64,000 nt of DNA, taken from positions 11,308 to 75,307 of the forward strand of contig WQWC01000005.1 in the NCBI GenBank assembly GCA_009785525.1, in the 5' to 3' direction. Numbering within the stretch: the stretch's first letter is position 1; each line of letters starts with the position of its first letter. The DNA comes from Oscillospiraceae bacterium. GTDB taxonomy: Bacteria; Bacillota; Clostridia; Oscillospirales; Oscillospiraceae. The position numbers and the translations under genes are program-made. Positions 1 through 64,000 of this stretch are shown piece after piece. The notes under the pieces are model-generated. The model made no database searches. It saw nothing but the letters and a program-made list of their open reading frames with translations, and was not told where the DNA came from.

Positions 1-422
1 GGTCTATTATCCGGGTGGAGAAACCAGCTCGGGCTATTGGGCAGGTTTCCAACAGCGCGGGAGTGTTGACGTTCTCGGCGGAAGTGGACGCTGTCTGTGT
101 CTGCGTGTGTGCCAAGTGCGCGGCTGAGTTTTCGCTTCTGGTGCATAAGCTTATTTCGGCGTATGTTACCAAAGGCGGCGAGGATGGTGAAGACCATGAC
201 GCTTACGTCCTGCAAGGCGACATGGTGGATGCTGACGAGATAATAGTCACCGAGTTTGTGCTGGACATGGAAGATACGCTTCTATGCAACCCCGACTGCG
301 CCGGACTCTGCGATAAATGCGGCGCGGATTTGAACGAAGGGTCATGCGATTGCAAAACAGAGATTGATCCCAGGCTTGCTGCTTTAGGGCAGCTCTTGGA
401 TAACGATGAGGAGGTGTTCTAA
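1..422 (+). CDS. DUF177/YceD-family protein, 5' end probably outside window
   Basis: The frame is open from the window edge. The C-terminal Cys cluster CNPDCAGLCDKCGADLNEGSCDC is typical of DUF177. It sits directly upstream of rpmF, the conserved yceD-rpmF pairing. Confidence 0.7.
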   Translation, partial: SIIRVEKPARAIGQVSNSAGVLTFSAEVDAVCVCVCAKCAAEFSLLVHKLISAYVTKGGEDGEDHDAYVLQGDMVDADEIIVTEFVLDMEDTLLCNPDCAGLCDKCGADLNEGSCDCKTEIDPRLAALGQLLDNDEEVF

Positions 423-587
423 GTGGCGGTTCCAAAGAGTAAAGTATCAAAAGCGAGAAGAGATAAAAGACGCTCCTCACACTGGAAGCTTACAGCCCCG
501 GGGCTTGCAAAATGTTCCTGTGGAGAGCTGCGGCTGCCGCACAGGCGTTGCAACGCGTGCGGAACGTATAACGGACGCGAAGTCTGA
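423..587 (+). CDS. rpmF: 50S ribosomal protein L32
   Basis: GTG start and 54 codons, so below the ORF-track length cutoff. Translation: VAVPKSKVSKARRDKRRSSHWKLTAPGLAKCSCGELRLPHRRCNACGTYNGREV. This shows the L32 N-terminal signature plus a Cys-pair zinc ribbon. TGA stop at 585-587. Confidence 0.9.
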   Translation: MAVPKSKVSKARRDKRRSSHWKLTAPGLAKCSCGELRLPHRRCNACGTYNGREV

Positions 588-604
588 TTATTAGACCTGA
601 ATAT

Positions 605-633
605 GGGCGGCCATTGGCCGCCCGTTGTTTTTT
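605..633 (+). terminator. Rho-independent terminator after rpmF
   Basis: Perfect 8-bp stem GGGCGGCC-att-GGCCGCCC followed by gttgTTTTTT. Confidence 0.8.
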
Positions 634-646
634 GCCGGGAGACATA

Positions 647-1927
647 ATGAACGTCATCAAATCAATTCAACCCAACAGTCCCGCGTCACGAACCATCATC
701 GCCCCGGGGGATTCCCTGCGGCGAATCAACGGGAAGCGAATCGGCGACGTGCTGGATTATCAATATCACTCATATGAAAGCCGCTTGCTGCTGGAGCTTA
801 CTGCCCCGGACGGCAAGATGAAGCTTGTGCGGATTAAGAAGCCGGAGGGCGCGGATATCGGGCTGGAGTTTGATACGTTTATGATGGACAACGCAAAATC
901 CTGCGCGAATAAGTGCGTGTTCTGCTTTATCGACCAGCTGCCACGTGGTATGCGCGAGACGTTGTATTACAAAGACGACGACCTGCGCCTTTCGTTTTTG
1001 CAGGGGAACTATATAACTCTGACAAATCTTTCCGATCACGATATCAGTCGCATTGTTGAATTGCGCCTGAGTCCGATAAACGTATCGGTTCATACTATGG
1101 ATCCGGAATTGCGCAATTTCATACTCGGCAACAAAAATGCGGGCGCGGGGATTGCCTCGCTTAGAACCCTCGTCAATGCTGGAATCACGATAAATTGCCA
1201 GATAGTCTGCTGCCCGGAAATCAACGACGGCGCAGCGCTGGATCGCACTATCGAGAGGCTAATCGCGCTCGGACCAAACATAAACAGTGTGTCGATAGTA
1301 CCGGTTGGATTGACAAAGCACCGTACCGGTCTTGCGGAGCTGCGTCCGTTTGATTCGGAGCGTGCACTCAAAACAGTGAGACAAGTTGAAAGTTTTGGGC
1401 AGGGGATATTTTTCTGCGCCGATGAATTGTATATCAAGGCTGGATTGCCGCTGCCGAAACACGAATTTTACCGGGATTACCCCCAACTTGAAAACGGCGT
1501 CGGCATGATGCGGCTGTTTATCACGGAATTTGAGCACGAATTGGCGAAAAATCCGGGTGCAGCGGTTCCCGGTGGAAACTTCTCAATAGCGACCGGGATG
1601 CTGGCCGCCGAATTTTTAACAAATCTTTTAAAAACAGCGGCTGAAAAATATGGTATTATAGACAGTAACGTGTACGCCATAAGAAATGATTTCTTCGGAG
1701 AGGGCGTCACCGTATCGGGACTTGTCACCGGGGGTGACTTGATAAATCAGCTAAAAGGGCGGAATCTGGGCAACAGGCTGCTGATTCCGCGAAACATGCT
1801 GCGCAATGGTGAGGATGTATTCCTGGACGATGTGACAGTTGCGGATGTTGTCGAATCGCTGGGGATTCCGATAAGAATAGTCGAACAAGACGGGGCGGAT
1901 TTTTTGCGGGCTGTGTTGGGAGGGTAG
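647..1927 (+). CDS. DUF512 / PDZ-domain radical-SAM-like protein
   Basis: Motif CANKCVFCFIDQLPRGMR and overall length match the DUF512 family commonly found upstream of der in Clostridia. The ATG at 647 lies just downstream of the rpmF terminator, so the track's TTG at 614 would fall inside the hairpin. Confidence 0.75.
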   Translation: MNVIKSIQPNSPASRTIIAPGDSLRRINGKRIGDVLDYQYHSYESRLLLELTAPDGKMKLVRIKKPEGADIGLEFDTFMMDNAKSCANKCVFCFIDQLPRGMRETLYYKDDDLRLSFLQGNYITLTNLSDHDISRIVELRLSPINVSVHTMDPELRNFILGNKNAGAGIASLRTLVNAGITINCQIVCCPEINDGAALDRTIERLIALGPNINSVSIVPVGLTKHRTGLAELRPFDSERALKTVRQVESFGQGIFFCADELYIKAGLPLPKHEFYRDYPQLENGVGMMRLFITEFEHELAKNPGAAVPGGNFSIATGMLAAEFLTNLLKTAAEKYGIIDSNVYAIRNDFFGEGVTVSGLVTGGDLINQLKGRNLGNRLLIPRNMLRNGEDVFLDDVTVADVVESLGIPIRIVEQDGADFLRAVLGG

Positions 1928-1964
1928 TTCAGAAATTTATATTAGTGGAGGTTGCGAGGCTGTA

Positions 1965-2726
1965 ATGATATCAAGCAAATTATTTTCAGTAAATACATTT
2001 AACAAAAATTCACTACAAAAAGCTAAAGACTGCGGTTTTGGTCTTGAAGTAGAAGAATATTTAATGATGTACAATGAAGATGAAATTGAAGAAAAGCATG
2101 AGTATGTGCCTACGCTAATGGGTGGATTTACTAAATTTTCTTTTCACGGGACAATAGTGAACAGAGATATTACCGAAATCAATAAGATATCCGATGAAGA
2201 ATTGATAGCAATATACAATAAATCTTATGAGTATGCGTGTTTACACAATATAAGCAGGATTGTATATCATGCAAACTATTCAGTCGATTTTGAAACAAAA
2301 TCATCTTGGCTTAATAGACAAACTTTGTTTTGGAAATATTTTTTACAAGACAAACCGCCATCTGCTAAAATTTATATTGAAAACCTTATAGACGAAACAC
2401 CCGAGATAATGTCACAGTTATGCGATGATGTTGGCGATTCTCGATTCAAGATATGCCTTGATACAGGGCACGCTTGTTGTAATTCATCAATCAACACAAC
2501 TGAATGGATAAAAGTATTGGGCAAGCGGATTGAGCACGTGCATTTGCATAATAACGATAAACTTTCAGACAGGCATTGGTCTTTAGGAAAGGGTATTTTA
2601 GATATGGCGGAAATAATGAGGGATTTACTGGAATATACCGATGCGCACACATTTGTGTTGGAATGTGATTTTGAAAGTAGTGTGCAATGGCTTCGACAAA
2701 ATAATATCTTGCTTATAAACGAGTAA
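1965..2726 (+). CDS. Xylose-isomerase-like TIM-barrel protein (sugar phosphate isomerase/epimerase family)
   Basis: The HVHLHNNDKLSDRHWSLGKGILDM segment resembles the metal-binding His/Asp region of AP-endonuclease-2/xylose-isomerase-like TIM barrels. The gene is visibly AT-rich compared with its neighbours. Confidence 0.55.
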   Translation: MISSKLFSVNTFNKNSLQKAKDCGFGLEVEEYLMMYNEDEIEEKHEYVPTLMGGFTKFSFHGTIVNRDITEINKISDEELIAIYNKSYEYACLHNISRIVYHANYSVDFETKSSWLNRQTLFWKYFLQDKPPSAKIYIENLIDETPEIMSQLCDDVGDSRFKICLDTGHACCNSSINTTEWIKVLGKRIEHVHLHNNDKLSDRHWSLGKGILDMAEIMRDLLEYTDAHTFVLECDFESSVQWLRQNNILLINE

Positions 2727-2756
2727 TATAAGCATTTTTTACACAGGAGGAAAAAC

Positions 2757-4079
2757 ATGAAAAAGCCGCTGGTTGCGATTGTCGGGCGGCCTAATGTGGG
2801 CAAATCGACACTGTTTAATAGGATAGTCGGAATGCGCTTGGCTATTGTTGAAGACACGCCTGGAGTCACGCGGGACAGGCTGTACGCCAAGTCCGACTGG
2901 AATGGACGGGAGTTCGATATAGTCGATACTGGCGGCATTGAGCCTCGCACTGACAATGAGATATTGCTGTTCATGCGCGAACAGGCGAATATTGCCATCG
3001 AAATGGCGGATGTAATCGTCTTTGTTACCGATTTTACCACCGGAGTCACGGCGAATGACAACGATGTCGCGGTCAGTTTGCGAAAATCTGGAAAGCCGGT
3101 GATTCTTGTTGTGAACAAAATGGATTCCACCGGCGCGACGAATCCTGATATATATGAGTTCTACGCACTGGGGTTGGGCGAGCCTATTTCGGTATCCGCC
3201 GCACACGGGCACGGCACCGGTGATTTGCTGGATGAGTGCGTAAAATTCTTTCCGCCTGAATCGGACGAGGAGGAAGAGGATGGCGCTATTAAAGTCGCGG
3301 TGATAGGCAAGCCGAACGCCGGGAAATCTTCGCTTATCAACAAGATTCTGGGGCAGAAGCGGGTTATCGTCAGTGAAGCTGCGGGTACGACTCGTGACGC
3401 TGTTGATACGCCTTTTGAAAACGAACACGGCAAGTACGTGTTTATCGACACTGCTGGGATACGCCGCAAGTCGAAAATTGATGGCAGGATTGAACATTAC
3501 AGCGTTTTACGCGCACAGATGGCCATAGAACGCGCCGACGTGTGCATTATAATGATAGACGCACGTGAGGGTGTTACCGAGCAGGACACAAAGGTCGCCG
3601 GACTGGCCCATGAAGCCGGAAAAGCCAGTATAATCGCTGTCAACAAATGGGATTTAATTGAAAAAGAAACCAACACAATGGACAAAATGCGTGCTGAGGT
3701 CTTACGCGACCTGAGCTATATGACATACGCGCCGACGCTGTTTATTTCCGCCTTGACCGGACAGAGGGTGGATAAATTATTCGAGTTGATCAATTACGTG
3801 GACGCCCAAGCCGCAACGCGGATATCGACGGGTATGTTAAACGACCTGCTGGGCGATGCGATGGCAAGAGTACAGCCGCCAACCGACAGAGGAAAGCGGT
3901 TGAAAATCTACTATATGACCCAAGCCTCAGTGCGCCCACCGACATTTGTATGCTTCTGCAACAATGCTGAGTTGTTTCATTTTTCGTATAGGAGATATCT
4001 GGAGAATCAGATCAGGGACGTGTTCGGCCTGGAAGGGACTCCCGTGCGGATGGTGATACGAGAACGCGGGGATGATTAG
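2757..4079 (+). CDS. der: Ribosome-associated GTPase Der/EngA (tandem GTPase domains)
   Basis: Two G1 motifs, GRPNVGKST and GKPNAGKSS, plus a KH-like C-terminus. RBS AGGAGG upstream. Confidence 0.95.
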   Translation: MKKPLVAIVGRPNVGKSTLFNRIVGMRLAIVEDTPGVTRDRLYAKSDWNGREFDIVDTGGIEPRTDNEILLFMREQANIAIEMADVIVFVTDFTTGVTANDNDVAVSLRKSGKPVILVVNKMDSTGATNPDIYEFYALGLGEPISVSAAHGHGTGDLLDECVKFFPPESDEEEEDGAIKVAVIGKPNAGKSSLINKILGQKRVIVSEAAGTTRDAVDTPFENEHGKYVFIDTAGIRRKSKIDGRIEHYSVLRAQMAIERADVCIIMIDAREGVTEQDTKVAGLAHEAGKASIIAVNKWDLIEKETNTMDKMRAEVLRDLSYMTYAPTLFISALTGQRVDKLFELINYVDAQAATRISTGMLNDLLGDAMARVQPPTDRGKRLKIYYMTQASVRPPTFVCFCNNAELFHFSYRRYLENQIRDVFGLEGTPVRMVIRERGDD

Positions 4080-4147
4080 GATCTCCCCCTTCCCACGCAC
4101 TGACAAACGGGGTGTCGAGGATGCCGCCCCTTACAAGGAGAATCAAC

Positions 4148-4789
4148 ATGAACTTCCACCTACTACTAATTGCCATCGCAATACCGGCGTACCTGCTGGG
4201 CAGTGTGAACGGTTCTATCATCGCTTCGATGTGCTTCTATCGCAAGGATATCCGCGAATACGGCAGCGGGAATCCGGGGCTTACTAACTTTTACCGCGTT
4301 TTTGGGAAAGGCGGGGCATTGCTGGTGATTCTAATCGATGCCGCGAAGACGATACTTCCCGTCTTGCTTAGCGGATGGTTGTTAGGTCGGTTTGTTGATC
4401 CTGACATGGTAATGTTCGGAAGGTTATTCGCAGGAATGTTCGTCCTGTTGGGAACATGTTATCCAGTATTTTATAAATTCAAAGGCGGCAGGGGAGTGTT
4501 GGTGGAAGGCACGATACTTATTATAGTTGACTGGCGGCTCGCGCTCATCGCGTGGGGCGTGTTCATTATTATTACTCTGGTTACGCGGTATGTGTCGCTC
4601 GCCTCGATACTCGGCGCGGCGTCATTTCCTGTGGCTCAAGCGATAATCGGAATCGGCGGATGGCGGGAGCTTATCGCCGCATCGCTGTGCGCTATCTTGA
4701 TTATCGCGCGCCATCATCCGAACATCGGGAGGCTTGTAAAAGGCGAGGAGTCGAAGATAAATTTCAGCAGAAAGAAAGAAGAGGAATAG
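4148..4789 (+). CDS. plsY: Glycerol-3-phosphate acyltransferase PlsY
   Basis: SGNPGLTNFYRVFG and FKGGRGV motifs in a multi-TM protein. ATG at 4148 preferred over the upstream extension. The plsY-gpsA neighbourhood is conserved. Confidence 0.9.
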   Translation: MNFHLLLIAIAIPAYLLGSVNGSIIASMCFYRKDIREYGSGNPGLTNFYRVFGKGGALLVILIDAAKTILPVLLSGWLLGRFVDPDMVMFGRLFAGMFVLLGTCYPVFYKFKGGRGVLVEGTILIIVDWRLALIAWGVFIIITLVTRYVSLASILGAASFPVAQAIIGIGGWRELIAASLCAILIIARHHPNIGRLVKGEESKINFSRKKEEE

Positions 4790-4792
4790 CAG

Positions 4793-5812
4793 TTGAAAGT
4801 ATCGGTTTTCGGAAGCGGCGCGTGGGGCACAGCCATCGCCATGCTTCTGCATGAGAACGGACATGACGTGACACTGTGGTCAAGATCTGCCGATAAGGCT
4901 GAGTCTTTGCGCAAAAATAGGGAAAACCCGCTATTAAAAAGCATAAAAATACCGCAGGAGCTTAACATAACATCCGACAAAGAATCTGCTACCGGCGGAA
5001 TTGACGCTGCGGTAATTGCCGTCCCGTCGTTCGCCCTGCGGGATACGGCGGAAGTTTTACGCAACAAGATTCCGAAAAATTGCGTCGTTATATGCATGTC
5101 TAAAGGTATTGAAAAAGATACGTCTAACCTCTTTTCCATAATTTTAAAGGACACGCTCGGCGAAAAAACGCCTATAGCATCGGTATCGGGTCCAATGCAC
5201 GCGGAGGAAGTCGCGAAGCGCATACCAACAGCTTGCGTTGCGGCTTCTGACGATTTGGAGGTCGCCGGATATGTGCAAGATTTGCTGATGAACGAATATT
5301 TACGTGTATACACCAGTACCGATGTCACTGGTGTCGAACTCGGGGCTGCGCTGAAAAACGTCATCGCGCTGTGTGCCGGGATATGCGATGGCCTCGGCTT
5401 CGGCGACAACACGCTGGCAATGCTGATGACGCGCGGACTGGCTGAAATGGCGGAGCTCTGCGTCAAAATGGGCGGGAGGAAAGAGACGCTTGCGGGTCTC
5501 GCCGGACTCGGTGACTTGATCGTTACATGTATGTCACACCATTCGCGCAATCGCCGCGCCGGGGTGATGATCGGACAAGGAATGTCCGCGCAAGAGGCAA
5601 TGGCTCAAGTCGGCGCAGTCGTGGAAGGCTATTTTGCGGCGAAGGCGGCGTTTGAATTGGCAAAATCCTCAAACGTAGAAATGCCGATTTGCTGCGAGGC
5701 GTACAGGGTTTTGTACGAGGGGAAAGATCCGCTGACGGCCATGCGTGAGCTGATGAGCAGAGAGCGGAAGATTGAGACAAAATCGGGCGAGGAGACATGG
5801 GTGAGCGGGTGA
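4793..5812 (+). CDS. gpsA: NAD(P)H-dependent glycerol-3-phosphate dehydrogenase
   Basis: N-terminal GSGAWGTA Rossmann motif, then GVELGAALKNVIA and EGYFAAKA motifs. TTG start with a GAGGAA RBS. Confidence 0.92.
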   Translation: MKVSVFGSGAWGTAIAMLLHENGHDVTLWSRSADKAESLRKNRENPLLKSIKIPQELNITSDKESATGGIDAAVIAVPSFALRDTAEVLRNKIPKNCVVICMSKGIEKDTSNLFSIILKDTLGEKTPIASVSGPMHAEEVAKRIPTACVAASDDLEVAGYVQDLLMNEYLRVYTSTDVTGVELGAALKNVIALCAGICDGLGFGDNTLAMLMTRGLAEMAELCVKMGGRKETLAGLAGLGDLIVTCMSHHSRNRRAGVMIGQGMSAQEAMAQVGAVVEGYFAAKAAFELAKSSNVEMPICCEAYRVLYEGKDPLTAMRELMSRERKIETKSGEETWVSG

Positions 5813-5813
5813 T

Positions 5814-5840
5814 GAAAAAACCGCCTCTTTACGAGGCGGT
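5814..5840. terminator. Hairpin terminator between convergent gpsA and the 3-TM gene
   Basis: AAAAAA-CCGCCTC-tttac-GAGGCGG. The U-run is on the minus-strand transcript, so it best fits termination of the 5855-6406 gene. It is weaker as a terminator for gpsA. Confidence 0.6.
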
Positions 5841-5854
5841 GGTGAGTATATCGT

Positions 5855-6406
5855 TTATCTTAACAAATTAACCAACCGTGGTACAAATATGTAAAGAACT
5901 ATGAACGCGACATTTAGTACCGAAATAAAGCCGAAGAAGTGTTTAGGTTTTGAAAAGAATGAGTTATCCTTGTCGCTTGTTCTAAGCCGATCAATCATTT
6001 TGGAACAGAGATAGATAAAAACCCATACTGTATTAAGTACCAATAATCCTAAGAACAGCATCTGATAAGATTCCGCTTGCCCTCTAACAGCTCTCTCAAG
6101 TCTATCAATACGACCATGGATTGATGTTAGATAGATGCTCATGATGGCAATAACCGCAGCAATCAGTATTCCTATAACAGTTAAAAGATGCGGAAGAGCT
6201 CTCTCAGCAGATTCCGTCGCATTAGTAGCCTTTGTTTTCGCTTCGCACGCTTGTTTTTCAGCAAATTTTGCAATTTCTTCGGCTTTTTCGACTGTTAGTG
6301 ACACGGCCAAAAGTCTAGTGAAGAAATTCTCGCTTTTGGCAGGGCGAAGTGGACTCCTAGCCTTTTCCTCTTCAAAAAATTCATGATTAAGGCTATCAAA
6401 AGACAT
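5855..6406 (-). CDS. Hypothetical membrane protein: about 70-aa charged helical N-terminus plus 3 predicted TM helices; candidate toxin/effector
   Basis: Hydrophobic stretches LLTVIGILIAAVIAIMSIYLTSI, MLFLGLLVLNTVWVFIYLCSKMI and FFGFISVLNVAFIVLYIFVPRLV. AT-rich. Lies 45 nt downstream of the Panacea-like gene on the same strand. Confidence 0.6.
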   Translation of the reverse strand: MSFDSLNHEFFEEEKARSPLRPAKSENFFTRLLAVSLTVEKAEEIAKFAEKQACEAKTKATNATESAERALPHLLTVIGILIAAVIAIMSIYLTSIHGRIDRLERAVRGQAESYQMLFLGLLVLNTVWVFIYLCSKMIDRLRTSDKDNSFFSKPKHFFGFISVLNVAFIVLYIFVPRLVNLLR

Positions 6407-6451
6407 ATCTGCTCACCTCTATTTCTCTCTTGATAAGGGCAGTCAATTTAT

Positions 6452-7414
6452 TTAGTCATCCAAGCCTAAAAATGCATCAATATTATTCCTTGCTCGGCTT
6501 AACACAAATTCAGCAACTGGGAAGTCAACACTTTTTCCGTTGTACTCGTCTATACGCATTTTAATGGCCTCAGTATAATGTTTCCTTATTGCTCTCTTTA
6601 ATTCATCATTGTCGTCCGCCTTGCTTAGCCTTTTAATATTATCTCCTATCTCCTTAAGGCGATTATCATAAGCGGTTTGGCCTTCGCTTGTAATGTTTGA
6701 ATAACCTCGTATCCCGCACAGTGTGGCAACCTGATCAACAAGGTTGCTGGAAATGCCACCGTTAGTGTAGTCAATTTTTGCAACTCCACAAACCTCAAAA
6801 TTACGCATTTCATCGAGATCACTTTTCGTAATTTCGTTGAAGCCACTAACACCAAACTCGTACTTTTTAAAGTGCTCACGGATTTTATCTGCGGGAATCA
6901 CTTTGAAATTGTTCTCATCATATTTAGGTGCATACGTAACCCACAGAGAGTCATTTTTACAAAAACGTATTGTTTCACGCCTATCCTTAGTCCAAACCTT
7001 TTGATAGACCTGCTCCATAACTTCAACAATCTCAGGATGTGCATATTCCAATACGTCTAATGCATCAGTCCATAACTTTTCTTCTATAAGACCATAGTCG
7101 AACTTCTCTGCTATTTTATAAATTGAATGGACAACAGCGCCGCACTCATGGGCACGAATAGTTCCTCCAAAGATAGGAAAACCACACTCTGATTTTGAAA
7201 GAACCATTCCAAAAGTGAGGTAAAGAACCTTATGCAGTTTGGCATAAGTCATATAGCAATTACTTATTTCTTTTTCCGATGCGTTTTTAGCTTTTTTCTT
7301 GTCCGCTTCGTCAATCCCTCTGTTAATGAACCATGCGGCATACCATTCTGCCCCTTGAGGCAGATCATTGTCTGTTTCAAGTAACGTTTCCTGTCCCTTT
7401 TTAGTTGTTTGCAT
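6452..7414 (-). CDS. Panacea (DUF4065, SocA/GepA-like) domain protein with an unknown ~150-aa C-terminal domain; candidate antitoxin
   Basis: YAKLHKVLYLTFG ... FPIFGGTIRAHECGAVVHSIY resembles the DUF4065 core pattern KLqKLLYyaqG ... plf ... AWkyGPVvpevY. The match was made by eye only. AT-rich gene. Confidence 0.55.
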   Translation of the reverse strand: MQTTKKGQETLLETDNDLPQGAEWYAAWFINRGIDEADKKKAKNASEKEISNCYMTYAKLHKVLYLTFGMVLSKSECGFPIFGGTIRAHECGAVVHSIYKIAEKFDYGLIEEKLWTDALDVLEYAHPEIVEVMEQVYQKVWTKDRRETIRFCKNDSLWVTYAPKYDENNFKVIPADKIREHFKKYEFGVSGFNEITKSDLDEMRNFEVCGVAKIDYTNGGISSNLVDQVATLCGIRGYSNITSEGQTAYDNRLKEIGDNIKRLSKADDNDELKRAIRKHYTEAIKMRIDEYNGKSVDFPVAEFVLSRARNNIDAFLGLDD

Positions 7415-7449
7415 TCATACAACCCTCTCTTATAGAGGGCATAGCCCCC

Positions 7450-7470
7450 ATAATTGCCAGTGGCAATTAT
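7450..7470. promoter_or_regulatory. Perfect 21-nt palindrome (candidate operator) overlapping the -10/TSS of the island promoter
   Basis: ATAATTGCCA-G-TGGCAATTAT, 10-bp perfect arms. It overlaps the TATAAT hexamer at 7466-7471. Confidence 0.6.
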
Positions 7471-7494
7471 ACCACTTTTCTGTGTTAAAGTCAA
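7466..7494 (-). promoter_or_regulatory. Sigma-70-type promoter for the Panacea-like/3-TM operon
   Basis: On the minus strand: TTGACT (7494-7489), 17-nt spacer, TGg-TATAAT (7471-7466). Near-consensus with an extended -10. Confidence 0.65.
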
Positions 7495-7581
7495 GAAAAA
7501 ATTTCAACTTTAATTTAATGTTTTTTGTTAATATGAAACATCATCCTTATCTCTATATTCCCCCAACCCACTATTTTATGT

Positions 7582-7610
7582 TTGATTATTACTTCACACT
7601 GAGGTATAAT
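7582..7610 (+). promoter_or_regulatory. Candidate promoter for murD
   Basis: TTGATT (7582-7587), 17-nt spacer, TATAAT (7605-7610). The -10 ends only 6 nt before the murD ATG. Confidence 0.45.
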
Positions 7611-7616
7611 TATGAT

Positions 7617-9038
7617 ATGCAAATTTGGACGGGAGTGTTAAATACATTGACCTTCAAACAATATATCCAATCCCTCGCTGGCTCTCGTGTTGCTGTTGTC
7701 GGGATGGGCATCAGCAACACGCCGCTTATTGAGCGACTTCTCAATGTTGGAATCAACACGATAATCTGCGACAAGCGCAACCGCGAAGAGCTGGGCGAAG
7801 CTCTGGTAAAATTTGAAAATCTCGGAGCGGAATTTAGGCTTGGAGAACAGTATCTCGCGGGCTTGGACGCGGATGTTATCTTCCGCACGCCGGGGCTTAT
7901 GCCGACTAATCCGGATATCCAAGCAGCCGTGGCTCACGGAGCTGTGCTGACCAGCGAAATGGAAGTTTTTTTCCAAATTTGTCCATGCCGAATTATCGGC
8001 ATAACCGGCAGTGACGGCAAGACGACGACGACCTCAATAATCGCGGAGCTGCTGCGGCGGGATGGTTCCCGGACAATACACGTCGGCGGGAATATCGGCA
8101 GACCGCTATTGTGCGATGCCGACGACATGTCGCCGGATGACATTGCTGTGCTGGAGTTGTCTTCGTTTCAACTGGTCTCAATGCGGCAGAGTCCGGATAT
8201 TGCTGTTGTGACGAATCTTGCGCCGAATCATCTGGATGTTCACAACGACATGGAGGAATACGCCGAGGCGAAGAGTCATATTTTTATGCACCAGAGTGCC
8301 GGAGACACGGCGATTTTCAACCTTGACAATGATTTTACAAGGCGCTATGCAGAATCCGCACCTTCCGGGAACATCCGGTATTTTAGCCGTCGGGAGCGGA
8401 TTCGTGATGGTGTGTTTCTTGAAAACGGGATAATTTGGCTGTCGCACGACGGGCAGACAGAAAAGATAATGACGGTGGACGAAATCCTGCTGCCGGGCGT
8501 GCATAATGTGGAGAATTTCATGGCGGCATTTGCCGCGGTGCAGGGATTGGTCAGTAGGGGAATAATGGCAGAGACAGCCCGCACATTCAATGGCGTGGCG
8601 CACAGGATTGAGCTTGTCCGCGAACGCAACGGCGTGCGGTTTTACAATGATTCGATCGCCACAAGCCCGACACGGACAATCGCGGGGCTGAAATCGTTCG
8701 GCGAAAAAGTGATCCTGATAGCCGGAGGCAAGGACAAAGGCGTGCCGTTCGACGAACTGGGAGCCGAAATCGTGTCCGGCGTGAAAACGCTTGTACTGAC
8801 AGGTCACGCGGCGGAGCAGATTCGTGACGCGGTTGTTAACTCACCGGGATATGCCGCAGGGAGTCCGGAAATAATTATGCGGGAAGATTTTGCTGACGCG
8901 ATAAAATCTGCGGCGGACGCGGCAGAGGAGGGCGACGTGGTGATCCTATCTCCGGCATGTTCGTCATTCGACAGATTCAAAAATTTTGAAGAGCGCGGAA
9001 ACGCTTTTCGTGAAATTGTGAAAGGGCTTTTGCTATGA
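7617..9038 (+). CDS. murD: UDP-N-acetylmuramoyl-L-alanine--D-glutamate ligase
   Basis: VAVVGMGISNTPL N-terminal Rossmann region, GITGSDGKTTT P-loop and Mur ligase C-terminal region. The track ORF (from 7368) has an implausible AT-rich N-terminal extension. First sensible start is ATG 7617 (MQIWTG...). Confidence 0.9.
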   Translation: MQIWTGVLNTLTFKQYIQSLAGSRVAVVGMGISNTPLIERLLNVGINTIICDKRNREELGEALVKFENLGAEFRLGEQYLAGLDADVIFRTPGLMPTNPDIQAAVAHGAVLTSEMEVFFQICPCRIIGITGSDGKTTTTSIIAELLRRDGSRTIHVGGNIGRPLLCDADDMSPDDIAVLELSSFQLVSMRQSPDIAVVTNLAPNHLDVHNDMEEYAEAKSHIFMHQSAGDTAIFNLDNDFTRRYAESAPSGNIRYFSRRERIRDGVFLENGIIWLSHDGQTEKIMTVDEILLPGVHNVENFMAAFAAVQGLVSRGIMAETARTFNGVAHRIELVRERNGVRFYNDSIATSPTRTIAGLKSFGEKVILIAGGKDKGVPFDELGAEIVSGVKTLVLTGHAAEQIRDAVVNSPGYAAGSPEIIMREDFADAIKSAADAAEEGDVVILSPACSSFDRFKNFEERGNAFREIVKGLLL

Positions 9039-10075
9039 TAGAAGATATTTTGATTGAACTATGCGCGCTCCCCGGCCCGGCCGGATTTGAGCAGCCGGTA
9101 GCGGAACGCTGCCGGGAGTTGCTCGCGCCGTATATGACTGACACGTGGATTGACGTTTTAGGCAACGCAATAGGCGTACGCAAGTGCGGGAAAGACAACG
9201 CGCCGAAACTGCTGTTCGACGCGCATGTTGACGAGATTGGCCTGATAATCACCGGCATTGAGGAAGGTTTTCTGCGATTCCACGCGCTGGGTGGATTAGA
9301 CGCGCGGACTTTGCCCGCGGCGGAGGTGCAAATACTCAGCGACCCGCCGCTATATGGGGTTATCTGCGTGATGCCGCCGCATGTCTTGAAGAAAGAGGAC
9401 ACTGACAAGGCGTTAAAAATAGAGGATCTGTTCATCGACATTGGCCTGAACCAGGAAGACACAGAAAAAGCCATTCAGCTTGGCACACCGGGTGTGATGT
9501 ATAACGGTGTGCAAAAGTTCGGCGATAATCTGTTGTGCGGCAAAGCCTTGGATGACCGCGCGGGATTTGCCGCGATTCTGTGTGCGCTGGAACTTCTGAA
9601 AGACTCAAAGCTGGATGTGGACTTGTACGTCATGGCCAGCGCGCAGGAAGAAGTCGGGACTCGCGGAGCTGAAACCGGCGCGTTTGCGATTGACCCGGAT
9701 TACTGTGTTGTTATAGATGTCGGACACGCCAAAACGCCGGATTCCAAACCGCAGGAGGTCAAAGAGGCGCTGGACAAAGGCGTGATTATAAGCCGGGGAC
9801 CGAACATGAACCGCGATTTCACAGAAACGGCAGTACGTCTCGCGAAAGAGCAGGAAATCCCGCATCAGATAGACGTCGTTCCCGGCGGCAGCAGCGGCAC
9901 AAATGCCCGGGCGATCCAGATATCCCGCAATGGCGTGGTGACCGCGCTATTTGGGCTACCGATGAAATACATGCACACTCCGTTTGAAGTGTGTTCCATT
10001 GACGATATTGAGAGTGCGGCAAAATTGATGTGTGAGATGGCAAAATCCCTGAAAGGCGGTGGGAATAATGCTTGA
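9035..10075 (+). CDS. M42 family metallopeptidase (glutamyl aminopeptidase / YsdC-FrvX-like), paralog 1
   Basis: LLFDAHVDEIGLIITGI, ALDDRAG and SAQEEVGTRGA motifs. ATGA overlap with the murD stop. Confidence 0.85.
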   Translation: MIEDILIELCALPGPAGFEQPVAERCRELLAPYMTDTWIDVLGNAIGVRKCGKDNAPKLLFDAHVDEIGLIITGIEEGFLRFHALGGLDARTLPAAEVQILSDPPLYGVICVMPPHVLKKEDTDKALKIEDLFIDIGLNQEDTEKAIQLGTPGVMYNGVQKFGDNLLCGKALDDRAGFAAILCALELLKDSKLDVDLYVMASAQEEVGTRGAETGAFAIDPDYCVVIDVGHAKTPDSKPQEVKEALDKGVIISRGPNMNRDFTETAVRLAKEQEIPHQIDVVPGGSSGTNARAIQISRNGVVTALFGLPMKYMHTPFEVCSIDDIESAAKLMCEMAKSLKGGGNNA

Positions 10076-11084
10076 TTTATTGAAAGAACTCTGCGTTTTG
10101 GATGGCGTTTCCGGCAACGAAGGGGCTGTGCGGGACTATATAATAGAGAAGGTATCGGGACATGCGGACGAGGTTATAATCGATGTTATGGGTAACGTGC
10201 TGGTGTTCAAGAAAGGCGCAAAAACTACGGAGAAAACGCTGATGTTGTGTGCTCACATGGATGAAGTCGGCGTGATTGTCACCGGAATCACCGATGACGG
10301 ATATCTGAAATTCGCGATGGCCGGCGGTGTTGACGGCAGAGTTTGCGTTGGCAAATCTGTGACTATCGGGCCGAATCGCGTGTTCGGCGTAATTGGATGT
10401 AAAGCGATTCACCTAGTCAAGCCGGACGAGCGCGGCAAGGCGATGAAGACAGAGGACATGTATATAGATATCGGTGCGGCAAGCAAAGAGGCGGCCGAAA
10501 ATCTCGTCGCGCTTGGCGACACGGCCGCATTTGACGACGGCATTGTCGAATTCGGCGACGGGCTTATCAAAGCCAAAGCCATTGACGACAGATTCGGCTG
10601 TGCCGTTATGCTGGAATTAGTTGCCTGTGACTTGCCGGTGGACTGCTGGTTCGCGTTCACTGTGCAGGAGGAAGTTGGCTTACGTGGAGCACACACGGCG
10701 GCGTTCCAGGTGAACCCGGATATCGCGCTTATAATCGAAGCCACAACGGCGGCGGATTTCCCGTCCGTTACGGCCGACAAGAAAATAACAAAGATAGGCG
10801 GCGGTGCTGTCATCCCGTTCATGGACGGCGGCACGATTTATGACCGCGAATTGTACAAAATGCTGACAGAACTGGCTAGAAATAACGGTATCCCGTGGCA
10901 GACGAAAAATGTGATCGCCGGCGGCACCGATGCAGCGGCAGTCCAACGTTCCCGTGCAGGAGTACAGACCGCCGGGATTGCGATTCCCACGCGGAACCTG
11001 CATTCACCGGCATGTGTTGGGAAAGTATCGGATATGGAGGAAGTACGTAAGCTCGTGCGGTTGTTTGTGGAAGCACACGTGTAG
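10068..11084 (+). CDS. M42 family metallopeptidase, paralog 2
   Basis: LMLCAHMDEVGVIVTGI, AIDDRFG and TVQEEVGLRGA motifs. ATG 10068 (MLDLLKEL) overlaps the paralog 1 stop by 8 nt. Confidence 0.85.
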   Translation: MLDLLKELCVLDGVSGNEGAVRDYIIEKVSGHADEVIIDVMGNVLVFKKGAKTTEKTLMLCAHMDEVGVIVTGITDDGYLKFAMAGGVDGRVCVGKSVTIGPNRVFGVIGCKAIHLVKPDERGKAMKTEDMYIDIGAASKEAAENLVALGDTAAFDDGIVEFGDGLIKAKAIDDRFGCAVMLELVACDLPVDCWFAFTVQEEVGLRGAHTAAFQVNPDIALIIEATTAADFPSVTADKKITKIGGGAVIPFMDGGTIYDRELYKMLTELARNNGIPWQTKNVIAGGTDAAAVQRSRAGVQTAGIAIPTRNLHSPACVGKVSDMEEVRKLVRLFVEAHV

Positions 11085-11230
11085 GGGGCGATGGAACAAA
11101 ACACCCGCCGACTGCGGTCGGCACCCTCTTTACTAAAGAGGGCGGGGAAAACGTAAAGCAAACCCCTGCCCTCTATGTCCCGAGGGTGGCTCCGCAGAGC
11201 CGGGTGTTTTGCCGTTTCCCGCAATAAATT
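11081..11230. repeat. GC-rich intergenic palindromic element cluster (copy 1)
   Basis: Starts GTAGGGGGCG, whose TAG is the stop of the M42 gene. Then four short hairpins: GCCGAC-tgc-GGTCGGC, CCCTCTTT-act-AAAGAGGG, CCCTC..GAGGG and GGCTC-cgca-GAGCC. Confidence 0.55.
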
Positions 11231-11249
11231 CACCGAAAGTTGACATTTT

Positions 11250-12497
11250 ATGAACATCACAACTAAAATACAAACCCTAGCAACCCAAGCAATGGAAGAC
11301 ATTACCGCCCAATTCAGGAAAATAGACGAGATTGCACAAACAAACACGCAGAAAGTCCTTGCCGCATTCCAAAAACACCGAGTGTCCGACGTCTGCTTCA
11401 ACGAAACGACCGGCTACGGCTACAACGACCGAGGGCGCGAGACGTTGGATTTGCTGTTTGCCGACGTGATGGGTACCAATTCCGCGCTGGTGCGGGCCGG
11501 ATTTGTCAACGGTACTCACGCAATAACATCGGCGTTGTTCGCCGCGCTGCGTCCCGGGGATACGATGCTGTCGGCAACCGGCGCGCCGTATGATACACTA
11601 CGCGGAGTCATAGGCATAACAGGTGAACACCGGGGATCACTGCGGGAGTATGGCATCCAATACGCGCAAGTGGAGCTTGACTCCACCGGAAAGCCTGATT
11701 TACAAGCTATCGAACAGGCAATCGACTCTGACAGCAGCACATCTGCCGTATTTATCCAACGTTCGCGCGGATATTCGCAGCGCCCGTCGTTGACCGTGGC
11801 GGAAATCGGTAAAATTGCCGACCTCGCGCACAGTAGAAATCTCACGGTTATCGTGGACAACTGCTACGGTGAGTTCACCGAGACGTTGGAGCCCGGCGAT
11901 ATCGGCGCGGATCTGATCGCTGGGTCGTTGATTAAAAATCCAGGCGGCGGGATTGCTCCATCCGGTGGATACGTTGCGGGTGAGGGAGAGCTTGTGGACG
12001 CGGCAGCGGCTCGCCTGACAGTCCCCGGAATCGGCGCGGAATGCGGTGCGACGCTCGGCGTCAACAGACTGCTGTTTCAGGGATTGTTTATGGCTCCGCA
12101 TGTCACGGCACAGGCGATGAAAACTGCCGTTTTCTGCGCAAGATTGTTTGAACTCTTGGGCTATAAAACATCCCCTAGCTCATTGGATACACGGTCGGAT
12201 ATAATACAGACGGTGGAGCTTGGCTCGCCGGAGTTGCTGCGGAAATTCTGCCGCGGAATCCAGCTCGGTGCGCCGGTAGACTCGTATGTCACGCCGGAGC
12301 CCTGGGATATGCCGGGGTATGATTGCCCAGTTATTATGGCGGCGGGAGCGTTCATTCAAGGTGCGTCGATAGAACTCTCCGCCGACGCCCCGTTGCGTGA
12401 GCCGTACAGGGCATACCTCCAAGGCGGCCTGACGTTTGAATCCGGCAAGCTGGGCATAATGCTCGCGGCAAGTTCGATGGAGGATAGAGATACATAG
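11250..12497 (+). CDS. PLP-dependent Met-gamma-lyase-like protein of the YnbB / 'aluminium resistance' family
   Basis: The N-terminus (FQKHRVSDVCFNETTGYGYNDRGRETLD) and the length match this family. Call from memory of family signatures. Confidence 0.7.
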   Translation: MNITTKIQTLATQAMEDITAQFRKIDEIAQTNTQKVLAAFQKHRVSDVCFNETTGYGYNDRGRETLDLLFADVMGTNSALVRAGFVNGTHAITSALFAALRPGDTMLSATGAPYDTLRGVIGITGEHRGSLREYGIQYAQVELDSTGKPDLQAIEQAIDSDSSTSAVFIQRSRGYSQRPSLTVAEIGKIADLAHSRNLTVIVDNCYGEFTETLEPGDIGADLIAGSLIKNPGGGIAPSGGYVAGEGELVDAAAARLTVPGIGAECGATLGVNRLLFQGLFMAPHVTAQAMKTAVFCARLFELLGYKTSPSSLDTRSDIIQTVELGSPELLRKFCRGIQLGAPVDSYVTPEPWDMPGYDCPVIMAAGAFIQGASIELSADAPLREPYRAYLQGGLTFESGKLGIMLAASSMEDRDT

Positions 12498-12520
12498 TGC
12501 AACAAAGGATGGAGGCAATT

Positions 12521-13063
12521 ATGATAAATCACATCGGCAGTCAACCTATAACCACTGACAGGTTGACTTTGCGCAGATTTACGGCAGATGACAGTAAAGA
12601 CGCTTTTGAAAAATGGACAAGTTCCTATGATTCAAGGTTTTGGTATCCTCCGCATGAAAGTATTGAAGAAACAGAACAAGAGATCAACGAATATGTTAAA
12701 AATTATTACAATGCGGATTGGTACATGTGGGCCGTTGTCTTTGAAGATGAGCTTATTGGTTTGGTCTGCGGAAATGAGATAAACGAGGATATCAGGAGCA
12801 TCTGTATCGGATATTGTATAACAAAATCTTGCTGGAATAGAGGAATAGCCACTGAAGCGAGTAAAGCCCTTATAAATTATTTTTTTGACATTGGTTTTAA
12901 CAGAGTTTTTTCACATCATAACCCACTGAATCCGTCGAGCGGAAGAGTTATGCAAAAATGCGGCATGACCTTTGAAGGGAAAATCAGAGGCGGCTCAATG
13001 TTCGCGGGGGAGATTTGTGATTGTCTGCAATATTCAATTTTGAAAGAAGATATTACCGGATAA
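12521..13063 (+). CDS. GNAT family N-acetyltransferase (RimJ/RimL-like)
   Basis: LTLRRFTADD start, then the acetyl-CoA-binding core WNRGIATEA. GGAGG RBS 5 nt before ATG 12521. AT-rich. Confidence 0.8.
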   Translation: MINHIGSQPITTDRLTLRRFTADDSKDAFEKWTSSYDSRFWYPPHESIEETEQEINEYVKNYYNADWYMWAVVFEDELIGLVCGNEINEDIRSICIGYCITKSCWNRGIATEASKALINYFFDIGFNRVFSHHNPLNPSSGRVMQKCGMTFEGKIRGGSMFAGEICDCLQYSILKEDITG

Positions 13064-13203
13064 CAATTGTCCGACTCCGCGAATAAGCGTTGCATGAGGT
13101 GATACTTACGCCTAGCGGCTTTCGCAACATGTCCCGAAACCTTAGTGTTTGCCTCATTTTTGAAGTTTCTTTTCTCAGACACCTCTGATTAAAATATTTT
13201 TAC

Positions 13204-13232
13204 TTGACATCCGTTATGGAATCGTGTAATAT
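13204..13232 (+). promoter_or_regulatory. Promoter of the trp leader
   Basis: TTGACA (13204-13209), 17-nt spacer, TAATAT (13227-13232). Confidence 0.7.
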
Positions 13233-13239
13233 ACCTTAT

Positions 13240-13530
13240 AGTTTAATATCAATCTCAAACCGTTGAAGTGGAGATAACAGCAGTATATGCGCATACAGAG
13301 AGTCCGGGCAGCTGAGAGCCGGATTGAAATGCAGATTGCTAAATGGACCGCTGAGGGCATGGTCAAAAGCGTTTGATACGCTGAGTACTCCATGACGTGA
13401 CGCATACGTCAGTTGCGAGGGATATGTTTGTATCCTGCAGAGAGTACGGGTTTTTCTCGTAAATCAAGGTGGCACCGCGGATAAACTTATTCGTCCTTGA
13501 TAAAGCATAATGCTTTATCAAGGATTTTTT
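13240..13530 (+). promoter_or_regulatory. T-box riboswitch leader, probable Trp specifier (UGG)
   Basis: AGAGA stem-I motif near 13297. Candidate specifier AAA-TGG-A at 13344-13346. Conserved T-box sequence AAATCAAGGTGGCACCGCGG at 13461-13480. Terminator with a 14-bp stem at 13494-13524 plus T6. Confidence 0.85.
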
Positions 13531-13552
13531 GCATTTGAAGGGAAGATAGAAA

Positions 13553-13633
13553 ATGTATCAGATGAAAAACAATCATCCAAACGACAAGCGAGAACTTATC
13601 TTTCGATGGCGGATGTGGCATCGGTTTACCTGA
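13553..13633 (+). CDS. Speculative 26-codon mini-ORF with two Trp codons (MYQMKNNHPNDKRELIFRWRMWHRFT)
   Basis: ATG preceded by GAAGGGAAG. Two TGG codons lie 3 codons apart. Located between the T-box terminator and the permease start. May be fortuitous. Confidence 0.2.
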   Translation: MYQMKNNHPNDKRELIFRWRMWHRFT

Positions 13634-13669
13634 TACGTCAAAATAAATAAGTTTTGGAGAATATAAAGA

Positions 13670-15076
13670 ATGCTACAAAAAATAAAAGTACCCTATATTG
13701 GAAGCGGTTTTATGGCGCTGATCGCGGTCATTATTATGGCGGCGCGCCCCATCGCTGATTTGGACGACACAGGACACATTATGCTCGGAGCTATCATACT
13801 TGCTCTTTGTATTTGGATTTTTAAGCCCTTTAAGCTGACTTATGCCATAGGCGGGCTGCTTCTGGCTTTGTTTGGACTGATCGTTGAACTTCCCCCAACG
13901 GTTATCTTTTCCGGATTCACGCAAACGGCGCTCTGGACTTTAGTACCTGCGTTTTTCTTTGGGTATACACTTCAGAAAACCGGACTCGGGCGCAGGATCG
14001 CGATGGCGGTTATTAAAGTGTGCCGCCCTACGTATCTTTCGCTTATTTTCGCCTGGATTCCGATCGGCATGATCTTGTCTATCCTGACTCCGGCGACAAC
14101 TGTACGTGTGGCAATTATGCTCCCGATCGCCGTTCAGTGCGGTGAACTATTTGACCTAAAAAAAGGATCGAAGGGCAACTCGTTGATTTTATTAACTTCA
14201 TTTGCGATGGCACTCATTCCGGGGTCAGGCTGGCTGACAGGTGTGATCTGGGGTCCGTTTATCCAGGGGCAAATGGCGAACGCCGGTATAGACCTTACCT
14301 TTGGAGATTGGCTTGGAGTATTGCTTGTGCCTGTTATCATAGCGACGATTTTATTAGTCGTGGGTGGCTTGCTTCTTTTAAAGCCAGAAGAAAAACTCTC
14401 CAAAGAAGCGATTGAAGCGGTAAAAAAACAACCCATGGAAAAAATGGGGAAAAACGAAATGATATCCGCCGTGATATTAATATCGGTATTTGGATTGTCC
14501 TTAACTGCTAACATTCACGGCCTTTCCACCGCTATCATTTGCATTGCAGCTATGCTGTGTTTCTTTGTGTTCGGTGTGTTAGAAACCAAAGATTTCAATG
14601 CCGCAGCAAACTGGAATCTGGTCATTTTTATCGCTATGGCGTTCAGCCTGGGTCCTATCTTTTCTGCGACCGGGATTTCTGACTGGCTGTCGGGGATTGT
14701 TGTGCCTGCGCTTGCGCCGATTGCTGGCAATCCTTGGTTGTTTGTGTTTTCTGCCACGGCTTTTATGTTTCTTTGGAGTTTGGTCGATGTCGCCATGTTT
14801 CTTCCGACAATCTCAATCATGGCGCCGATACTCCCCAAAATACAAGAGGCGTATCAGATCAGCCCCTTCGTTTGGCTCGCTGTCTTTATACTTGCAGGCA
14901 ATGCTTTCTTTTTGGCATACCAGAATATGTGGGCTGTTATGAGCCGTTCTATCGCGGAAGACAGGGCGTGGACGAATAAGCACCAAAGTAGATACGGCCT
15001 GATTTATTTTGCGGCGTGCCTGATTGCTCTGGTCGCGGCAATCCCCATGTGGATCAATGCCGGGCTATTCGGATAA
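13670..15076 (+). CDS. Ion-transporter-superfamily (DASS/ArsB-like) anion permease, first gene of the T-box-controlled trp operon
   Basis: 468 aa and highly hydrophobic, with an estimated 12 or more TM segments. Central amphipathic linker KPEEKLSKEAIEAVKKQPMEKMGKNE. The two-halves architecture is typical of DASS/citrate-transporter-like permeases. Confidence 0.7.
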   Translation: MLQKIKVPYIGSGFMALIAVIIMAARPIADLDDTGHIMLGAIILALCIWIFKPFKLTYAIGGLLLALFGLIVELPPTVIFSGFTQTALWTLVPAFFFGYTLQKTGLGRRIAMAVIKVCRPTYLSLIFAWIPIGMILSILTPATTVRVAIMLPIAVQCGELFDLKKGSKGNSLILLTSFAMALIPGSGWLTGVIWGPFIQGQMANAGIDLTFGDWLGVLLVPVIIATILLVVGGLLLLKPEEKLSKEAIEAVKKQPMEKMGKNEMISAVILISVFGLSLTANIHGLSTAIICIAAMLCFFVFGVLETKDFNAAANWNLVIFIAMAFSLGPIFSATGISDWLSGIVVPALAPIAGNPWLFVFSATAFMFLWSLVDVAMFLPTISIMAPILPKIQEAYQISPFVWLAVFILAGNAFFLAYQNMWAVMSRSIAEDRAWTNKHQSRYGLIYFAACLIALVAAIPMWINAGLFG

Positions 15077-15125
15077 GAACGTAGATTATATAGATTATAT
15101 TTAAATGTTTAGGAGGGAATCAAAC

Positions 15126-16136
15126 ATGATCAAAGAAGCCATCGTATCCTTGGCGAAGAAACAGGATTTGACCTATGAAACCGCGGAAGCGGTCATGCAC
15201 GAAATTATGACCGGTGAAGCGACCCCCGTTCAAATGAGCGCGTATCTGACTGCGCTGAGTCTAAAAGGCGAAACAACCGATGAAATTACCGCGTCCGCTT
15301 TCGGGATGCGTTCCCATTGTGTGCGTCTTTTGCATGATGCGGATGCCCTCGAAATTGTCGGCACCGGCGGAGACCACGCCAATACCTTCAATATATCCAC
15401 TACGGCGTCCATTATCACGGCTGCCGCGGGTATCCCGGTGGCAAAGCACGGCAATCGAAGCGCATCAAGCAAATGCGGTGCCGCTGATGTGTTGGAAGCC
15501 TTGGGCGTAAATATCAATCTCCCGCCGGAGAAAAGTGCTGAACTGCTGGAGCGTATCGGAATCTGCTTTATGTTCGCACAAAACTATCACATCGCCATGA
15601 AGTTTGTGGCACCGATTCGCCGGGAATTGGGAATCCGAACGGTGTTCAATATCATAGGACCGCTCACAAATCCCGCCGGCGCGAAAATGGAGCTGATGGG
15701 GGTTTATGATCGAGAACTGGTGGAGCCCTTGGCGCAGGTGCTTTGCAACTTGGGCGTAAAAAATGCCATGGTGGTACACGGCGAGGATGGGCTGGATGAA
15801 ATATCACTAAGCGCACCCACATTTGTTTGTGAAGTAAAAGACGGCTGGGTGCGTTCATACACGATTACGCCGGAGCAATTTGGGTTTGAGCGCTGTCATT
15901 CAGATGCGTTGCAGGGCGGAACACCTGCTGAGAACGCTGAAATCCTCACAGCGATATTAAAAGGCAAACAAGGTGCGAAACGAAATGCTGCGGTTCTCAA
16001 CGCGGCGGCAGCCATGTTCATCACAGGAAGATATGAATCCATCGAAATGGCTGTAAAGGTCGCGGAAGAGGTCATCGACAGCGGAAAAGCATATGGAAAG
16101 CTGGAAGAGTTTATCCGCTTTTCAAATGAAAGGTAG
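15126..16136 (+). CDS. trpD: Anthranilate phosphoribosyltransferase
   Basis: EIVGTGGDHANTFNISTTA, KHGNRSASSKCGAADVLEALG and NPAGA motifs. GGAGGG RBS before ATG 15126. Confidence 0.92.
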   Translation: MIKEAIVSLAKKQDLTYETAEAVMHEIMTGEATPVQMSAYLTALSLKGETTDEITASAFGMRSHCVRLLHDADALEIVGTGGDHANTFNISTTASIITAAAGIPVAKHGNRSASSKCGAADVLEALGVNINLPPEKSAELLERIGICFMFAQNYHIAMKFVAPIRRELGIRTVFNIIGPLTNPAGAKMELMGVYDRELVEPLAQVLCNLGVKNAMVVHGEDGLDEISLSAPTFVCEVKDGWVRSYTITPEQFGFERCHSDALQGGTPAENAEILTAILKGKQGAKRNAAVLNAAAAMFITGRYESIEMAVKVAEEVIDSGKAYGKLEEFIRFSNER

Positions 16137-16146
16137 GTAAAATACT

Positions 16147-16935
16147 ATGAGCATACTGCAAGAAATCGCGGCGCATACAAAAAGGCGCGTGGAGGATCAA
16201 AAAACAGTGTTGCCGCTTCCGAAAGTGAAAGAAATGGTTTGTTCACTTGATTGCACCCATGATTTTGCCTTTGAGAAAGCCTTACAGTCAAAGGATATAT
16301 CCTTTATTTGCGAAATCAAGCGAGCTTCCCCGTCAAAGGGCGTGATCGCTTTGGACTTTCGCTATCTGGATATTGCCAAGGACTACGAACAGGCGGGTGC
16401 TGCGGCCATTTCTGTTTTGACCGAGCCGCATTACTTCAAAGGTGACGACCGCTATCTGCGCGAAATCGCCGACACAGTGACGATCCCGCTACTGCGTAAG
16501 GATTTTACTGTTGATGCATATATGATCTACGAAGCGAAGCTGCTTGGAGCGAGTGCAGTGTTATTAATTTGCGCGATACTGGACAAGGAAACGCTGGCTG
16601 AATATCTAGCTATCGCCCATAGCTTAGGTCTTTCTGCGCTTGTGGAAACACATACGGAAGCGGAAGTGGAAATGGCGCTGGCCGCAGGCGCGCGGATGAT
16701 TGGGGTTAACAACAGAAACCTCAAAACATTTGAAGTCGATATCACTTTAAGCAGTCGACTCAGAAAAATGGTGCCGCAGGACATCCTTTTCGTGTCCGAA
16801 AGCGGCGTCCAAACAGCGGAGGATGTAGATGCGCTTCGCAAGCATGGCGTGGATGCCATACTTGTGGGCGAAAGGCTGATGCGTGCGCCTAATAAAAAAG
16901 CGGCGCTAACCGAACTGAGAGGTGGTGTGCTATGA
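16147..16935 (+). CDS. trpC: Indole-3-glycerol phosphate synthase
   Basis: FICEIKRASPSKG, LRKDFTVD, IGVNNRNL and ESGV motifs. Confidence 0.92.
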   Translation: MSILQEIAAHTKRRVEDQKTVLPLPKVKEMVCSLDCTHDFAFEKALQSKDISFICEIKRASPSKGVIALDFRYLDIAKDYEQAGAAAISVLTEPHYFKGDDRYLREIADTVTIPLLRKDFTVDAYMIYEAKLLGASAVLLICAILDKETLAEYLAIAHSLGLSALVETHTEAEVEMALAAGARMIGVNNRNLKTFEVDITLSSRLRKMVPQDILFVSESGVQTAEDVDALRKHGVDAILVGERLMRAPNKKAALTELRGGVL

Positions 16936-17540
16936 CGAAGGTTAAGATATGCGGGTTAAGCCGGGCGGAGGATATAGTAGCTGTCAATCGTGTGTTGCCG
17001 GATTATATCGGTTTTGTGTTTGCCCCGAGTCGGCGCAGAGTAGATATGAAAGCGGCGGCCATATTAAAAGAAACCCTCGATCCGCAAATCGAGGCGGTGG
17101 GAGTCTTTGTGAATGAAGATATGGGCGTCGTTGCGGAGGCCTACCAAAGCGAAATCATCGAAATGGTGCAGTTGCACGGTGACGAGGACGATGATTATAT
17201 TAGGCAGCTAAAAGAGCGTTGCGGTTGCCGGGTGATTAAAGCAGTTGGTGTCGGCGACGCGCTGCCGCCTTTGCCGCTGGAAGCGGATTATCTCTTGTTC
17301 GACACGCTTTCGATAGAGCGGGGCGGTGCTGGCAGAGTCTTCGATTGGAATGTCTTGCACGATTACTGCGGTCTCCCATATTTTCTGGCAGGCGGGCTGA
17401 CAACGCATAATGTAGCCGACTCAATCCGCCAACTTAATCCGTTTTGCATGGACGTAAGCAGCGGTGTAGAAACGGACGGTGGAAAAGACGCGGAAAAGAT
17501 CGAAAAATTTATAGAATCGCTTAGGAGGAGGCAGAAATGA
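16932..17540 (+). CDS. trpF: Phosphoribosylanthranilate isomerase
   Basis: KICGL start, DYIGFVF, QLHGDE and the C-terminal DVSSGVE motif. 4-nt overlaps with trpC and trpB. Confidence 0.9.
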
Positions 17541-18721
17541 ATAAAGGAAGATTCGGCGAATTCGGCGGACAATACATCCCCGAAACCTTGATGGACGCAC
17601 TATACGAATTAGAGGAAGCGTATAATCACTATAAGGACGATCCGACATTTCAAACCGAGTTGAACGGACTTTTGACTGATTACGCCGGGCGGCCTTCGCG
17701 TCTCTATTACGCTAAGAATCTGACAGAACAAATCGGTGGTGCTAAAATCTACCTAAAACGGGAAGATCTGAACCATACCGGCTCGCACAAGATAAACAAT
17801 GTACTTGGACAAACCTTGCTTGCAAAATATATGGGAAAAACTCGCATTATCGCAGAAACGGGTGCCGGGCAGCATGGTGTTGCGGCGGCGACCGCTGCTG
17901 CTTTGTTGGGGCTTGAGTGCGAGGTGTTCATGGGGAAAGAAGACACCGAGCGGCAGGCACTCAATGTCTATCGGATGCGTTTATTAGGGGCGAAAGTGCA
18001 CCCCGTCACCTCCGGCACCATGACGCTCAAAGATGCAGTGAACGAAACCATGCGGGAATGGACGCGGCGGGTGTCAGATACACATTATGTACTTGGATCA
18101 GTTATGGGGCCGCATCCCTTTCCCATGATGGTCAGAGATTTTCAAAAAGTGATCGGAGAGGAAATCCGTGTGCAAATAAACCGGATTGAAAACTGTCTGC
18201 CGGATGCCGTGGTTGCCTGTGTGGGCGGGGGATCAAATGCGATTGGCGCATTTTATGATTTTATCAGTGACGACAACGTGCGTTTGATTGGATGTGAAGC
18301 GGCGGGCAAAGGGCTTGATACCGATCAGCACGCCGCCACAATCACATGTGGTTCCATTGGTGTGTTTCATGGGATGAAATCCATTTTTTGTCAGGATGAG
18401 TTCGGGCAAATTGCACCGGTTCATTCTATATCCGCAGGACTTGACTATCCAGGCATCGGACCGGAACATGCGTGGCTATATCAATCTGACCGTGCAGAAT
18501 ATGTGCCTGTTACTGACGATGAAGCCGTGGACGCTTTTGAGCACTTATCACGCATGGAAGGGATCATACCGGCAATCGAATCCGCTCATGCCGTGGCACA
18601 TACGTTAAAGCTCGCAAAAGAAATGGGGGAAGGGAAAATCATCATCGTTTGCCTTTCTGGACGCGGCGATAAAGATGTAGCGGCTATTGCCAGATATAAG
18701 GGGGAAAATATCGATGAATAG
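17537..18721 (+). CDS. trpB: Tryptophan synthase beta chain
   Basis: [32 protein letters not shown] (PLP lysine) and GGGSNAIG motifs. Confidence 0.96.
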
Positions 18722-19490
18722 AATACATGATGCATTTCAGAATCAAAAGGCGTTCATCGCTTATCTGATGGCTGGTGACCCGAACCTTGCGATCTCGGCA
18801 GAATATATCCTGACCGCACAGGAAGCCGGTGCCGATATGATCGAGATTGGTATTCCATTCTCTGACCCGATTGCCGAGGGTGAAGTGATACAAGCGGCCA
18901 GCGCACGCGCCCAAGCTGCCGGAACAAGGCTTGACGGTGTGTTTGAGATGGTGGCATCCATCAAAGATCAGATGCGGATTCCGATGGTATTTATGACCTA
19001 CTTAAACCCTGTATTTGTATATGGGTATGAGCGCTTTTTCGCCAAATGCACAGAGATTGGGATATGCGGTGTGATTATCCCTGATTTACCGTTTGAAGAA
19101 CAGAGTGAGGCAAAATCGATAGCAGCAAAGCATAATATCGAGATCATCACACTGGTGGCTCCCACTTCGGAAAAACGGATTGCCACAATCGCTGAGAGTG
19201 CAGAAGGCTTTATCTATCTGGTATCCTCTATGGGAGTTACAGGCGTACGAAGTGAAATCACAACCGACTTGTCGGCGATTGTATCTGCAATAAAAAAACA
19301 TACCAATATTCCGGTTGCGATCGGTTTCGGTATTTCGACGCCGGAACAGGTTGGATACTATTCAGCCATCGCCGACGGCGTAATTGTCGGCAGTGCCATT
19401 GTGCGTATCATCGGACAGCACGGCGAAGACGCAAAACCGGCAATGTGTGAATATATACAAAGAATGAAGCAAGGGCTTGCAGGCGTTTAA
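18714..19490 (+). CDS. trpA: Tryptophan synthase alpha chain
   Basis: [25 protein letters not shown] and GFGIS motifs. ATG 18714 overlaps the trpB stop by 8 nt. Confidence 0.92.
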
Positions 19491-19556
19491 TTTTTTGAAT
19501 ACATTGTAGCAAAGCTTCTATGAAAGGCTGTCATTTCTCTAATCATCTGTCCGTCC

Positions 19557-20558
19557 TTATCCGTCTTCCTTCTTATACCCAGACAGGGGAGTACGCTGTG
19601 CCGCGTCGCGCAGGTTTTCGTTTTCGACATGGGTATAAATCTGCGTTGTGTTCAAGTGTTCATGTCCCAGAAGTTCTTGTAGCGTTCTCACATCCACGCC
19701 GCTGTTGAGCATTAGAGTTGCCGCAGTGTGGCGGAGTTTGTGGGATGAGTATTTAGCGCTGTCCAATCCAGCTGCCGATAGGTGTTTTTTCACCAGACTA
19801 TGTATCGTGGAAGTGCTTATCCGTGTTCGCCTGGCAGAGAGGAAAAGCGCATTTCTGTCAACCGCTGCAACGCTTTTACGCGCCGCGAGATAGTCGTTGA
19901 TGGCATCGGCACACGCGTCGTTTATGAACACGATGCGCTCTTTATTGCCTTTACCCAAGACCCTAATTGAATCCGCGCGTAAATCTGTCAGATTCAGTCC
20001 GGCAAGCTCTGAAATCCGCAGTCCGCAATTTAGGAAGATGGTCAGTATACAGAAATCGCGCTCACGATTAGCGCCTGATACGTTGTCTAGCAGCTTTACG
20101 CTTTCGTCAAGGCTCAAGAAGCGGGGGAGTGACTTTTTTATTTTCGGCGAATCAAGATCCGCCACCGGATTTTCGTCCAACTGTTTTGTTTTCAGCGTGA
20201 GATACTTGTAATACGAACGTATTACCGCAATTTTACGCGCGCGGGTAGTCGCACTGAGGCCATAGTCTGTGTACCGGCTGTTGTGCTGCTTAGGCCTGTC
20301 GCGGGAGAGGAACGCAAGGTACTCATAGACGTCCGAAATCGTGACAGACTTGACAAAATCGAGATCTATATCCATAATAGAAATTTCCTCAAATTGAATG
20401 TCATCCGGACGCAACTTTTTATGAATCTTCAAAAACCGGAAAAATGTACGAAGATCCAGAAAATACTCATCAATTGTCCGTTTTGAGTGACCTTTGATTG
20501 TCTCATGATAAAAAAGAAAATCGCGAATGATGGCGGGGGACTCAGTTCTGTAATCCAT
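19557..20558 (-). CDS. Tyrosine site-specific recombinase (XerC/XerD / phage-integrase family)
   Basis: C-terminal catalytic signature HKLRHTAATLM ... LLGHEHLNTTQIYTHV. N-terminal SAM-like core-binding domain. ATG 20558 has an AGGATGG RBS. Confidence 0.85.
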   Translation of the reverse strand: MDYRTESPAIIRDFLFYHETIKGHSKRTIDEYFLDLRTFFRFLKIHKKLRPDDIQFEEISIMDIDLDFVKSVTISDVYEYLAFLSRDRPKQHNSRYTDYGLSATTRARKIAVIRSYYKYLTLKTKQLDENPVADLDSPKIKKSLPRFLSLDESVKLLDNVSGANRERDFCILTIFLNCGLRISELAGLNLTDLRADSIRVLGKGNKERIVFINDACADAINDYLAARKSVAAVDRNALFLSARRTRISTSTIHSLVKKHLSAAGLDSAKYSSHKLRHTAATLMLNSGVDVRTLQELLGHEHLNTTQIYTHVENENLRDAAQRTPLSGYKKEDG

Positions 20559-20624
20559 AATTAACCATCCTGTCGTTAGTTTACGCAGATTATTATAGCA
20601 CATCCATCGGAGGACGTCCATAAA

Positions 20625-20656
20625 TAATTGAACAAAATAAAAATTTTGTTCAATTA
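20625..20656. repeat. Perfect 14-bp-arm AT-rich inverted repeat in a divergent intergenic region
   Basis: TAATTGAACAAAAT-aaaa-ATTTTGTTCAATTA, between the recombinase start and the Cys-rich mini-gene. Confidence 0.7.
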
Positions 20657-20736
20657 AGGGGGCGAGAATCGAGAGAAGGGGTATTTAAATAATTCCGACT
20701 GTATACGCATAAAATATACTCAGGTGGTGATTTAAT

Positions 20737-20877
20737 ATGAGTCTGATTCCCTGCACTGAATCCTGCGTCTATCAGCAGGATGGCAATTGCAATCTTGAAC
20801 GTGCCGCGTCTTGTGGCACAGCTGAAAGTTCGCAATGCGTTCATTATATTGAAAAGCAAAAATCAAAGGCGCGGTAA
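20737..20877 (+). CDS. Small (46 aa) Cys-rich protein of unknown function
   Basis: MSLIPCTESCVYQQDGNCNLERAASCGTAESSQCVHYIEKQKSKAR. GGTGGTGA RBS 6 nt upstream and a strong terminator immediately downstream. Below the ORF-track cutoff. Resembles small Clostridia proteins I recall being conserved and sometimes mis-annotated. Confidence 0.6.
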   Translation: MSLIPCTESCVYQQDGNCNLERAASCGTAESSQCVHYIEKQKSKAR

Positions 20878-20899
20878 AATATCCGCGCCTTTGGTTTTT
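20865..20899. terminator. Bidirectional rho-independent terminator
   Basis: AAAGGCGCGG-taaaatat-CCGCGCCTTT followed by GGTTTTT. Lies between the convergent Cys-rich ORF and the GNAT gene. Confidence 0.8.
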
Positions 20900-20905
20900 G
20901 CTTTA

Positions 20906-21370
20906 TCAATCAAACTTAATTCGCATCGTAGTATAATTCGGAATTTGGAAGCCGAGTTTTTCATACAACGGTTTTCCGTCATCCGTTGCCAGCAAATCCA
21001 CAGATGCAACACCCAGTACTTTTGCTTCGTCTAAAAGAGCGGCCATGACTTTAGTTGCAATGCCTTTTCGTCTGTATTGCGGATATGTATAAACGTTGTA
21101 CACAGTTCCAACGAGGTTTGAGGTGTCTGCGTTTCGCGGCGGTCTTTCAACGATTGAGAGAAACGCGGTTGAGCATGTTTCGTCATTATCTTCCGCGACA
21201 AAAACAAGCAGGTTGCCGCTGGGAATCCATTTCTCAAAATAGCTGCGGTTTTTCTCTCTGATAACCTCAACCTCTTGTACGCTGTAGCCCTCTACATCAG
21301 AAAGAAGAAAATCCGATCTCAATTTTATCAGCAAATCCATATCAACAATGGTTGCTTTTCTGATTTGCAT
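20906..21370 (-). CDS. GNAT family N-acetyltransferase
   Basis: Acetyl-CoA-binding motif YRRKGIATKVMAALL. 154 aa. AAGGAGG RBS. Confidence 0.85.
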   Translation of the reverse strand: MQIRKATIVDMDLLIKLRSDFLLSDVEGYSVQEVEVIREKNRSYFEKWIPSGNLLVFVAEDNDETCSTAFLSIVERPPRNADTSNLVGTVYNVYTYPQYRRKGIATKVMAALLDEAKVLGVASVDLLATDDGKPLYEKLGFQIPNYTTMRIKFD

Positions 21371-21380
21371 GTAAGCCTCC

Positions 21381-23783
21381 TTACTTCACTATCAGATTAA
21401 TCAGCTTATTCTTAACCACAATCACACGCACGATTTCTTTGCCGTCAATCAAGCGTTTGATTCTTTCGTCGTCCCGTGCAATGCTGAGAACAGTTTCATT
21501 ATCCGCGTCCAGCGGAGCCATTACGGTGCCGCGGAGTTTTCCACCGATTTGGACGGCGATTTCGCGCTCTGATTCAATTGTCTTGCGCTCGTCATACGCA
21601 GGCCAAGGTTCAGTCGCAGCCGAGCCGCTGAAGTCTTGATTTTCCCACAGTTCCTCCGCAATATGCGGTGCGAACGGCGCGAGAAGCGTCAGCAACATTT
21701 TGATATCGCCTTTAGACGGCAATTCTTTATCGTCGTAGAAATCATTGACAAGTGCCATCAGCGTCGCTATTGCTGTGTTGAACTTCAAATGCTCAATATC
21801 ATCGCCGACCTTTTTAATCGCGCGGTGAATAGCCGCCTCGTGCTTAGCGGACAGCGTGTCATCTTCCAGCTGATTCTCTGCCAGATTCCAGACACGATCC
21901 AAGAATCTCTTGCAGCCTTTAACGGCTGTTGATGACCAAATAGCCGTTTTTTCAAAATCGCCGATGAACATGATGTATAGTCTTAACGTATCTGCGCCGA
22001 ACGCATCCACAATATCGTTCGGATTGACAACGTTTCCGAGTGACTTGCTCATCTTTTGTCCGTCTTCGGCAAGAATCATGCCGTGACTTGTGCGCTTCAT
22101 ATAAGGCTCCGGTGTCGGGACTATACCGATATCATACAGAAACTTGTGCCAGAACCGCGAATACAGCAAGTGAAGCGTTGTATGCTCCATGCCGCCGTTG
22201 TACCAATCCACAGGCGTCCAATAATCAAGCGCTTCGCGGGACGCAAGTGCGTTTTTATTGTGCGGATCTGTATAACGCAGAAAATACCAGCTTGACCCAG
22301 CCCACTGCGGCATTGTATCAGTCTCGCGCGACGCGGGACCGCCGCATTTCGGGCATGTGGTCGCGATCCAATCCGGCATTGCGGCAAGCGGACTTTCCCC
22401 GGTGTCGGTTGTCTCGTAATTCTCCACATCCGGCAGAATCAACGGCAACTCACTTTCAGGCAACGGCACGTGGCCGCATTTTTCGCAGTGGACTATCGGG
22501 ATAGGCTCCCCCCAATACCGCTGGCGAGAGAACACCCAGTCGCGCAACTTGAAGTTGACAGTCTCCCCGCCTATCCCCTGCTCCGTCAGCCAGCGCGTCA
22601 TTTCCGCTTTTGCATCGTCAACGGACAGGCCGTTCATAAATCCGGAATTTACAATGGTACCCAATTGGTTGTCGCTGTAGGCCTCTTCTTCAATGTTGCC
22701 GCCGGATACCACTTCGATAATCGGCAGGCCAAATTTCTTTGCGAATTCCCAGTCACGCTTATCATGGCCCGGAACGGCCATAATCGCGCCGGTGCCGTAA
22801 GTTGCCAGCACATAATCTGATATAAATATCGGGATTTCCCCGCCTGTCGCAGGATTAATCGCCCGTATGCCCTGGATTTCAACGCCGGTTTTGTCTTTTG
22901 CCAGTTCCGTACGCTCAAAATCAGACTTTTTCGCCGCCTCCGTCTGATATTCTGCGATTTCCTCAAGATTATCGGGCGACCATTTCGCCAACAGCGGATG
23001 CTCCGGAGATATGACCATATAAGTAGCGCCGAACAGCGTATCCTGCCGCGTTGTAAAGACCCGCAGCGTATCGCCGGCAGTTGTTTTAAAGTCAATTTCC
23101 GCACCGACCGAACGCCCAATCCAGTTGCGCTGCTGAGTTTTTGCGCGTTCGATGTAATCCACGGTGTCAAGATCGTCTAAAAGCCTCTGGGCGTATTCGG
23201 TGATTTTCAGCATCCACTGGCTTTTTTCACGCCTTGTGACAGGTGCGCCGCAACGTTCGCATTCGCCGTTTACGACTTCTTCGTTCGCCAGCACACATTT
23301 GCACGATGTACACCAGTTAACCGGTATAGACGCCTTATAAGCCAGACCATTTTCAAATAGCTTCAGAAAAATCCACTGTGTCCATTTATAATACTCAGGG
23401 TCTGTGGTGTCTATACACCTGTCCCAATCAAAACTGAAGCCAAGCATTTTCAACTGTTTGGTAAACGTCTCTATATTATCCCGCGTGACTATCGCCGGGT
23501 GTATTTTGTTCTTGATAGCATAATTTTCCGTGGGAAGTCCAAACGCATCGAACCCCATCGGAAGCAACACGCTATACCCCTGCATACGTCTTTTCCTGGA
23601 AACAATGTCCATCGCCGTATAAGGGCGCGGGTGGCCGACATGCAACCCCGCTGCCGATGGGTACGGGAATTCAATCAATGCGTAATATTTGGGCTTGTCA
23701 TCCCCTGTTTTAGCGGCGTATGTCTTTTCTTTCTCCCATTTATCCTGCCACTTTTTCTCTATACGGGAAAACTCGTATTTCAT
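21381..23783 (-). CDS. leuS: Leucine--tRNA ligase
   Basis: [13 protein letters not shown] (HIGH) and KMSKSLGN (KMSKS) motifs plus CP1 editing region features. ATG 23783 ([13 protein letters not shown]) preferred over the track extension. Confidence 0.96.
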
Positions 23784-23797
23784 GTACTTTAACCTCT

Positions 23798-24157
23798 TTA
23801 TTCTGTAATAAACTCGCTTATATCCGTCTCTTGCGCGTCTCCCCATAGGTGCTCCAGCGCATAAAATTCTCGTATGTCTTTCAAAAACAAATGTGCAACC
23901 ACGCAACCAAAGTCAATCAGTACCCACCCGCCGGATCTGTAACCCTCACGGCGCAACGGAGTCTCTCCGTGATCTTTCATTGCTTTTTCCAGTTCATCTG
24001 ACAGTGTTTTAATCTGCGTTGTGGATGTCGCGGTGCAGATAACGAAATAGTCCGCCAGAACTGTGACGTCCCTCGTTTTCAATAATTTTATATCTTGCGC
24101 CTTTTTACTGTCAAGCGCTGTTACGATAAGTCCTGCAATCTCATATGGTGTCAGCAT
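23798..24157 (-). CDS. rsfS: Ribosome silencing factor RsfS (iojap family)
   Basis: [28 protein letters not shown] and [14 protein letters not shown] motifs. 119 aa. Confidence 0.9.
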
Positions 24158-24177
24158 ATCTATCAGTTCCTTTCAAG

Positions 24178-25665
24178 TCAATCGTCAGATTCCGGCGGAG
24201 GATCGGTTGGTAATGGTTCATCAGGGGTGATATTCGCATCTGGTATCTGCGGCGGCGGGTCATCATCAGGGTCATCCGGGATATCGGGCGGATTCTCCCC
24301 GTATGTCGGTATACTCGGCTGGTCGGCATCTGGGTCTTCGTCGATATCTCTCCCTGTATCGGGCGGATTGCCTGTTTGATTCCCGCCCGGCGTAGCAGGC
24401 GGATTGGTGGGCGCAGTCGGTGTGGTCGGTGCGTTATTTGTGGGCGAACTTGCTCCCCCGCTCCCCGATGGCTGGCCCCAGTTCGGATTTCCGGCGAAGT
24501 TGCCGTCAGTGACGAAAAGCCTCCTATCAGATCCGCGTGTCAGGATGCTTACGTCTTCTGTCGTGATATCCGCATAAAATGGGTTAAGCATCTCGTTCAC
24601 CATCTCAAGCCATTCGTCTACGTAGACAGTCACGTATGACACTCCTGCAATCCAGGCAGTGTAGTCGCCCGGAAGCGTTGCGAAGTTAACATTTTCCGAG
24701 TCCATCCTGAGAAAATGCCGGGCAAACGCGACAAGGTTTCCAGAAGTCAGGTCCGTTTCAACATAGTTAAGGAAAATGCTGATAATATCCGGGTAGCGGA
24801 TAGAACTGCGGCGCTCCAGAATTTGCTGCGCAGCAGTTTCCAAAAAGTTCTGCTGGGTGCCTATTCTGCCGATATCTCCGCTTGCAAAGCCCCTGAATCT
24901 TACGATATCCAAGGCTTCTCTGCCGCTTAGTCGCTGAGGCCCCGGTGAATAGGCACGGAGGAACTCTTCGTGAGTCATTCTAACGGGGATGTTGAAATCC
25001 ACACCTCCGACAGAATCCACAAGCCGGATAAAAGCCCTTGTATCCACAAGCAGATAAAAGTCCACAGGAAACCCAAGAAGATTGGCAAAATAGTCAATGG
25101 TAGATTCCATAATCATTTCCCGCCGAAGTTCTGCATCCGTTTCCCCGCGATGCCTGTGCCTCATGTTCGCGTATATCGAATTTGCCTTTCTCACCGACCA
25201 GTTGACGTTGACCAGCGTATCGCGCGGGATACTTACGATATTCATTTTATAGTTCTCCGTGTCGAAGCTAACAACCATTATTACATCGGTCAATACATCG
25301 CCTAAATCGGTTCCGAGAACCAGGAATGTAAACTTATACGGGTTACTGTCGCCGATGGGGTCAGCGGGACGGTCCGGATCTACGCCGTATTCACCATTGA
25401 GACCACTGGGATTGTTGGATTCTGAATTTACCGGAGGACGTGGATTCCTTCTCCCGTAGGTCACGTCAGGCAGTATGACCTCTGTTTGCCACCAACGCGC
25501 GAAAACAATTACGCCGACAGCAAGTATACCTAAGAAGGACAAGCTTATGATACGCAAGACCTTGCGTTTCTTTCTTTTTGCAGGTTTTTCTGTCGCTTCG
25601 CTTTTGCGTCTGGAGACATTACTGGTCAAATGCCGTCCGCCTCTTTTGTTGCCGGATAATTTCAT
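24178..25665 (-). CDS. LytR-CpsA-Psr (LCP) family protein with a long Pro/Asp-rich C-terminal tail
   Basis: N-terminal TM anchor, then FLVLGTDLG, MVVSFD and IVSIPRDT LCP core motifs. The last ~110 aa are low-complexity P/T/D-rich. Confidence 0.85.
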   Translation of the reverse strand: MKLSGNKRGGRHLTSNVSRRKSEATEKPAKRKKRKVLRIISLSFLGILAVGVIVFARWWQTEVILPDVTYGRRNPRPPVNSESNNPSGLNGEYGVDPDRPADPIGDSNPYKFTFLVLGTDLGDVLTDVIMVVSFDTENYKMNIVSIPRDTLVNVNWSVRKANSIYANMRHRHRGETDAELRREMIMESTIDYFANLLGFPVDFYLLVDTRAFIRLVDSVGGVDFNIPVRMTHEEFLRAYSPGPQRLSGREALDIVRFRGFASGDIGRIGTQQNFLETAAQQILERRSSIRYPDIISIFLNYVETDLTSGNLVAFARHFLRMDSENVNFATLPGDYTAWIAGVSYVTVYVDEWLEMVNEMLNPFYADITTEDVSILTRGSDRRLFVTDGNFAGNPNWGQPSGSGGASSPTNNAPTTPTAPTNPPATPGGNQTGNPPDTGRDIDEDPDADQPSIPTYGENPPDIPDDPDDDPPPQIPDANITPDEPLPTDPPPESDD

Positions 25666-25706
25666 ATCTTAGCCCTTTCTGTTGCGCGTTGTCAATTCCG
25701 ACGTTT

Positions 25707-26861
25707 CTAACTGCGCAAATCGTTCAGCGCGTCAAACGTCGTCCTGTTCGGGGTTATTCCGCGAGCTTCCATATCCCGGATGCTCAGCCCAAGCCCCATT
25801 TCCATTGCCTTGTCAAGATTATCATAAGCCAGCGCGCGCAAAATATCAACACCGTCGAAATCTCTTGCAGGCTCAATGTAATCTGCGAGATAGATCACTT
25901 TTTCCAGTGTAGACATGTTTGCCCTGCCCGTTGTGTGCCATAAAATCGCGTCCGCAACCGTGTCCGACACGCCAAATTCAGACCGAGCCAATGCCGCGCC
26001 GGTTTTTGCGTGAAGCAACTTTTCTTCGCCTTTCTTAATGCCTGCTGAGATTCCGTGTTCCTCAAGGAGTTTTAAATGTTCCTGTGGTTCAAGCTTTTTT
26101 GTAATATCGTGCAGAATCGCCGCCTCGCGCGCGTCGTCAATATCCACACCCCAGTGTTCCGCCAAACGGATGGCTTCTTCTTCACAACCGGCGACATGCG
26201 GTATTCTGCTTGGTTTCAGCATTGAATACGCGCGATTCCGCAGCCAATCCCAATCGGGCTTCGCGCCATATAACCGGTTCTTTATTATATACGAATAAAC
26301 TGTATCATTTATATATTCACACCCCTCACGCTTTGGAAGCAACTCCCGCAAACGCGATGAAGAGATTTCAATAACATTATTTGTTACCGTCTCAGTATGG
26401 ACGTTAAATCGCTTCTGTATACTAAGAGAGTAATCAGCGATTTTTATGTGGTCATCCGAGCCACGTGAAAAAACGGCCGGCGTCGCTGTTTTAAGCAAAA
26501 TCCCGCTGTCTTTCCACGAATCTAGGGTTAAATACATGTCCGCTCCCATTAAAAGAAAAATGCTGGCATTCGGATATTCTTCCTTTATCGCGGTAACCGT
26601 ATCAACAGAGTAACTCACGCCCGGTTTCTCAGCTTCGATGTTCGATATAATCGCCGGTTCTAGTTCTGCAAACGCCAAGCGCGACATATGTATACGCATA
26701 TCGGCGGGCGGCGTATCAATCGGCAGCGATTTATGCGGCGGAATGCCTGACGGAACCACAATAAGTGTGTCCAGCCCAAGCTGACGCACGGCCGCTTTCG
26801 CAGAATCCACATGCCCGATATGCGGCGGATTGAAAGTACCGCCGAAGATACCAACTCTCAC
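25707..26861 (-). CDS. nadD: Fusion protein: nicotinate-nucleotide adenylyltransferase (NadD) + HD-domain phosphohydrolase YqeK
   Basis: N-terminus GIFGGTFNPPHIGHV, plus the ISSSRLR motif. C-terminal half carries HVAGCEEEA, AAILHDITK, WHTTG and LADYIEP, characteristic of YqeK HD hydrolases. Single uninterrupted 384-codon frame. Confidence 0.85.
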   Translation of the reverse strand: MRVGIFGGTFNPPHIGHVDSAKAAVRQLGLDTLIVVPSGIPPHKSLPIDTPPADMRIHMSRLAFAELEPAIISNIEAEKPGVSYSVDTVTAIKEEYPNASIFLLMGADMYLTLDSWKDSGILLKTATPAVFSRGSDDHIKIADYSLSIQKRFNVHTETVTNNVIEISSSRLRELLPKREGCEYINDTVYSYIIKNRLYGAKPDWDWLRNRAYSMLKPSRIPHVAGCEEEAIRLAEHWGVDIDDAREAAILHDITKKLEPQEHLKLLEEHGISAGIKKGEEKLLHAKTGAALARSEFGVSDTVADAILWHTTGRANMSTLEKVIYLADYIEPARDFDGVDILRALAYDNLDKAMEMGLGLSIRDMEARGITPNRTTFDALNDLRS

Positions 26862-26879
26862 CTAAATCACTAACCTTTT

Positions 26880-27182
26880 TTACTTAACTAATTTTATGCG
26901 TTTCTCTTTCGGGATGTCTCTGCTTTCTTTATAAAGCACAAAACGTGAACCGATGACCTGAACCGGCTCCGCAAGGCATTCACGGCTGAGCGTATCCGCC
27001 GCCTCTTGCGCCGTGAGCCCGGACGCCTCCAACACTCTGCCCTTAATAAGCTCCCGCGCTTTCAACGCCCCGGACATCTGGGAGATCACATTTTCAGTTA
27101 TCCCGCCCTTGCCTATTTGGACGATTGTATCTATCGGATTAGCCATAGCGCGCAACTGCGCGCGTTGTTTGCTGTTTATCAT
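26880..27182 (-). CDS. yhbY: RNA-binding ribosome assembly protein YhbY (CRM domain)
   Basis: KQRAQLRAMANPIDTIVQIGKGGIT motif. 100 aa. Sits in the conserved yqeI position upstream of nadD. Confidence 0.88.
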   Translation of the reverse strand: MINSKQRAQLRAMANPIDTIVQIGKGGITENVISQMSGALKARELIKGRVLEASGLTAQEAADTLSRECLAEPVQVIGSRFVLYKESRDIPKEKRIKLVK

Positions 27183-27769
27183 ATTTTACCTCGTTTTTCA
27201 AGTAGTGAAACAAGCTCCCTTATCGCGACGCCTCTGTGCGAAACCGCGTTTTTCTCCTCCAGCGACAGCTCTGCCATGCTCTTACCCGTTCCCGTCACCA
27301 GAAACACCGGGTCGTATCCGAAGCCGCCGGAGCCTCGTGGTTCGTGCAGAATCTCGCCTTGGCACTCACCTTCCGCTGACAGAATTTCGCCGTCGGGGAA
27401 AACGCATACTATAATAGAGACGAATTTCGCGGTTCTTTGTTCCGATTTTTCCATATTTTTCAAAAGAAGCGCGGCTCGTTCACTGTCGGTTAGTCCCTCG
27501 CCGCCGTACTCGCTGGAATAAACGCCCGGCGCGCCGCCCAGCGCGTCAACCACGATGCCGGAATCGTCGGCAATCGCGGGCAGGCCGGAGGCTTTGCAGA
27601 CGGCTTCGGCTTTCAACAGCGCATTCTCCATGAAAGTCGTGCCGGTTTCCTCCACCTCAAGGGCAAGTCCGACCTCGGCCTGGGACACGACTTCAATTGA
27701 AAGCTCCGCCAGAATTTCTCGCATTTCGCGTATTTTGCTCTTATTGGCTGTCGCAAGTACAAATTTCAT
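27179..27769 (-). CDS. rdgB: XTP/dITP diphosphatase (non-canonical purine NTP pyrophosphatase)
   Basis: ATANKSKIREM, DDSGIVVDALGGAPGVYS, GFGYDP and SHRG motifs. Confidence 0.92.
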   Translation of the reverse strand: MKFVLATANKSKIREMREILAELSIEVVSQAEVGLALEVEETGTTFMENALLKAEAVCKASGLPAIADDSGIVVDALGGAPGVYSSEYGGEGLTDSERAALLLKNMEKSEQRTAKFVSIIVCVFPDGEILSAEGECQGEILHEPRGSGGFGYDPVFLVTGTGKSMAELSLEEKNAVSHRGVAIRELVSLLEKRGKI

Positions 27770-28674
27770 TCCAGTATCGCCTCCGTGAATTCCTGCCCGT
27801 TGAATTCAATCAAATCCTCCGCCTTTTCGCCGACTCCCACGAGCTTTACGGGAATTCGCAGCTTGTCGGCAATTGCGAAGACGATGCCGCCCTTCGCCGT
27901 TCCGTCGAGCTTGGTCAGCACTACGCCGGTTATCTCTGCGGATTCTTTAAATTGCCGCGCTTGAACAAGCCCGTTCTGCCCGGTTGTGGCATCGAGCACC
28001 AGCAGAACCTCCTTGTCAGCTTCCGGCAATTCCTTGCTTATAATTCGGTTGATTTTGTTGAGTTCGTTCATTAAGTTTGACTTATTGTGCAGCCGCCCTG
28101 CCGTGTCGCAGATGACGACATCGACCCCGCGCGATTTCGCGGCGTTGAGTCCATCGAATATGACCGACGCAGGATCTGCCCCTTCATCGCGCCGGACAAT
28201 ATCAGCCCCAGCGCGGGATGCCCAGACGGAAAGTTGCTCCCCCGCCGCCGCACGGAAAGTATCCCCGGCGCATAACAGAACCTTCTTGCCCTCGGCCCCC
28301 AATTTCATCGCAAGCTTGCCGATTGTCGTCGTCTTCCCCACCCCGTTCACGCCGATTACCAAGATAACGGACGGCTTTGTGCCAAGTTTTAAAGCGCCGT
28401 CGCCAACGTCAAGAATCTCCGCCAGAATATCACGGAGCGCGTTTTTGATCTCATCTGCGTTTTTCAGCCCGTTTTGCCGTACTGTCTCGCGCAGATTCTC
28501 AACTGCGTTTGAGGCAGTTTCGGCACCGAGGTCGGAGAGTATCAGTGTCTCCTCAAGTTCTTCAAAAAACTCGTCATTCGCGCCGGTAAACGCGCTGAAC
28601 ATGCCACTCAGCTGCGTTGTTATGCTTTTTGAGGTTTTGGATAACCCCTCTTTAATCTTGCTTAAAAATCCCAA
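27766..28674 (-). CDS. ftsY: Signal recognition particle receptor FtsY
   Basis: GVNGVGKTTTIGKL, DTAGRL and TKLDGTAKGG motifs. TTG start at 28674 (LGFLSKIKEGL) has a GGGAGGAAG RBS 6 nt upstream and lies just past the smc stop. The track extension to 28731 would overlap smc. Confidence 0.9.
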   Translation of the reverse strand: MGFLSKIKEGLSKTSKSITTQLSGMFSAFTGANDEFFEELEETLILSDLGAETASNAVENLRETVRQNGLKNADEIKNALRDILAEILDVGDGALKLGTKPSVILVIGVNGVGKTTTIGKLAMKLGAEGKKVLLCAGDTFRAAAGEQLSVWASRAGADIVRRDEGADPASVIFDGLNAAKSRGVDVVICDTAGRLHNKSNLMNELNKINRIISKELPEADKEVLLVLDATTGQNGLVQARQFKESAEITGVVLTKLDGTAKGGIVFAIADKLRIPVKLVGVGEKAEDLIEFNGQEFTEAILE

Positions 28675-28675
28675 T

Positions 28676-31600
28676 TTAAACTTCCTCCCGAAGAGATACA
28701 ATATTACCGAGGTGACGCTCGGCCTCGTCAAGGTCGATTTTTAAGATACTGGAAACACCATGCTCTTGCATTGTGACGCCATACAACACGTCCGCTTCTT
28801 CCATTGTTCCCCGGCGATGCGAAATGACTATCGTCTGTGAGTGCTTCGATATCCTGCGCATATGCTCTGCAAACCGGACTATATTCGCATCGTCAAGGGC
28901 TGCTTCTATCTCATCCATTACGACAAATGGGGGCGGACGCACACTCAGGATCGCAAAGTATATCGCAATCGCGACAAACGCCTTTTCGCCGCCCGACAGC
29001 AGAGTAATCGTTTTCAACGATTTTCCCGGAGGCTGAACCTGAATTTCAATTCCGCACTCTAACACATCGCTCTCGTCCTCAAGGAGAATCGAGGCATGTC
29101 CACCGCCAAAAAGCTCTTTGAATACTTTTACAAATCTTTCGTTGATTAATTTAAATTCGCGTACAAAAATCTCCCGCATATGCGCCGTTATCTCAGCAAT
29201 TATCCCGGTGAGGTCAATTTTAGCCTTTTCGATGTCGTCGCGCTGGGCAGATAGGTACATATAACGGGTGTTTATCCGCTCGAACTCATCTATCGCGCCG
29301 ATATTCGGGTTACCCAGCTCAGATATTTCGCGCTTCAGTTTTGAAACCTCCCGCTGTGTGTTCGCCAGATTTTCAACAGCGGTTCCGACTGTTTTGGCCG
29401 ATATTCTGTTTAACTCATACGTGTCCCAAAGCTTGTCCACAATCTGCTTTTCTTCCATGTCCGCCGCCAGTTTTCTTTGCTCCAGCCGCGCACATTCGCG
29501 CTCTAAATCCAGAATCTCTCTGTTTTTTTCCTGAATCGACTTTCCTAGCGCGACTCTTTCGGCTTCAATTTCGAACTTTTTCTCATTAAGCTCCGAAAGG
29601 CGTTGCTTCTGACGTTCTATCTCGTCGGCAACCTCGGTTGATAAACGCTCTTTTTCCAGAACCTCCGCACGTATTTCATCATTTTTTACATTCAGTGAGT
29701 CTATCGTTTCAAGCTGGCGCCGACGGCTGCCGAACATTTCATCCCGCAATGCAGACATCTCTGAAACGGCTTTCGACAACGCCTGTCTTTCGGCGTCTAA
29801 TGAAGCTAATTGCGCACGCAGGCCCGACAGCTCAATATTCACACGCTCTCGCGCTTGGGACAGCAGTTCCTGCCCTTGGATAGATTCTTCAATCCGGAGT
29901 TTTATGTCCTCAGCTTCAGTCTCAAGTCTGGAAATTTCCGCGCGGGACAGCTCGGTCTCATTATTATTGGTCTGGATTTTCTGATTTATCGAATAAAGCT
30001 CTTCTTTCAACGCCGTGATAGACTCCCCGGCGGCGGCGATAAGTGCGGAACTGTGTGATTCTCTGCCTTCTTGCCTAATCAGCGCGTCTTCCGCAGTGCG
30101 GAGTTCGCCCATTGCTGTAGAGAGTTCGTATTCCGCGGCAGCTTTCTCGCGGACGCGTTCTGCGAGTTCCGCTTCTGCCTCCGCCAAGTCGCGGGAGCTT
30201 ATGTCTATACGCTCTGAGAGTTGCTTAAGCTCATTCGCGCGGGAAATTACACCTGCATTACTCACAGATGACCCGCCGGTCATAGATCCGCCGGTGTTCA
30301 CGACCTGCCCATCGAAAGTTACGACCCGGAATCTATTTCCGTGCCTTTTCGCTATCCTGACGGCGCTTGTCAAATCATCCGCTATCACAACGCGGCCCAA
30401 GATGTTTCTGTACACGCCCGCGTACTTGTCGTCACATTCAACCAGGTTAATCGCCAACCCCTCAAACCCGGGATCGTTTTCAATTTCTTTCTCGTTCAAG
30501 ATGTTGCCTTTGATTGTCGAAATCGGCAGGAATGTGGCGCGCCCCCCGTCGCGGCGTTTCAGGTAATTAATTGCCGATTTGCCGTCCTCTTCGGAGCCGA
30601 CTATAATATGCTGCATCGCGGCACCAAAGGCGGTTTCAATCGCCACGGAGTATTTGTCCGGCGTTTTAATCAGCCCTGCCGCCGTCCCATGGATGTTTTT
30701 CAGGGAACCACGCGACGACTCCTGCATTATCAGTCTCACGGCCTTTGAATATCCTTGATAATCCTTTTCCATGTCGGAAAGCATTCCGCTTCTGGCCTTC
30801 AGCGTTTTAAGCTCAAGAGACAGCCTGTCTGCCTTCTCCCCAGCTGAGTCCGCATTTTTTACGCGGTTTTGCGACTTTAATTCCAAGCCGTTTATAACGT
30901 TTTTTAGCGACTGCGTCTCTTCTTTGATTTTCTCAAGTTCGGCGGTGACTTTCTCATGCTCCGCCGTTGTTTCCAGGCGCTTATCTTCCGCTGATGAAAT
31001 CTCCTGCTTCACGGCGATATCCCTGTCATAAAGCTCCTGTGCCTGGAATGCTAACGCCGATAGCCCCACTTTTCGATCGTTCAGCGCAGTTTGAATCCCA
31101 CTTTCATTTTTAAGCAACGTACTAAGCATGTCCGAGGATTCACCTGCTGAACCGGAGATATCAGAAAGCGCTGAAACCAGCGTGTCCGACTGCGCATCAA
31201 GTTCTTTTCGCGCCTCATCGATTTCGTTAAGTCGGCCCTTTCGTTCGTTGATCTGCCGTCCGAGACCGTCCTGACGCCCGTCCTGGCTTTGCAGTTCAAG
31301 ATTCAAGCTTTCAATTTGGCTCAGATTACCCTCCAGCTGCGATTTCAACACAGCGGCGGCGCTCTCAATATCACTCAAACGCGATTCCCCCGCAGACCGT
31401 GACTCCCGTGCCGATTCAGCCTCAACATCGTATCGGTGCATTTTCTCGGTGATGGATTCGGATTCCAGTATACTTTCGTCCAGTTCACGCCCGGCGGTTT
31501 CTAACAATTGCTTCGCGGAGACATAATCACTCTGTGCTTTTTCGGATCGTTTTATTAAATCGTCAAGCTCACGCAGCCAGACGGATACTTCAAGAACCCG

Positions 31601-32266
31601 CAGCTCATCTCTGAGCAGAAGATACTTTTTCGCAATTTCAGCCTGCTCGCGTAGCGGTTCTATCTGCAATTCAAGTTCCGCTATCTTGTCACAGGCCCTG
31701 ACAAGATTTTCGTCCGTTTGAAGAAGCTTGCGCTCCGCTTCTTCTTTTCTGTGTCTGTAGCGCGATATCCCGGCCGCTTCTTCAAAAACCTCTCGCCTGT
31801 CTTTGCCTCTTACCGACAGGATTTCATCTATCTTGCCCTGGCCGATAATGCTGTAGCCCTCTCTTCCAAGTCCTGTGTCCATAAAAAGGTCGTTAACATC
31901 CCGCAGGCGGACGAGTTCTCGGTTGATGTAATACTCACTCTCGCCGGAGCGGTAGTATCGCCTTGTTATCATAACTTCGGTGTTGTCAAGTTTTAACGCA
32001 CCGTCAGAATTGTCAAGTATCAAAGACACTTCGGCGAATCCCATCTGGGAGCGCCGCTGTGTCCCGCCGAATATAATGTCTTCCATTTTTCCGCCGCGCA
32101 AGGTTTTGGTTGACTGTTCCCCCATCACCCATAAAATCGCATCGGAAATATTTGATTTTCCGCTGCCGTTTGGTCCGACAATGCCGGTGATTGGTTTGTC
32201 AAACGTAAGCCTTGTCTTTTCCGGAAATGACTTAAAGCCTTGTATTTCCAGAGATTTTAAGTACAG
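28676..32266 (-). CDS. smc: Chromosome partition protein Smc; N-terminus (with Walker A) extends beyond the track ORF, apparent CTG start
   Basis: Upstream of the track start the same frame reads LYLKSLEIQGFKSFPEKTRLTFDKPITGIVGPNGSGKSNISDAILWV-MGEQ with no stop. An in-frame TGA lies at 32273-32275. Between it and the Walker A there is no ATG, GTG or TTG. The CTG at 32266 has a GGCGGTGA RBS 6 nt upstream. C-terminal LSGGEK signature and Walker B VVMDEIEAALD are present. Confidence 0.88.
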   Translation of the reverse strand: MYLKSLEIQGFKSFPEKTRLTFDKPITGIVGPNGSGKSNISDAILWVMGEQSTKTLRGGKMEDIIFGGTQRRSQMGFAEVSLILDNSDGALKLDNTEVMITRRYYRSGESEYYINRELVRLRDVNDLFMDTGLGREGYSIIGQGKIDEILSVRGKDRREVFEEAAGISRYRHRKEEAERKLLQTDENLVRACDKIAELELQIEPLREQAEIAKKYLLLRDELRVLEVSVWLRELDDLIKRSEKAQSDYVSAKQLLETAGRELDESILESESITEKMHRYDVEAESARESRSAGESRLSDIESAAAVLKSQLEGNLSQIESLNLELQSQDGRQDGLGRQINERKGRLNEIDEARKELDAQSDTLVSALSDISGSAGESSDMLSTLLKNESGIQTALNDRKVGLSALAFQAQELYDRDIAVKQEISSAEDKRLETTAEHEKVTAELEKIKEETQSLKNVINGLELKSQNRVKNADSAGEKADRLSLELKTLKARSGMLSDMEKDYQGYSKAVRLIMQESSRGSLKNIHGTAAGLIKTPDKYSVAIETAFGAAMQHIIVGSEEDGKSAINYLKRRDGGRATFLPISTIKGNILNEKEIENDPGFEGLAINLVECDDKYAGVYRNILGRVVIADDLTSAVRIAKRHGNRFRVVTFDGQVVNTGGSMTGGSSVSNAGVISRANELKQLSERIDISSRDLAEAEAELAERVREKAAAEYELSTAMGELRTAEDALIRQEGRESHSSALIAAAGESITALKEELYSINQKIQTNNNETELSRAEISRLETEAEDIKLRIEESIQGQELLSQARERVNIELSGLRAQLASLDAERQALSKAVSEMSALRDEMFGSRRRQLETIDSLNVKNDEIRAEVLEKERLSTEVADEIERQKQRLSELNEKKFEIEAERVALGKSIQEKNREILDLERECARLEQRKLAADMEEKQIVDKLWDTYELNRISAKTVGTAVENLANTQREVSKLKREISELGNPNIGAIDEFERINTRYMYLSAQRDDIEKAKIDLTGIIAEITAHMREIFVREFKLINERFVKVFKELFGGGHASILLEDESDVLECGIEIQVQPPGKSLKTITLLSGGEKAFVAIAIYFAILSVRPPPFVVMDEIEAALDDANIVRFAEHMRRISKHSQTIVISHRRGTMEEADVLYGVTMQEHGVSSILKIDLDEAERHLGNIVSLREEV

Positions 32267-32311
32267 AACAAATCACCGCCTTTAAAATAATTAAACTACA
32301 TTATACACTTT

Positions 32312-33292
32312 TTATGTCAATATTTCAACTTTTATTTCTTCCGGAAGCAAATCAGTTCCAACAATTCTTATCGACATTGCTGTGAATTTCTGTTTAAGAG
32401 CGTCAACGTTTGCCCTATGCTGGCCTGTCATTACAGACACACGGTTTTTTGCGACATGCAAAATCACATCGGAATCCGATGGAATCTCCTCCAGTTTTTT
32501 GATGGCCTTGTCAAGATACATCCTTGAGTACACAAGCTCGCCAAACGCCGGGTGATACGCCCCGGCGGCGGCGTCACCGGAACTCAGCGCCTCCGTTGGA
32601 TTCAGTCCGAGCCTAATTATCGGAATTCCCGCCGCATCAAACATCGCACATAATTCGGCGCACAGATTTACGGCGTCCTCCACCGTGTGTTCCCGGTAAT
32701 CGCCGTGCCGCCACATGTCGAAAAGCTCAGTACCGCGCACAACAACGGCGGGATATATCCGCACGCCGTCCGGGGCGATTTCTATGAACTTTTCGGCGGT
32801 ATAGCGCGATGTATCCGGCGCATCCCCCGGCAGCCCGGTCATCATCTGTAGTATTAGCGACAATCCCGCGTCCTTGATTATCTTTGCCGCCTTAAAAACA
32901 TCTGACGCGATGTGTCCGCGTCGAGAATGGCCAAGCACGTCGTCACACATCGATTGCGCGCCCAGTTCAACAGTCGCGACGCCGAAGCTTTTCAGCCTCT
33001 CGCAAATCTCCTCGTCAATACAATCCGGCCTTGTGGATATCCGAATCTCAAATGGCTGTGCCGCCGCCAAGAATTCGTTTTGGACGTGAACCGGCAACGC
33101 GGTGAAGCTGCCGCCGTAGAAAGCAATCTCCGTAGCATTAACTTCTGTCTTGGCAATAGTCGCTGCCGCACGGACATCGTCCAAGGTTGCGGCGCCTGAA
33201 CCCGCTATTCTGTGCTGGTTGCAGAATACGCAACTATGAGGGCACCCGGCGTGCGGTATAAATAACGGGATGATCTTTCGCCGCGGCGTCAT
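32312..33292 (-). CDS. Radical SAM protein (ELP3/MiaB-like family lacking an acetyltransferase domain)
   Basis: CPHSCVFCNQ (CxxxCxxC) near the N-terminus. 326 aa. Conserved position between rnc and smc in Clostridia. Confidence 0.8.
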   Translation of the reverse strand: MTPRRKIIPLFIPHAGCPHSCVFCNQHRIAGSGAATLDDVRAAATIAKTEVNATEIAFYGGSFTALPVHVQNEFLAAAQPFEIRISTRPDCIDEEICERLKSFGVATVELGAQSMCDDVLGHSRRGHIASDVFKAAKIIKDAGLSLILQMMTGLPGDAPDTSRYTAEKFIEIAPDGVRIYPAVVVRGTELFDMWRHGDYREHTVEDAVNLCAELCAMFDAAGIPIIRLGLNPTEALSSGDAAAGAYHPAFGELVYSRMYLDKAIKKLEEIPSDSDVILHVAKNRVSVMTGQHRANVDALKQKFTAMSIRIVGTDLLPEEIKVEILT

Positions 33293-33963
33293 TTTGCCAG
33301 TTCCCCCAGTGCAGATTGCGCGGCGGCCTGTTCTGCTTCTTTTTTGCTTTTGCCGGAGCCTTGTCCGATCAGCTTACCGTTTAGCCGCACCTCAACTGTG
33401 AAAGACTTCATATGGTCGGGGCCGCTTTCGTCGGTGGTGTGATAACTCAGCGTCTGTCCGGCTGTTTCTTGAACTACCTCCTGCAAGGCCGTTTTATAGT
33501 CATGATTTTCAAGCTGCATATGCTCCGCCTGCGGGGTTAAATGTTCCGCTATAAGCTTTGTGACAGGTTCAAATCCGCCGTCAAGGTAGATAGCTGCCAG
33601 TACAGCCTCAAAAGCATCGGCCAGAATTGATGGACGGGTGCGCCCGCCGCTTTTTTCCTCGCCGCGCCCTAAACGCAGGTATTCACCGAGATTGAAGCTT
33701 TCGGCGAGTGCCGCCAGACTTTTCTCACAGACAAGTTCCGCACGAAGGCGCGTCATCTGCCCCTCCGGCATGTTCGGCTTGTTCTTGTAAATAAGCGCGG
33801 ACACAGTCATGCCGAGCACCGAGTCGCCCAGAAATTCAAGCCTTTCATTACTGACCTCCCCGCTTTTCTTATTTTCGTTGGCATAAGAACTGTGTGTCAG
33901 CGCTGATTTTAACAGCGCGGGGTCGTTGAATTTATATCCAATTTTCTCCTGCAAATCTTTCAT
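33289..33963 (-). CDS. rnc: Ribonuclease III
   Basis: NERLEFLGDSVLG catalytic signature and a C-terminal dsRBD (GSGKSKKEAEQAAA). ATG 33963 (MKDLQEKIGYKF). Confidence 0.93.
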   Translation of the reverse strand: MKDLQEKIGYKFNDPALLKSALTHSSYANENKKSGEVSNERLEFLGDSVLGMTVSALIYKNKPNMPEGQMTRLRAELVCEKSLAALAESFNLGEYLRLGRGEEKSGGRTRPSILADAFEAVLAAIYLDGGFEPVTKLIAEHLTPQAEHMQLENHDYKTALQEVVQETAGQTLSYHTTDESGPDHMKSFTVEVRLNGKLIGQGSGKSKKEAEQAAAQSALGELAK

Positions 33964-34020
33964 TTTACTCCCCCACAAAAACAAAGGCGGGCTTTATAAC
34001 CCGCCGTCATAGTTAGTTAT

Positions 34021-34254
34021 CTAATCGCAGTTTTCTGAAACCCAGCGAAAAACATCGCCAACAGTAGCCAGTTTGGCTATAACTTCCTCGTCAATCTCCG
34101 GGATATCGAATTCTTCTTCCAGCGCCATCGTAAGCTCCACAACATCAAGGGAGTCCGCGCCAAGATCATCAACGAAAGCAGTTTCCATGTCTATTGATGC
34201 CTCGCTTACAGAAAACTGCTCGGCAATCAGGGCGCGTAGTTTTTCGAAAATCAC
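34021..34254 (-). CDS. acpP: Acyl carrier protein
   Basis: [20 protein letters not shown], containing the phosphopantetheine-attachment Ser. 77 aa. Confidence 0.93.
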
Positions 34255-34323
34255 AACAAATCACCTCATAATTAATATCTGTCAAATATTAAAACGAATA
34301 TGGCCATTTGTCAATAATTTTTA

Positions 34324-35370
34324 TTACGTATTTTCGTCTGCTTTATCGTCCGCATCGTCAATTTTCATTCTGTCTATATTCATCTGCAATCGCGCCGCCG
34401 TATCAGCCTCCGTGGCAGTGACCGCCGCGCGTATAGCGTTGGCTATAGCGGTAGCGTTTGATGAACCATGCGCCTTTATCACAGGCTTTGAAATCCCCAG
34501 TAGCATTGTGCCGCCGATTTTATCACTGTCCAGCCGCGCCCGCATTTTGCGCAGTTGTTTTTTTACAATCAAGCCTGAAATCAGCGTCGCGATATTTTTT
34601 GTAAAGATTTTAGCAAGTTCAGTCAGAATAAACGACGCCATACCTTCGGCAGACTTGAGAAACACATTGCCGGAGAATCCGTCACAAACCAGAACGTCGC
34701 ACTCATCAAGCATTGCGCCCCTTGCCTCAACGTTTCCGACAAAGTTAATGTCCCCGTCCTCGCCCGCTTTTTCGAGCAGCTTGTACGCCTCTAACTGAAG
34801 CGGTGTGCCTTTTGACGGCTCCGTACCATTGTTCAAAAGCCCAATGCGCGGGGACTCTATTTTTAACATATCTTCGGCGTAATACGAACCCATGAAAGCG
34901 AACTGCAACAGGTATTCCGGCTTACATTCTGCATATGCGCCGCAGTCGATAAGTATAAATCCCTCTGCGGTGTTTGGTATCAGCGGAGCCAACGCCGCGC
35001 GGCGGATTCCACGCACACGTTTAACAACAAATGTTGCCCCGGATACTATTGCCCCCGTGCTGCCGGCGGAAACAAGCGCGTCCCCCCTGCCATCCCGCAG
35101 AAGATTAAGCGCGACTGTCAGAGACGAGTCTTTTTTATTCCGCACAGCGTTTAAGGGGTCTTCGTCCATGGCGATAACCTCGGAGGCGTTTACGATTTCA
35201 ACGCCGCGCGGCAATTCTTTCAAGCCCATTTTTTCTATACTGCGCAGTATATCCTCACCCCGACCCGCGAGAATGACTTCGATATTCTCTTCACGGACCG
35301 CTTCCAACGCGCCTTTTACGATCTCTTCCGGGGCGTTATCGCCGCCCATTGCGTCAACAATTATTTTCAT
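34324..35370 (-). CDS. plsX: Phosphate acyltransferase PlsX
   Basis: MKIIVDAMGGDNAP, GFSGNVFLKSAEG and IKAHGSS motifs. Confidence 0.93.
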   Translation of the reverse strand: MKIIVDAMGGDNAPEEIVKGALEAVREENIEVILAGRGEDILRSIEKMGLKELPRGVEIVNASEVIAMDEDPLNAVRNKKDSSLTVALNLLRDGRGDALVSAGSTGAIVSGATFVVKRVRGIRRAALAPLIPNTAEGFILIDCGAYAECKPEYLLQFAFMGSYYAEDMLKIESPRIGLLNNGTEPSKGTPLQLEAYKLLEKAGEDGDINFVGNVEARGAMLDECDVLVCDGFSGNVFLKSAEGMASFILTELAKIFTKNIATLISGLIVKKQLRKMRARLDSDKIGGTMLLGISKPVIKAHGSSNATAIANAIRAAVTATEADTAARLQMNIDRMKIDDADDKADENT

Positions 35371-35397
35371 GTACTTAATAATCCTCCTTGCGCCGGT

Positions 35398-36705
35398 TCA
35401 TATCGATGCGCAGATGCTGTCAATAATCGAAAGTGACCTTTCGGAAATTGCCAGATTTTTGTTCCGTTTGCCTTTTACTTTGTGACCCAGGGGTTCTATT
35501 ATGCCAAAATTTACGTTCATTGGCTGGAATCCGGAAACAGCCCCGCCGGAGGTATATAGCGTAAGCGCGCCGATAGCCGTCTCTTTCGGGAAGTCCATAG
35601 GCGGCAGTCCCATAATCTCCCGCGCTGTCTGCAAGCCTGTCAAAAGTCCCGAGGACGCGGATTCGACATATCCCTCCACGCCGGTTATTTGACCCGCAAA
35701 GCTTATTCTCGGCTGTTTTATAAGCCTGTTATACTTGTCCAGCAGTTTTGGTGAATCCAAATACGTATTGCGGTGCATAACGCCGTAACGGACAAATTCG
35801 GCATCTTTCAACGCAGGTATCATTGAAAACACCCGCTTTTGCTCTGGGAATTTTAAATGCGTCTGGAACCCGACAAGGTTGTACAGCGTGCCTTCAATGT
35901 TGTCTTTCCGCAGCTGCACAACTGCATATGGCTCCTTGCCTGTCTTGGGGTCAATCAAACCTACAGGTTTCAACGGACCGTACCGCATTGTGTCCTCCCC
36001 GCGCCTTGCCATTACTTCGATTGGCATACAACCCTCAAATATCAGCTTGTCCTCAAATTCGTGAACCGGGGTTTCTTCGGCAGAGATCAGCTCGGTGTAA
36101 AATGCCTGATATTCCTCGCGAGTCATGGGACAATTTATATAATCTGCGTCACCTTTATCATAGCGCGAGGCGAAGTACGCATTTTGCATATCAACGCTCT
36201 CAAACGTAACTATCGGTGCGGCGGAATCGAAAAAGCTTAGCATCTTTTTATCGGGCAGCAGATCGGCCAGTTCCGTAGCCAACGCATCTGCCGTGAGCGG
36301 GCCCGTGGCGATAATTACGCGTCCGTCCGGTATCTGCGTAACCTCGTGCTCTGTTATTAAGATAAGTTGATGGCTCCGGATTTTCTCCGTCACCATGGCC
36401 GCAAAACGAGACCTGTCAACAGCCAGCGCTCCGCCGGCCGGGACGCGCGTTTTATCGGCGCATTCGATTATCACGCTGCCGAGTCTGCGCATTTCCTCTT
36501 TAAGCAGTCCGACGGCGTTTGTCAGGTCGTTGCTCCGCAGTGAGTTTGAACACACAAGCTCGGCAAAATCCGGAGACAAATGTGCGGGGGTACTTTTCTG
36601 CGGCTTCATCTCGATAAGTTCCACCGGAACCCCTCGGTTGGCTAATTGCCAAGCGGCTTCACACCCCGCCAATCCAGCGCCGATGACTTTTACCGCTGCC
36701 GTCAC
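35398..36705 (-). CDS. trmFO: Methylenetetrahydrofolate--tRNA-(uracil-5-)-methyltransferase TrmFO
   Basis: VIGAGLAGCEAAWQLA FAD motif, FAGQITGVEGYVESA and GFQPMNVNFG motifs. Confidence 0.93.
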   Translation of the reverse strand: MTAAVKVIGAGLAGCEAAWQLANRGVPVELIEMKPQKSTPAHLSPDFAELVCSNSLRSNDLTNAVGLLKEEMRRLGSVIIECADKTRVPAGGALAVDRSRFAAMVTEKIRSHQLILITEHEVTQIPDGRVIIATGPLTADALATELADLLPDKKMLSFFDSAAPIVTFESVDMQNAYFASRYDKGDADYINCPMTREEYQAFYTELISAEETPVHEFEDKLIFEGCMPIEVMARRGEDTMRYGPLKPVGLIDPKTGKEPYAVVQLRKDNIEGTLYNLVGFQTHLKFPEQKRVFSMIPALKDAEFVRYGVMHRNTYLDSPKLLDKYNRLIKQPRISFAGQITGVEGYVESASSGLLTGLQTAREIMGLPPMDFPKETAIGALTLYTSGGAVSGFQPMNVNFGIIEPLGHKVKGKRNKNLAISERSLSIIDSICASI

Positions 36706-39056
36706 GTATTCTTCTCCGCTGCCGGAGCCGCTTTTTTTGTGGCAGTTGTTTTCCGTGTGGTTGGTTTCTTAGCGGTAGTCGTCTTTTTAGCCGTAGACGT
36801 AGCGGATTTTTTCGCCGGAGCTTTCCCCTTTGTCGTAGCGTTCTTTGTAGCGGTGGATTTCTTCGCAGTTGCGGATTTTGTAGTTTTTGCCTCTTTAGAT
36901 CCCTCGGAATTCGTATCCCCATCAGCCGATTCACCGACTGTCTTTTTCTTATAGCCGCCGCGCTGATCTTCCGGCAAAAAGTTAGGGCATTTTTCATTGA
37001 TACAGAACGGCTTTTTCGCGCCTCTGCCGGATTTTTTGAACAGAGTCTGTCCGCATTCGGCACAGTTGTCGGCCACCGGAACATCCCATGTCATAAAGCC
37101 GCACTCTTTTAGGTTTTCACACGCGTAATACGTGTAGCCATTTTTAGACGTGCGCTTTAGTATCCGCAATCCGCATTGCGGACATTTGCCAGGCATCTCG
37201 ACGATTATCGGCTTTGTAAAGCTGCAATCCGGATACCCCGGACACGCAAGAAATCTGCCAAACCGCCCGGATTTGACAACCATCTGTTTACCGCATAGGT
37301 CGCAGATTTCCTCAGACACCTCGTCCGGGACTTTTATGCGTTCACCTTCCAGCGCCGTTTCAGCGTTGTCAAGGGCTTGGTTGAATCCGCCATAGAAGTT
37401 AGCCAGAACGCTTTTCCAGTCATCCTCGCCTTTCTCAACACTGTCGAGCGCTTCTTCCATCCGCGCTGTGAATTTGAGATCGACAATGTCTGTGAATCGC
37501 TCTTTCATCAGATTCGTCACGACTTCACCAAGCGGAGTTGGGCGCAGATTTTTGCCTTCTTTTACCACATATTCGCGATCAAGTATAGTCGAAATTGTCG
37601 GCGCATAGGTACTCGGGCGGCCGACGCCGGACTCTTCCATCGCACGAATCAACATCGCTTCGGTATAGCGCGGTGGCGGCTGGGTGAACTTTTGCTCCTC
37701 TTTAATATCCGCAAGTTTCAGCGGATCACCCTCTTTTAATTCCGGCAGCGGGGATTGAACTTCTTCCTTTTCATCGTCCTTGCCCTCTTCATAGACAGCC
37801 GTGAATCCAGCAAAAGTGATTACCGTGTGATTCGCCCGGAAGACGTATCCGGCCGACACCGTATCCACCGTGACGCTGTCATATATCGCTTGTGCCATTT
37901 GACTTGCGACAAACCGACTCCAGATTATCCGATACAGCCTATATTGGTCGTTTGTGACGCTGGCTTTTATCTGCTCCGGTGTGATAAACACGCTACTTGG
38001 CCGGATAGCCTCATGCGCGTCTTGGGAATTGTTTTTTGACTTATACCGGTTCGGCGTGGCTGGCGCGTAGTTATCGCCGTAGTGCCCTGCGATATATTTT
38101 CGCGCGTCCTGTATTGCATCCTCCGATATGCGCAGTGAATCCGTCCTCATATACGTTATAAGACCGACGGTACCCTCGCCTTTGATGTCAACGCCTTCGT
38201 ACAGCTGCTGGGCGATTGACATCGCACGGCGCGGAGTCATGCCTAGTCTGCGGGATGCCTCCTGCTGCAACGTGGACGTGATAAACGGCGGCGCGGCGGA
38301 ACGCTTTTTATCAGCGCGTTTCACCGATTTCACCGAGAACGGGGATTCTTTCACGGCAGAAACCACTGTGTTCACCTCTTCGGCGCTTGTGAGTTCCATC
38401 TTCTTTTTCTCGTTCCCATGAAACGCGGCGGTGAACTTGCCGGGGGCGTCACAAAGCGCGAGATCAACGTTTAGGTGCCAATATTCCTCCGGCACAAAGT
38501 CGCGTATTTCGTTTTCCCTGTCTGTAACCATCCTGGTGGCAACAGACTGCACCCGCCCGGCGGATAGGCCGCGGCGAATCTTTTTCCATAAAAGCGGACT
38601 TAACTTATAGCCGACAATCCTATCCAGTATGCGCCGAGCCTGTTGGGCGTTGACAAGATCCTCATCTATAACGCGCGGATTTTCGATGCTGTCCTTCACA
38701 ACGTTTTTCGTTATTTCGTTGAAAGTGACTCTGAACGTACTCTCTTCAGGCAACTCTAAAAGCTCTTTCAAATGCCATGAAATAGCCTCGCCTTCCCTAT
38801 CAGGGTCAGTGGCCAGGAAGACTTTTGTGCTGTTTTTCGCCGCGTTCCTCAGCTCTTTGATAGTGTCCTCACGGCCTTTGACCGGATGATACTCCGGGAT
38901 AAAGCCATTTTCAATATCGACCCCAAGCGTGCTTTTCGGCAGATCACGCAAATGCCCCATAGAAGCCGTTACCTTATAATCGGGGCCAAGGTATTTGCCG
39001 ATAGTTTTCGCTTTCGCCGGGGATTCGACTATTACAAGATTGTTTTCTTTTGCCAT
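36702..39056 (-). CDS. topA: DNA topoisomerase I with a Lys/Thr/Ala-rich basic C-terminal tail
   Basis: LVIVESPAKAKTIGKYLG Toprim start, YMRTDS active-site Tyr, and multiple C4 zinc ribbons. The last ~85 aa are K/T/A low complexity. Confidence 0.96.
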   Translation of the reverse strand: MAKENNLVIVESPAKAKTIGKYLGPDYKVTASMGHLRDLPKSTLGVDIENGFIPEYHPVKGREDTIKELRNAAKNSTKVFLATDPDREGEAISWHLKELLELPEESTFRVTFNEITKNVVKDSIENPRVIDEDLVNAQQARRILDRIVGYKLSPLLWKKIRRGLSAGRVQSVATRMVTDRENEIRDFVPEEYWHLNVDLALCDAPGKFTAAFHGNEKKKMELTSAEEVNTVVSAVKESPFSVKSVKRADKKRSAAPPFITSTLQQEASRRLGMTPRRAMSIAQQLYEGVDIKGEGTVGLITYMRTDSLRISEDAIQDARKYIAGHYGDNYAPATPNRYKSKNNSQDAHEAIRPSSVFITPEQIKASVTNDQYRLYRIIWSRFVASQMAQAIYDSVTVDTVSAGYVFRANHTVITFAGFTAVYEEGKDDEKEEVQSPLPELKEGDPLKLADIKEEQKFTQPPPRYTEAMLIRAMEESGVGRPSTYAPTISTILDREYVVKEGKNLRPTPLGEVVTNLMKERFTDIVDLKFTARMEEALDSVEKGEDDWKSVLANFYGGFNQALDNAETALEGERIKVPDEVSEEICDLCGKQMVVKSGRFGRFLACPGYPDCSFTKPIIVEMPGKCPQCGLRILKRTSKNGYTYYACENLKECGFMTWDVPVADNCAECGQTLFKKSGRGAKKPFCINEKCPNFLPEDQRGGYKKKTVGESADGDTNSEGSKEAKTTKSATAKKSTATKNATTKGKAPAKKSATSTAKKTTTAKKPTTRKTTATKKAAPAAEKNT

Positions 39057-39096
39057 TATTCAGACCTCGCTAGTTTTTTTGAGTTGACCTATGTTA

Positions 39097-40317
39097 TTAT
39101 GATGGTGATGCCGCCAACGAAAAATAATTTCCCTCACCACGTACAACTTTGCTATTGATTTCAAGCATTGTCAGCGCAGTCAGCACCTCCGGTGCAGGGA
39201 GTTCTGTGCTAATGATTATCTCGTCCACATGCAGCATTGCGTTACCGATTGCGGACGCGACGGCTTTTTCGGTGCCCTCTAAGCCTTCTAACACTTTATC
39301 TACGTCAATATATTCCACATCGGGGACAATGTCAATCACTTTTTCATCGTCAGACGTTGTATCGCTTTTGTATTTTTTGACAAGCCGCTCCTCGCCCCGC
39401 TTGTCAAGCGGGACTAATTCTTTTCGCTTGAGTCTTATTTTATCAGGGAACAACGCCTCATATTCACCCGCTATATTCTCGCCCGAAAGCAACGGAATCG
39501 CGCCTTCACGCAGCAGGATATTCGAGCCTTCATAGACGCTGGAAGTCACGCTGCCCGGCACGGCGAATACGTCTCTTCCCTGCTCTAACGCGCGGGACGC
39601 CGTAATCAATGCGCCGCTGCCTTTCGGGGCTTCCACCACTGCCACACCCAGTGCTACGCCGCTTAATATTCGATTCCGCACCGGAAAGTTCCCTCCGTGA
39701 GGCGGCGTACCGGGTGGGTATTCGCTGATTATAGCACCGGCTTTGGTCACGTCGTCAAACAAATCTTCATTCTCAGACGGATACACAACATCCAGTCCGC
39801 AGCCTAAAACGCCAAGGACTCTCCCGCCGCCTCTCAACGCGCCTTTCGCGGCGGCTGAGTCAATCCCACGCGCTAATCCGGACACAACAAGCAGGCCGTA
39901 TCTTGCGAGCTCGTAACCTATCCGTTCAGCCACGGCTATCCCAGACTGAGTACTGGAGCGAGTACCGACTATCGCAACGGCGGCTTCTTCGTCTATAACC
40001 GGCAGCGTTCCTCGAATATACAGTACAATCGGCGGGTCGTAGATGTTCCGCAACCTATCGGGATACTCCACGTCTTGCAGGGTTATGACACGGAAGCGCT
40101 CTTCTTCGCACTTGGTAAGTATTCTATTCGCGAATTCGATATTTTTGCGCGTGAGAACAGAAATGTCAGCCGGTTTGATGCCTATTTCCTTAAACTCCCC
40201 AACGTCCGCGTAATAGATTTGTTCCGGCGTTTCAAAACGTCTCAGCAATAGCCCTGCCACGGCAGCATTGACACCGCTTACAGAAGAAAGCCACACCCAG
40301 TATTTCAGCGACGACAT
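39097..40317 (-). CDS. dprA: DNA processing protein DprA (Smf)
   Basis: VAIVGTRSST, GLARGIDSAAAKGAL and FPVRNRILSG motifs. ATG 40317 (MSSLKYWVWLS) chosen because the track's 49-codon extension runs into the GC-rich repeat. Confidence 0.88.
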   Translation of the reverse strand: MSSLKYWVWLSSVSGVNAAVAGLLLRRFETPEQIYYADVGEFKEIGIKPADISVLTRKNIEFANRILTKCEEERFRVITLQDVEYPDRLRNIYDPPIVLYIRGTLPVIDEEAAVAIVGTRSSTQSGIAVAERIGYELARYGLLVVSGLARGIDSAAAKGALRGGGRVLGVLGCGLDVVYPSENEDLFDDVTKAGAIISEYPPGTPPHGGNFPVRNRILSGVALGVAVVEAPKGSGALITASRALEQGRDVFAVPGSVTSSVYEGSNILLREGAIPLLSGENIAGEYEALFPDKIRLKRKELVPLDKRGEERLVKKYKSDTTSDDEKVIDIVPDVEYIDVDKVLEGLEGTEKAVASAIGNAMLHVDEIIISTELPAPEVLTALTMLEINSKVVRGEGNYFSLAASPS

Positions 40318-40359
40318 TGTTCTCCACCACCTTATTAAAATATCATGTTTTTGTATGCG

Positions 40360-40556
40360 AGGGACAGCCACCTTCGTGCGCGAAGGGGGCTTTAGACGAA
40401 AGAACCACCCGCCCCCTATGGGGTACCCCTCCAAGGGAGGGGGATTTTTTGTTGGGCGCGGCAACCTGACGCGCCGTGGTTACATTTACGCGTTGACCAC
40501 GTAGGGGCGACCGTCTCGGTTGCCCGCGGGCGGTCGGGGGCTCTCCGCCCCTACAT
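40360..40556. repeat. GC-rich intergenic palindromic element cluster (copy 2)
   Basis: Contains CCCCTCC-aag-GGAGGGG+T6 (40426-40450), GGCGCG..CGCGCC, and a unit bounded by GTAGGGGCG (40501-40509) and CGCCCCTAC (40546-40554). The right end overlaps the TAG stop of the trmH-like gene. Confidence 0.65.
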
Positions 40557-41324
40557 GGTTAGGTTCTCAGCCGTTTCGTGCCGCACTGCCTCCCACATTA
40601 TAATTGAGGCTGCAACCGCCGCGTTTAATGATTCACACCCTTGTGACATTGGTATTGACACCAACTCTCGGCACATCGACAACACGGGGGCTGATAATCC
40701 TTGCCCCTCGCTACCGATTGCGATTATTGCGTTCTTGAGACTTATTCCGGAAACATCTGCACCCTCCAACGTCGTGCCGACAATTTCCAAACTGCTTCTG
40801 TTAGAAAACGCTTTAAGCTCAGACACGTTTGTATAGTAAACATGCTGACGGAAAATTGCACCCATTGACGCGCGGATTGTTTTCGGGCTGTACAAATCCG
40901 CGCAGCCATCCAGCAGTATAACGCTGCTTATGCCGAACGCGTTCGCCGTGCGAATAATTGTACCCAAGTTCCCAGGATCCTGTATGCCATCGAGCAATAT
41001 ATGTGTCCCTGCACTGGCGGAATCCGGGGTGAAAGCGCTTGGTTCCGGCATTTTGCACGTGAACAGAACATCCTGTGCATTCTTCAGCGGCGACAACGAA
41101 TCGAGAAGTTCTTGTGCGGCCCGGAATATTCGAACACCCTTCGGCAAGTGTATGTCCGCCGTTGTAAATACGGCTGTGATATCGGCATTGCTTTTTATCG
41201 CTTCTTCAAGAAGTTTCGCACCATCGCAGAGAAACTCGCCGCGCTCCTGCCTGTAGGCGCGGTTCGCACCGAGTTTCTTAACATGCACACAGAGCGGATT
41301 TTTACGGCTCGTAATCAGTTCCAT
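40551..41324 (-). CDS. TrmH/SpoU family RNA 2'-O-methyltransferase (RlmB-like)
   Basis: DGIQDPGNLGTIIRTANAFG, IGSEGQGLS and ESLNAAVAASI SPOUT motifs. Confidence 0.87.
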   Translation of the reverse strand: MELITSRKNPLCVHVKKLGANRAYRQERGEFLCDGAKLLEEAIKSNADITAVFTTADIHLPKGVRIFRAAQELLDSLSPLKNAQDVLFTCKMPEPSAFTPDSASAGTHILLDGIQDPGNLGTIIRTANAFGISSVILLDGCADLYSPKTIRASMGAIFRQHVYYTNVSELKAFSNRSSLEIVGTTLEGADVSGISLKNAIIAIGSEGQGLSAPVLSMCRELVSIPMSQGCESLNAAVAASIIMWEAVRHETAENLTM

Positions 41325-42826
41325 TAATCTTCAATCGGTTTCATCGTCGGGAACAGCAGTACATCTCTTATAGACGAATTATTCGTCAGCATCATCACGC
41401 AGCGGTCAATGCCGATGCCAAGCCCGCCTGTCGGGGGCATACCGTATTCCAGCGCGGTGATAAAATCCTCATCCATCATGCCCGCTTCGTCATCACCGGA
41501 GGCTCTCATCGCTGCCTGACGTTGGAAGCGCTGCTTCTGGTCGATTGGGTCGTTTAGCTCACTGAAAGCGTTACCCATCTCGTTTCGGCAGATAAAAAGC
41601 TCAAAACGCTCGGTAAGTCTCGGGTCGGACGGTTTTCTTTTTGCCAGCGGCGAGACCTCGACCGGGTGATCTATTATGAACACCGGCTGTATCAGCTTAT
41701 CTTCGGCGCGTTGATCAAAACACTCGAACAGTAAATCTCCCCAAGACGGCTCTTTGTCTTCCGGCATTTTGACGCCGATCCCGGCGGCGGCTTTGACCGC
41801 GTCCTCCGTGGTGGTGAACGACATGAAGTCAACTCCGGTGTGTTCGAGGACCGCATCCGCCATTGTTTGGCGCTTCCAACCGGGAGTGAGGTCAATTTCA
41901 ACACCTTGCCACTGGACTTTATAGTTGCCCAATAGCTTCTGGGCCGCTGTGCCTAAGAGTTCCTCAAACAAATCCATCATATCGTTATAATCGGCATATG
42001 CCTCATAAAGCTCGATCATTGTAAACTCTGGATTGTGCTTCGTATCCATGCCTTCGTTGCGGAATATCCGACCAATCTCATAGACGCGCTCAATCCCACC
42101 GACAATCAGACGCTTTAACGGCAGCTCCAACGCAATACGCACATACATATCTAAGTTAAGCGTGTTGTGGTGAGTTATAAACGGTCTTGCCGTCCCTCCG
42201 GCTGAAACTGTGTTCAGAACCGGCGTTTCGACTTCCATATATCCGCGATTATCCAGGAATGATCGCACATGACGGATAAACGCGCTGCGTACTTCAAACG
42301 TTTTGCGCGTATCCGGATTCATAATAAGATCTAAGTACCGCTGGCGGTATTTCAGCTCCTGATTTGTCAGTCCGTGGAATTTCTCGGGCAACGGCCTGAG
42401 AGATTTTGCCAGCAACGTCACCGTCTTGCAGTGGATGGATATTTCGCCCATCTTTGTCCTGAACACATGCCCGGTAACACCAATAATATCGCCGATATCG
42501 CCTTTTTTCAGCCCCTCAAACGCCTCTTCACCAACGTCATTGAGTTTGATATAGAGCTGAATCCGCCCTTTGTCGTCAACAATATCAGCGAAAATGGCCT
42601 TACCCATTCCGCGTTTAGCCATGACGCGGCCAGCCATTGATACGTCGCTGTTTTCTATCGCATCAAAATTCTCATGCACGTCTGATGTATAAACTGTGCG
42701 CGTGAACTTTGTGACTTCAAACGGGTCTTGGCCCTCATCTTGCAGTTTTTTCAGTTTATCCCTGCGTATTTGCAGAATCTCTGAAAGTTCTTGCTCCTCT
42801 TGATGATCTTGCGTAATTTCTTCCAT
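41324..42826 (-). CDS. lysS: Lysine--tRNA ligase (class II)
   Basis: OB-fold N-terminus, then FRNEGMDTKHNPEFTMIELYEAYADY (motif 2 region) and GGLGIGIDRCVMM (motif 3). ATG 42826; a GTG at 42838 is an alternative start. Confidence 0.93.
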   Translation of the reverse strand: MEEITQDHQEEQELSEILQIRRDKLKKLQDEGQDPFEVTKFTRTVYTSDVHENFDAIENSDVSMAGRVMAKRGMGKAIFADIVDDKGRIQLYIKLNDVGEEAFEGLKKGDIGDIIGVTGHVFRTKMGEISIHCKTVTLLAKSLRPLPEKFHGLTNQELKYRQRYLDLIMNPDTRKTFEVRSAFIRHVRSFLDNRGYMEVETPVLNTVSAGGTARPFITHHNTLNLDMYVRIALELPLKRLIVGGIERVYEIGRIFRNEGMDTKHNPEFTMIELYEAYADYNDMMDLFEELLGTAAQKLLGNYKVQWQGVEIDLTPGWKRQTMADAVLEHTGVDFMSFTTTEDAVKAAAGIGVKMPEDKEPSWGDLLFECFDQRAEDKLIQPVFIIDHPVEVSPLAKRKPSDPRLTERFELFICRNEMGNAFSELNDPIDQKQRFQRQAAMRASGDDEAGMMDEDFITALEYGMPPTGGLGIGIDRCVMMLTNNSSIRDVLLFPTMKPIED

Positions 42827-42838
42827 AAATGCACCCAC

Positions 42839-43321
42839 TTAATCTATCTTAAGTATCTCAAACTTCAAAATACCCGCCGGGGCATCAATTTCCACGACAT
42901 CACCCGCTTTGTGGTCCAACAAGCCTTTGCCGAACGGTGAATCATCGGATATTCGGCTCATTATCGGATCCGCCTCCTGAGAGCCGACGATCTCATAAGT
43001 CTCTTCGGAACCAAGCTCAAGGTCTTTTACCGTGACACGGCTGCCGATGCTGACGACATCAGTTCTGGCAGATACTATTACGATCTCCGCGTTATCAATA
43101 AGGTTTTTAATTTCGGCGATTTTTGAATATAGCTTGCCCTGTTCTGTCTTTGCCTCGTCATATTCGCTGTTTTCAGAAAGATCGCCGAAAGACCTCGCCT
43201 CTTTTATTTGCTGGGCGACTTCTTTTTCACGGACCGTTTGAAGGTAGATAAGCTCATCCTTCAGCTCCTGCAAACGTTCCTGGCTCATTTTAAATCTTGC
43301 TTCTTTTACCATTTCATACAT
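42839..43321 (-). CDS. greA: Transcription elongation factor GreA
   Basis: EARSFGDLSENSEYDEAK and the C-terminal SPFGKGLLDHKAGD motif. The true start may be the ATG three codons in (MVKEA...). Confidence 0.9.
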   Translation of the reverse strand: MYEMVKEARFKMSQERLQELKDELIYLQTVREKEVAQQIKEARSFGDLSENSEYDEAKTEQGKLYSKIAEIKNLIDNAEIVIVSARTDVVSIGSRVTVKDLELGSEETYEIVGSQEADPIMSRISDDSPFGKGLLDHKAGDVVEIDAPAGILKFEILKID

Positions 43322-43464
43322 CCTTTTGCTTTGTTCAATGACTTAAACAAGGCCAATATATTCAGCCCGGATTCCGCCGGGCAGTGAGTTTATGTTTATG
43401 GGATTATATTAAAGTCTTCCCACTTTGTCAAGCAGGAAAAATCGCGAAACATGCTGAATTGTTT

Positions 43465-43579
43465 GCAGGGACGCACTTTGTGCGCCCGTCACCCCCATAC
43501 CCGTCGTGGGGTGCGACGCCCCCGGCGTTCTGTGACCCCGTAGGGACGGTCGTCCCTACAACGTGTTTTTCGCGCCCTA
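43465..43579. repeat. GC-rich intergenic palindromic element (copy 3)
   Basis: GGGACGCACTTTGTGCGCCCGTC, then the perfect hairpin GTAGGGACG-gt-CGTCCCTAC (43540-43559), then ...GCGCCCTAA. The CTA at 43577-43579 is the TAG stop of the S41 peptidase gene. Confidence 0.65.
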
Positions 43580-44779
43580 ATGCCCAATCAAAAGCGAAAG
43601 CGCCAGCTGAAGTTGCGTGTCGTCTTCCTTTTCAAGGTTTCCGAATCTGAACAGCGTGAATTCATCTTCTGACATCTCTAACAGATAATCCGGGGTCACA
43701 CCGCCGACGTCGTAGAGACTGACTCTGTTTTTAGTCAGATACTGCCCCGATGAAATGCGCATAGCGCCGCCGCAGGATAACGGGATCAATATCTGAGATC
43801 GGCTTTTCCCTGTCGTCTGCTCCCCGACGATATGAGCGTAATCGTATTCACGCAGCATTGCCGCGAAATACTCTGCCGCGCTGAATGAGTATCTGTTCAC
43901 CAGTACGACCGCCGGCAAATCAATCACCCCGGGTCCGGATCTTATTATATCCTCATTGCCGTGTCTATCCACCGCGATGAATATCTCACCCGCGGGCAGC
44001 AGATGGTCAAGTATCCCCGTAAGCTCCGATACCCGCCCGCCGCCATTGTTTCTGACGTCGAAGATAAAAGCCTCCGCGCCGGATTCAATCAAGCCGTCAA
44101 CAGCCGAGATAAAACTATCTGCCGAGCCGGTGTCGAAATTTGACAGTGCAATATATCCTATCGTTTCATACAGCATATCATACGACACAGGGTCAACAAA
44201 CACAAAGTCATACACGACTGTAATCGTTTCAACGACCCCAGTCTCTCGCAGAACTGTCAGTTCAACGGTAGAGCCAATCGGGCGTGCGAAGATGTTGCGG
44301 GTTTCATCAATCATAAGATGCGTGATATCCTCACCATCAAACCCGGTTATAACGTCCCCTGAGACTATCCCGGCCGTTTCAGCCGGTGAGCCGCGGAAAA
44401 CGTGCAACACCAGCATTCCGCCTGCGTAATCGTCTATCGTGATACTGATGCCGATACCGGCAAATCTGTTGTTCGCGCTTTCTAGGTGCTCTGCATATTG
44501 CTCCGGCGTGAGATAGTATGAGTATCTGTCTCTCAGCGCCGCGACTGCGCCCCATTTTGACATGGCGGACACCTCGGCCATGTCATATTCACCGATATAG
44601 AATTCGTCAATCAGTGTTAACAGCTCTGAAAATTCCCGGACATATCTGAACTTGCCGTTAAAAACCCCAAGCTCACGCCCGAATGTGAGCGCTATCACCA
44701 AACACGTTAACGCTGATGCAAGCAGCATCAGCGTTAACACAAATTTTAATGAGTATCTTTTTTCTGTATTGTTCAACAT
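43577..44779 (-). CDS. S41 family C-terminal processing peptidase (CtpA-like)
   Basis: N-terminal TM anchor, PDZ-like GSPAETAGIVSGDVI, and the catalytic region VLVNRYSFSAAEYFA with DVRNNGGG. Confidence 0.85.
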   Translation of the reverse strand: MLNNTEKRYSLKFVLTLMLLASALTCLVIALTFGRELGVFNGKFRYVREFSELLTLIDEFYIGEYDMAEVSAMSKWGAVAALRDRYSYYLTPEQYAEHLESANNRFAGIGISITIDDYAGGMLVLHVFRGSPAETAGIVSGDVITGFDGEDITHLMIDETRNIFARPIGSTVELTVLRETGVVETITVVYDFVFVDPVSYDMLYETIGYIALSNFDTGSADSFISAVDGLIESGAEAFIFDVRNNGGGRVSELTGILDHLLPAGEIFIAVDRHGNEDIIRSGPGVIDLPAVVLVNRYSFSAAEYFAAMLREYDYAHIVGEQTTGKSRSQILIPLSCGGAMRISSGQYLTKNRVSLYDVGGVTPDYLLEMSEDEFTLFRFGNLEKEDDTQLQLALSLLIGH

Positions 44780-44787
44780 AAATTATA

Positions 44788-46038
44788 TTATGGCAAATGA
44801 GCCAGCGGATTAACCCTGACACCGTTGACAGTCACCTCAAAATGCAGGTGCGGGCCTGTTGAAATGCCGGTCGAACCTACGCGCCCGATAACCTGCCCTC
44901 TCGATACTGTGTCCCCCACGGATACACTACGCGTACTCAGGTGTGCGTACAGCGTTGTCATTCTGTTGTCGCCACCATGAGCTATAACTATGTAGTTTCC
45001 GAAAGACGCGTTATGTCTGGATATAATGACCGAACCGCTGTCAGCCGCGAAGACATTCCGTCCATGGGGTGCGCCGATGTCAATGCCGTTATGCATTCTG
45101 TTTGTCCCAAATACCGGGTGGCGCCTGACTCCAAAGGGGCTTGTAACATTTGAGCGGTTTGTACCCGCAACGGGCCACACAAGTTCCCCGGTACCCCGAA
45201 CGGCAACAGCGGTACGTCCGGCAGAGGCCTCTCTCGCTATGCGGGCTGCCTCCTGCCTGCGCCACTCTTCTTCCAAACGATTGATATCTCTCTGAGACTG
45301 CTCCTGCTGTTCCCTTATCTGCCTATACAGTTCCATCGCTGCTTCACGATCCTGCTCGATCTGTAAAATCAGCTGGACGGCTTCTTCACGCTGAATCTCA
45401 AGTTCGGCATACCGTTCTTGAAGCAGTATTTCTTCCGCTTCCAGTTCGGCCTTGGTTTCTTCCAAGGCTTCTTTTGCGGCTTCAGTTTCAAGCCGGGCGG
45501 CAATCAGGTTGTGATACGCGCTTTCATCGGCCCGCATAAGGTCGCCGACGAAATCCAGCCGTGCCAAAAAGTCTGAAAAACTGGTGGCGCTGAACAAGAT
45601 ATCGAGGTATGTAATAACGCCGTTTTCTTCCATACTGCGGACCCGTTCCCGAAATAGCTGCAATCGCGCGTTTTCCCTGTTCTGCGCTTCGATTACCTCC
45701 AGTTCCTGGGCCGCGATAAGATATCCGTATTGCGCAATTGTATCTCTTATAAGCTCAATTTCCGCTTCGGTCAGTGAGATTCTGTTGTCCAAGACTTCCT
45801 TCTGCGCGAATGCGGTCATCCTGTCGAACTCAATTGAGTTTATTCTTGCCTGAGTCTCCTGCCTTCTTTGCTGGATTTCCCGCTGTTCAGCGCGCAGCCT
45901 GTCAATCTGCGCCCGGGTGACAGCGGCCCCGGCGGGGGCAAGCGAGCCAAGCACACCAAACAGAATGGTAGCTGCCATCAACAGCGCTAGGAGAATAGCG
46001 ATAACCCTTGCAACAACACGTTTGTTTTTCATAACCAA
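44788..46038 (-). CDS. M23/LytM peptidase with long N-terminal coiled coil (EnvC/PcsB-like FtsEX partner)
   Basis: C-terminal HNGIDIGAP ... YAHLS ... TGISTGPHLHFEV LytM motifs, a ~250-aa coiled coil, and a TTG start with a GAGGTG RBS. Lies next to ftsEX. Confidence 0.87.
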   Translation of the reverse strand: MVMKNKRVVARVIAILLALLMAATILFGVLGSLAPAGAAVTRAQIDRLRAEQREIQQRRQETQARINSIEFDRMTAFAQKEVLDNRISLTEAEIELIRDTIAQYGYLIAAQELEVIEAQNRENARLQLFRERVRSMEENGVITYLDILFSATSFSDFLARLDFVGDLMRADESAYHNLIAARLETEAAKEALEETKAELEAEEILLQERYAELEIQREEAVQLILQIEQDREAAMELYRQIREQQEQSQRDINRLEEEWRRQEAARIAREASAGRTAVAVRGTGELVWPVAGTNRSNVTSPFGVRRHPVFGTNRMHNGIDIGAPHGRNVFAADSGSVIISRHNASFGNYIVIAHGGDNRMTTLYAHLSTRSVSVGDTVSRGQVIGRVGSTGISTGPHLHFEVTVNGVRVNPLAHLP

Positions 46039-46083
46039 GTTTCAACACCTCTCAGATACTGTGGTTGTATTACTTATGCTTAA

Positions 46084-46108
46084 GCGGGCGATATCAGGCC
46101 GCCCCTGT
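46084..46108. repeat. Short GC-rich hairpin related to the repeat family (copy 4)
   Basis: The minus strand reads ACAGGGGCGGCCTGATATCGCCCGC, resembling the TGTAGGGGCGG end motif. Lies between the ftsX stop and the M23 start. Confidence 0.4.
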
Positions 46109-46121
46109 AAAACTTCCGGAT

Positions 46122-47012
46122 TTACACTTTCAGATATTTATTCAGCGCGATTCCGCTTCCGCCGGCGCCGACGCCCAGTCCTATAGCAACAAAAACCACG
46201 AACAGCGGCAACGAAACATTCGCAAACGGAATGACCGATACAAATCCCGCCTCAAAAGTGACAACTCTGGTCGCCACAAGCCGGTATAACGCCCAAAGGG
46301 ATGCAAATGCCGCCAGCGCGCCGCTGCCCCCCAGAATAAACCCCTCATATACAAACGGCCAGCGTATGAATGAGTTTGTCGCGCCCACCATCCGCATTAT
46401 CGCAATCTCTTCCCGCCGCTCAAACGTTGCCAGTTTGATTGTGTTTGTCATTATAAACAGTGAAATTGACAAAAGCACGGCGATAATTACGACCGATATG
46501 ACGTTGACGACCCGCCTGAAAGTCACAAGCCCCTGCGCCACTTGCAGGTTGGCATTCACCCTCGCGACGCCCTGCACGCCGAGTAAATCGTCCTGCGTCT
46601 GTGCAATCAGTTCCACGTTGTGCACGTACACAACGAACCGATGCCGAGTGACGGTGTAATCAATGTCGGAAAAAATGTTGGGATTTTCATGTCTGCCGAT
46701 AAATGAATACAGCGCGTCTTGCCTATGGATAAATTCAGCTGTAGACACATTCGGGATTCTGAGGATTTGTGTTTCAATTCCGCGAGCTTCCTCATCTGAT
46801 AGATTCTCGTCAATAATTGCCAGGACGACATTCTCATCCTCAAGCACGCCTATAAGATCATTGATATTTGCGGATAAAAGGACAAAGCTGCCCATTATTA
46901 TAAGAAATGCGATTATAATGCATACAGATGCAAACGACATAAAGCCGTGTGTGAATATGCTGCTGAAGCCCTCTTTAATGTAATATCCTGTTCTGTTTCT
47001 CTTCATCTTCAT
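46122..47012 (-). CDS. ftsX: Cell division permease FtsX
   Basis: 4-TM FtsX architecture with a large extracellular loop. REEIAIMRMVGATNSFIRWPF motif. Start uncertain (47012, 47006 or 47036); overlaps the ftsE 3' end. Confidence 0.85.
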   Translation of the reverse strand: MKMKRNRTGYYIKEGFSSIFTHGFMSFASVCIIIAFLIIMGSFVLLSANINDLIGVLEDENVVLAIIDENLSDEEARGIETQILRIPNVSTAEFIHRQDALYSFIGRHENPNIFSDIDYTVTRHRFVVYVHNVELIAQTQDDLLGVQGVARVNANLQVAQGLVTFRRVVNVISVVIIAVLLSISLFIMTNTIKLATFERREEIAIMRMVGATNSFIRWPFVYEGFILGGSGALAAFASLWALYRLVATRVVTFEAGFVSVIPFANVSLPLFVVFVAIGLGVGAGGSGIALNKYLKV

Positions 47013-47688
47013 AATTGTAGTACCCGTCCACCCCATCGCTGATTATTCGTCCGCCGTCAATTGCGACAACGCGTTCATGCAATTTATCCACAAGCGCTTT
47101 CTCATGCGTAACGACTAAGACTGTCGTGCCAAGCTGGTTGATTTTTTGCAGTAATGTAAAAATTTCCAGACTTCGCGCGGGGTCTAAATTTCCTGTAGGC
47201 TCGTCCGCTATTATAAGGCTTGGATTGTTGACCAAAGCCCGGGCGACAGCTACTCGCTGCTGCTCCCCGCCGGACAGTTCCGGCGGTTTTGATTTCGCCT
47301 TGTCTTCAAGGCCGACAAGCTCCAGCACATACGGTACGCGTTGGCGTATTTCTTTGTTAGTCACGCTAACGGCTCGCATTGCGAAAGCGACATTCTCATA
47401 AACCGTTTTTTCGTCAATCAGACGAAAATCCTGAAAAATAACCCCCAGCGTTCGCCTTAAAAAAGGCAGTTTGCGCATTTTGATTGTATTCATGTCATAT
47501 CCGTTGACGATTATTTCACCTTCCGTCGGCGCGACTTCTCCGGTCAGCAGCTTGATAATCGTGGATTTTCCCGATCCCGATGGCCCGACTAAAAACGCGA
47601 ACCTCCCGGTGTCAAGGGTAAAGCTGACACCTTTAAGCGCCTTTGTTCCATTTCCGTATACTTTAAAAACGTCGGTCATTCTAATCAT
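46975..47688 (-). CDS. ftsE: Cell division ATP-binding protein FtsE
   Basis: GPSGSGKST Walker A, LSGGEQQRVAVARAL signature and IIADEPTGNLD Walker B. Confidence 0.94.
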   Translation of the reverse strand: MIRMTDVFKVYGNGTKALKGVSFTLDTGRFAFLVGPSGSGKSTIIKLLTGEVAPTEGEIIVNGYDMNTIKMRKLPFLRRTLGVIFQDFRLIDEKTVYENVAFAMRAVSVTNKEIRQRVPYVLELVGLEDKAKSKPPELSGGEQQRVAVARALVNNPSLIIADEPTGNLDPARSLEIFTLLQKINQLGTTVLVVTHEKALVDKLHERVVAIDGGRIISDGVDGYYNYEDEEKQNRILH

Positions 47689-48777
47689 TTAATATTTAGA
47701 CTCCTGTGATACCAGATACTTCTTTACCATAAGGGCAACTTTGAATATGATCGCGTGATCAAACTCACGCAGATCAAGCCCGGTGATTTTTTTAATTTTC
47801 TCAAGCCTGTAGACAAGCGTATTTCTGTGGACGAACAATTTCCGTGACGTTTCGGAGACATTCAGGCTGTTTTCAAAAAACTTGTCGATCGTAAACAGCG
47901 TCTCCGAATCCAAAGCCTCTATCGGGTTCTTCTTAAAAACTTCAGACAAGAATATCTCGCACAACGTCGTCGGCAATTGATAGATCAGCCTGCCGATACC
48001 AAGGCTTTCATAGCTGATTATCGTCTTATCCGATTCAAAAACCCTGCCGACATCAATCGATATCTGCGCTTCTTTGAATCTTACCGCAAGTTCCCGCAAA
48101 TGCCGCGCGGGTGTGCCTATGCCTATCACAACACTCAGGCCGAGACCGTCGTTTAACTTCCGTTCGATCAATTCCGCCAGCTCATTAAGCTGATTCAGTT
48201 CCCCAGAAGGCGGCAGTTCTTTTATCAGCGCGATTTCAGTATCACTGACTGAGATGACAAAATCCTGCTGCTTGTCCGGGAACATATCTTGCAGCAACTC
48301 AACCGCCGACAAATCCATCGCGGCCCAGTGGCGGATTACAATTACACCCCTAGGCACTTCGGAATCGAAACTCAGTTCATTCGCGCGGACGTACAGATCT
48401 CCGGGCAAGATGTTTTCGGAGATGATGTTTTTGACAAAAGCTCGGTTGTCGTGGCTTTCTTCAAAATATGTCCCCGCCTCGTTAATAGCGACGGCCGCCA
48501 TAATACACACGGCTCTCGCAAAATCATCCTCACCCTCGGCGAAAACGGCATAGTCGCCGGTCGCACCAGAGCTTAGGACTTTGAACGTTCTGCCTTGGCT
48601 CTTAACTGTTTTATCACCGGATTCATTGTAAAATTCAGGAGTGGAATCAATACTGGAGCCGATTATTGATAAATCACTACTTGCGACAATCGTTCCCTCA
48701 GAATCCACAACACCTATTGAGCGTGTTGTCGCATCTTTCATTTGGACAATAACGCTCTGAAAAATCCTGCTAGACAC
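47689..48777 (-). CDS. PucR/CdaR-family transcriptional regulator
   Basis: C-terminal HTH NVSETSRKLFVHRNTLVYRLEKIKKITGLD. N-terminal IVQMKD...VVDSEGTIVASSD resembles the CdaR sensor domain. GTG 48777 has a GAGGGGG RBS; the ORF is open to 48798. Confidence 0.75.
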   Translation of the reverse strand: MSSRIFQSVIVQMKDATTRSIGVVDSEGTIVASSDLSIIGSSIDSTPEFYNESGDKTVKSQGRTFKVLSSGATGDYAVFAEGEDDFARAVCIMAAVAINEAGTYFEESHDNRAFVKNIISENILPGDLYVRANELSFDSEVPRGVIVIRHWAAMDLSAVELLQDMFPDKQQDFVISVSDTEIALIKELPPSGELNQLNELAELIERKLNDGLGLSVVIGIGTPARHLRELAVRFKEAQISIDVGRVFESDKTIISYESLGIGRLIYQLPTTLCEIFLSEVFKKNPIEALDSETLFTIDKFFENSLNVSETSRKLFVHRNTLVYRLEKIKKITGLDLREFDHAIIFKVALMVKKYLVSQESKY

Positions 48778-49004
48778 TACACTGCCCCCTCTCGGCAACT
48801 TTAATCCGCCGCCGTTTTATTTTTATGAATTTACTTACATCCTACATAATATACTGTTATGCGGAATTATTCAATAGTAAATTCGTCTTTTTCTGTAAAC
48901 TTTTTTCTTTTTTTGTTACTTATCTTGGGAAATGCCTTGTAAATCGCTTGAAAGTTTGCGATTTTCGCCTGTGGTGTGATGCGTTCGTTGTTACGACCTT
49001 GTTG

Positions 49005-49075
49005 GGGCGGATGGCAATCCGCCCGTTTGGTAATCTGTTTTCGAAATGATTGCTATCGTTCCCTACGGGGTGCGT
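49005..49075. repeat. GC-rich hairpin element (copy 5)
   Basis: GGGCGGAT-ggca-ATCCGCCC at 49006-49025, plus TCCCTACGGGG at 49061-49071. Confidence 0.45.
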
Positions 49076-49190
49076 TGTATAATATATCATATCACACTAA
49101 ACCAACTGCCTTGTCATATCCGAGGACAAAAACGAATAAGCTGTACAAAGGTGTGCCAACACGCCTAAAAAACTCAAGCGGGGTGAGAGT

Positions 49191-49664
49191 ATGTTTATTT
49201 TTACTGCTAAATTCAACAGAAAAAGGGCCGTCACTGTTGCGCTGGCGCTTGCAGTCGTTATATGCGCGATAATCTTGATTGCCGGCGGAGGCACCGGCCC
49301 TGACGGGACGGTTTCATTATCCGGCATAGCCAGGAATAACGGTCAGCGGGTACAATATTTACAGTCTCTGGGATGGGAAATTGATGAAAACGCCATAGAT
49401 GAACAGGAGATAGTCATTCCCAGGGCATTTGTGGGAATTTATGAAGAATACAACGCAATCCAGCTTGCGCAGGGATTCGACCTGTCGCAATTCGGCGGCG
49501 TCGCGGCGACGCGGTATACATACAGGGTTCTGAATTATCCAAACTATGAATCGGAAGTCGTCGCTGATATCATCATCTTCAGAGGCGAGATAATCGCAGG
49601 CAACATACAGTCCATCGCTTTTGACGGGTTTATGTCGGGACTGCGATTCCCCGGCGGGGATTGA
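49191..49664 (+). CDS. DUF4830-like membrane-anchored protein
   Basis: N-terminal TM anchor. LQSLGWEIDENAIDEQEIVIPRAF...YNAIQLAQGFDL resembles the DUF4830 family seen in Clostridia (recalled, not searched). Confidence 0.6.
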   Translation: MFIFTAKFNRKRAVTVALALAVVICAIILIAGGGTGPDGTVSLSGIARNNGQRVQYLQSLGWEIDENAIDEQEIVIPRAFVGIYEEYNAIQLAQGFDLSQFGGVAATRYTYRVLNYPNYESEVVADIIIFRGEIIAGNIQSIAFDGFMSGLRFPGGD

Positions 49665-49687
49665 TAACCCGCGGGAATTAGCCGGTC

Positions 49688-49720
49688 AAAGGCCGCTGTT
49701 ATCTCACAACAGCGGCCTTT
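49688..49720. terminator. Bidirectional terminator between DUF4830 gene and tuf
   Basis: AAAGGCCGCTGTT-atctcac-AACAGCGGCCTTT, a 13-bp perfect stem flanked by A and T runs. Confidence 0.8.
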
Positions 49721-49742
49721 GTGATTAAATAAAATGCCGGGA

Positions 49743-50942
49743 TTATTCGTTAATCGCGATTACAACGCCGGAGCCGACTGTGCGGCCGCCTTCGCGGATA
49801 GCGAAACGAAGTCCGTTCTCAATGGCTATCGGGGTAATCAGCTCAACATCCATCTCAACGTTGTCGCCGGGCATGCACATCTCAATACCCTCTGGAAGAG
49901 ATACTACGCCAGTAACGTCGGTGGTACGGAAATAGAACTGCGGGCGGTAGTTGTTGAAAAACGGGGTATGACGGCCGCCCTCTTCCTTTGAAAGGATATA
50001 TACTTGGCCTCTAAATTTTGTGAGAGGCTTGATGCTTCCGGGTTTTGCAAGTACCTGTCCTCTTTCGATCTGGTCTCTTGAAATTCCGCGAAGAAGCATA
50101 CCTGCATTGTCGCCAGCCTCAGCGTAATCAAGGCTCTTTCTGAACATCTCAATACCCGTGACGACTGTTTCTTTCGTTTCTGTGATTCCAACGATCTCAA
50201 CTTTGTCGTTCATGTTGATTTGTCCGCGCTCAACACGTCCGGTTGCAACTGTTCCGCGTCCTGTGATTGTCATTGTGTCTTCAACAGGCATCAGGAACGG
50301 CAGGTCAGCCTTACGCTCCGGCGTGGGGATATAGCTGTCAACAGCGTCCATCAACTCTTTGATGCAAGCGTATTCAGGTGCATTCGGATCATCAGAAGCA
50401 CACTCAAGCGCCATCAGGCCGCTGCCTTTGATAACCGGGATATCATCGCCCGGGAACTCATAGTACGAAAGCAGTTCACGTACTTCCATCTCAACAAGCT
50501 CAAGAAGCTCTTCGTCATCCACCTGGTCGGCTTTGTTTAGAAACACGACTATCGCAGGCACGCCAACCTGGCGGGCGAGCAATATGTGCTCACGCGTTTG
50601 AGCCATCGGTCCGTCAGAAGCGGCGATAACGAGAATAGAACCGTCCATCTGTGCCGCGCCTGTTATCATGTTCTTGATATAGTCGGCGTGACCCGGGCAG
50701 TCAACGTGCGCATAGTGGCGCGCGTCCGTCTCGTACTCAACGTGTGATGTGTTGATTGTGATTCCGCGCTCACGCTCTTCCGGGGCTTTATCGATAGCGT
50801 CATACGCCTCGAATTTCGCGTTGCCTGTCAGGCTTAAAAACTTCGTGATAGCTGCGGTGAGTGTTGTTTTGCCGTGGTCAACGTGGCCGATTGTACCGAT
50901 ATTGACGTGAGGCTTGTTTCTTTCAAACTTTTGCTTGCCCAT
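49743..50942 (-). CDS. tuf: Elongation factor Tu
   Basis: [18 protein letters not shown] and NKADQV GTPase motifs. Full-length 399 aa. Confidence 0.98.
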
Positions 50943-51060
50943 TGCTTATAAATCCTCCTTACGATATCAAATAAAAATTCTTAATATTATGCGGTATTTT
51001 AACTTATTCTTTCAGTTTTTGCAAGTCTAAATTTTGCGCGGATAAAATCGAAGATATGGC

Positions 51061-53142
51061 TTATTTTTTTGTTCCCATAATTTCTTCTTGCAGGGACTTC
51101 GGCAATTCAACATAATGGCTTGGTTCCATTGCGTAGTTACCACGTCCCTGGGTGTTAGATCTCAGTACCGTCGCGTATCCGAACATTGTGGACAGCGGGA
51201 CAAGCGCGTTTATCTGCGCAGCGCCGAGCTTTGTTTCCATGCCTGTTATCTGCCCGCGACGCGCGTTCAGGTCGCCCATAACGTCGCCCATATACTCTTC
51301 TGGAACTGTGACAGCGACTTTCATAATCGGCTCCAGCAGCACGGGGCTTGCTTTATGCATCGCCTCTTTAAACGCCATGCTTCCGGCAATTTTGAATGCC
51401 ATTTCGCTGGAGTCCACTTCATGGAATGACCCATCGTACAGCGTCACCTTGACGTCAACGACTTGGTATCCCGCCAAGACGCCCGCCGCCATCGCGCCGG
51501 AAATGCCTTGATCCACCGCCGGGATATACTCTTTCGGTATCGTTCCGCCAACGATTTTGTTGACGAATTCGTAACCTTTGCCGGGCTCATTCGGCTCGAC
51601 AATGATCTTTACGTGACCGTATTGGCCTCTGCCGCCGGATTGACGTGCGTATTTGACATCAACGTCGGCCTGTTTGCGAACCGTCTCTTTGTAAGAAACT
51701 TGCGGTGTGCCGACATTTGCCTCAACCCTGAACTCGCGCAGCAATCTGTCTACGATTATTTCAAGGTGCAGCTCACCCATTCCAGCGATGATTGTCTGAC
51801 CTGTTTCCTCGTCTGAATAGGTTTTAAACGTCGGATCTTCTTCAGTCAGTTTGGCAAGCGCCACGCCCATTTTTTCCTGACCGGCTTTGGTCTTAGGCTC
51901 AATCGCCACGCGGATAACCGGTTCCGGGAACTCCATCGACTCCAGGATTATCGGATTCTTCTCATCGCACAGAGTGTCCCCCGTTGTTGTGTTTTTCAGG
52001 CCGACCGCCGCGACTATGTCGCCTGTATGCGTGGTCTCTATATCCTCCCGGTGATTGGCGTGCATTTGAAGAATGCGCCCCAATCTCTCCCTGTGCCCTT
52101 TCGTGGAATTGTAGAGCATTGAACCCGTTTGGACAGCACCGGAATAGACTCTGAAAAACGACAGTCTGCCGACATATGGATCGGTCATAATCTTAAACGC
52201 CAGCGCGGAAAATGGTGCGTCGTCAGACGGCGGACGGCTGTCGGCTTCATCTGTGCCCGGTTTTGTCCCAGATATAGCCGGGATATCAACGGGCGATGGC
52301 AGGTAATCAACGATCGCGTCAAGCAGCTTTTGGATGCCCTTGTTCCTGTATGATGTGCCGCAAACGACAGGTATAAATTTTACCGCCAGCGTCGCTTTGC
52401 GTATCGCAGCTTTCAATGACTCGACCGGGATTTCCTCGCCTTCGAGATATTTTTCCATAATCTCATCGTCAAAGTCTGAGACGGCTTCAATCAGCTTCAT
52501 CCGTGACTCTTCGACAAGCGGCATCATGTCCTCCGGAATCGGCTCGACACGCATGTCTTTTCCCAAGTCATCGTAATAGATATCGGCGTTCATCTCGACA
52601 AGGTCGATGATACCCTTGAACTCCGCTTCGGAGCCAATCGGCAACTGAATCGGGACAGCGTTGGCTTTCAGCCTTTCGTGGACCATTTGGACCACATTGA
52701 AAAAGTCCGCGCCAACTATGTCCATTTTATTGACGTATATCATACGCGGGACATGATAGTGGTCAGCCTGACGCCAGACGGTTTCTGACTGAGGCTCAAC
52801 CCCGCCTTTCGCGCACATGACTGTCACCGAACCGTCCAGCACACGCAATGACCGCTCAACTTCAACGGTGAAGTCAACGTGTCCGGGCGTATCTATAATG
52901 TTAATGCGGTGATCGTTCCAGAAACAGGTTGTCGCGGCGGAGGTTATGGTAATCCCCCGCTCTTGCTCTTGCTCCATCCAGTCCATTGTAGCGGCGCCCT
53001 CATGGGTTTCGCCAAGTTTATGCGTGCGTCCGGTATAGAACAATATGCGCTCTGTCGTCGTGGTCTTTCCCGCGTCTATATGAGCCATTATGCCAATATT
53101 TCTTGTTTTTTCAAGTGGGTATTGCCTCGGCACATCACTCAC
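51061..53142 (-). CDS. fusA: Elongation factor G
   Basis: [20 protein letters not shown] and NKMD motifs. 693 aa. Confidence 0.98.
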
Positions 53143-53170
53143 TCCTCTCTAATCTGATGCTGTGTTTTGA

Positions 53171-53190
53171 CGGGCGGATACACCGCCCCT
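53171..53190. repeat. GC-rich hairpin related to the repeat family (copy 6)
   Basis: GGGCGG-ataca-CCGCCC. The minus strand reads GGGGCGGTGTATCCGCCCGTC, close to copy 5 (GGGGCGGATGGCAATCCGCCCGT). Lies in the rpsG-fusA spacer. Confidence 0.45.
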
Positions 53191-53266
53191 TTCCGGCGAA
53201 AAAGACCGAAATCGTATTTTGCAGCTTCCATGCGGATTTGTTCCGCACATTGCGTGGTTATGTCTC

Positions 53267-53737
53267 TTACCAGCGATAGTGTGCGAACGCTTTATTAGAA
53301 TCCGCCATTCTGTGCGTGTCTTCACGCTTTTTCACAGCGGCGCCTAGACTATTCGACGCATCCATTATTTCGCCGGCTAAACGTTCTCTCATCGTTTTCT
53401 CATTGCGCGCTCTGGTATAAGTCGTCAGCCAGCGCAGTCCTAATGTCTGCCGCCTGTCGGGTCTTACTTCAATCGGAACCTGATACGTGGCTCCACCAAC
53501 GCGCCGGGCCTTTACCTCAAGTGTCGGCATGATATTCTCCAGCGCTTCCATGAACACGTCAAGCGGTTCTTTTCCGGTTTTTTCACCGACGATGGTAAAC
53601 GCGCCGTAAACGACTTTCTGAGCCACACCCTTTTTTCCGTCCAGCATTATGCTGTTGATTAACCTTGTAACCATCACGGAATTATACAACGGATCCGGCA
53701 AGACTTCGCGTTTTGGTACGTTGCCTCTTCTGGGCAC
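53267..53737 (-). CDS. rpsG: 30S ribosomal protein S7
   Basis: [19 protein letters not shown]-terminus. GTG start at 53737 with a GGAGGG RBS 7 nt upstream. 156 aa. Confidence 0.95.
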
Positions 53738-53970
53738 TATACTTCCCTCCTTCATATAAATGATTTCACAGGTACTACGAGCTACGGCAAACTGCGTTTG
53801 TCTAATGAAAAATTAGGAATGAAAAGTGAAAAATTATTCACTATTAATTATTCATTCTTCATTAGGACGCACAGCGTCCGCCCACCCGTCCGCCCGCTAT
53901 GAGGTAACATACAAAATGTATATTCACCTTCATGGCAAGGCTTCTGCCTTATGCATAAAGCGTAATAAGC

Positions 53971-54384
53971 TTAGGATTTTGGCCTTTTTGCGCCATACTT
54001 TGACCTGCTCTGTTTTCGGCCTTCCACGCCTTGGGTGTCAAGTGTTCCACGGATAATGTGGTAGCGCACGCCGGGCAAGTCTTTAACACGCCCGCCGCGG
54101 ATCATAACGACCGAGTGCTCTTGCAGATTGTGTCCGATACCGGGGATATAGGCCGTGACCTCATGGCCGTTTGTCAGCCTGATACGGGCAATCTTCCGCA
54201 GTGCCGAGTTGGGCTTCTTCGGAGTCGCTGTCCTAACCGCCGTACATACGCCGCGCCTCTGGGGGGATGATTGATCTGTCTCCCTGTTTTTCAGCGTGTT
54301 GAGGCCTTTCTGCATGGCCGGGGAGTTCGACTTATAAGTCTGAGTTTGCCTGCCCTTTCTGACGAGCTGATTAAATGTTGGCAT
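53971..54384 (-). CDS. rpsL: 30S ribosomal protein S12
   Basis: [13 protein letters not shown] start and [10 protein letters not shown] motif. AAAGGAGGAAA RBS before ATG 54384. Confidence 0.96.
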
Positions 54385-54439
54385 TATTTTCCTCCTTTCT
54401 ATTGGTAATTGATGTGAAAAGTTCATCACACGAAAAATC

Positions 54440-54468
54440 ATTTTAACACAAGAATGCGGATACGTCAA
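54440..54468 (-). promoter_or_regulatory. Candidate promoter of the rpsL-rpsG-fusA-tuf (str) operon
   Basis: On the minus strand: TTGACG (54468-54463), 17-nt spacer, TAAAAT (54445-54440). Confidence 0.55.
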
Positions 54469-54714
54469 TAGTTAGTTTGCGGAACGTGGCAAAATCGTAT
54501 CTCCCGTCCTGTAGGAGCGGCATTCTGCCGTCCCTGGGTGGGTGGAACGAACGCCCATACACGGGAGATTAGACGGGGGCACGGCAGGACGCCGGGGACG
54601 GCGCCCCCTACAATTGGCCATTCGTATTGCCCATGTGCGGCAAAATCCGAAAACACTCATCCTCACCCGCTATGTCCTGAGGGCACCGTCCGAAGGCGGC
54701 GGATGTTTTGTCCC
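54469..54714. repeat. Largest composite GC-rich palindromic element (copy 8), filling the rpoC-rpsL spacer
   Basis: GTAGGAGCG (54511-54519) pairs with GCGCCCCCTACA (54601-54612). A further end, TGTCCCCTACAACG, contains the rpoC TAG stop at 54715-54717. Internal direct repeats GGCAAAATC and TCGTAT. The small ORFs predicted here are Arg/Pro/Gly-rich and look non-coding. Confidence 0.6.
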
Positions 54715-57700
54715 CTACAACGCATTCCCAGTGCCTATCAGCACGCTTAAATCAACATCGTTCTCCTCTTCCACCACGACGTAATCTGCCGGTGAGGATT
54801 CGACATAGCTCGCGACTTCGGAATATGCGCGGCTGACGGATTCGGATTCGCTGTCGAACTTTCTATACATCGCAAGGCCACTGCCGGCTGGGACAAGCTT
54901 GCCTATTATGACGTTTTCTTTCAGCCCGACAAGCCTGTCAACCTTACCTTTTATCGCCGCTTCTGTCAGAACCTTCGTTGTCTCCTGGAATGATGCCGCC
55001 GACAAGAACGACTCCGTCGCCAGTGATGCCTTTGTTATTCCCATCAGAAGCGGTGAGGATACGGCTGGTCGCAACGCGTCCCCTTCGGGAGATGTTTTCC
55101 CCTGTAACCCAACGTTAGCCTGTCTGAAATCTCCCAAATCAACCGTTGTGCCGACCAGCAAATCGGTATCTCCGCCGTCTTCGACCCTGATTTTTCTCAT
55201 CATCTGGCGGACTATGACTTCAATATGCTTGTCGTTGATACCAATGCCGTGCTGGCGGTAAACCTTCTGAACCTCGGAAATCAGGTAAGATTGGGCGGAG
55301 GCTTTGCCAAGTATCCGCATAACGTCGTGCGGATTCAACGCACCATCGGTCAATCTGTCCCCGGCTTGTACAGTGTCGCCCGACTTCACCCTTATACCGG
55401 CCGAATACGGGGATTGATAAACCTTTGCCTCGCCGTCTTTATCGCTTGTGATTGTAATCGCAACGACAGCGCTTTTACGTGTCTCTTCAACTTCTATAAC
55501 ACCGTCAATTTCGGCCAATATCGACATTTTTTTGGGCTTTCTGGCCTCGAACAACTCTTCAATACGCGGTAAGCCCTGCGTTATATCGTCACCCGCGACG
55601 CCGCCGGTGTGGAATGTTCTCATCGTCAGCTGCGTGCCCGGCTCACCTATCGACTGCGCGGCGATAACGCCAACTGCTTCTCCGATTGAAACTGCCTCAC
55701 CTGTGGCAAGGTTCACGCCATAACATTTTGCGCATATGCCGCTTTTGGCCTCGCAATCCAGAACCGTGCGTATTTTCAATGACTCTATCCCATGTGTCAG
55801 AAGCGTGTCTGCGTCATTCACATTAAGCATACGATCCTTTGAGAACAGCAGCTCACCCGTAGATTCATCAACAACATCGTCAGACGGATAACGCCCGTGT
55901 ATAACCTGCCCGAATGTTTCCAAAACGCTGCCGTATTCGACGATTTCTGATACCACGATCCCGTCTTTCGTGCCGCAGTCATGCTCACGTACTATCACGT
56001 CCTGCGAAACATCAACCAACCGGCGAGTCAGATATCCGGAGTCCGCAGTACGCAACGCCGTATCGGCAAGACCTTTACGCGCGCCGCGGGATGATATGAA
56101 ATATTCAAGCACAGTCAGTCCCTCACGGAAATTTGCCTTGATAGGAATCTCTATCGTCCTACCCGCCGCGTTTGCCATAAGGCCACGCATACCGGCAAGC
56201 TGCCTGATTTGGTTCATGCTGCCCCTGGCTCCGGAGTTCGCCATCATATAGATGGGATTCAGCTCGTTCAACGTACTTGTGAGCGCTTCGGTAACGTCTT
56301 TTGTCGTTTTCTCCCATTCTTTGACCACAAGGCGGTACCGCTCCTCATCAGTGATAAAACCGCGCCGGAACTGATTCTTAATAGACACTATTTTCTTTTC
56401 CGTTTCACTGATAAGCGTCCATTTTTCATCCGGAACCGTCATGTCGGATATGGATATCGTAATAGCGCCTTGTGTTGAGAATTGGAAGCCCAGCGCCTTG
56501 ATATCATCCAAAAGTTTCGCCGAACGTGTGAAGCCATGCTTTGCGATACAACGCTCTATTATACTTTCCAGTTGTTTATTGCCTGTCTGGAAGTCTATTT
56601 CATAGTCGAACATATGCTCCGGATCCAATCTGTCCACAAATCCAAGATCCTGCGGGATCGGTTCATTGAAGATGATCCGCCCCACCGTTGTTGCGATTAC
56701 ACGGCTTTCTTTTCGGCCGCTAACATCTTTTGTAACGCGCACATGTATCGGGGCGTGTATTCCAACGTCTCCGCACTGATACGCCATAAGAGCTTCATCC
56801 GGTGACACGAAAGATTTTCCGGAACCTATCTCGTCATCGCGCTGGAACGTCAGGTAATATGCGCCTAGGATCATGTCCTGCGTCGGCACTGTGACTGGCT
56901 GCCCGTCTTTCGGGTGAAGCAGGTTATTGGCCGATAGCATAAGAATCCTTGCCTCTGCCTGCGCCTCAGCCGATAGCGGTACGTGTATCGCCATCTGGTC
57001 GCCGTCAAAGTCTGCATTGTACGCCGTACAGACGAGCGGATGCAATTTTAACGCACGGCCTTCGACCAAAATCGGCTCGAACGCCTGTATACCCAATCTG
57101 TGTAGAGTCGGCGCGCGGTTCAACAGCACAGGATGTTCTTTAATCACCACTTCAAGTGCGTCCCACACCTCGGTGTTGCCTCTATCCACCATTTTCTTCG
57201 CGGATTTGATGTTGTTGGAAACTCCGTCTTCCACCAGCTTTTTCATAACAAACGGGCGAAAAAGCTCGATCGCCATTTCTTTCGGTACGCCGCACTGGTA
57301 GAGTTTCAAGTCCGGGCCGACGACAATGACCGATCTGCCGGAGTAGTCAACACGTTTTCCAAGCAGATTTTGCCGGAATCTGCCCTGTTTACCCTTGAGC
57401 ATATCGGAGAGCGATTTTAACGCGCGGGAATTAGCCCCCGTCACTGCCCTGCCGCGGCGGCCGTTGTCGATAAGCGCGTCAACTGCCTCCTGCAGCATAC
57501 GTTTTTCGTTCCTGACTATAATATCCGGCGCGTTCAGCTGTATCAGGCGTTTCAGGCGATTGTTTCTGTTAATAACGCGGCGGTATAAATCGTTCAAGTC
57601 GGACGTGGCAAATCTACCGCCATCGAGCTGAACCATCGGGCGTATTTCCGGCGGTATGACAGGCAGTATGTCGATTATCATCCACGTCGGGTCATTTCCT

Positions 57701-58353
57701 GATTGCCTAAACGCTTCGACAACTTCAAGTCTTTTTAAAAGCTTTGCCTTTTTCTGTCCTGCAGCCTCACGAGACTCTGTTTTGAGTTGTTCCGAGAATT
57801 TTTCGATATCGATATCTGCCAATAGGTCACGGATTGCCTCAGCACCCATTCCTGCCCTGAAATCATCCTCGTATTTCTCACGCATTTCGCGGTATTCTTT
57901 TTCTGTCAAAATCTGATTCTTACGCAACGGAGTGTCTCCGGGATCAATTACGATATACGTTGCGAAATACAGCACTTTTTCAAGTATCCGTGGTGTTAGA
58001 TCCAACAGCAGTCCCATACGGGATGGAATTCCCTTAAAATACCAAATGTGTGACACCGGGGCTGCCAGCTCAATATGCCCCATTCTCTCACGGCGGACGT
58101 TGGATTTCGTTACTTCAACACCACAACGGTCGCATATCTTGCCTTTATAGCGTATCTTTTTATATTTACCGCAGTGGCACTCCCAGTCTTTGGTCGGGCC
58201 GAATATTTTTTCGCAGAACAGCCCGTCACGTTCTGGTTTTAATGTTCTGTAGTTGATTGTTTCCGGCTTTTTCACCTCACCGGTGGACCAGCTTTTTATC
58301 ATGTCCGGGGAAGCAAGGCCGATTTGCATCGCGTCGAAAGGCATTCCGCTCAT
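54715..58353 (-). CDS. rpoC: DNA-directed RNA polymerase subunit beta'
   Basis: NADFDGDQM catalytic motif, zinc-binding [23 protein letters not shown], and [13 protein letters not shown]-terminus. The ATG overlaps the rpoB TAA by 1 nt (TAATG). Confidence 0.98.
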
Positions 58354-61300
58354 TATTCGCTTTCCTCCTCTTCATCTTCATCCGGGAGATCGAACATTTC
58401 TTCATCGTTGTCATATTCACCGGGGTCTTCGAACTCGTCGTCGTTATCACCGTCTTCATCGCCCGACATTTCTTCGTCCAGCATTTCTTCGGTTATTTCG
58501 GTAATCGAATAACCTCTGGAGGAGAACTCGTCATCATCGCTTTTGTAAAAACTTCTATCGCGCATGTTGTCGCCCATGTCATCGTCATCATTGCTCTGCA
58601 GTTCAATCTTCATGCCGTTTTCGTCCAGAACTCTAACATCCAGACACAGCGATTGCAGCTCTTTCACAAGCACTTTGAACGACTCCGGTACGCCCGGCTT
58701 CGGGATATTGTTGCCTTTTACAATCGCCTCGTAAGTCCGCACCCTGCCTGTCACGTCGTCGGATTTTACCGTTAGAATCTCCTGTAGAGTATAAGCCGCT
58801 CCGTACGCCTCCAGTGCCCAGACTTCCATCTCGCCGAACCGCTGTCCGCCGAACTGGGCTTTTCCGCCAAGCGGCTGCTGCGTGACGAGACTATACGGCC
58901 CTGTGGATCTGGCATGTATCTTGTCGTCTACCAGATGGTGCAGTTTTAAGAAGTAAACATAACCGACGGTTACGGGGTTATCAAACGGCTCTCCGGTCCG
59001 TCCGTCGTACAATACGCTTTTACCGTCTTCGCGCAGGCCGGCTAATTTCAGGGTATCCCATATATCCTGCTCGTTCGCGCCGTTAAATATAGGCGTGGCG
59101 ACTTTCCAGCCAAGCGTATGCGCGGCGTATCCGAGGTGGACTTCTAGCACTTGGCCAATGTTCATTCGGGACGGGACGCCCAGCGGATTCAGGATAATAT
59201 CAAGCGGCGTTCCGTCCGGCAGATATGGCATATCTTCTTTCGGCAGTATCCTAGACACAACGCCTTTGTTCCCGTGCCGCCCAGCCATTTTGTCACCGAC
59301 GCTGATTTTGCGCTTATGTGCGATATAGCAGCGGACGACCATATTCACACCGGGATTCAGTTCATCGCCGTTTTCGCGTGTAAAGACTTTGACGTCAACC
59401 ACAATTCCGCTCTCACCGTGCGGGACTTTTAGTGAGGTATCTCTGACTTCACGCGCTTTTTCGCCGAATATGGCACGTAAAAGCCGTTCTTCCGCCGTGA
59501 GATCCGTCTCTCCTTTTGGCGTGACTTTGCCGACCAGGATATCGCCGGCCTGAACTTCTGCGCCGATGCTTATAATGCCGCGCTCATCCAGATAGCGCAG
59601 TGAGTCCTCACCCACGCCGGGGATATCACGCGTGATCTCCTCTGGACCCAATTTTGTGTCGCGGGCATCAATCTCATGCTCTTCTATGTGTATCGATGTG
59701 AACACGTCGTCCATTGCAAGACGCTCGTTTATCAGAATCGCGTCCTCGTAATTATAGCCTTCCCATGTCATAAATCCGACGAGGATGTTTTTGCCCAGCG
59801 ATATTTCACCTTCGCTGGTTGACGGCCCGTCGGCCAAGATATCGCCTGCTTTTACGAAATCCCCGACATTGACAATCGGACGCTGGTTCGTGCATGTACC
59901 TTGATTGCTGCGGGAAAATTTAGTCAGCATGTGATTGACAGGGCCGGTTCCGCTGTAATCGACCGTTATACGCGTGGATGATACGTATGTCACCGTACCC
60001 TCACCATGCGCCGTCATAACAACTGTCGAATCCACAGCGCATTTGTGCTCTATCCCGGTAGCGACAATCGGCGCTTCCGGCATCAATAACGGCACGGCCT
60101 GACGCTGCATGTTCGCGCCCATCAACGCGCGGTTGGCATCGTCATTTTCAAGGAATGGAATCATCGCGGTGGCTATCGACACCATCATACTCGGTGATAT
60201 ATCAATAAAGTCAATTCTGTCACGGTTAACCGCAACTATCTCGTCACGGTGGCGACACGTTATACGCTCATTCATCAGGTAGCCATCTTCATCGACAGGC
60301 TCAGTCGCCTGCGCTATGAAATACTGGTCTTCCATATCTGCCGCGAGATAAACCACCTCATCAGTTATCCGGCCAGATTCTTTGTCCACCTTGCGGAACG
60401 GGGCAATCATAAAGCCGTATTCATTGACTTTCGCGTAGGAGGCAAGGTACGATATAAGGCCGATATTCGGGCCTTCCGGCGTCTCAATCGGACACATGCG
60501 TCCATAGTGGCTGTAGTGTACGTCACGCACATCGAAGCTCGCACGCTCTCTTGAAAGTCCGCCCGGGCCCAGCGCCGACAGACGCCGCTTGTGCGTAAGC
60601 TCCGCCAGCGGATTTGTCTGATCCATAAACTGCGACAGCGGTGAGCTGCCGAAGAATTCTTTAATTGCCGCCGTGACCGGCCTGATATTAATCAGCGACT
60701 GCGGTGTGATGATATCAAGGTCTTGCAGCGTCATGCGCTCACGTATAACACGCTCCATGCGGGAAAATCCGACCCTGAACTGATTTTGAAGCAGTTCACC
60801 CACGCTTCTCATGCGGCGGTTGCCGAGATGGTCGATATCATCCGGCTCACCCAAACCGTGGGCGATGCAGTTGAGATAGTTAACCGACGCGAAAATATCG
60901 TCAGGTATCAGGTGCTTTGGAATCAGCAAGTCTAAGTTTTCAAGTATCGCTTCTTTTAACTCTTCCCCGTTGTATTTTTCCAGCATGTCTTTTAGGACGA
61001 TAAAACGCACTCTCTCTTTGATTCCGAGTTCTTCTTCCGGGTTGAAATCCACAAATCCGTCCATCTTCACCATGCCGTTGGCAAAGACTTTGACTTCACG
61101 CCCGTCAACATGTACATAGACGTCATTGACTCCGCGCGCGTCAAGCTCCTCAGCGCGCGCGCGCGTGAGCTGTTCTCCGGCTTCGGCGATCACTTCGCCT
61201 GTCATCGGGTCCGCCACGGGTTGCGCCAGCGTCTGCCCCATGATACGCGGCCAGATCGCCAGCTTTTTGTTAAACTTATACCGCCCGACAGTCGATATAT

Positions 61301-62150
61301 CATACCGGCGAGAGTCGAAAAACAGGTTTTGCAATAAAGTCTGCGCTGAGTCAATTGTCGGCGGGTCACCGGGACGCAGTCTTTTATATAGCTCAATCAA
61401 CGCCTCGTCGCTGTTGCGGCAGACGTCTTTTTCCAGTGTTGCGTTAATGCGCTCGTCATCGCCGAAGATGGCTTTCAGCTGCTCATTCGTCTCGGCGCCG
61501 CTTTCCGCCCCGGCGGCGGAGAGGTGCGTATAGACACTTTGATTCGGCCTGCCGACAGCGCGTAACAGCCATGTCACCGGGAGTTTTCTGTTCTTATCCA
61601 CGCGGACGTAAAAATTCTCCGACGCGTCGGTCTCATACTCAAGCCACGCGCCGCGGTACGGAATCAACGTTGCCGCATGAATCATAACTGATGTTTTTAT
61701 ATCTGTCTTACGTTCATAATAAACACTCGGTGACCTGATTATCTGCGAGACGACCACACGTTCCGCGCCGTTTATTATAAATGTACCGGCATTTGTCATA
61801 ATCGGGAAATCGCCCATAAAGATTTCCTGCTCTTTGATCTCCTCGGTTTCCTTATTGCGCAGGCGGACGCTGACTTTGAGCGGAGCCGCATAGGTGGTGT
61901 CTCGGGCCTTGCATTCCTCGACTGAATATTTTGGGTTTTCGTTCATATTATAGTCAATAAACGTCAGCTCAAGATTACCGGTGTGGTCGGTAATCGCGGC
62001 GACGTCTCGGAACACCTCTCTCAGCCCGGATTCTAGAAACCAGTCATAAGAGAACTTCTGAACCTCCAGGAGATTGGGCATTTCTTGGATTTCCTCTGTT
62101 TTGGCGTAACTTTTGCGGATAGTTTTGCCGTATACCACGTCTTTCGGCAT
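58353..62150 (-). CDS. rpoB: DNA-directed RNA polymerase subunit beta, with ~85-aa acidic C-terminal extension
   Basis: [15 protein letters not shown] and [22 protein letters not shown] motifs. ATG 62150 (MPKDVVYG) has a GGGAG RBS 8 nt upstream; the track's GTG at 62159 overlaps that RBS. Confidence 0.97.
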
Positions 62151-62318
62151 TGACTTCACTCCCTACTTTTGTATACAATAATTATCGCGACACACACGGA
62201 TCGGTTGTTTGAATTTGGCTTAACGTTTCGACAAAGTGTTGACAAACAGCTTTAAAATGTGCTAGACTACGCTCGGTGAGGGTATCGGGTTCATTTGCGT
62301 TTATAGACATACCATAAT

Positions 62319-62346
62319 ATTCTACCACGCTTTGCGGCTTTGTCAA
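62319..62346 (-). promoter_or_regulatory. Candidate rpoBC promoter
   Basis: On the minus strand: A-rich UP-like tract, TTGACA (62346-62341), 16-nt spacer, TGg-TAGAAT (62324-62319). The leader would be about 160 nt. Confidence 0.6.
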
Positions 62347-62374
62347 GCTTTTTTTAATATGGGTAAAAATAAAT

Positions 62375-62404
62375 CAAAAAAGGGGCCGATCCCGGCCCCT
62401 TTTG
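62375..62404. terminator. Bidirectional hairpin terminator downstream of the 62405-62710 gene
   Basis: AAAAAA-GGGGCCG-atcc-CGGCCCC-TTTT. Confidence 0.75.
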
Positions 62405-62710
62405 CTATTCCGCGACTATTTCAAGCTCGCGGATTTTTACGTGGTTTTTATATATTTTTATCTGGTACATCACATCTCCCTCAATCGGTCCGAAGAAAAA
62501 ATGTCCCTCGTCATCGGTGAACTGTCTGTCGATAAGTTTTTTCTCTTCCCCGGTGCGGAAAAGCAACACAAGCGCGCCTGAAACCCGTGTGCCTTTTCCG
62601 GAAAATACAGTACCTGAAATCGCGGCGGACGAATCCGGCGTTAAATTGACCGTTGTCTCAATATGTTCCCCCGCCGCGGGCTTGAAATAAAATTTTTCAC
62701 CCGAGCTCAA
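62405..62710 (-). CDS. Hypothetical small protein with carboxypeptidase-regulatory-like (transthyretin/Ig-like beta-sandwich) features
   Basis: ISGTVFSGKGTRVSGALVLLFR...TDDEGHFFFGPIEGDVMYQIKIY resembles CarboxypepD_reg repeats. TTG 62710 has an AGGTGA RBS 7 nt upstream. The frame is open to a GTG at 62755, but that codon lies inside the repeat element. Confidence 0.5.
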   Translation of the reverse strand: MSSGEKFYFKPAAGEHIETTVNLTPDSSAAISGTVFSGKGTRVSGALVLLFRTGEEKKLIDRQFTDDEGHFFFGPIEGDVMYQIKIYKNHVKIRELEIVAE

Positions 62711-62740
62711 TTGTATATCACCTGCCCTGTTATTATCATT

Positions 62741-62808
62741 TGTAGGGGCGGTCACTGGACGTCCGTGGTTGACTGAGATATATGGACATGCGATGCGCCC
62801 CCCCTACA
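62741..62808. repeat. GC-rich palindromic element (copy 9) with clear terminal inverted repeats
   Basis: TGTAGGGGCGG (62741-62751) ... GCGCCCCCCCTACA (62795-62808). Confidence 0.65.
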
Positions 62809-62848
62809 GCGTGCCGTACTCAATTTGCAACACCCCTAAAATAATATA

Positions 62849-62877
62849 TTGACATCCCCTCATCCTTGTGCTACAAT
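62849..62877 (+). promoter_or_regulatory. Promoter of the leu leader
   Basis: TTGACA (62849-62854), 17-nt spacer ending in TGc, TACAAT (62872-62877). Confidence 0.7.
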
Positions 62878-62884
62878 ACACTAA

Positions 62885-63187
62885 TATTTTAATATTTCTA
62901 ATTGCATTGAAGAGAAATAGTACCTGCTTATTCAAAGTGCAGAGAGGGCCGGGTTGGTGTAACGGCTTGTTTGGATGAACGGAGAACTCGTCTCGGAGCT
63001 GTGCGCGGAACGTGAGATATTTTTACTTTCACCATTATGCCGCACCGGAAGCCCGCCGTTATACGGGACGCGATATTGGGTTACAGTATCGTTAGTGAGT
63101 GTACGCCGCCGTTTAACCGGCCGCGTGAATTCAGGTGGTACCGCGAGGCTTTAAGCTCCTCGTCCTGATTATAGGACGAGGCTTTTT
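62885..63187 (+). promoter_or_regulatory. T-box riboswitch leader, probable Leu specifier (CUC)
   Basis: AGAGA at 62941. Candidate specifier GAA-CTC-G at 62987-62989. T-box sequence AATTCAGGTGGTACCGCGAGG at 63128-63148. Terminator CCTCGTCCT-gattat-AGGACGAGG plus T5 at 63158-63187. Confidence 0.85.
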
Positions 63188-63212
63188 GTATTTTATAAGG
63201 AGGAGAATCATC

Positions 63213-64000
63213 ATGTCAGACAAAAATCGAATTATCATCTTTGACACAACTTTACGCGATGGAGAGCAAACGCCGGGAGTCAACCTGAATCTTTCAGAAA
63301 AAGTCGAGATCGCCCGCCAGCTTGAGCTGCTTGGGGTTGATATCATTGAGGCGGGATTCCCTGCTGCTTCTCAAGGCGATTTTGAAGCGGTCTCCGCCGT
63401 TGCCAAAATCGTTGGTTGCGGCGTCGCTGCGCTGTGCCGATGCAATGAAGCGGATATCGCAAGAGGCTGGGAGGCTGTCAAACACGCGAAAAAGCCGCGC
63501 CTTCACGTATTTCTCGCCACCAGTGAAATCCACATGACCCATAAGCTTCACATGACGCCGGAAGAAGTTATTCAAAACGTCGCAGAGAGCGTCGCGCTCG
63601 CGAAATCCCTGTGCGATGACATCGAGTTTTCGTGCGAAGACGCATCCCGGTCGGAACCTGAGTTTATGTACAAGGTTATCGAAACGGCAATCGCGTCCGG
63701 GGCAACGACGATAAATATCCCTGACACCGTCGGCTATGCTGTGCCGGGCGAGTTTTCCAATCTTATTAGCGGCATCTTTGAAAACGTGCCTAATATCAAC
63801 GGCGTTGTCATCAGCGTGCATTGCCATGATGATCTCGGACTCGCCGTTGCAAACACGCTGTCCGCCGTGGCTGCGGGGGCGCGACAGGTGGAGACGACGA
63901 TTAACGGCCTCGGCGAACGCGCGGGGAATTGCTCCATGGAAGAAGTCGTGATGGCGCTTTCGACGCGTGAGCCAGCTTTCGGAATAAATCATAGCATTGA
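63213..64000 (+). CDS. leuA: 2-isopropylmalate synthase, 3' end outside window
   Basis: [23 protein letters not shown] ... [29 protein letters not shown]. There is no stop before the window end, so it is absent from the ORF track. The minus-strand ORFs listed here are antisense shadows. Confidence 0.94.

Follow-up and report, generated by a model that had tools for sequence, protein, structure and literature searches.

Between gpsA and murD of an Oscillospiraceae bacterium lies an island of about 1.75 kb that was acquired horizontally and probably represents a self-contained toxin-antitoxin operon of type II, belonging to the Panacea (PanAT) systems. It was analysed within a 64-kb stretch of contig WQWC01000005.1, referred to here as the window, and the positions of the relevant features are collected in Table 1. 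The island carries two intact minus-strand genes, gene 1 (320 aa) and gene 2 (183 aa), which are separated by 45 nt and set between two plus-strand genes. Its GC content is 0.389, compared to 0.529 for gpsA and 0.527 for murD. The original prediction of an AT-rich, minus-strand insertion at this junction is borne out by these values and by the positions of the ORFs. Both genes are real, since homologues of each were found elsewhere. An Rfam search detected no RNA element inside or near the island, and no integrase, attachment-site repeats or other phage genes were found in it.

Table 1. Features of the island and its flanks; positions are those of the window.
Feature	Position	Strand	Basis or remark
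gpsA	4793..5812	+	Left flank; Pfam E 2e-56
Low-GC inserted island	5813..7570		From gpsA stop codon to native murD promoter
Intrinsic terminator of operon	5820..5840	-	8-pair stem (6 G-C), loop of 5, TTTTT
Gene 2, panT-like candidate membrane toxin gene, 183 aa	5855..6406	-	ORF; profile search
TM helix 3, gene 2 residues 157-175	5882..5938	-	Kyte-Doolittle mean 2.51; conserved N165
TM helix 2, gene 2 residues 116-134	6005..6061	-	Kyte-Doolittle mean 2.27; conserved block NTVW-x-F-x-YLCSK
TM helix 1, gene 2 residues 74-92	6131..6187	-	Kyte-Doolittle mean 2.68
Gene 1, panA-like candidate antitoxin gene, 320 aa	6452..7414	-	ORF; PF13274, phrog_1281
C-terminal extension, gene 1 residues 180-320	6455..6877	-	~140 aa, unrecognised
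Panacea domain core, gene 1 residues 55-179	6878..7252	-	hhalign, BLASTP
Perfect palindrome, candidate operator	7450..7470		ATAATTGCCA-G-TGGCAATTAT, overlaps -10 box
Sigma-70-type promoter of two-gene operon	7466..7494	-	TTGACT, 17 nt, TG-n-TATAAT
Native murD promoter	7582..7610	+	TTGATT, 17 nt, TATAAT; outside island, marks right-hand flank
murD	Likely ATG 7617, ORF to 9038	+	Right flank; Mur ligase domains

Profile comparisons indicate that gene 1 carries a divergent Panacea domain. Against the Pfam profile PF13274 (SocA_Panacea), gene 1 scored 18.3 bits (E 0.0045), under the gathering cut-off of 25.7, with a match that nonetheless reaches from position 1 to position 112 of the 113-position profile. 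The orthologue of gene 1 in locus L001 passes the cut-off with 34.6 bits, and the homologue in L004 had no Pfam match. Gene 1 also matched phrog_1281 (E 2.5e-10). Alignment of the gene 1 clade to the PF13274-positive PanA proteins of L006, L007 and L008 using hhalign gave a probability of 97.5% (E 5e-12, 120 columns), and BLASTP of gene 1 against the L006 PanA gave an E-value of 5e-13. The Panacea/DUF4065 domain that had been predicted for gene 1 is thus upheld by its similarity to bona fide PanA proteins, although the Pfam score itself is sub-threshold. The usual Panacea motif W-x-x-G-P-V reads H-E-C-G-A-V in gene 1. The motifs KLHK-LY-L and AH-CG are common to the gene 1 domain and the PanA proteins of L006, L040 and L041, which are encoded by Panacea genes adjoining toxins of the long clade described below, and are not shared with those of L007 or L008. 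According to Ernits et al. 2023 (PMC10440598), the compact Panacea fold consists of helices alpha1-alpha7 and strands beta1-beta2. In gene 1, the helix AEWYAAWFINRGIDEA at residues 22-37, ahead of the core, is probably part of the domain as well. A single-sequence AF2 model of gene 1 had a pLDDT of 39, too low to judge the fold by, and a PDB sequence search with gene 1 gave no match.

The remainder of gene 1 is a C-terminal extension that had been described as lacking any recognised motif, and profile searches of Pfam, NCBIfam, PADLOC and PHROGs and a search of the PDB gave no match to it either. The extension is kept in the homologues of L001, L003, L004 and L005 and terminates in the conserved motif EF-x-LSRA-R/K-NNI-D/E-A. 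Three long helices were predicted at residues 243-316 by the single-sequence AF2 model, at low confidence. PanA proteins that are paired with longer toxins are 144-174 aa long and do not have the extension. Because the summed lengths of both proteins are similar in the short and long clades, we considered whether the longer toxins' N-terminal domain had become detached and now forms the extension. A 5-row alignment of the extension was compared by hhalign with the N-terminal regions of the long clade, with the long clade as a whole, with T4 sequences and with the short clade. The probabilities were 0.1-0.3%, and domain migration was rejected at the sequence level.

In gene 2, a long helix on the cytoplasmic side precedes three transmembrane (TM) helices. 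Three strongly hydrophobic helices had been predicted, and Kyte-Doolittle hydropathy located them as 19-residue segments with means of 2.3-2.7. Conservation within the family is highest around TM helix 1, which is preceded by the conserved motif AERALPH-L/I-LTV. An AF2 model built from 44 sequences (pLDDT 82) placed helices at residues 28-104, 110-142 and 154-182. Fold searches of the PDB and BFVD with this model returned nothing below an E-value of 0.5 and no holin match, and a PDB sequence search with gene 2 returned coiled-coil noise only.

To find relatives of gene 2, a profile search of 1.84 billion representative proteins was used, which recovered 6 close relatives and ~38 distant, longer ones that share the membrane module of gene 2. 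A Panacea gene lies directly upstream of the gene 2 relative in 12/12 informative loci (the window, L001, L003, L004, L005, L006, L007, L008/L009, L040, L041-43, L044 and L045), and in L001, L003, L004 and L005 this upstream gene is a homologue of gene 1. The predicted pairing is therefore conserved, with the antitoxin gene always the first of the two. The family loci are on Firmicute-like contigs and on Acinetobacter, Helicobacter and Streptococcus elements; relatives were found beside holin and lysozyme genes in A. puyangensis, in an H. rodentium prophage and in the Streptococcus phage satellite Javan212. Among the prophage and phage-satellite relatives, one PanA gene was unannotated. Word-indexed protein searches returned the two proteins themselves and one relative, and a search with the 44-row alignment (8000 candidates) added little. 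A viral-contig scan and two metagenome-contig scans gave zero confirmed loci, a weak negative because the scans also missed the two JGI contigs on which the pair is known to occur. Of the queries used in tblastn against phage and plasmid sequences, protein P0040 alone matched phage records; gene 1, gene 2 and protein P0012 had no match.

The relatives connect gene 2 to toxin cluster T4 of the published PanAT systems. Using hhalign, the short clade, which includes gene 2, aligned to the long clade at 99.6% probability (E 2.7e-24), and the long clade aligned to T4 sequences at 97.8% probability (E 1.3e-12), with part of this transitive signal lying in the coiled-coil and hydrophobic-helix region, where composition can inflate scores. 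Directly, the short clade aligned to three T4-type sequences at only 84.3% probability (E 7e-6) and to single T4 sequences at 3.6% and 8.5%. Protein P0040 matched the H. rodentium T4 toxin by BLASTP (E 8e-14). Protein P0048 is WP_097078505.1, which Kurata et al. 2022 (PMC8832971) list as a T4 toxin separated by 22 nt from its antitoxin gene, and the spacing in L009 is identical. The Helicobacter sp. PanT of T4 belongs to a verified toxin-antitoxin pair, is neutralised by its PanA and depolarises E. coli membranes (Kurata et al. 2022, PMC8832971); its T4 membership is taken from the table of that study, and our homology chain runs through two other T4 sequences. We treat the gene 2 family, on these alignments, as a remote relative or branch of T4 and not as a proven member. 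The toxin-antitoxin reading of the island is supported by the 12/12 pairing and the link to T4, as the original prediction had proposed. That prediction also called the module undescribed, which holds for its rare architecture and not for its kind, since Panacea antitoxins with membrane-depolarising toxins have been described and validated (Kurata et al. 2022, PMC8832971).

The architecture of the pair resembles that of T4, which includes the PanAT of Helicobacter sp. 13S00482-2, in several respects. Both have a Panacea-domain antitoxin, an antitoxin-first order and a short gap or overlap; of the roughly 100 T4 rows of Dataset S1, those examined have the order A|T and gaps of -20 to +22 (PMC8832971). 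T4 toxins, like gene 2, end in C-terminal TM helices that come after a cytoplasmic part of helical, coiled-coil-like character, and the PanT of Helicobacter sp. 13S00482-2 (WP_095295403.1) depolarises without SYTOX Green permeability (PMC8832971). In contrast, gene 2 is 183 aa long compared to about 290-470 aa for T4 toxins, and it has neither the N-terminal globular domain of the longer relatives nor the Cys-rich loop that long relatives have between helices 2 and 3, whereas the gene 1 antitoxin is twice as long as those of T4 and has a 140-aa C-terminal extension. The PanATs of E. coli STEC O31 (T3) and Bartonella (T12, node D11) are similar by description, in that a Panacea antitoxin neutralises a membrane toxin that is charged towards its N terminus and hydrophobic towards its C terminus. 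These toxins differ in forming large pores that admit SYTOX Green, and their PanA proteins, unlike gene 1, have no C-terminal extension; the standalone Panacea domain of Bartonella neutralises directly (Ernits et al. 2023, PMC10440598; Kurata et al. 2022, PMC8832971).

SocAB of Caulobacter, which contains the founding SocA/Panacea antitoxin, shares the antitoxin domain family PF13274 with gene 1. SocA acts as a proteolytic adaptor for a replication-blocking toxin. Gene 1 is unlike SocA in that it scored only 13.7 bits with the NCBIfam SocA equivalog, which has a cut-off of 190. Gene 1 is closer in layout to the multidomain PanA proteins (HTH-, PAD1-, Phd-C- and ZBD-Panacea), which likewise combine Panacea with an accessory domain. 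In the multidomain PanA proteins that were tested, the accessory domain neutralises the toxin, and HTH-type domains were proposed to be transcription regulators (PMC8832971, PMC10440598). The named accessory domains are N-terminal, whereas the gene 1 extension is C-terminal; neutralising elements can, however, be attached at either end of Panacea (Ernits et al. 2023, PMC10440598).

The two genes have their own promoter and terminator, as expected of the autonomous module that had been predicted. The promoter has 11/12 consensus matches and an extended -10 TG upstream, in agreement with the strong promoter of the original prediction, which is here a consensus match alone. The count of promoter-like sites in the region was not above the shuffled expectation, and therefore only the quality and position of this site were taken into account. 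The predicted operator exists as a perfect 21-bp palindrome (10+1+10, 100% complementary) over the -10 box, which is unique in the window and has 0.01 expected occurrences. The autoregulation that had been attached to it fared less well: the upstream regions of nine homologous operons, the two closest among them, contain no palindrome of this kind, and no DNA-binding domain is recognisable in gene 1 with Pfam or NCBIfam. Since it is not conserved at the homologous operons, the palindrome is a candidate operator at which the island's genes may be repressed.

Based on the homology to T4, we propose the following mechanism. A single promoter would direct the expression of gene 1, the PanA antitoxin, and then of gene 2, the PanT toxin, whose cytoplasmic helix is predicted to continue directly into the first of three TM helices. 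Free toxin, probably oligomeric, would enter the cytoplasmic membrane and dissipate the membrane potential, upon which growth would stop; the toxicity and depolarising activity of gene 2 are put forward by analogy with the Helicobacter sp. PanT. The antitoxin would bind the toxin directly and keep it harmless, as has been demonstrated for other PanAT pairs (Kurata et al. 2022, PMC8832971). Given that the toxin has lost the N-terminal globular domain of its longer relatives and the antitoxin has gained an extension, the extension may take part in holding the cytoplasmic helix of the toxin. This would accord with the rule, set out by Ernits et al. 2023, that neutralisation by multidomain PanA proteins is the task of the added domain. 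The operon may also have a role in phage defence or in element stabilisation.

A refinement that is compatible with this PanAT operon, and which we consider possible if on balance unlikely, is that the pair is mainly a phage-triggered abortive-infection switch and not a classical labile-antitoxin addiction module. Panacea would sense a phage cue while the extension holds the toxin, and sensing would free or activate the membrane toxin. This would fit the multidomain form of gene 1, as opposed to the standalone PanA proteins of the longer toxins, and the proposal that Panacea is the sensor in multidomain PanA proteins and that the added domains neutralise (Ernits et al. 2023, PMC10440598). The occurrence of relatives in prophages and a phage satellite, which are common places for defence genes, points the same way. 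However, the island stands alone among housekeeping genes, outside any defence island, and none of the PanAT systems has a known trigger (PMC10440598). The abortive-infection role that had been suggested also gained no support from PADLOC-DB 2.0, in which gene 1 had no match and gene 2 matched only PycTM (E 0.04), nor from PADLOC searches of the neighbours in L004, L007 and L040, which gave no matches.

It is improbable that gene 2 is instead a harmless membrane protein of a mobile element, of the superinfection-exclusion or holin-like type, and that gene 1 is a phage-associated, GepA-type Panacea protein with a different role, the pair being the remnant of a prophage accessory cassette. The prophage relatives, one of which adjoins a lysis cassette, would be explained in this way, as would the weak, sub-threshold holin and XhlA profile similarity of one long relative and the PycTM hit of gene 2, and Kurata et al. 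2022 (PMC8832971) were unable to verify some of their candidate PanAT pairs. Against this, the strict two-gene pairing over diverse hosts is the defining signature of toxin-antitoxin pairs, and one T4 member was shown to be toxic and neutralised (PMC8832971). Furthermore, the fold searches gave no holin match and the island lacks the other phage genes, integrase and attachment-site repeats of such a cassette.

The island was acquired horizontally. In the closest genome, L010, sequence similarity to the window stops at the gpsA stop codon and returns at about position 7572, and the murD promoter block is kept upstream of murD. The gap between the two genes in L010 contains a different, unrelated 182-aa minus-strand ORF, and tblastn of genes 1 and 2 on this gap gave no match. 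From this unrelated gene at the L010 junction we conclude that the pair was acquired, and this was supported by the absence of the pair beside gpsA in all 30 related genomes (0/30). The result agrees with the insertion of the original prediction, as opposed to a pair that the whole clade has at gpsA-murD. L004, the sole close relative with enough flank to compare, has different neighbours. Stretches of 1.76 kb across the window have a mean GC content of 0.496 (sd 0.028); the island is the lowest of them, lying 3.8 sd under the mean, and 0.3% of such stretches are as low. That the pair is old and vertically inherited at gpsA-murD in this Oscillospiraceae lineage, with gene-specific bias as the cause of its low GC, is highly improbable: L010 does have a minus-strand gene between gpsA and murD, but an unrelated one, and the 0/30 count, the differing flanks of L004, the GC deviation and the mere six close relatives of gene 2 all stand against it.

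Two "hypothetical proteins" of an uncultured Oscillospiraceae, probably from termite gut, can thus be named as a PanA-PanT pair, and the island can be flagged as acquired DNA. The gene 2 family represents consistently Panacea-linked putative membrane toxins well beyond the published T4, and its short clade combines a minimal candidate toxin with a candidate antitoxin that has an undescribed C-terminal domain. A speculative and rather unlikely reading is that the short clade is a re-partitioned PanAT, in which the toxin has been reduced to a bare helix and three-helix core, the antitoxin has acquired the extension, the extension neutralises the toxin and perhaps binds the palindrome, and Panacea is the sensor of the trigger. 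If true, this re-partitioning would represent a new Panacea-associated C-terminal domain and a natural experiment in which PanA has its sensing and neutralising functions split. Ernits et al. 2023 (PMC10440598) left open which part of PanA binds the toxin and what is sensed by Panacea, and the short clade is convenient for asking both questions. Together, these results have a modest but real value for the toxin-antitoxin field.

The original prediction placed an AT-rich pair of genes on the minus strand between gpsA and murD. Both ORFs were present as described, 45 nt apart. The island (5813-7570) has a GC content of 0.389, compared to 0.529 for gpsA and 0.527 for murD, and is the lowest-GC 1.76-kb stretch of the 64-kb window (mean 0.496, sd 0.028). 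The promoter and terminator, together with a perfect palindrome for which only 0.01 matches are expected in the window, frame both genes, so that the two-gene unit is self-contained. An Rfam search of the unit gave no match. The ribosome-binding regions of the two genes share a direct repeat (coding strand, TGCCCTTATCAAGAGAG and TGCCCTCTATAAGAGAG), and CCCTCT in its upstream copy can pair with AGAGGG across the gene 1 Shine-Dalgarno; both may be due to chance.

Features of the gpsA-murD island and of the surrounding window
Feature	Position	Strand	Description
gene 1	6452..7414	minus	ORF, 320 aa
gene 2	5855..6406	minus	ORF, 183 aa
gpsA	4793..5812	plus	Pfam-confirmed; one flank of gene pair
murD	ORF to 9038, likely start ATG 7617	plus	Pfam-confirmed; other flank of gene pair
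Promoter TTGACT-17 nt-TG-n-TATAAT	7494..7466	minus	near-consensus; upstream of gene 1
Palindrome ATAATTGCCA-G-TGGCAATTAT	7450-7470		perfect; overlaps promoter -10 box
Intrinsic terminator	5840..5820	minus	good; downstream of gene 2
Direct repeat	6425-6441 / 7425-7441		17 nt, 76% identity
Inverted repeat	5854-5867 / 7524-7537		14 nt, imperfect (86%); near both island ends
437-aa gene	614-1927		
Single-gene insertion	1965-2726	plus	GC 0.337
der	2757-4079		
Low-GC segment	~12500-13800		GC 0.39-0.42, after block of 0.55-0.58 GC
T-box leader	62898-63170	plus	Rfam RF00230, 104.7 bits, E 5e-22

Gene 1 had been proposed to combine a Panacea domain with an unrecognised C-terminal part. Pfam aligned PF13274 (profile positions 1-112 of 113) to residues 60-158, but the 18.3 bits reached (E 0.0045) fell short of the 25.7-bit gathering score. 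PHROG family 1281 matched with an E of 2.5e-10 and the NCBIfam SocA model scored only 13.7 bits. Comparison with relatives was decisive. On contig L001, the orthologue scored 34.6 bits, above the Pfam cut-off for PF13274; the gene 1 clade matched three PF13274-positive proteins over residues 55-179 in a profile-profile comparison (97.5% probability, E 5e-12); and pairwise BLASTP of gene 1 against one of these three gave an E of 5e-13. These comparisons identify gene 1, at the level of sequence, as a diverged member of the Panacea proteins that carries an additional domain. Its core motifs are altered but recognisable: they read KLHKVLYL and AHECGAVV, the latter in place of the family's usual AW-x-x-GPVV. 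All four orthologues conserve residues 180-320, which end in EF-x-LSRA-R/K-NNI-D/E-A and for which Pfam, NCBIfam, PADLOC and the PDB offered no match. AlphaFold run on the gene 1 sequence alone produced no usable model (pLDDT 39).

The gene 2 product is a membrane protein with three helices and belongs to a rare family. The three hydrophobic helices predicted for it appeared in the hydropathy profile as strong transmembrane segments (residues 74-92, 116-134 and 157-175). In an AlphaFold model built with 44 family members (pLDDT 82), a continuous helix (28-104) passes from the cytoplasmic portion into the first transmembrane segment and is followed by helices 110-142 and 154-182. Foldseek revealed no significant match to this model in the PDB or BFVD. 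Searching 1.84 billion representative proteins exhaustively with a profile identified a close group of six proteins including gene 2 itself (the short clade; 183-246 aa, E at most 7e-29) and a distant group of 38 (the long clade; 307-474 aa, E 2e-9 to 1e-3). In the latter, the gene 2-type module forms the C-terminal 180 residues, with the conserved blocks LPNMLT-x-LGIFVAII-x-AVVACYL and LLMGHI...FLLLYLISK, and profile-profile alignment matched the two clades over 150 columns (99.6% probability, E 2.7e-24). The long forms carry an N-terminal domain of 150-250 residues that the short clade lacks; none of the ten scanned had a Pfam domain. In long-clade toxins (P0008-P0045), helices 2 and 3 are also separated by a Cys-rich loop (C-x-C ... 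C-x-x-C ... C; alignment columns ~545-650), and many of these proteins add a fourth hydrophobic helix; the short clade, gene 2 included, has neither feature. Since the two proteins add up to a similar total length in both clades, the gene 1 extension was considered as the long-toxin N-terminal domain moved between genes, an idea dropped on profile comparisons of 0.1-0.3% probability.

Contigs encoding gene 2 relatives were looked up in a survey of pairing. A gene 1 homologue with the C-terminal extension lies directly upstream of the close relative in L001, L003, L004 and L005; a fifth close-relative locus, L002, is uninformative, as its upstream sequence extends for only 91 nt. Every distant-relative locus examined has a 144-174-aa PF13274-positive gene directly upstream. 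These comprise L006, L007, L040 and L041-43, a prophage-like region of Acinetobacter puyangensis adjoining holin and lysozyme genes (L008/L009), a Helicobacter rodentium prophage (L044) and the Streptococcus satellite phage Javan212 (L045). The predicted co-occurrence was thus found in 12/12 informative loci, always with the Panacea gene preceding the membrane-protein gene. The gene 1 Panacea domain is closest to those of L006, L040 and L041, which lie beside long-clade toxins, and less like those of L007 and L008, a pattern of sequence resemblance that fits joint divergence of both genes. The Javan212 Panacea gene is an unannotated 152-aa ORF (L045:1690-2148; MK448365.1, ~11340-11798; PF13274 at 31.9 bits) overlapping the start of an annotated 353-aa membrane protein, QBX08031.1, which resembles the distant gene 2 relative P0040. 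The record's annotation has thus overlooked a PanAT-like pair in a phage satellite. Upstream of the pair in L004 (1399-3322) are two overlapping genes, one for a membrane protein of 175 aa and one for a P-loop protein of 467 aa with weak AAA_28 and MobB matches; PADLOC matched neither, and the two may form another small accessory module. Two metagenome-contig scans missed the JGI contigs L001 and L004, known carriers of the pair, so negatives from that collection say little about its spread.

The Panacea domain owes its name to Kurata et al. 2022, who validated nine toxins neutralised by PanA, three of them membrane toxins (PMC8832971). The toxin of Helicobacter sp. 13S00482-2, with an N-terminal coiled-coil region and C-terminal transmembrane helices, depolarised the membrane with no SYTOX Green entry, and Dataset S1 places it in cluster T4 as a verified TA pair (PMC8832971). 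Sequence P0048 is WP_097078505.1, and the PanA upstream of it is WP_097078504.1. Dataset S1 lists this pair under T4, in the order A then T, with a gap of 22 nt (PMC8832971), identical to the gap in L009; the 20-nt overlap of the H. rodentium ATCC 700285 pair in L044 agrees with the listed "-20". P0048 and the H. rodentium toxin are T4 members by Dataset S1. The long clade matched T4 sequences with 97.8% probability (E 1.3e-12), and BLASTP aligned P0040 with the H. rodentium toxin over nearly the full length (E 8e-14). The short clade reached 84.3% (E 7e-6) against T4 sequences, and 3.6% and 8.5% against single ones. Because of these profile results, gene 2 is regarded as a remote T4 relative of the same architecture, not a proven member. 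PanA extensions in Kurata et al. are described only as N-terminal (HTH, PAD1) (PMC8832971), whereas that of gene 1 is C-terminal. Ernits et al. 2023 reported that standalone Panacea neutralises directly and multidomain PanAs act via the added domain, and proposed that Panacea is a sensor (PMC10440598). The toxin-antitoxin reading of the original prediction is therefore supported, but its novelty is reduced to that of a rare, rearranged variant of the described PanAT family.

The closest genome in the species collection, the termite-gut Oscillospiraceae MAG L010 (gpsA 79% and murD 83% identical to the window), has the same gpsA-murD junction. What fills the gap in L010 is another, unrelated ORF on the minus strand (2713-3261; 182 aa), of normal GC and with no Pfam match. 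Similarity stops at the gpsA stop codon and restarts at ~7572, at a conserved murD promoter block. Since neither gene adjoins gpsA in any of 30 related loci and the family is rare, vertical inheritance across the clade is excluded. The island contains no mobile-element gene such as an integrase, and no flanking direct repeat. The inverted repeat near its ends, which comes with no transposase or integrase, may be due to chance. L010 apparently has a further gene of ~270 aa in its plsY-gpsA gap (487-1635, plus strand; lower part of a mechanical ORF), which the window lacks; the junctions on either side of gpsA thus vary between close relatives. Elsewhere in the window, a second low-GC insertion separates the 437-aa gene from der. 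Its product is a 253-aa TIM-barrel protein resembling xylose isomerase (PF01261, E 1e-15). In several related genomes (e.g. L012, L019, L021, L026), the 437-aa gene and der are only 8-40 nt apart. Apart from the T-box leader, nothing in the window exceeded an Rfam gathering score.

Collectively, the best-supported reading is that the two genes form a type II PanAT module. By homology and the published behaviour of other PanAT pairs, the gene 2 toxin would insert in the membrane and dissipate the membrane potential, and PanA would bind the toxin and hold it inactive. In this clade, with the N-terminal domain missing from the toxin and a helical extension added to the antitoxin, this extension may help to hold the toxin's cytoplasmic helix. 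The proposed palindromic operator proved to be a perfect palindrome over the -10 box, and it is a reasonable candidate operator for a possible autoregulation. It is not conserved upstream of homologous operons, and no DNA-binding domain is recognisable in gene 1. A role in phage defence, such as the abortive infection first proposed, is plausible because relatives sit in prophages and a satellite. PADLOC gave it no direct support, being negative for both proteins and for neighbours in related loci. The general interest of the module is moderate to low, and as a rare PanAT variant it would offer a useful minimal system in which to dissect how PanA works.

Follow-up and report, generated by a model that had tools for sequence, protein, structure and literature searches.

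Tryptophan pathways that lack anthranilate synthase have been described from genome surveys: "variant A3" (TrpDCFBA without TrpEG) was predicted in 38 human-gut genomes as a route of anthranilate salvage, with no transporter assigned to it, and in genome-based metabolic models salvage by TrpEG-less pathways is only guessed at (Ashniev et al. 2022, PMC9026213). No specific anthranilate transporter was known according to a 2020 paper (PMC7778614), and the T-box-regulated tryptophan transporters already described, e.g., the NSS-family TnaT homologues (Wels et al. 2008, PMC2494555), import the end product of the pathway. The locus presented here lies in a window of 64,000 nucleotides, by which we mean the whole stretch of DNA that was analysed. 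It has the variant A3 enzymes TrpD, TrpC, TrpF, TrpB and TrpA, TrpEG being missing from a genome that is 96% complete, and would share the proposed dependence on external anthranilate; unlike variant A3, it carries a permease co-transcribed, co-regulated and co-inherited with TrpD, and its relatives come mostly from termite rather than human gut. It resembles the TnaT-type systems in having a Trp-specifier T-box before a membrane transporter, but the carrier belongs to another protein family and sits within a biosynthetic operon without its first enzyme. We consider it likely that the locus serves Trp-regulated uptake of anthranilate for salvage, and with the permease a dedicated importer of anthranilate has probably become recognisable for the first time; the substrate of the permease, its transport direction and its coupling ion we infer.

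Two further systems invite comparison. In aphid co-symbionts the tryptophan pathway is reportedly split, Buchnera making anthranilate and Serratia symbiotica converting it, and there, as is proposed for the host here, the partner without anthranilate synthase obtains anthranilate from outside; the co-symbionts, however, are intracellular, their genomes are reduced and no carrier is known from them, whereas the gut bacteria considered here are free-living and their putative uptake gene is regulated. Uptake of benzoate-type anions, like the role proposed for the permease, is known from PcaK and BenK, which are aromatic-acid:H+ symporters of the major facilitator superfamily, while the AbgT family carries p-aminobenzoyl-glutamate. 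The major facilitator carriers are unrelated to the permease, and AbgT, which falls in the same broad ion-transporter superfamily, is a remote relative (the AbgT-type YdaH is a weak Foldseek match to the permease model, E 0.016, TM 0.43); no PcaK-, BenK- or AbgT-type carrier is known for anthranilate, or from a trp operon.

Features of the trp locus and its flanks, with positions counted from the first letter of the window.
Feature	Position	Strand	Basis or remark
GNAT acetyltransferase, upstream flank	12497-13063		
Sigma-70-type promoter, TTGACA-17 nt-TAATAT	13204..13232	+	consensus matches 10/12
T-box leader RNA, tRNA-Trp-specific	13254..13501	+	RF00230 at 86.1 bits, E 3.4e-19
Trp specifier codon UGG, specifier loop	13344..13346	+	alignment with the Rfam model at its specifier position
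T-box sequence AAUCAAGGUGGCACCGCG	13461..13479	+	direct sequence reading
Intrinsic terminator, 15-pair stem and U-tract	13493..13531 (stem 13493-13525)	+	competes with the antiterminator
Small ORF, 26 codons, two Trp codons, motif IFRWR	13553..13633	+	between terminator and permease
Permease, 468 aa, DASS-fold, proposed anthranilate importer	13670..15076	+	PF00939 105.2 bits, PF03600 65 bits
trpD, anthranilate phosphoribosyltransferase (anthranilate-consuming)	15105..16136	+	TIGR01245 425.8 bits
trpC, indole-3-glycerol-phosphate synthase	16147..16935	+	NF001377 350.7 bits
trpF, phosphoribosylanthranilate isomerase	16932..17540	+	PF00697 146.7 bits
trpB, tryptophan synthase beta	17537..18721	+	TIGR00263 642.4 bits
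trpA, tryptophan synthase alpha	18714..19490	+	TIGR00262 283.5 bits
Tyrosine recombinase, downstream flank	19557-20621	minus	

The leader is a T-box RNA specific for tRNA-Trp. Its match to RF00230, obtained in a local E-value scan, spans all 219 positions of the model (1-219) at a score below the Rfam gathering score of 93 bits, which is why a whole-window Rfam scan missed it. Stem I with its specifier loop, the T-box sequence and a mutually exclusive antiterminator and terminator are all present, with an overlap between the terminator and the 3′ part of the T-box match, and the promoter listed in the table is the only promoter-like site across 13050-13700. The specifier stands in the context AAA-UGG-A, and AAAUGG is kept in 18 of 20 aligned homologous leaders. 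The genome has a single copy of tRNA-Trp, with anticodon CCA, discriminator base G and 3′ end GCCA; the anticodon is cognate to the UGG specifier, and the 3′ end is complementary to the UGGC of the T-box bulge (13470-13473). The first-pass annotation had called a Trp T-box with UGG specifier, T-box sequence and strong terminator, followed by permease-trpD-C-F-B-A between an upstream GNAT gene and a downstream recombinase, and every one of these elements was found where it had been placed. As uncharged tRNA-Trp builds up, it would pair with UGG in the specifier loop and with UGGC in the bulge and so stabilise the antiterminator, giving read-through into the permease and trpDCFBA; the permease would then import external anthranilate (2-aminobenzoate), TrpD, encoded directly 3′ of it, would trap the anthranilate with PRPP, and TrpF, TrpC, TrpA and TrpB would finish the pathway.

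A canonical trp operon (trpEGDCFBA) includes trpE and trpG, and neither occurs here. Their absence from both flanks, which had been remarked on earlier, extends to the window and the whole assembly: a genome search for trpE, trpG and pabAB homologs gave zero matches to the chorismate-binding enzymes (PF00425; TrpE, PabB, MenF) in the 96%-complete host genome, while 14 of 14 control genomes gave matches, and the best match to TIGR00566 (TrpG/PabA) scored 35 bits against a cut-off of 121. Chorismate-binding enzymes are thus missing genome-wide. Chorismate synthase is present, so the host makes chorismate, and with anthranilate synthase lacking, the one entry point that can be seen is anthranilate from outside the cell. 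Kynureninase was considered as an internal source of anthranilate and rejected, as none was found in the host genome.

The host is an exception within its family as to trpE. In the other genomes of the family trpE and trpD are adjacent in seven of ten and both absent in three; trpE lies directly upstream of trpD, the very position held by the permease here, on an intact contig. Across the order, a PF00425 protein is found in 52 of 61 other TrpD-positive genomes. The nine that have TrpD and no PF00425 protein, six of which represent a separate trpBA-trpDCF operon type, contain no close permease homologue, and the permease is therefore not the sole route to such a lifestyle. An alternative transporter beside trpD in the other trpE-less operons of the order was also considered and rejected, the neighbouring genes being unrelated. 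They encode a DsbH-like thioredoxin, PhoH, SpoIIR and a YtxH-like protein, with a chemoreceptor at a single locus.

Judged by profiles and by its structure model, the permease, which the first-pass annotation had described as an anion permease of the ion-transporter superfamily, is a distant DASS/SLC13-fold (TC 2.A.47) anion carrier without a specific annotation. It matches PF00939 (Na_sulph_symp) over residues 15-413 well above the gathering score of 27, and falls short of the DASS model of NCBIfam (TIGR00785; 122.6 bits against a cut-off of 198.6). The model is moderately confident (mean pLDDT 68), and its top Foldseek matches are all DASS structures: LaINDY, the chloroplast AtDiT1 and AtDiT2.1, NaS1, NaDC1 and VcINDY (TM 0.48-0.62, E 1e-10 to 1e-7), with LaINDY and AtDiT1 the best at a TM of about 0.6; at the profile level AtDiT1 is matched with E 5e-19. 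The permease thus has its fold in common with these solved carriers at a sequence identity of only 13-20%. In the symporters, Ser-Asn-Thr motifs at the hairpin tips bind Na+ and carboxylate, and this motif is missing from the first hairpin tip of the permease, the tip that could be aligned with confidence, which reads TPATTVR where VcINDY has SNT. The tip resembles those of the Na+-independent DASS exchangers (IPSNSAR and PSVSAR in LaINDY and the DiT proteins), which makes Na+ symport as in VcINDY improbable as the mode of coupling. Clade-specific residues lie near the predicted binding hairpins, and the permease has an invariant Arg146 and a YQNMW segment. The substrates of characterised DASS proteins, the solved ones included, are di- or tricarboxylates, sulfate or phosphate, and transport of an aromatic monocarboxylate, as proposed here, would be new for the fold, which counts against the anthranilate reading.

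Linkage to trpD turned out to be widespread among orthologs, across three phyla and with the genes in varying order. In 23 genomes assigned to Bacillota, Spirochaetota and Actinomycetota the permease gene is part of a trp cluster, arranged as perm-trpDCFBA, trpBA-perm-trpDCF, trpDC-perm-trpF or perm-trpDCF...trpBA, and it is also trp-linked on about 20 of 36 termite-gut metagenome contigs; its closest relatives come mostly from termite-gut metagenomes. These trp-linked permeases form one clade with 99% support in a quick IQ-TREE tree. A PF00425 protein is absent from 21 of the 23 genomes and present in two, and chorismate synthase was found in 18; the comparison genomes are mostly metagenome bins of uncertain completeness, in which single contigs may be mis-binned. 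The anticorrelation between permease and TrpE is imperfect: one genome (G025) has the permease together with a trpE-trpD operon, whose TrpD falls in the permease-associated clade, and two others (G002, G019) have a detached pair of a TrpE-like protein and an amidotransferase. The idea that the four PF00425 matches in permease-bearing genomes are isochorismate synthases was rejected, their best scores being TrpE-type.

Regulation follows the same pattern, with a homologous Trp T-box at 19 other loci, including ones where the permease is apart from trpD. The permease and trpDCF are at different loci in G028 and G029, each locus with its own homologous Trp T-box, and G024 has the permease with trpD elsewhere and no TrpE. 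Furthermore, the TrpD proteins encoded beside the permease are 76-89% identical across phyla and only 55-70% identical to the TrpD of the host's own family, which falls outside the clade (99% support) formed by the permease-associated TrpDs; TrpC, TrpF and TrpA have diverged in the ordinary manner. Conservation hence covers the linkage of the permease to trpD, their regulation and their co-inheritance, and, given the cross-phylum clade of TrpD, the two genes appear to have been transferred together.

In more distant branches of the permease family the neighbours change. At 16-18 loci they are a CoA-transferase, a LysR regulator and a 4-hydroxybenzoyl-CoA-reductase-like enzyme whose alpha subunit matches TIGR03194 at 905.6 bits; further distant loci have Amidohydro_2 decarboxylase-type genes or a pyrogallol-hydroxytransferase-like enzyme, and one homologue, 50% identical, lies in a folate operon (folP-folBK-permease-folA-folC). 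These benzoate-type and folate neighbours point to substituted benzoates as substrates of the wider family. The folate link comes from one contig, since no second folate-linked copy was found among termite and other metagenome contigs or in a 5.8-billion-protein set, and the nearest relative of this homologue is 60% identical to it. A wider proposal, on which we are evenly divided, is that the permease founds a previously unrecognised DASS-fold subfamily whose substrates are substituted benzoates, namely anthranilate, 4-hydroxybenzoate-type acids and probably 4-aminobenzoate. The permease would be the first dedicated anthranilate importer and, with a specialised TrpD and often its Trp T-box, would move as a cassette among Bacillota, Spirochaetota and Actinomycetota in termite guts. 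If so, anthranilate would be a shared public metabolite in termite guts, and many members of the community would have dispensed with the opening step of the tryptophan pathway.

The same neighbourhoods bear on whether the permease could be a broad carrier of aromatic acids or aminobenzoates (4-aminobenzoate, hydroxybenzoates and anthranilate), for which anthranilate supply would be one role or not the main one. Such a carrier would suit a host without PabB that yet retains folE, folP and folB, in which the permease may take up 4-aminobenzoate as well, and would fit the homologue in the folate operon. It also fits two permeases of the trp clade (L019, L023) that are followed by Amidohydro_2 genes in place of trpD, so that specificity may be broader. 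We regard this as unlikely for the present permease: from the leader sequence, tRNA-Trp charging alone gates expression, the homologue in the folate operon stands by itself and does not belong to the trp clade, and within that clade adjacency to trpD is the rule.

Import of tryptophan itself, which the first-pass annotation had raised as an alternative, would make the permease a new family of T-box-controlled Trp transporter, co-transcribed with biosynthetic genes by chance. Although control by a Trp T-box would be equally expected of such a protein, and T-box-regulated amino-acid transporters are common (PMC2494555), we find it quite improbable, as it fits poorly with the loss of TrpE, leaving unexplained the host genomes without TrpE but with TrpD, TrpC and TrpF, with the co-inheritance of the permease with TrpD and not with the rest of the operon, and with the aromatic-carboxylate contexts of the related branches, i.e., beside benzoate-type catabolic and folate genes. 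The DASS fold, moreover, is one of anion carriers, and no solved relative that we found carries a zwitterionic amino acid.

Very improbable, finally, is an anthranilate synthase that was left unassembled, or an unrelated enzyme making anthranilate, next to an ordinary di- or tricarboxylate carrier with no part in the pathway: the assembly is in 70 contigs and about 4% of the genome is unseen, and the nearest solved relatives of the permease are dicarboxylate carriers, but on an intact contig the permease takes the place that trpE has in the host's family, the gap recurs in the 21 of 23 independent genomes noted above, most of the 23 with chorismate synthase, and a dicarboxylate carrier would have no reason to stay in the Trp T-box regulon when unlinked from trpD.

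Import of anthranilate as the entry metabolite of the pathway, the proposal made at first pass, accordingly finds support in the genome, family and linkage comparisons alike, the substrate itself being deduced. With a marker gene for anthranilate uptake, predictions of salvage could be tested and auxotrophy calls in gut microbiome models improved. If anthranilate import is confirmed, the substrate range of DASS/SLC13 carriers would also extend to aromatic monocarboxylates, an extension made relevant by the known inhibition of SLC13 carriers by derivatives of anthranilate. The finding points, furthermore, to cross-feeding of a tryptophan intermediate in termite hindguts, and to the transfer there, across phyla, of a riboswitch-like regulator together with its genes. 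The termite gut is strongly alkaline in parts, and anthranilate would therefore be fully ionised and would not diffuse across membranes, which may be why a carrier for it is needed in termites.

Two minor features of the operon complete the description. The start of trpA is likely the ATG at 18714 and not the TTG at 18687; trpA and trpB overlap by 8 nt, and an operon of 90% identity has the same 8-nt overlap. The IFRWR motif of the small ORF ahead of the permease recurs in the long spacers of two other loci, L014 (two copies) and L017, and is missing from the 10 loci whose spacers measure 14-125 or 208 nt.

The host assembly (2.16 Mb in 70 contigs, 96% complete) contains no protein with the chorismate-binding domain PF00425 in a search that was positive in all 14 control genomes, which excludes TrpE, PabB and isochorismate synthase alike for this assembly. 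The best host match to the TrpG/PabA model TIGR00566 reaches 35 bits, where the cut-off is 121, and the absence of trpE and trpG, which the first-pass annotation had noticed around the operon, holds genome-wide. Since chorismate synthase is encoded, the block lies specifically between chorismate and anthranilate; kynureninase, which could supply anthranilate by another route, was not found in the genome. Among ten other genomes of the host's family, trpE and trpD are adjacent in seven and neither gene is present in three, and across the host's order 52 of the 61 other genomes whose TrpD passes the cut-off encode a chorismate-binding enzyme. The host is an exception among its relatives in having TrpD without such an enzyme. 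It also carries folE, folP and folB on another contig and, lacking a PabB-type enzyme, probably relies on external 4-aminobenzoate or folate as well.

Downstream of the permease gene follow trpD, trpC, trpF, trpB and trpA, overlapping or with gaps of at most 28 nt; the likeliest start codon of trpA is the ATG at 18714, which gives an overlap of 8 nt with trpB. The operon is flanked upstream by a GNAT acetyltransferase and downstream by a tyrosine recombinase on the opposite strand. Its leader had been read as a Trp T-box, and the specifier, T-box sequence and terminator were all located within or beside a full-length match to RF00230 (see table). The match (86.1 bits, E 3.4e-19, local Rfam scan) falls below the gathering score of 93, and the leader is absent from the whole-window Rfam scan at that threshold. 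The overlap between hairpin and T-box is the arrangement needed for antitermination control, and the one tRNA-Trp of the host genome (anticodon CCA, 3' end GCCA) is complementary both to the specifier and to the UGGC bulge of the leader.

Features of the window and of the other loci discussed
Feature	Sequence	Position	Strand	Remark
Promoter-like site, TTGACA-17-TAATAT	window	13204-13232	+	sole such site in neighbourhood
T-box leader	window	13254-13501	+	RF00230 model positions 1-219 all matched
Specifier codon UGG	window	13344-13346	+	specifier position; usual purine comes next
T-box sequence AAUCAAGGUGGCACCGCG	window	13461-13479	+	
Terminator, 15-pair hairpin and U-tract	window	13493-13531	+	overlaps 3' side of T-box leader match
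Small ORF	window	13553-13633	+	between T-box terminator and permease gene; motif IFRWR
Permease gene	window	13670-15076	+	468 aa; first gene after leader
Another T-box leader	window	62898-63170		RF00230, 104.7 bits
folE, folP, folB	host contig C8 (L101)	1-2744		
Permease paralogue	host contig C9	23501-24844		L100 6391-7866; 32% identical
Folate operon with permease homologue	L098	5492-10360		same contig as L035
trpB-A-D-C-F operon	L096	3957-10226		
About 40%-identical branch, example	L047	14509-18264		
About 40%-identical branch, example	L045	8095-9678		

The permease matches Pfam Na_sulph_symp at 105 bits and CitMHS more weakly; it scores 122.6 against the NCBIfam model for DASS (the SLC13 anion carriers, TC 2.A.47), under the cut-off of 198.6, and no specific model exists for it. 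Public names go no further than "SLC13 family permease" or "anion transporter". A profile of the permease family matches the chloroplast carriers AtDiT1 and AtDiT2.1 as well as LaINDY and VcINDY, and Foldseek aligns an AlphaFold model, of mean pLDDT 68, to these four with TM of about 0.5-0.6. Unlike VcINDY, the permease has TPATTVR at the site of the first Ser-Asn-Thr motif, aligned with IPSNSAR and PSVSAR of LaINDY and AtDiT1, which are Na+-independent exchangers; TP(S/A)xTVR, KTGLGxRIA and YQNMWA are kept across the family. On the basis of these scores, profile matches, model and motifs, the permease is an anion carrier of the DASS fold, but a divergent one. The host's paralogue on contig C9 adjoins an isocitrate/isopropylmalate-dehydrogenase-family gene and is probably an ordinary carboxylate carrier.

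The association with trp genes, at first seen in the window alone, recurs widely. A homologue scan covering a single genome for each prokaryotic species gave 80 loci, and in 23 genomes the permease lies inside a trp cluster, in four layouts: perm-trpDCFBA, trpBA-perm-trpDCF, trpDC-perm-trpF, and perm-trpDCF with trpBA a few kb off. Identity to the window's permease is 50% or more in every case. Nearly all 23 genomes are bins from higher-termite gut metagenomes, with sample codes that correspond to the litter-, humus- and soil-feeding termites of Hervé et al. 2020 (PMC7024585); the labels given to the genomes are Oscillospiraceae, Defluviitaleaceae, Lachnospiraceae, Treponema or Spirochaetes, and Coriobacteriia. 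Such bins may be incomplete or mis-binned, and the safer cross-phylum cases are the Treponema bins with contigs of 149-164 kb. A metagenome scan added 36 contigs, with the permease followed by trpD in about 20; most of the others stop near the permease, and some duplicate bin contigs. One 90%-identical permease heads an identical operon with other flanks (BioY and allantoin-related genes), so the unit has been inserted at differing places. Of 200 other genomes in the host's order, just 2 have the permease at an E-value no worse than 1e-20, a rarity that fits horizontal acquisition. One Coriobacteriia bin holds identical T-box-permease-trpDCFBA copies on two contigs, reflecting either duplication or assembly/binning redundancy.

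Only 2 of the 23 trp-linked genomes encode a chorismate-binding protein, in both cases a TrpE-like and amidotransferase pair detached from the trp genes; chorismate synthase, the control for bin incompleteness, is present in 18. Given these two exceptions and a further genome (G025) that encodes the permease as well as a DAHP-synthase-trpE-trpD operon, the anticorrelation is strong, not absolute. Homologues of the window's T-box precede the operon in 19 loci, including Treponema- and Coriobacteriia-labelled bins, and of 20 leaders that were aligned, 18 show AAAUGG at the specifier position. G028 and G029 keep permease and trpDCF at separate loci, each behind its own homologous Trp T-box; G024, which lacks TrpE, has an unlinked permease and its trpD elsewhere. 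T-box regulation is conserved even where the permease-trp linkage is not.

Nine other trpE-less genomes of the host's order lack the permease. A second trpE-less operon type, trpBA-trpD-trpC-trpF (L090-L095, in G072, G098, G179, G211, G088 and G050), has divergent TrpDs (43-47% identical) and no adjoining transporter. G166 belongs to this order too and encodes neither TrpE nor the permease; its trpB-A-D-C-F operon, with a TrpD 86% identical to that of the window, begins with a gene for a methyl-accepting chemotaxis protein (sCache_2 sensor domain) that ends 12 nt before trpB.

Identities to the window's copy were compared between permease-linked operons across phyla and trpE-linked copies in the host's own family. 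TrpD is 76-89% identical in the former and 55-70% in the latter, while the ranges for TrpC (about 52-72% against 58-59%), TrpF (42-71% against 48-51%) and TrpA (46-82% against 52-58%) place the permease-linked copies no closer than ordinary relatives. The TrpD tree has a clade of 42 rows (99% support), 37 of them permease-adjacent, the rest being two T-box-direct copies, G024, G025 and permease-less G166; TrpDs of the host's family fall outside. In the permease tree, trp-linked copies likewise fall in a 99%-supported clade (24 of 32 rows), with a second small Treponema group nearby. On these sequence comparisons, co-inheritance specifically with the anthranilate-consuming TrpD gives the most direct indication of the permease's likely substrate.

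More distant members of the family also point towards substituted benzoates. An about 40%-identical branch (16-18 loci within L045-L079; Pelotomaculum, other Desulfotomaculaceae, Syntrophobacteraceae and others) neighbours a fused CoA-transferase, a LysR regulator, a PaaK-type ligase and a molybdenum enzyme of three subunits. The alpha subunit of this enzyme reaches 905.6 bits against the model for 4-hydroxybenzoyl-CoA reductase alpha, which has a cut-off of 994.6; the genes are arranged differently in Bacillota and in deltaproteobacterial bins. A pyrogallol-hydroxytransferase-like large subunit lies upstream of one homologue, and two loci have genes of Amidohydro_2, the aromatic-acid decarboxylase family. 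A 50%-identical homologue sits in a folate operon, folP-folBK-permease-folA-folC, in a genome whose sole chorismate-binding enzyme is a TrpE adjoining trpD. The FolP substrate 4-aminobenzoate is anthranilate's para isomer, and this homologue is a candidate 4-aminobenzoate importer; it is a singleton, further searches having found no second folate-linked permease.

TrpE loss, TrpD co-inheritance and benzoate contexts favour the anthranilate salvage suggested in the first-pass annotation: Trp-regulated import of anthranilate, which TrpD would trap at once, is the most economical reading and, we believe, a likely one. A broader aminobenzoate or aromatic-acid carrier would be compatible with the Amidohydro_2 neighbours and with a host that has folE, folP and folB without PabB, but control by tRNA-Trp only speaks for anthranilate supply as the role under selection in the host, and we consider this reading improbable. 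A tryptophan importer, which would account for the T-box control, is improbable, as it leaves the TrpE loss, the TrpD co-inheritance and the benzoate contexts unexplained. Assembly gaps or an unknown anthranilate-forming enzyme are very improbable, the pattern being replicated across genomes.

Pathways truncated in this way have been described from genomes before, as variant A3 in 38 human-gut genomes (PMC9026213). A full-text literature search found no anthranilate or aminobenzoate transporter of the permease's family, and one paper states explicitly that no specific anthranilate transporter is known (PMC7778614). The fold and the regulatory logic are already known; the proposed substrate class and the mobile operon design would be new.

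The IFRWR motif of the small ORF is seen again in the long spacers at L014 (two copies) and L017, and was not found in the 10 loci with spacers of 14-125 or 208 nt; the ORF could be a repeated DNA/RNA element or a leader peptide. The window's other T-box leader has a UGGU bulge and so suits a tRNA with discriminator base A.
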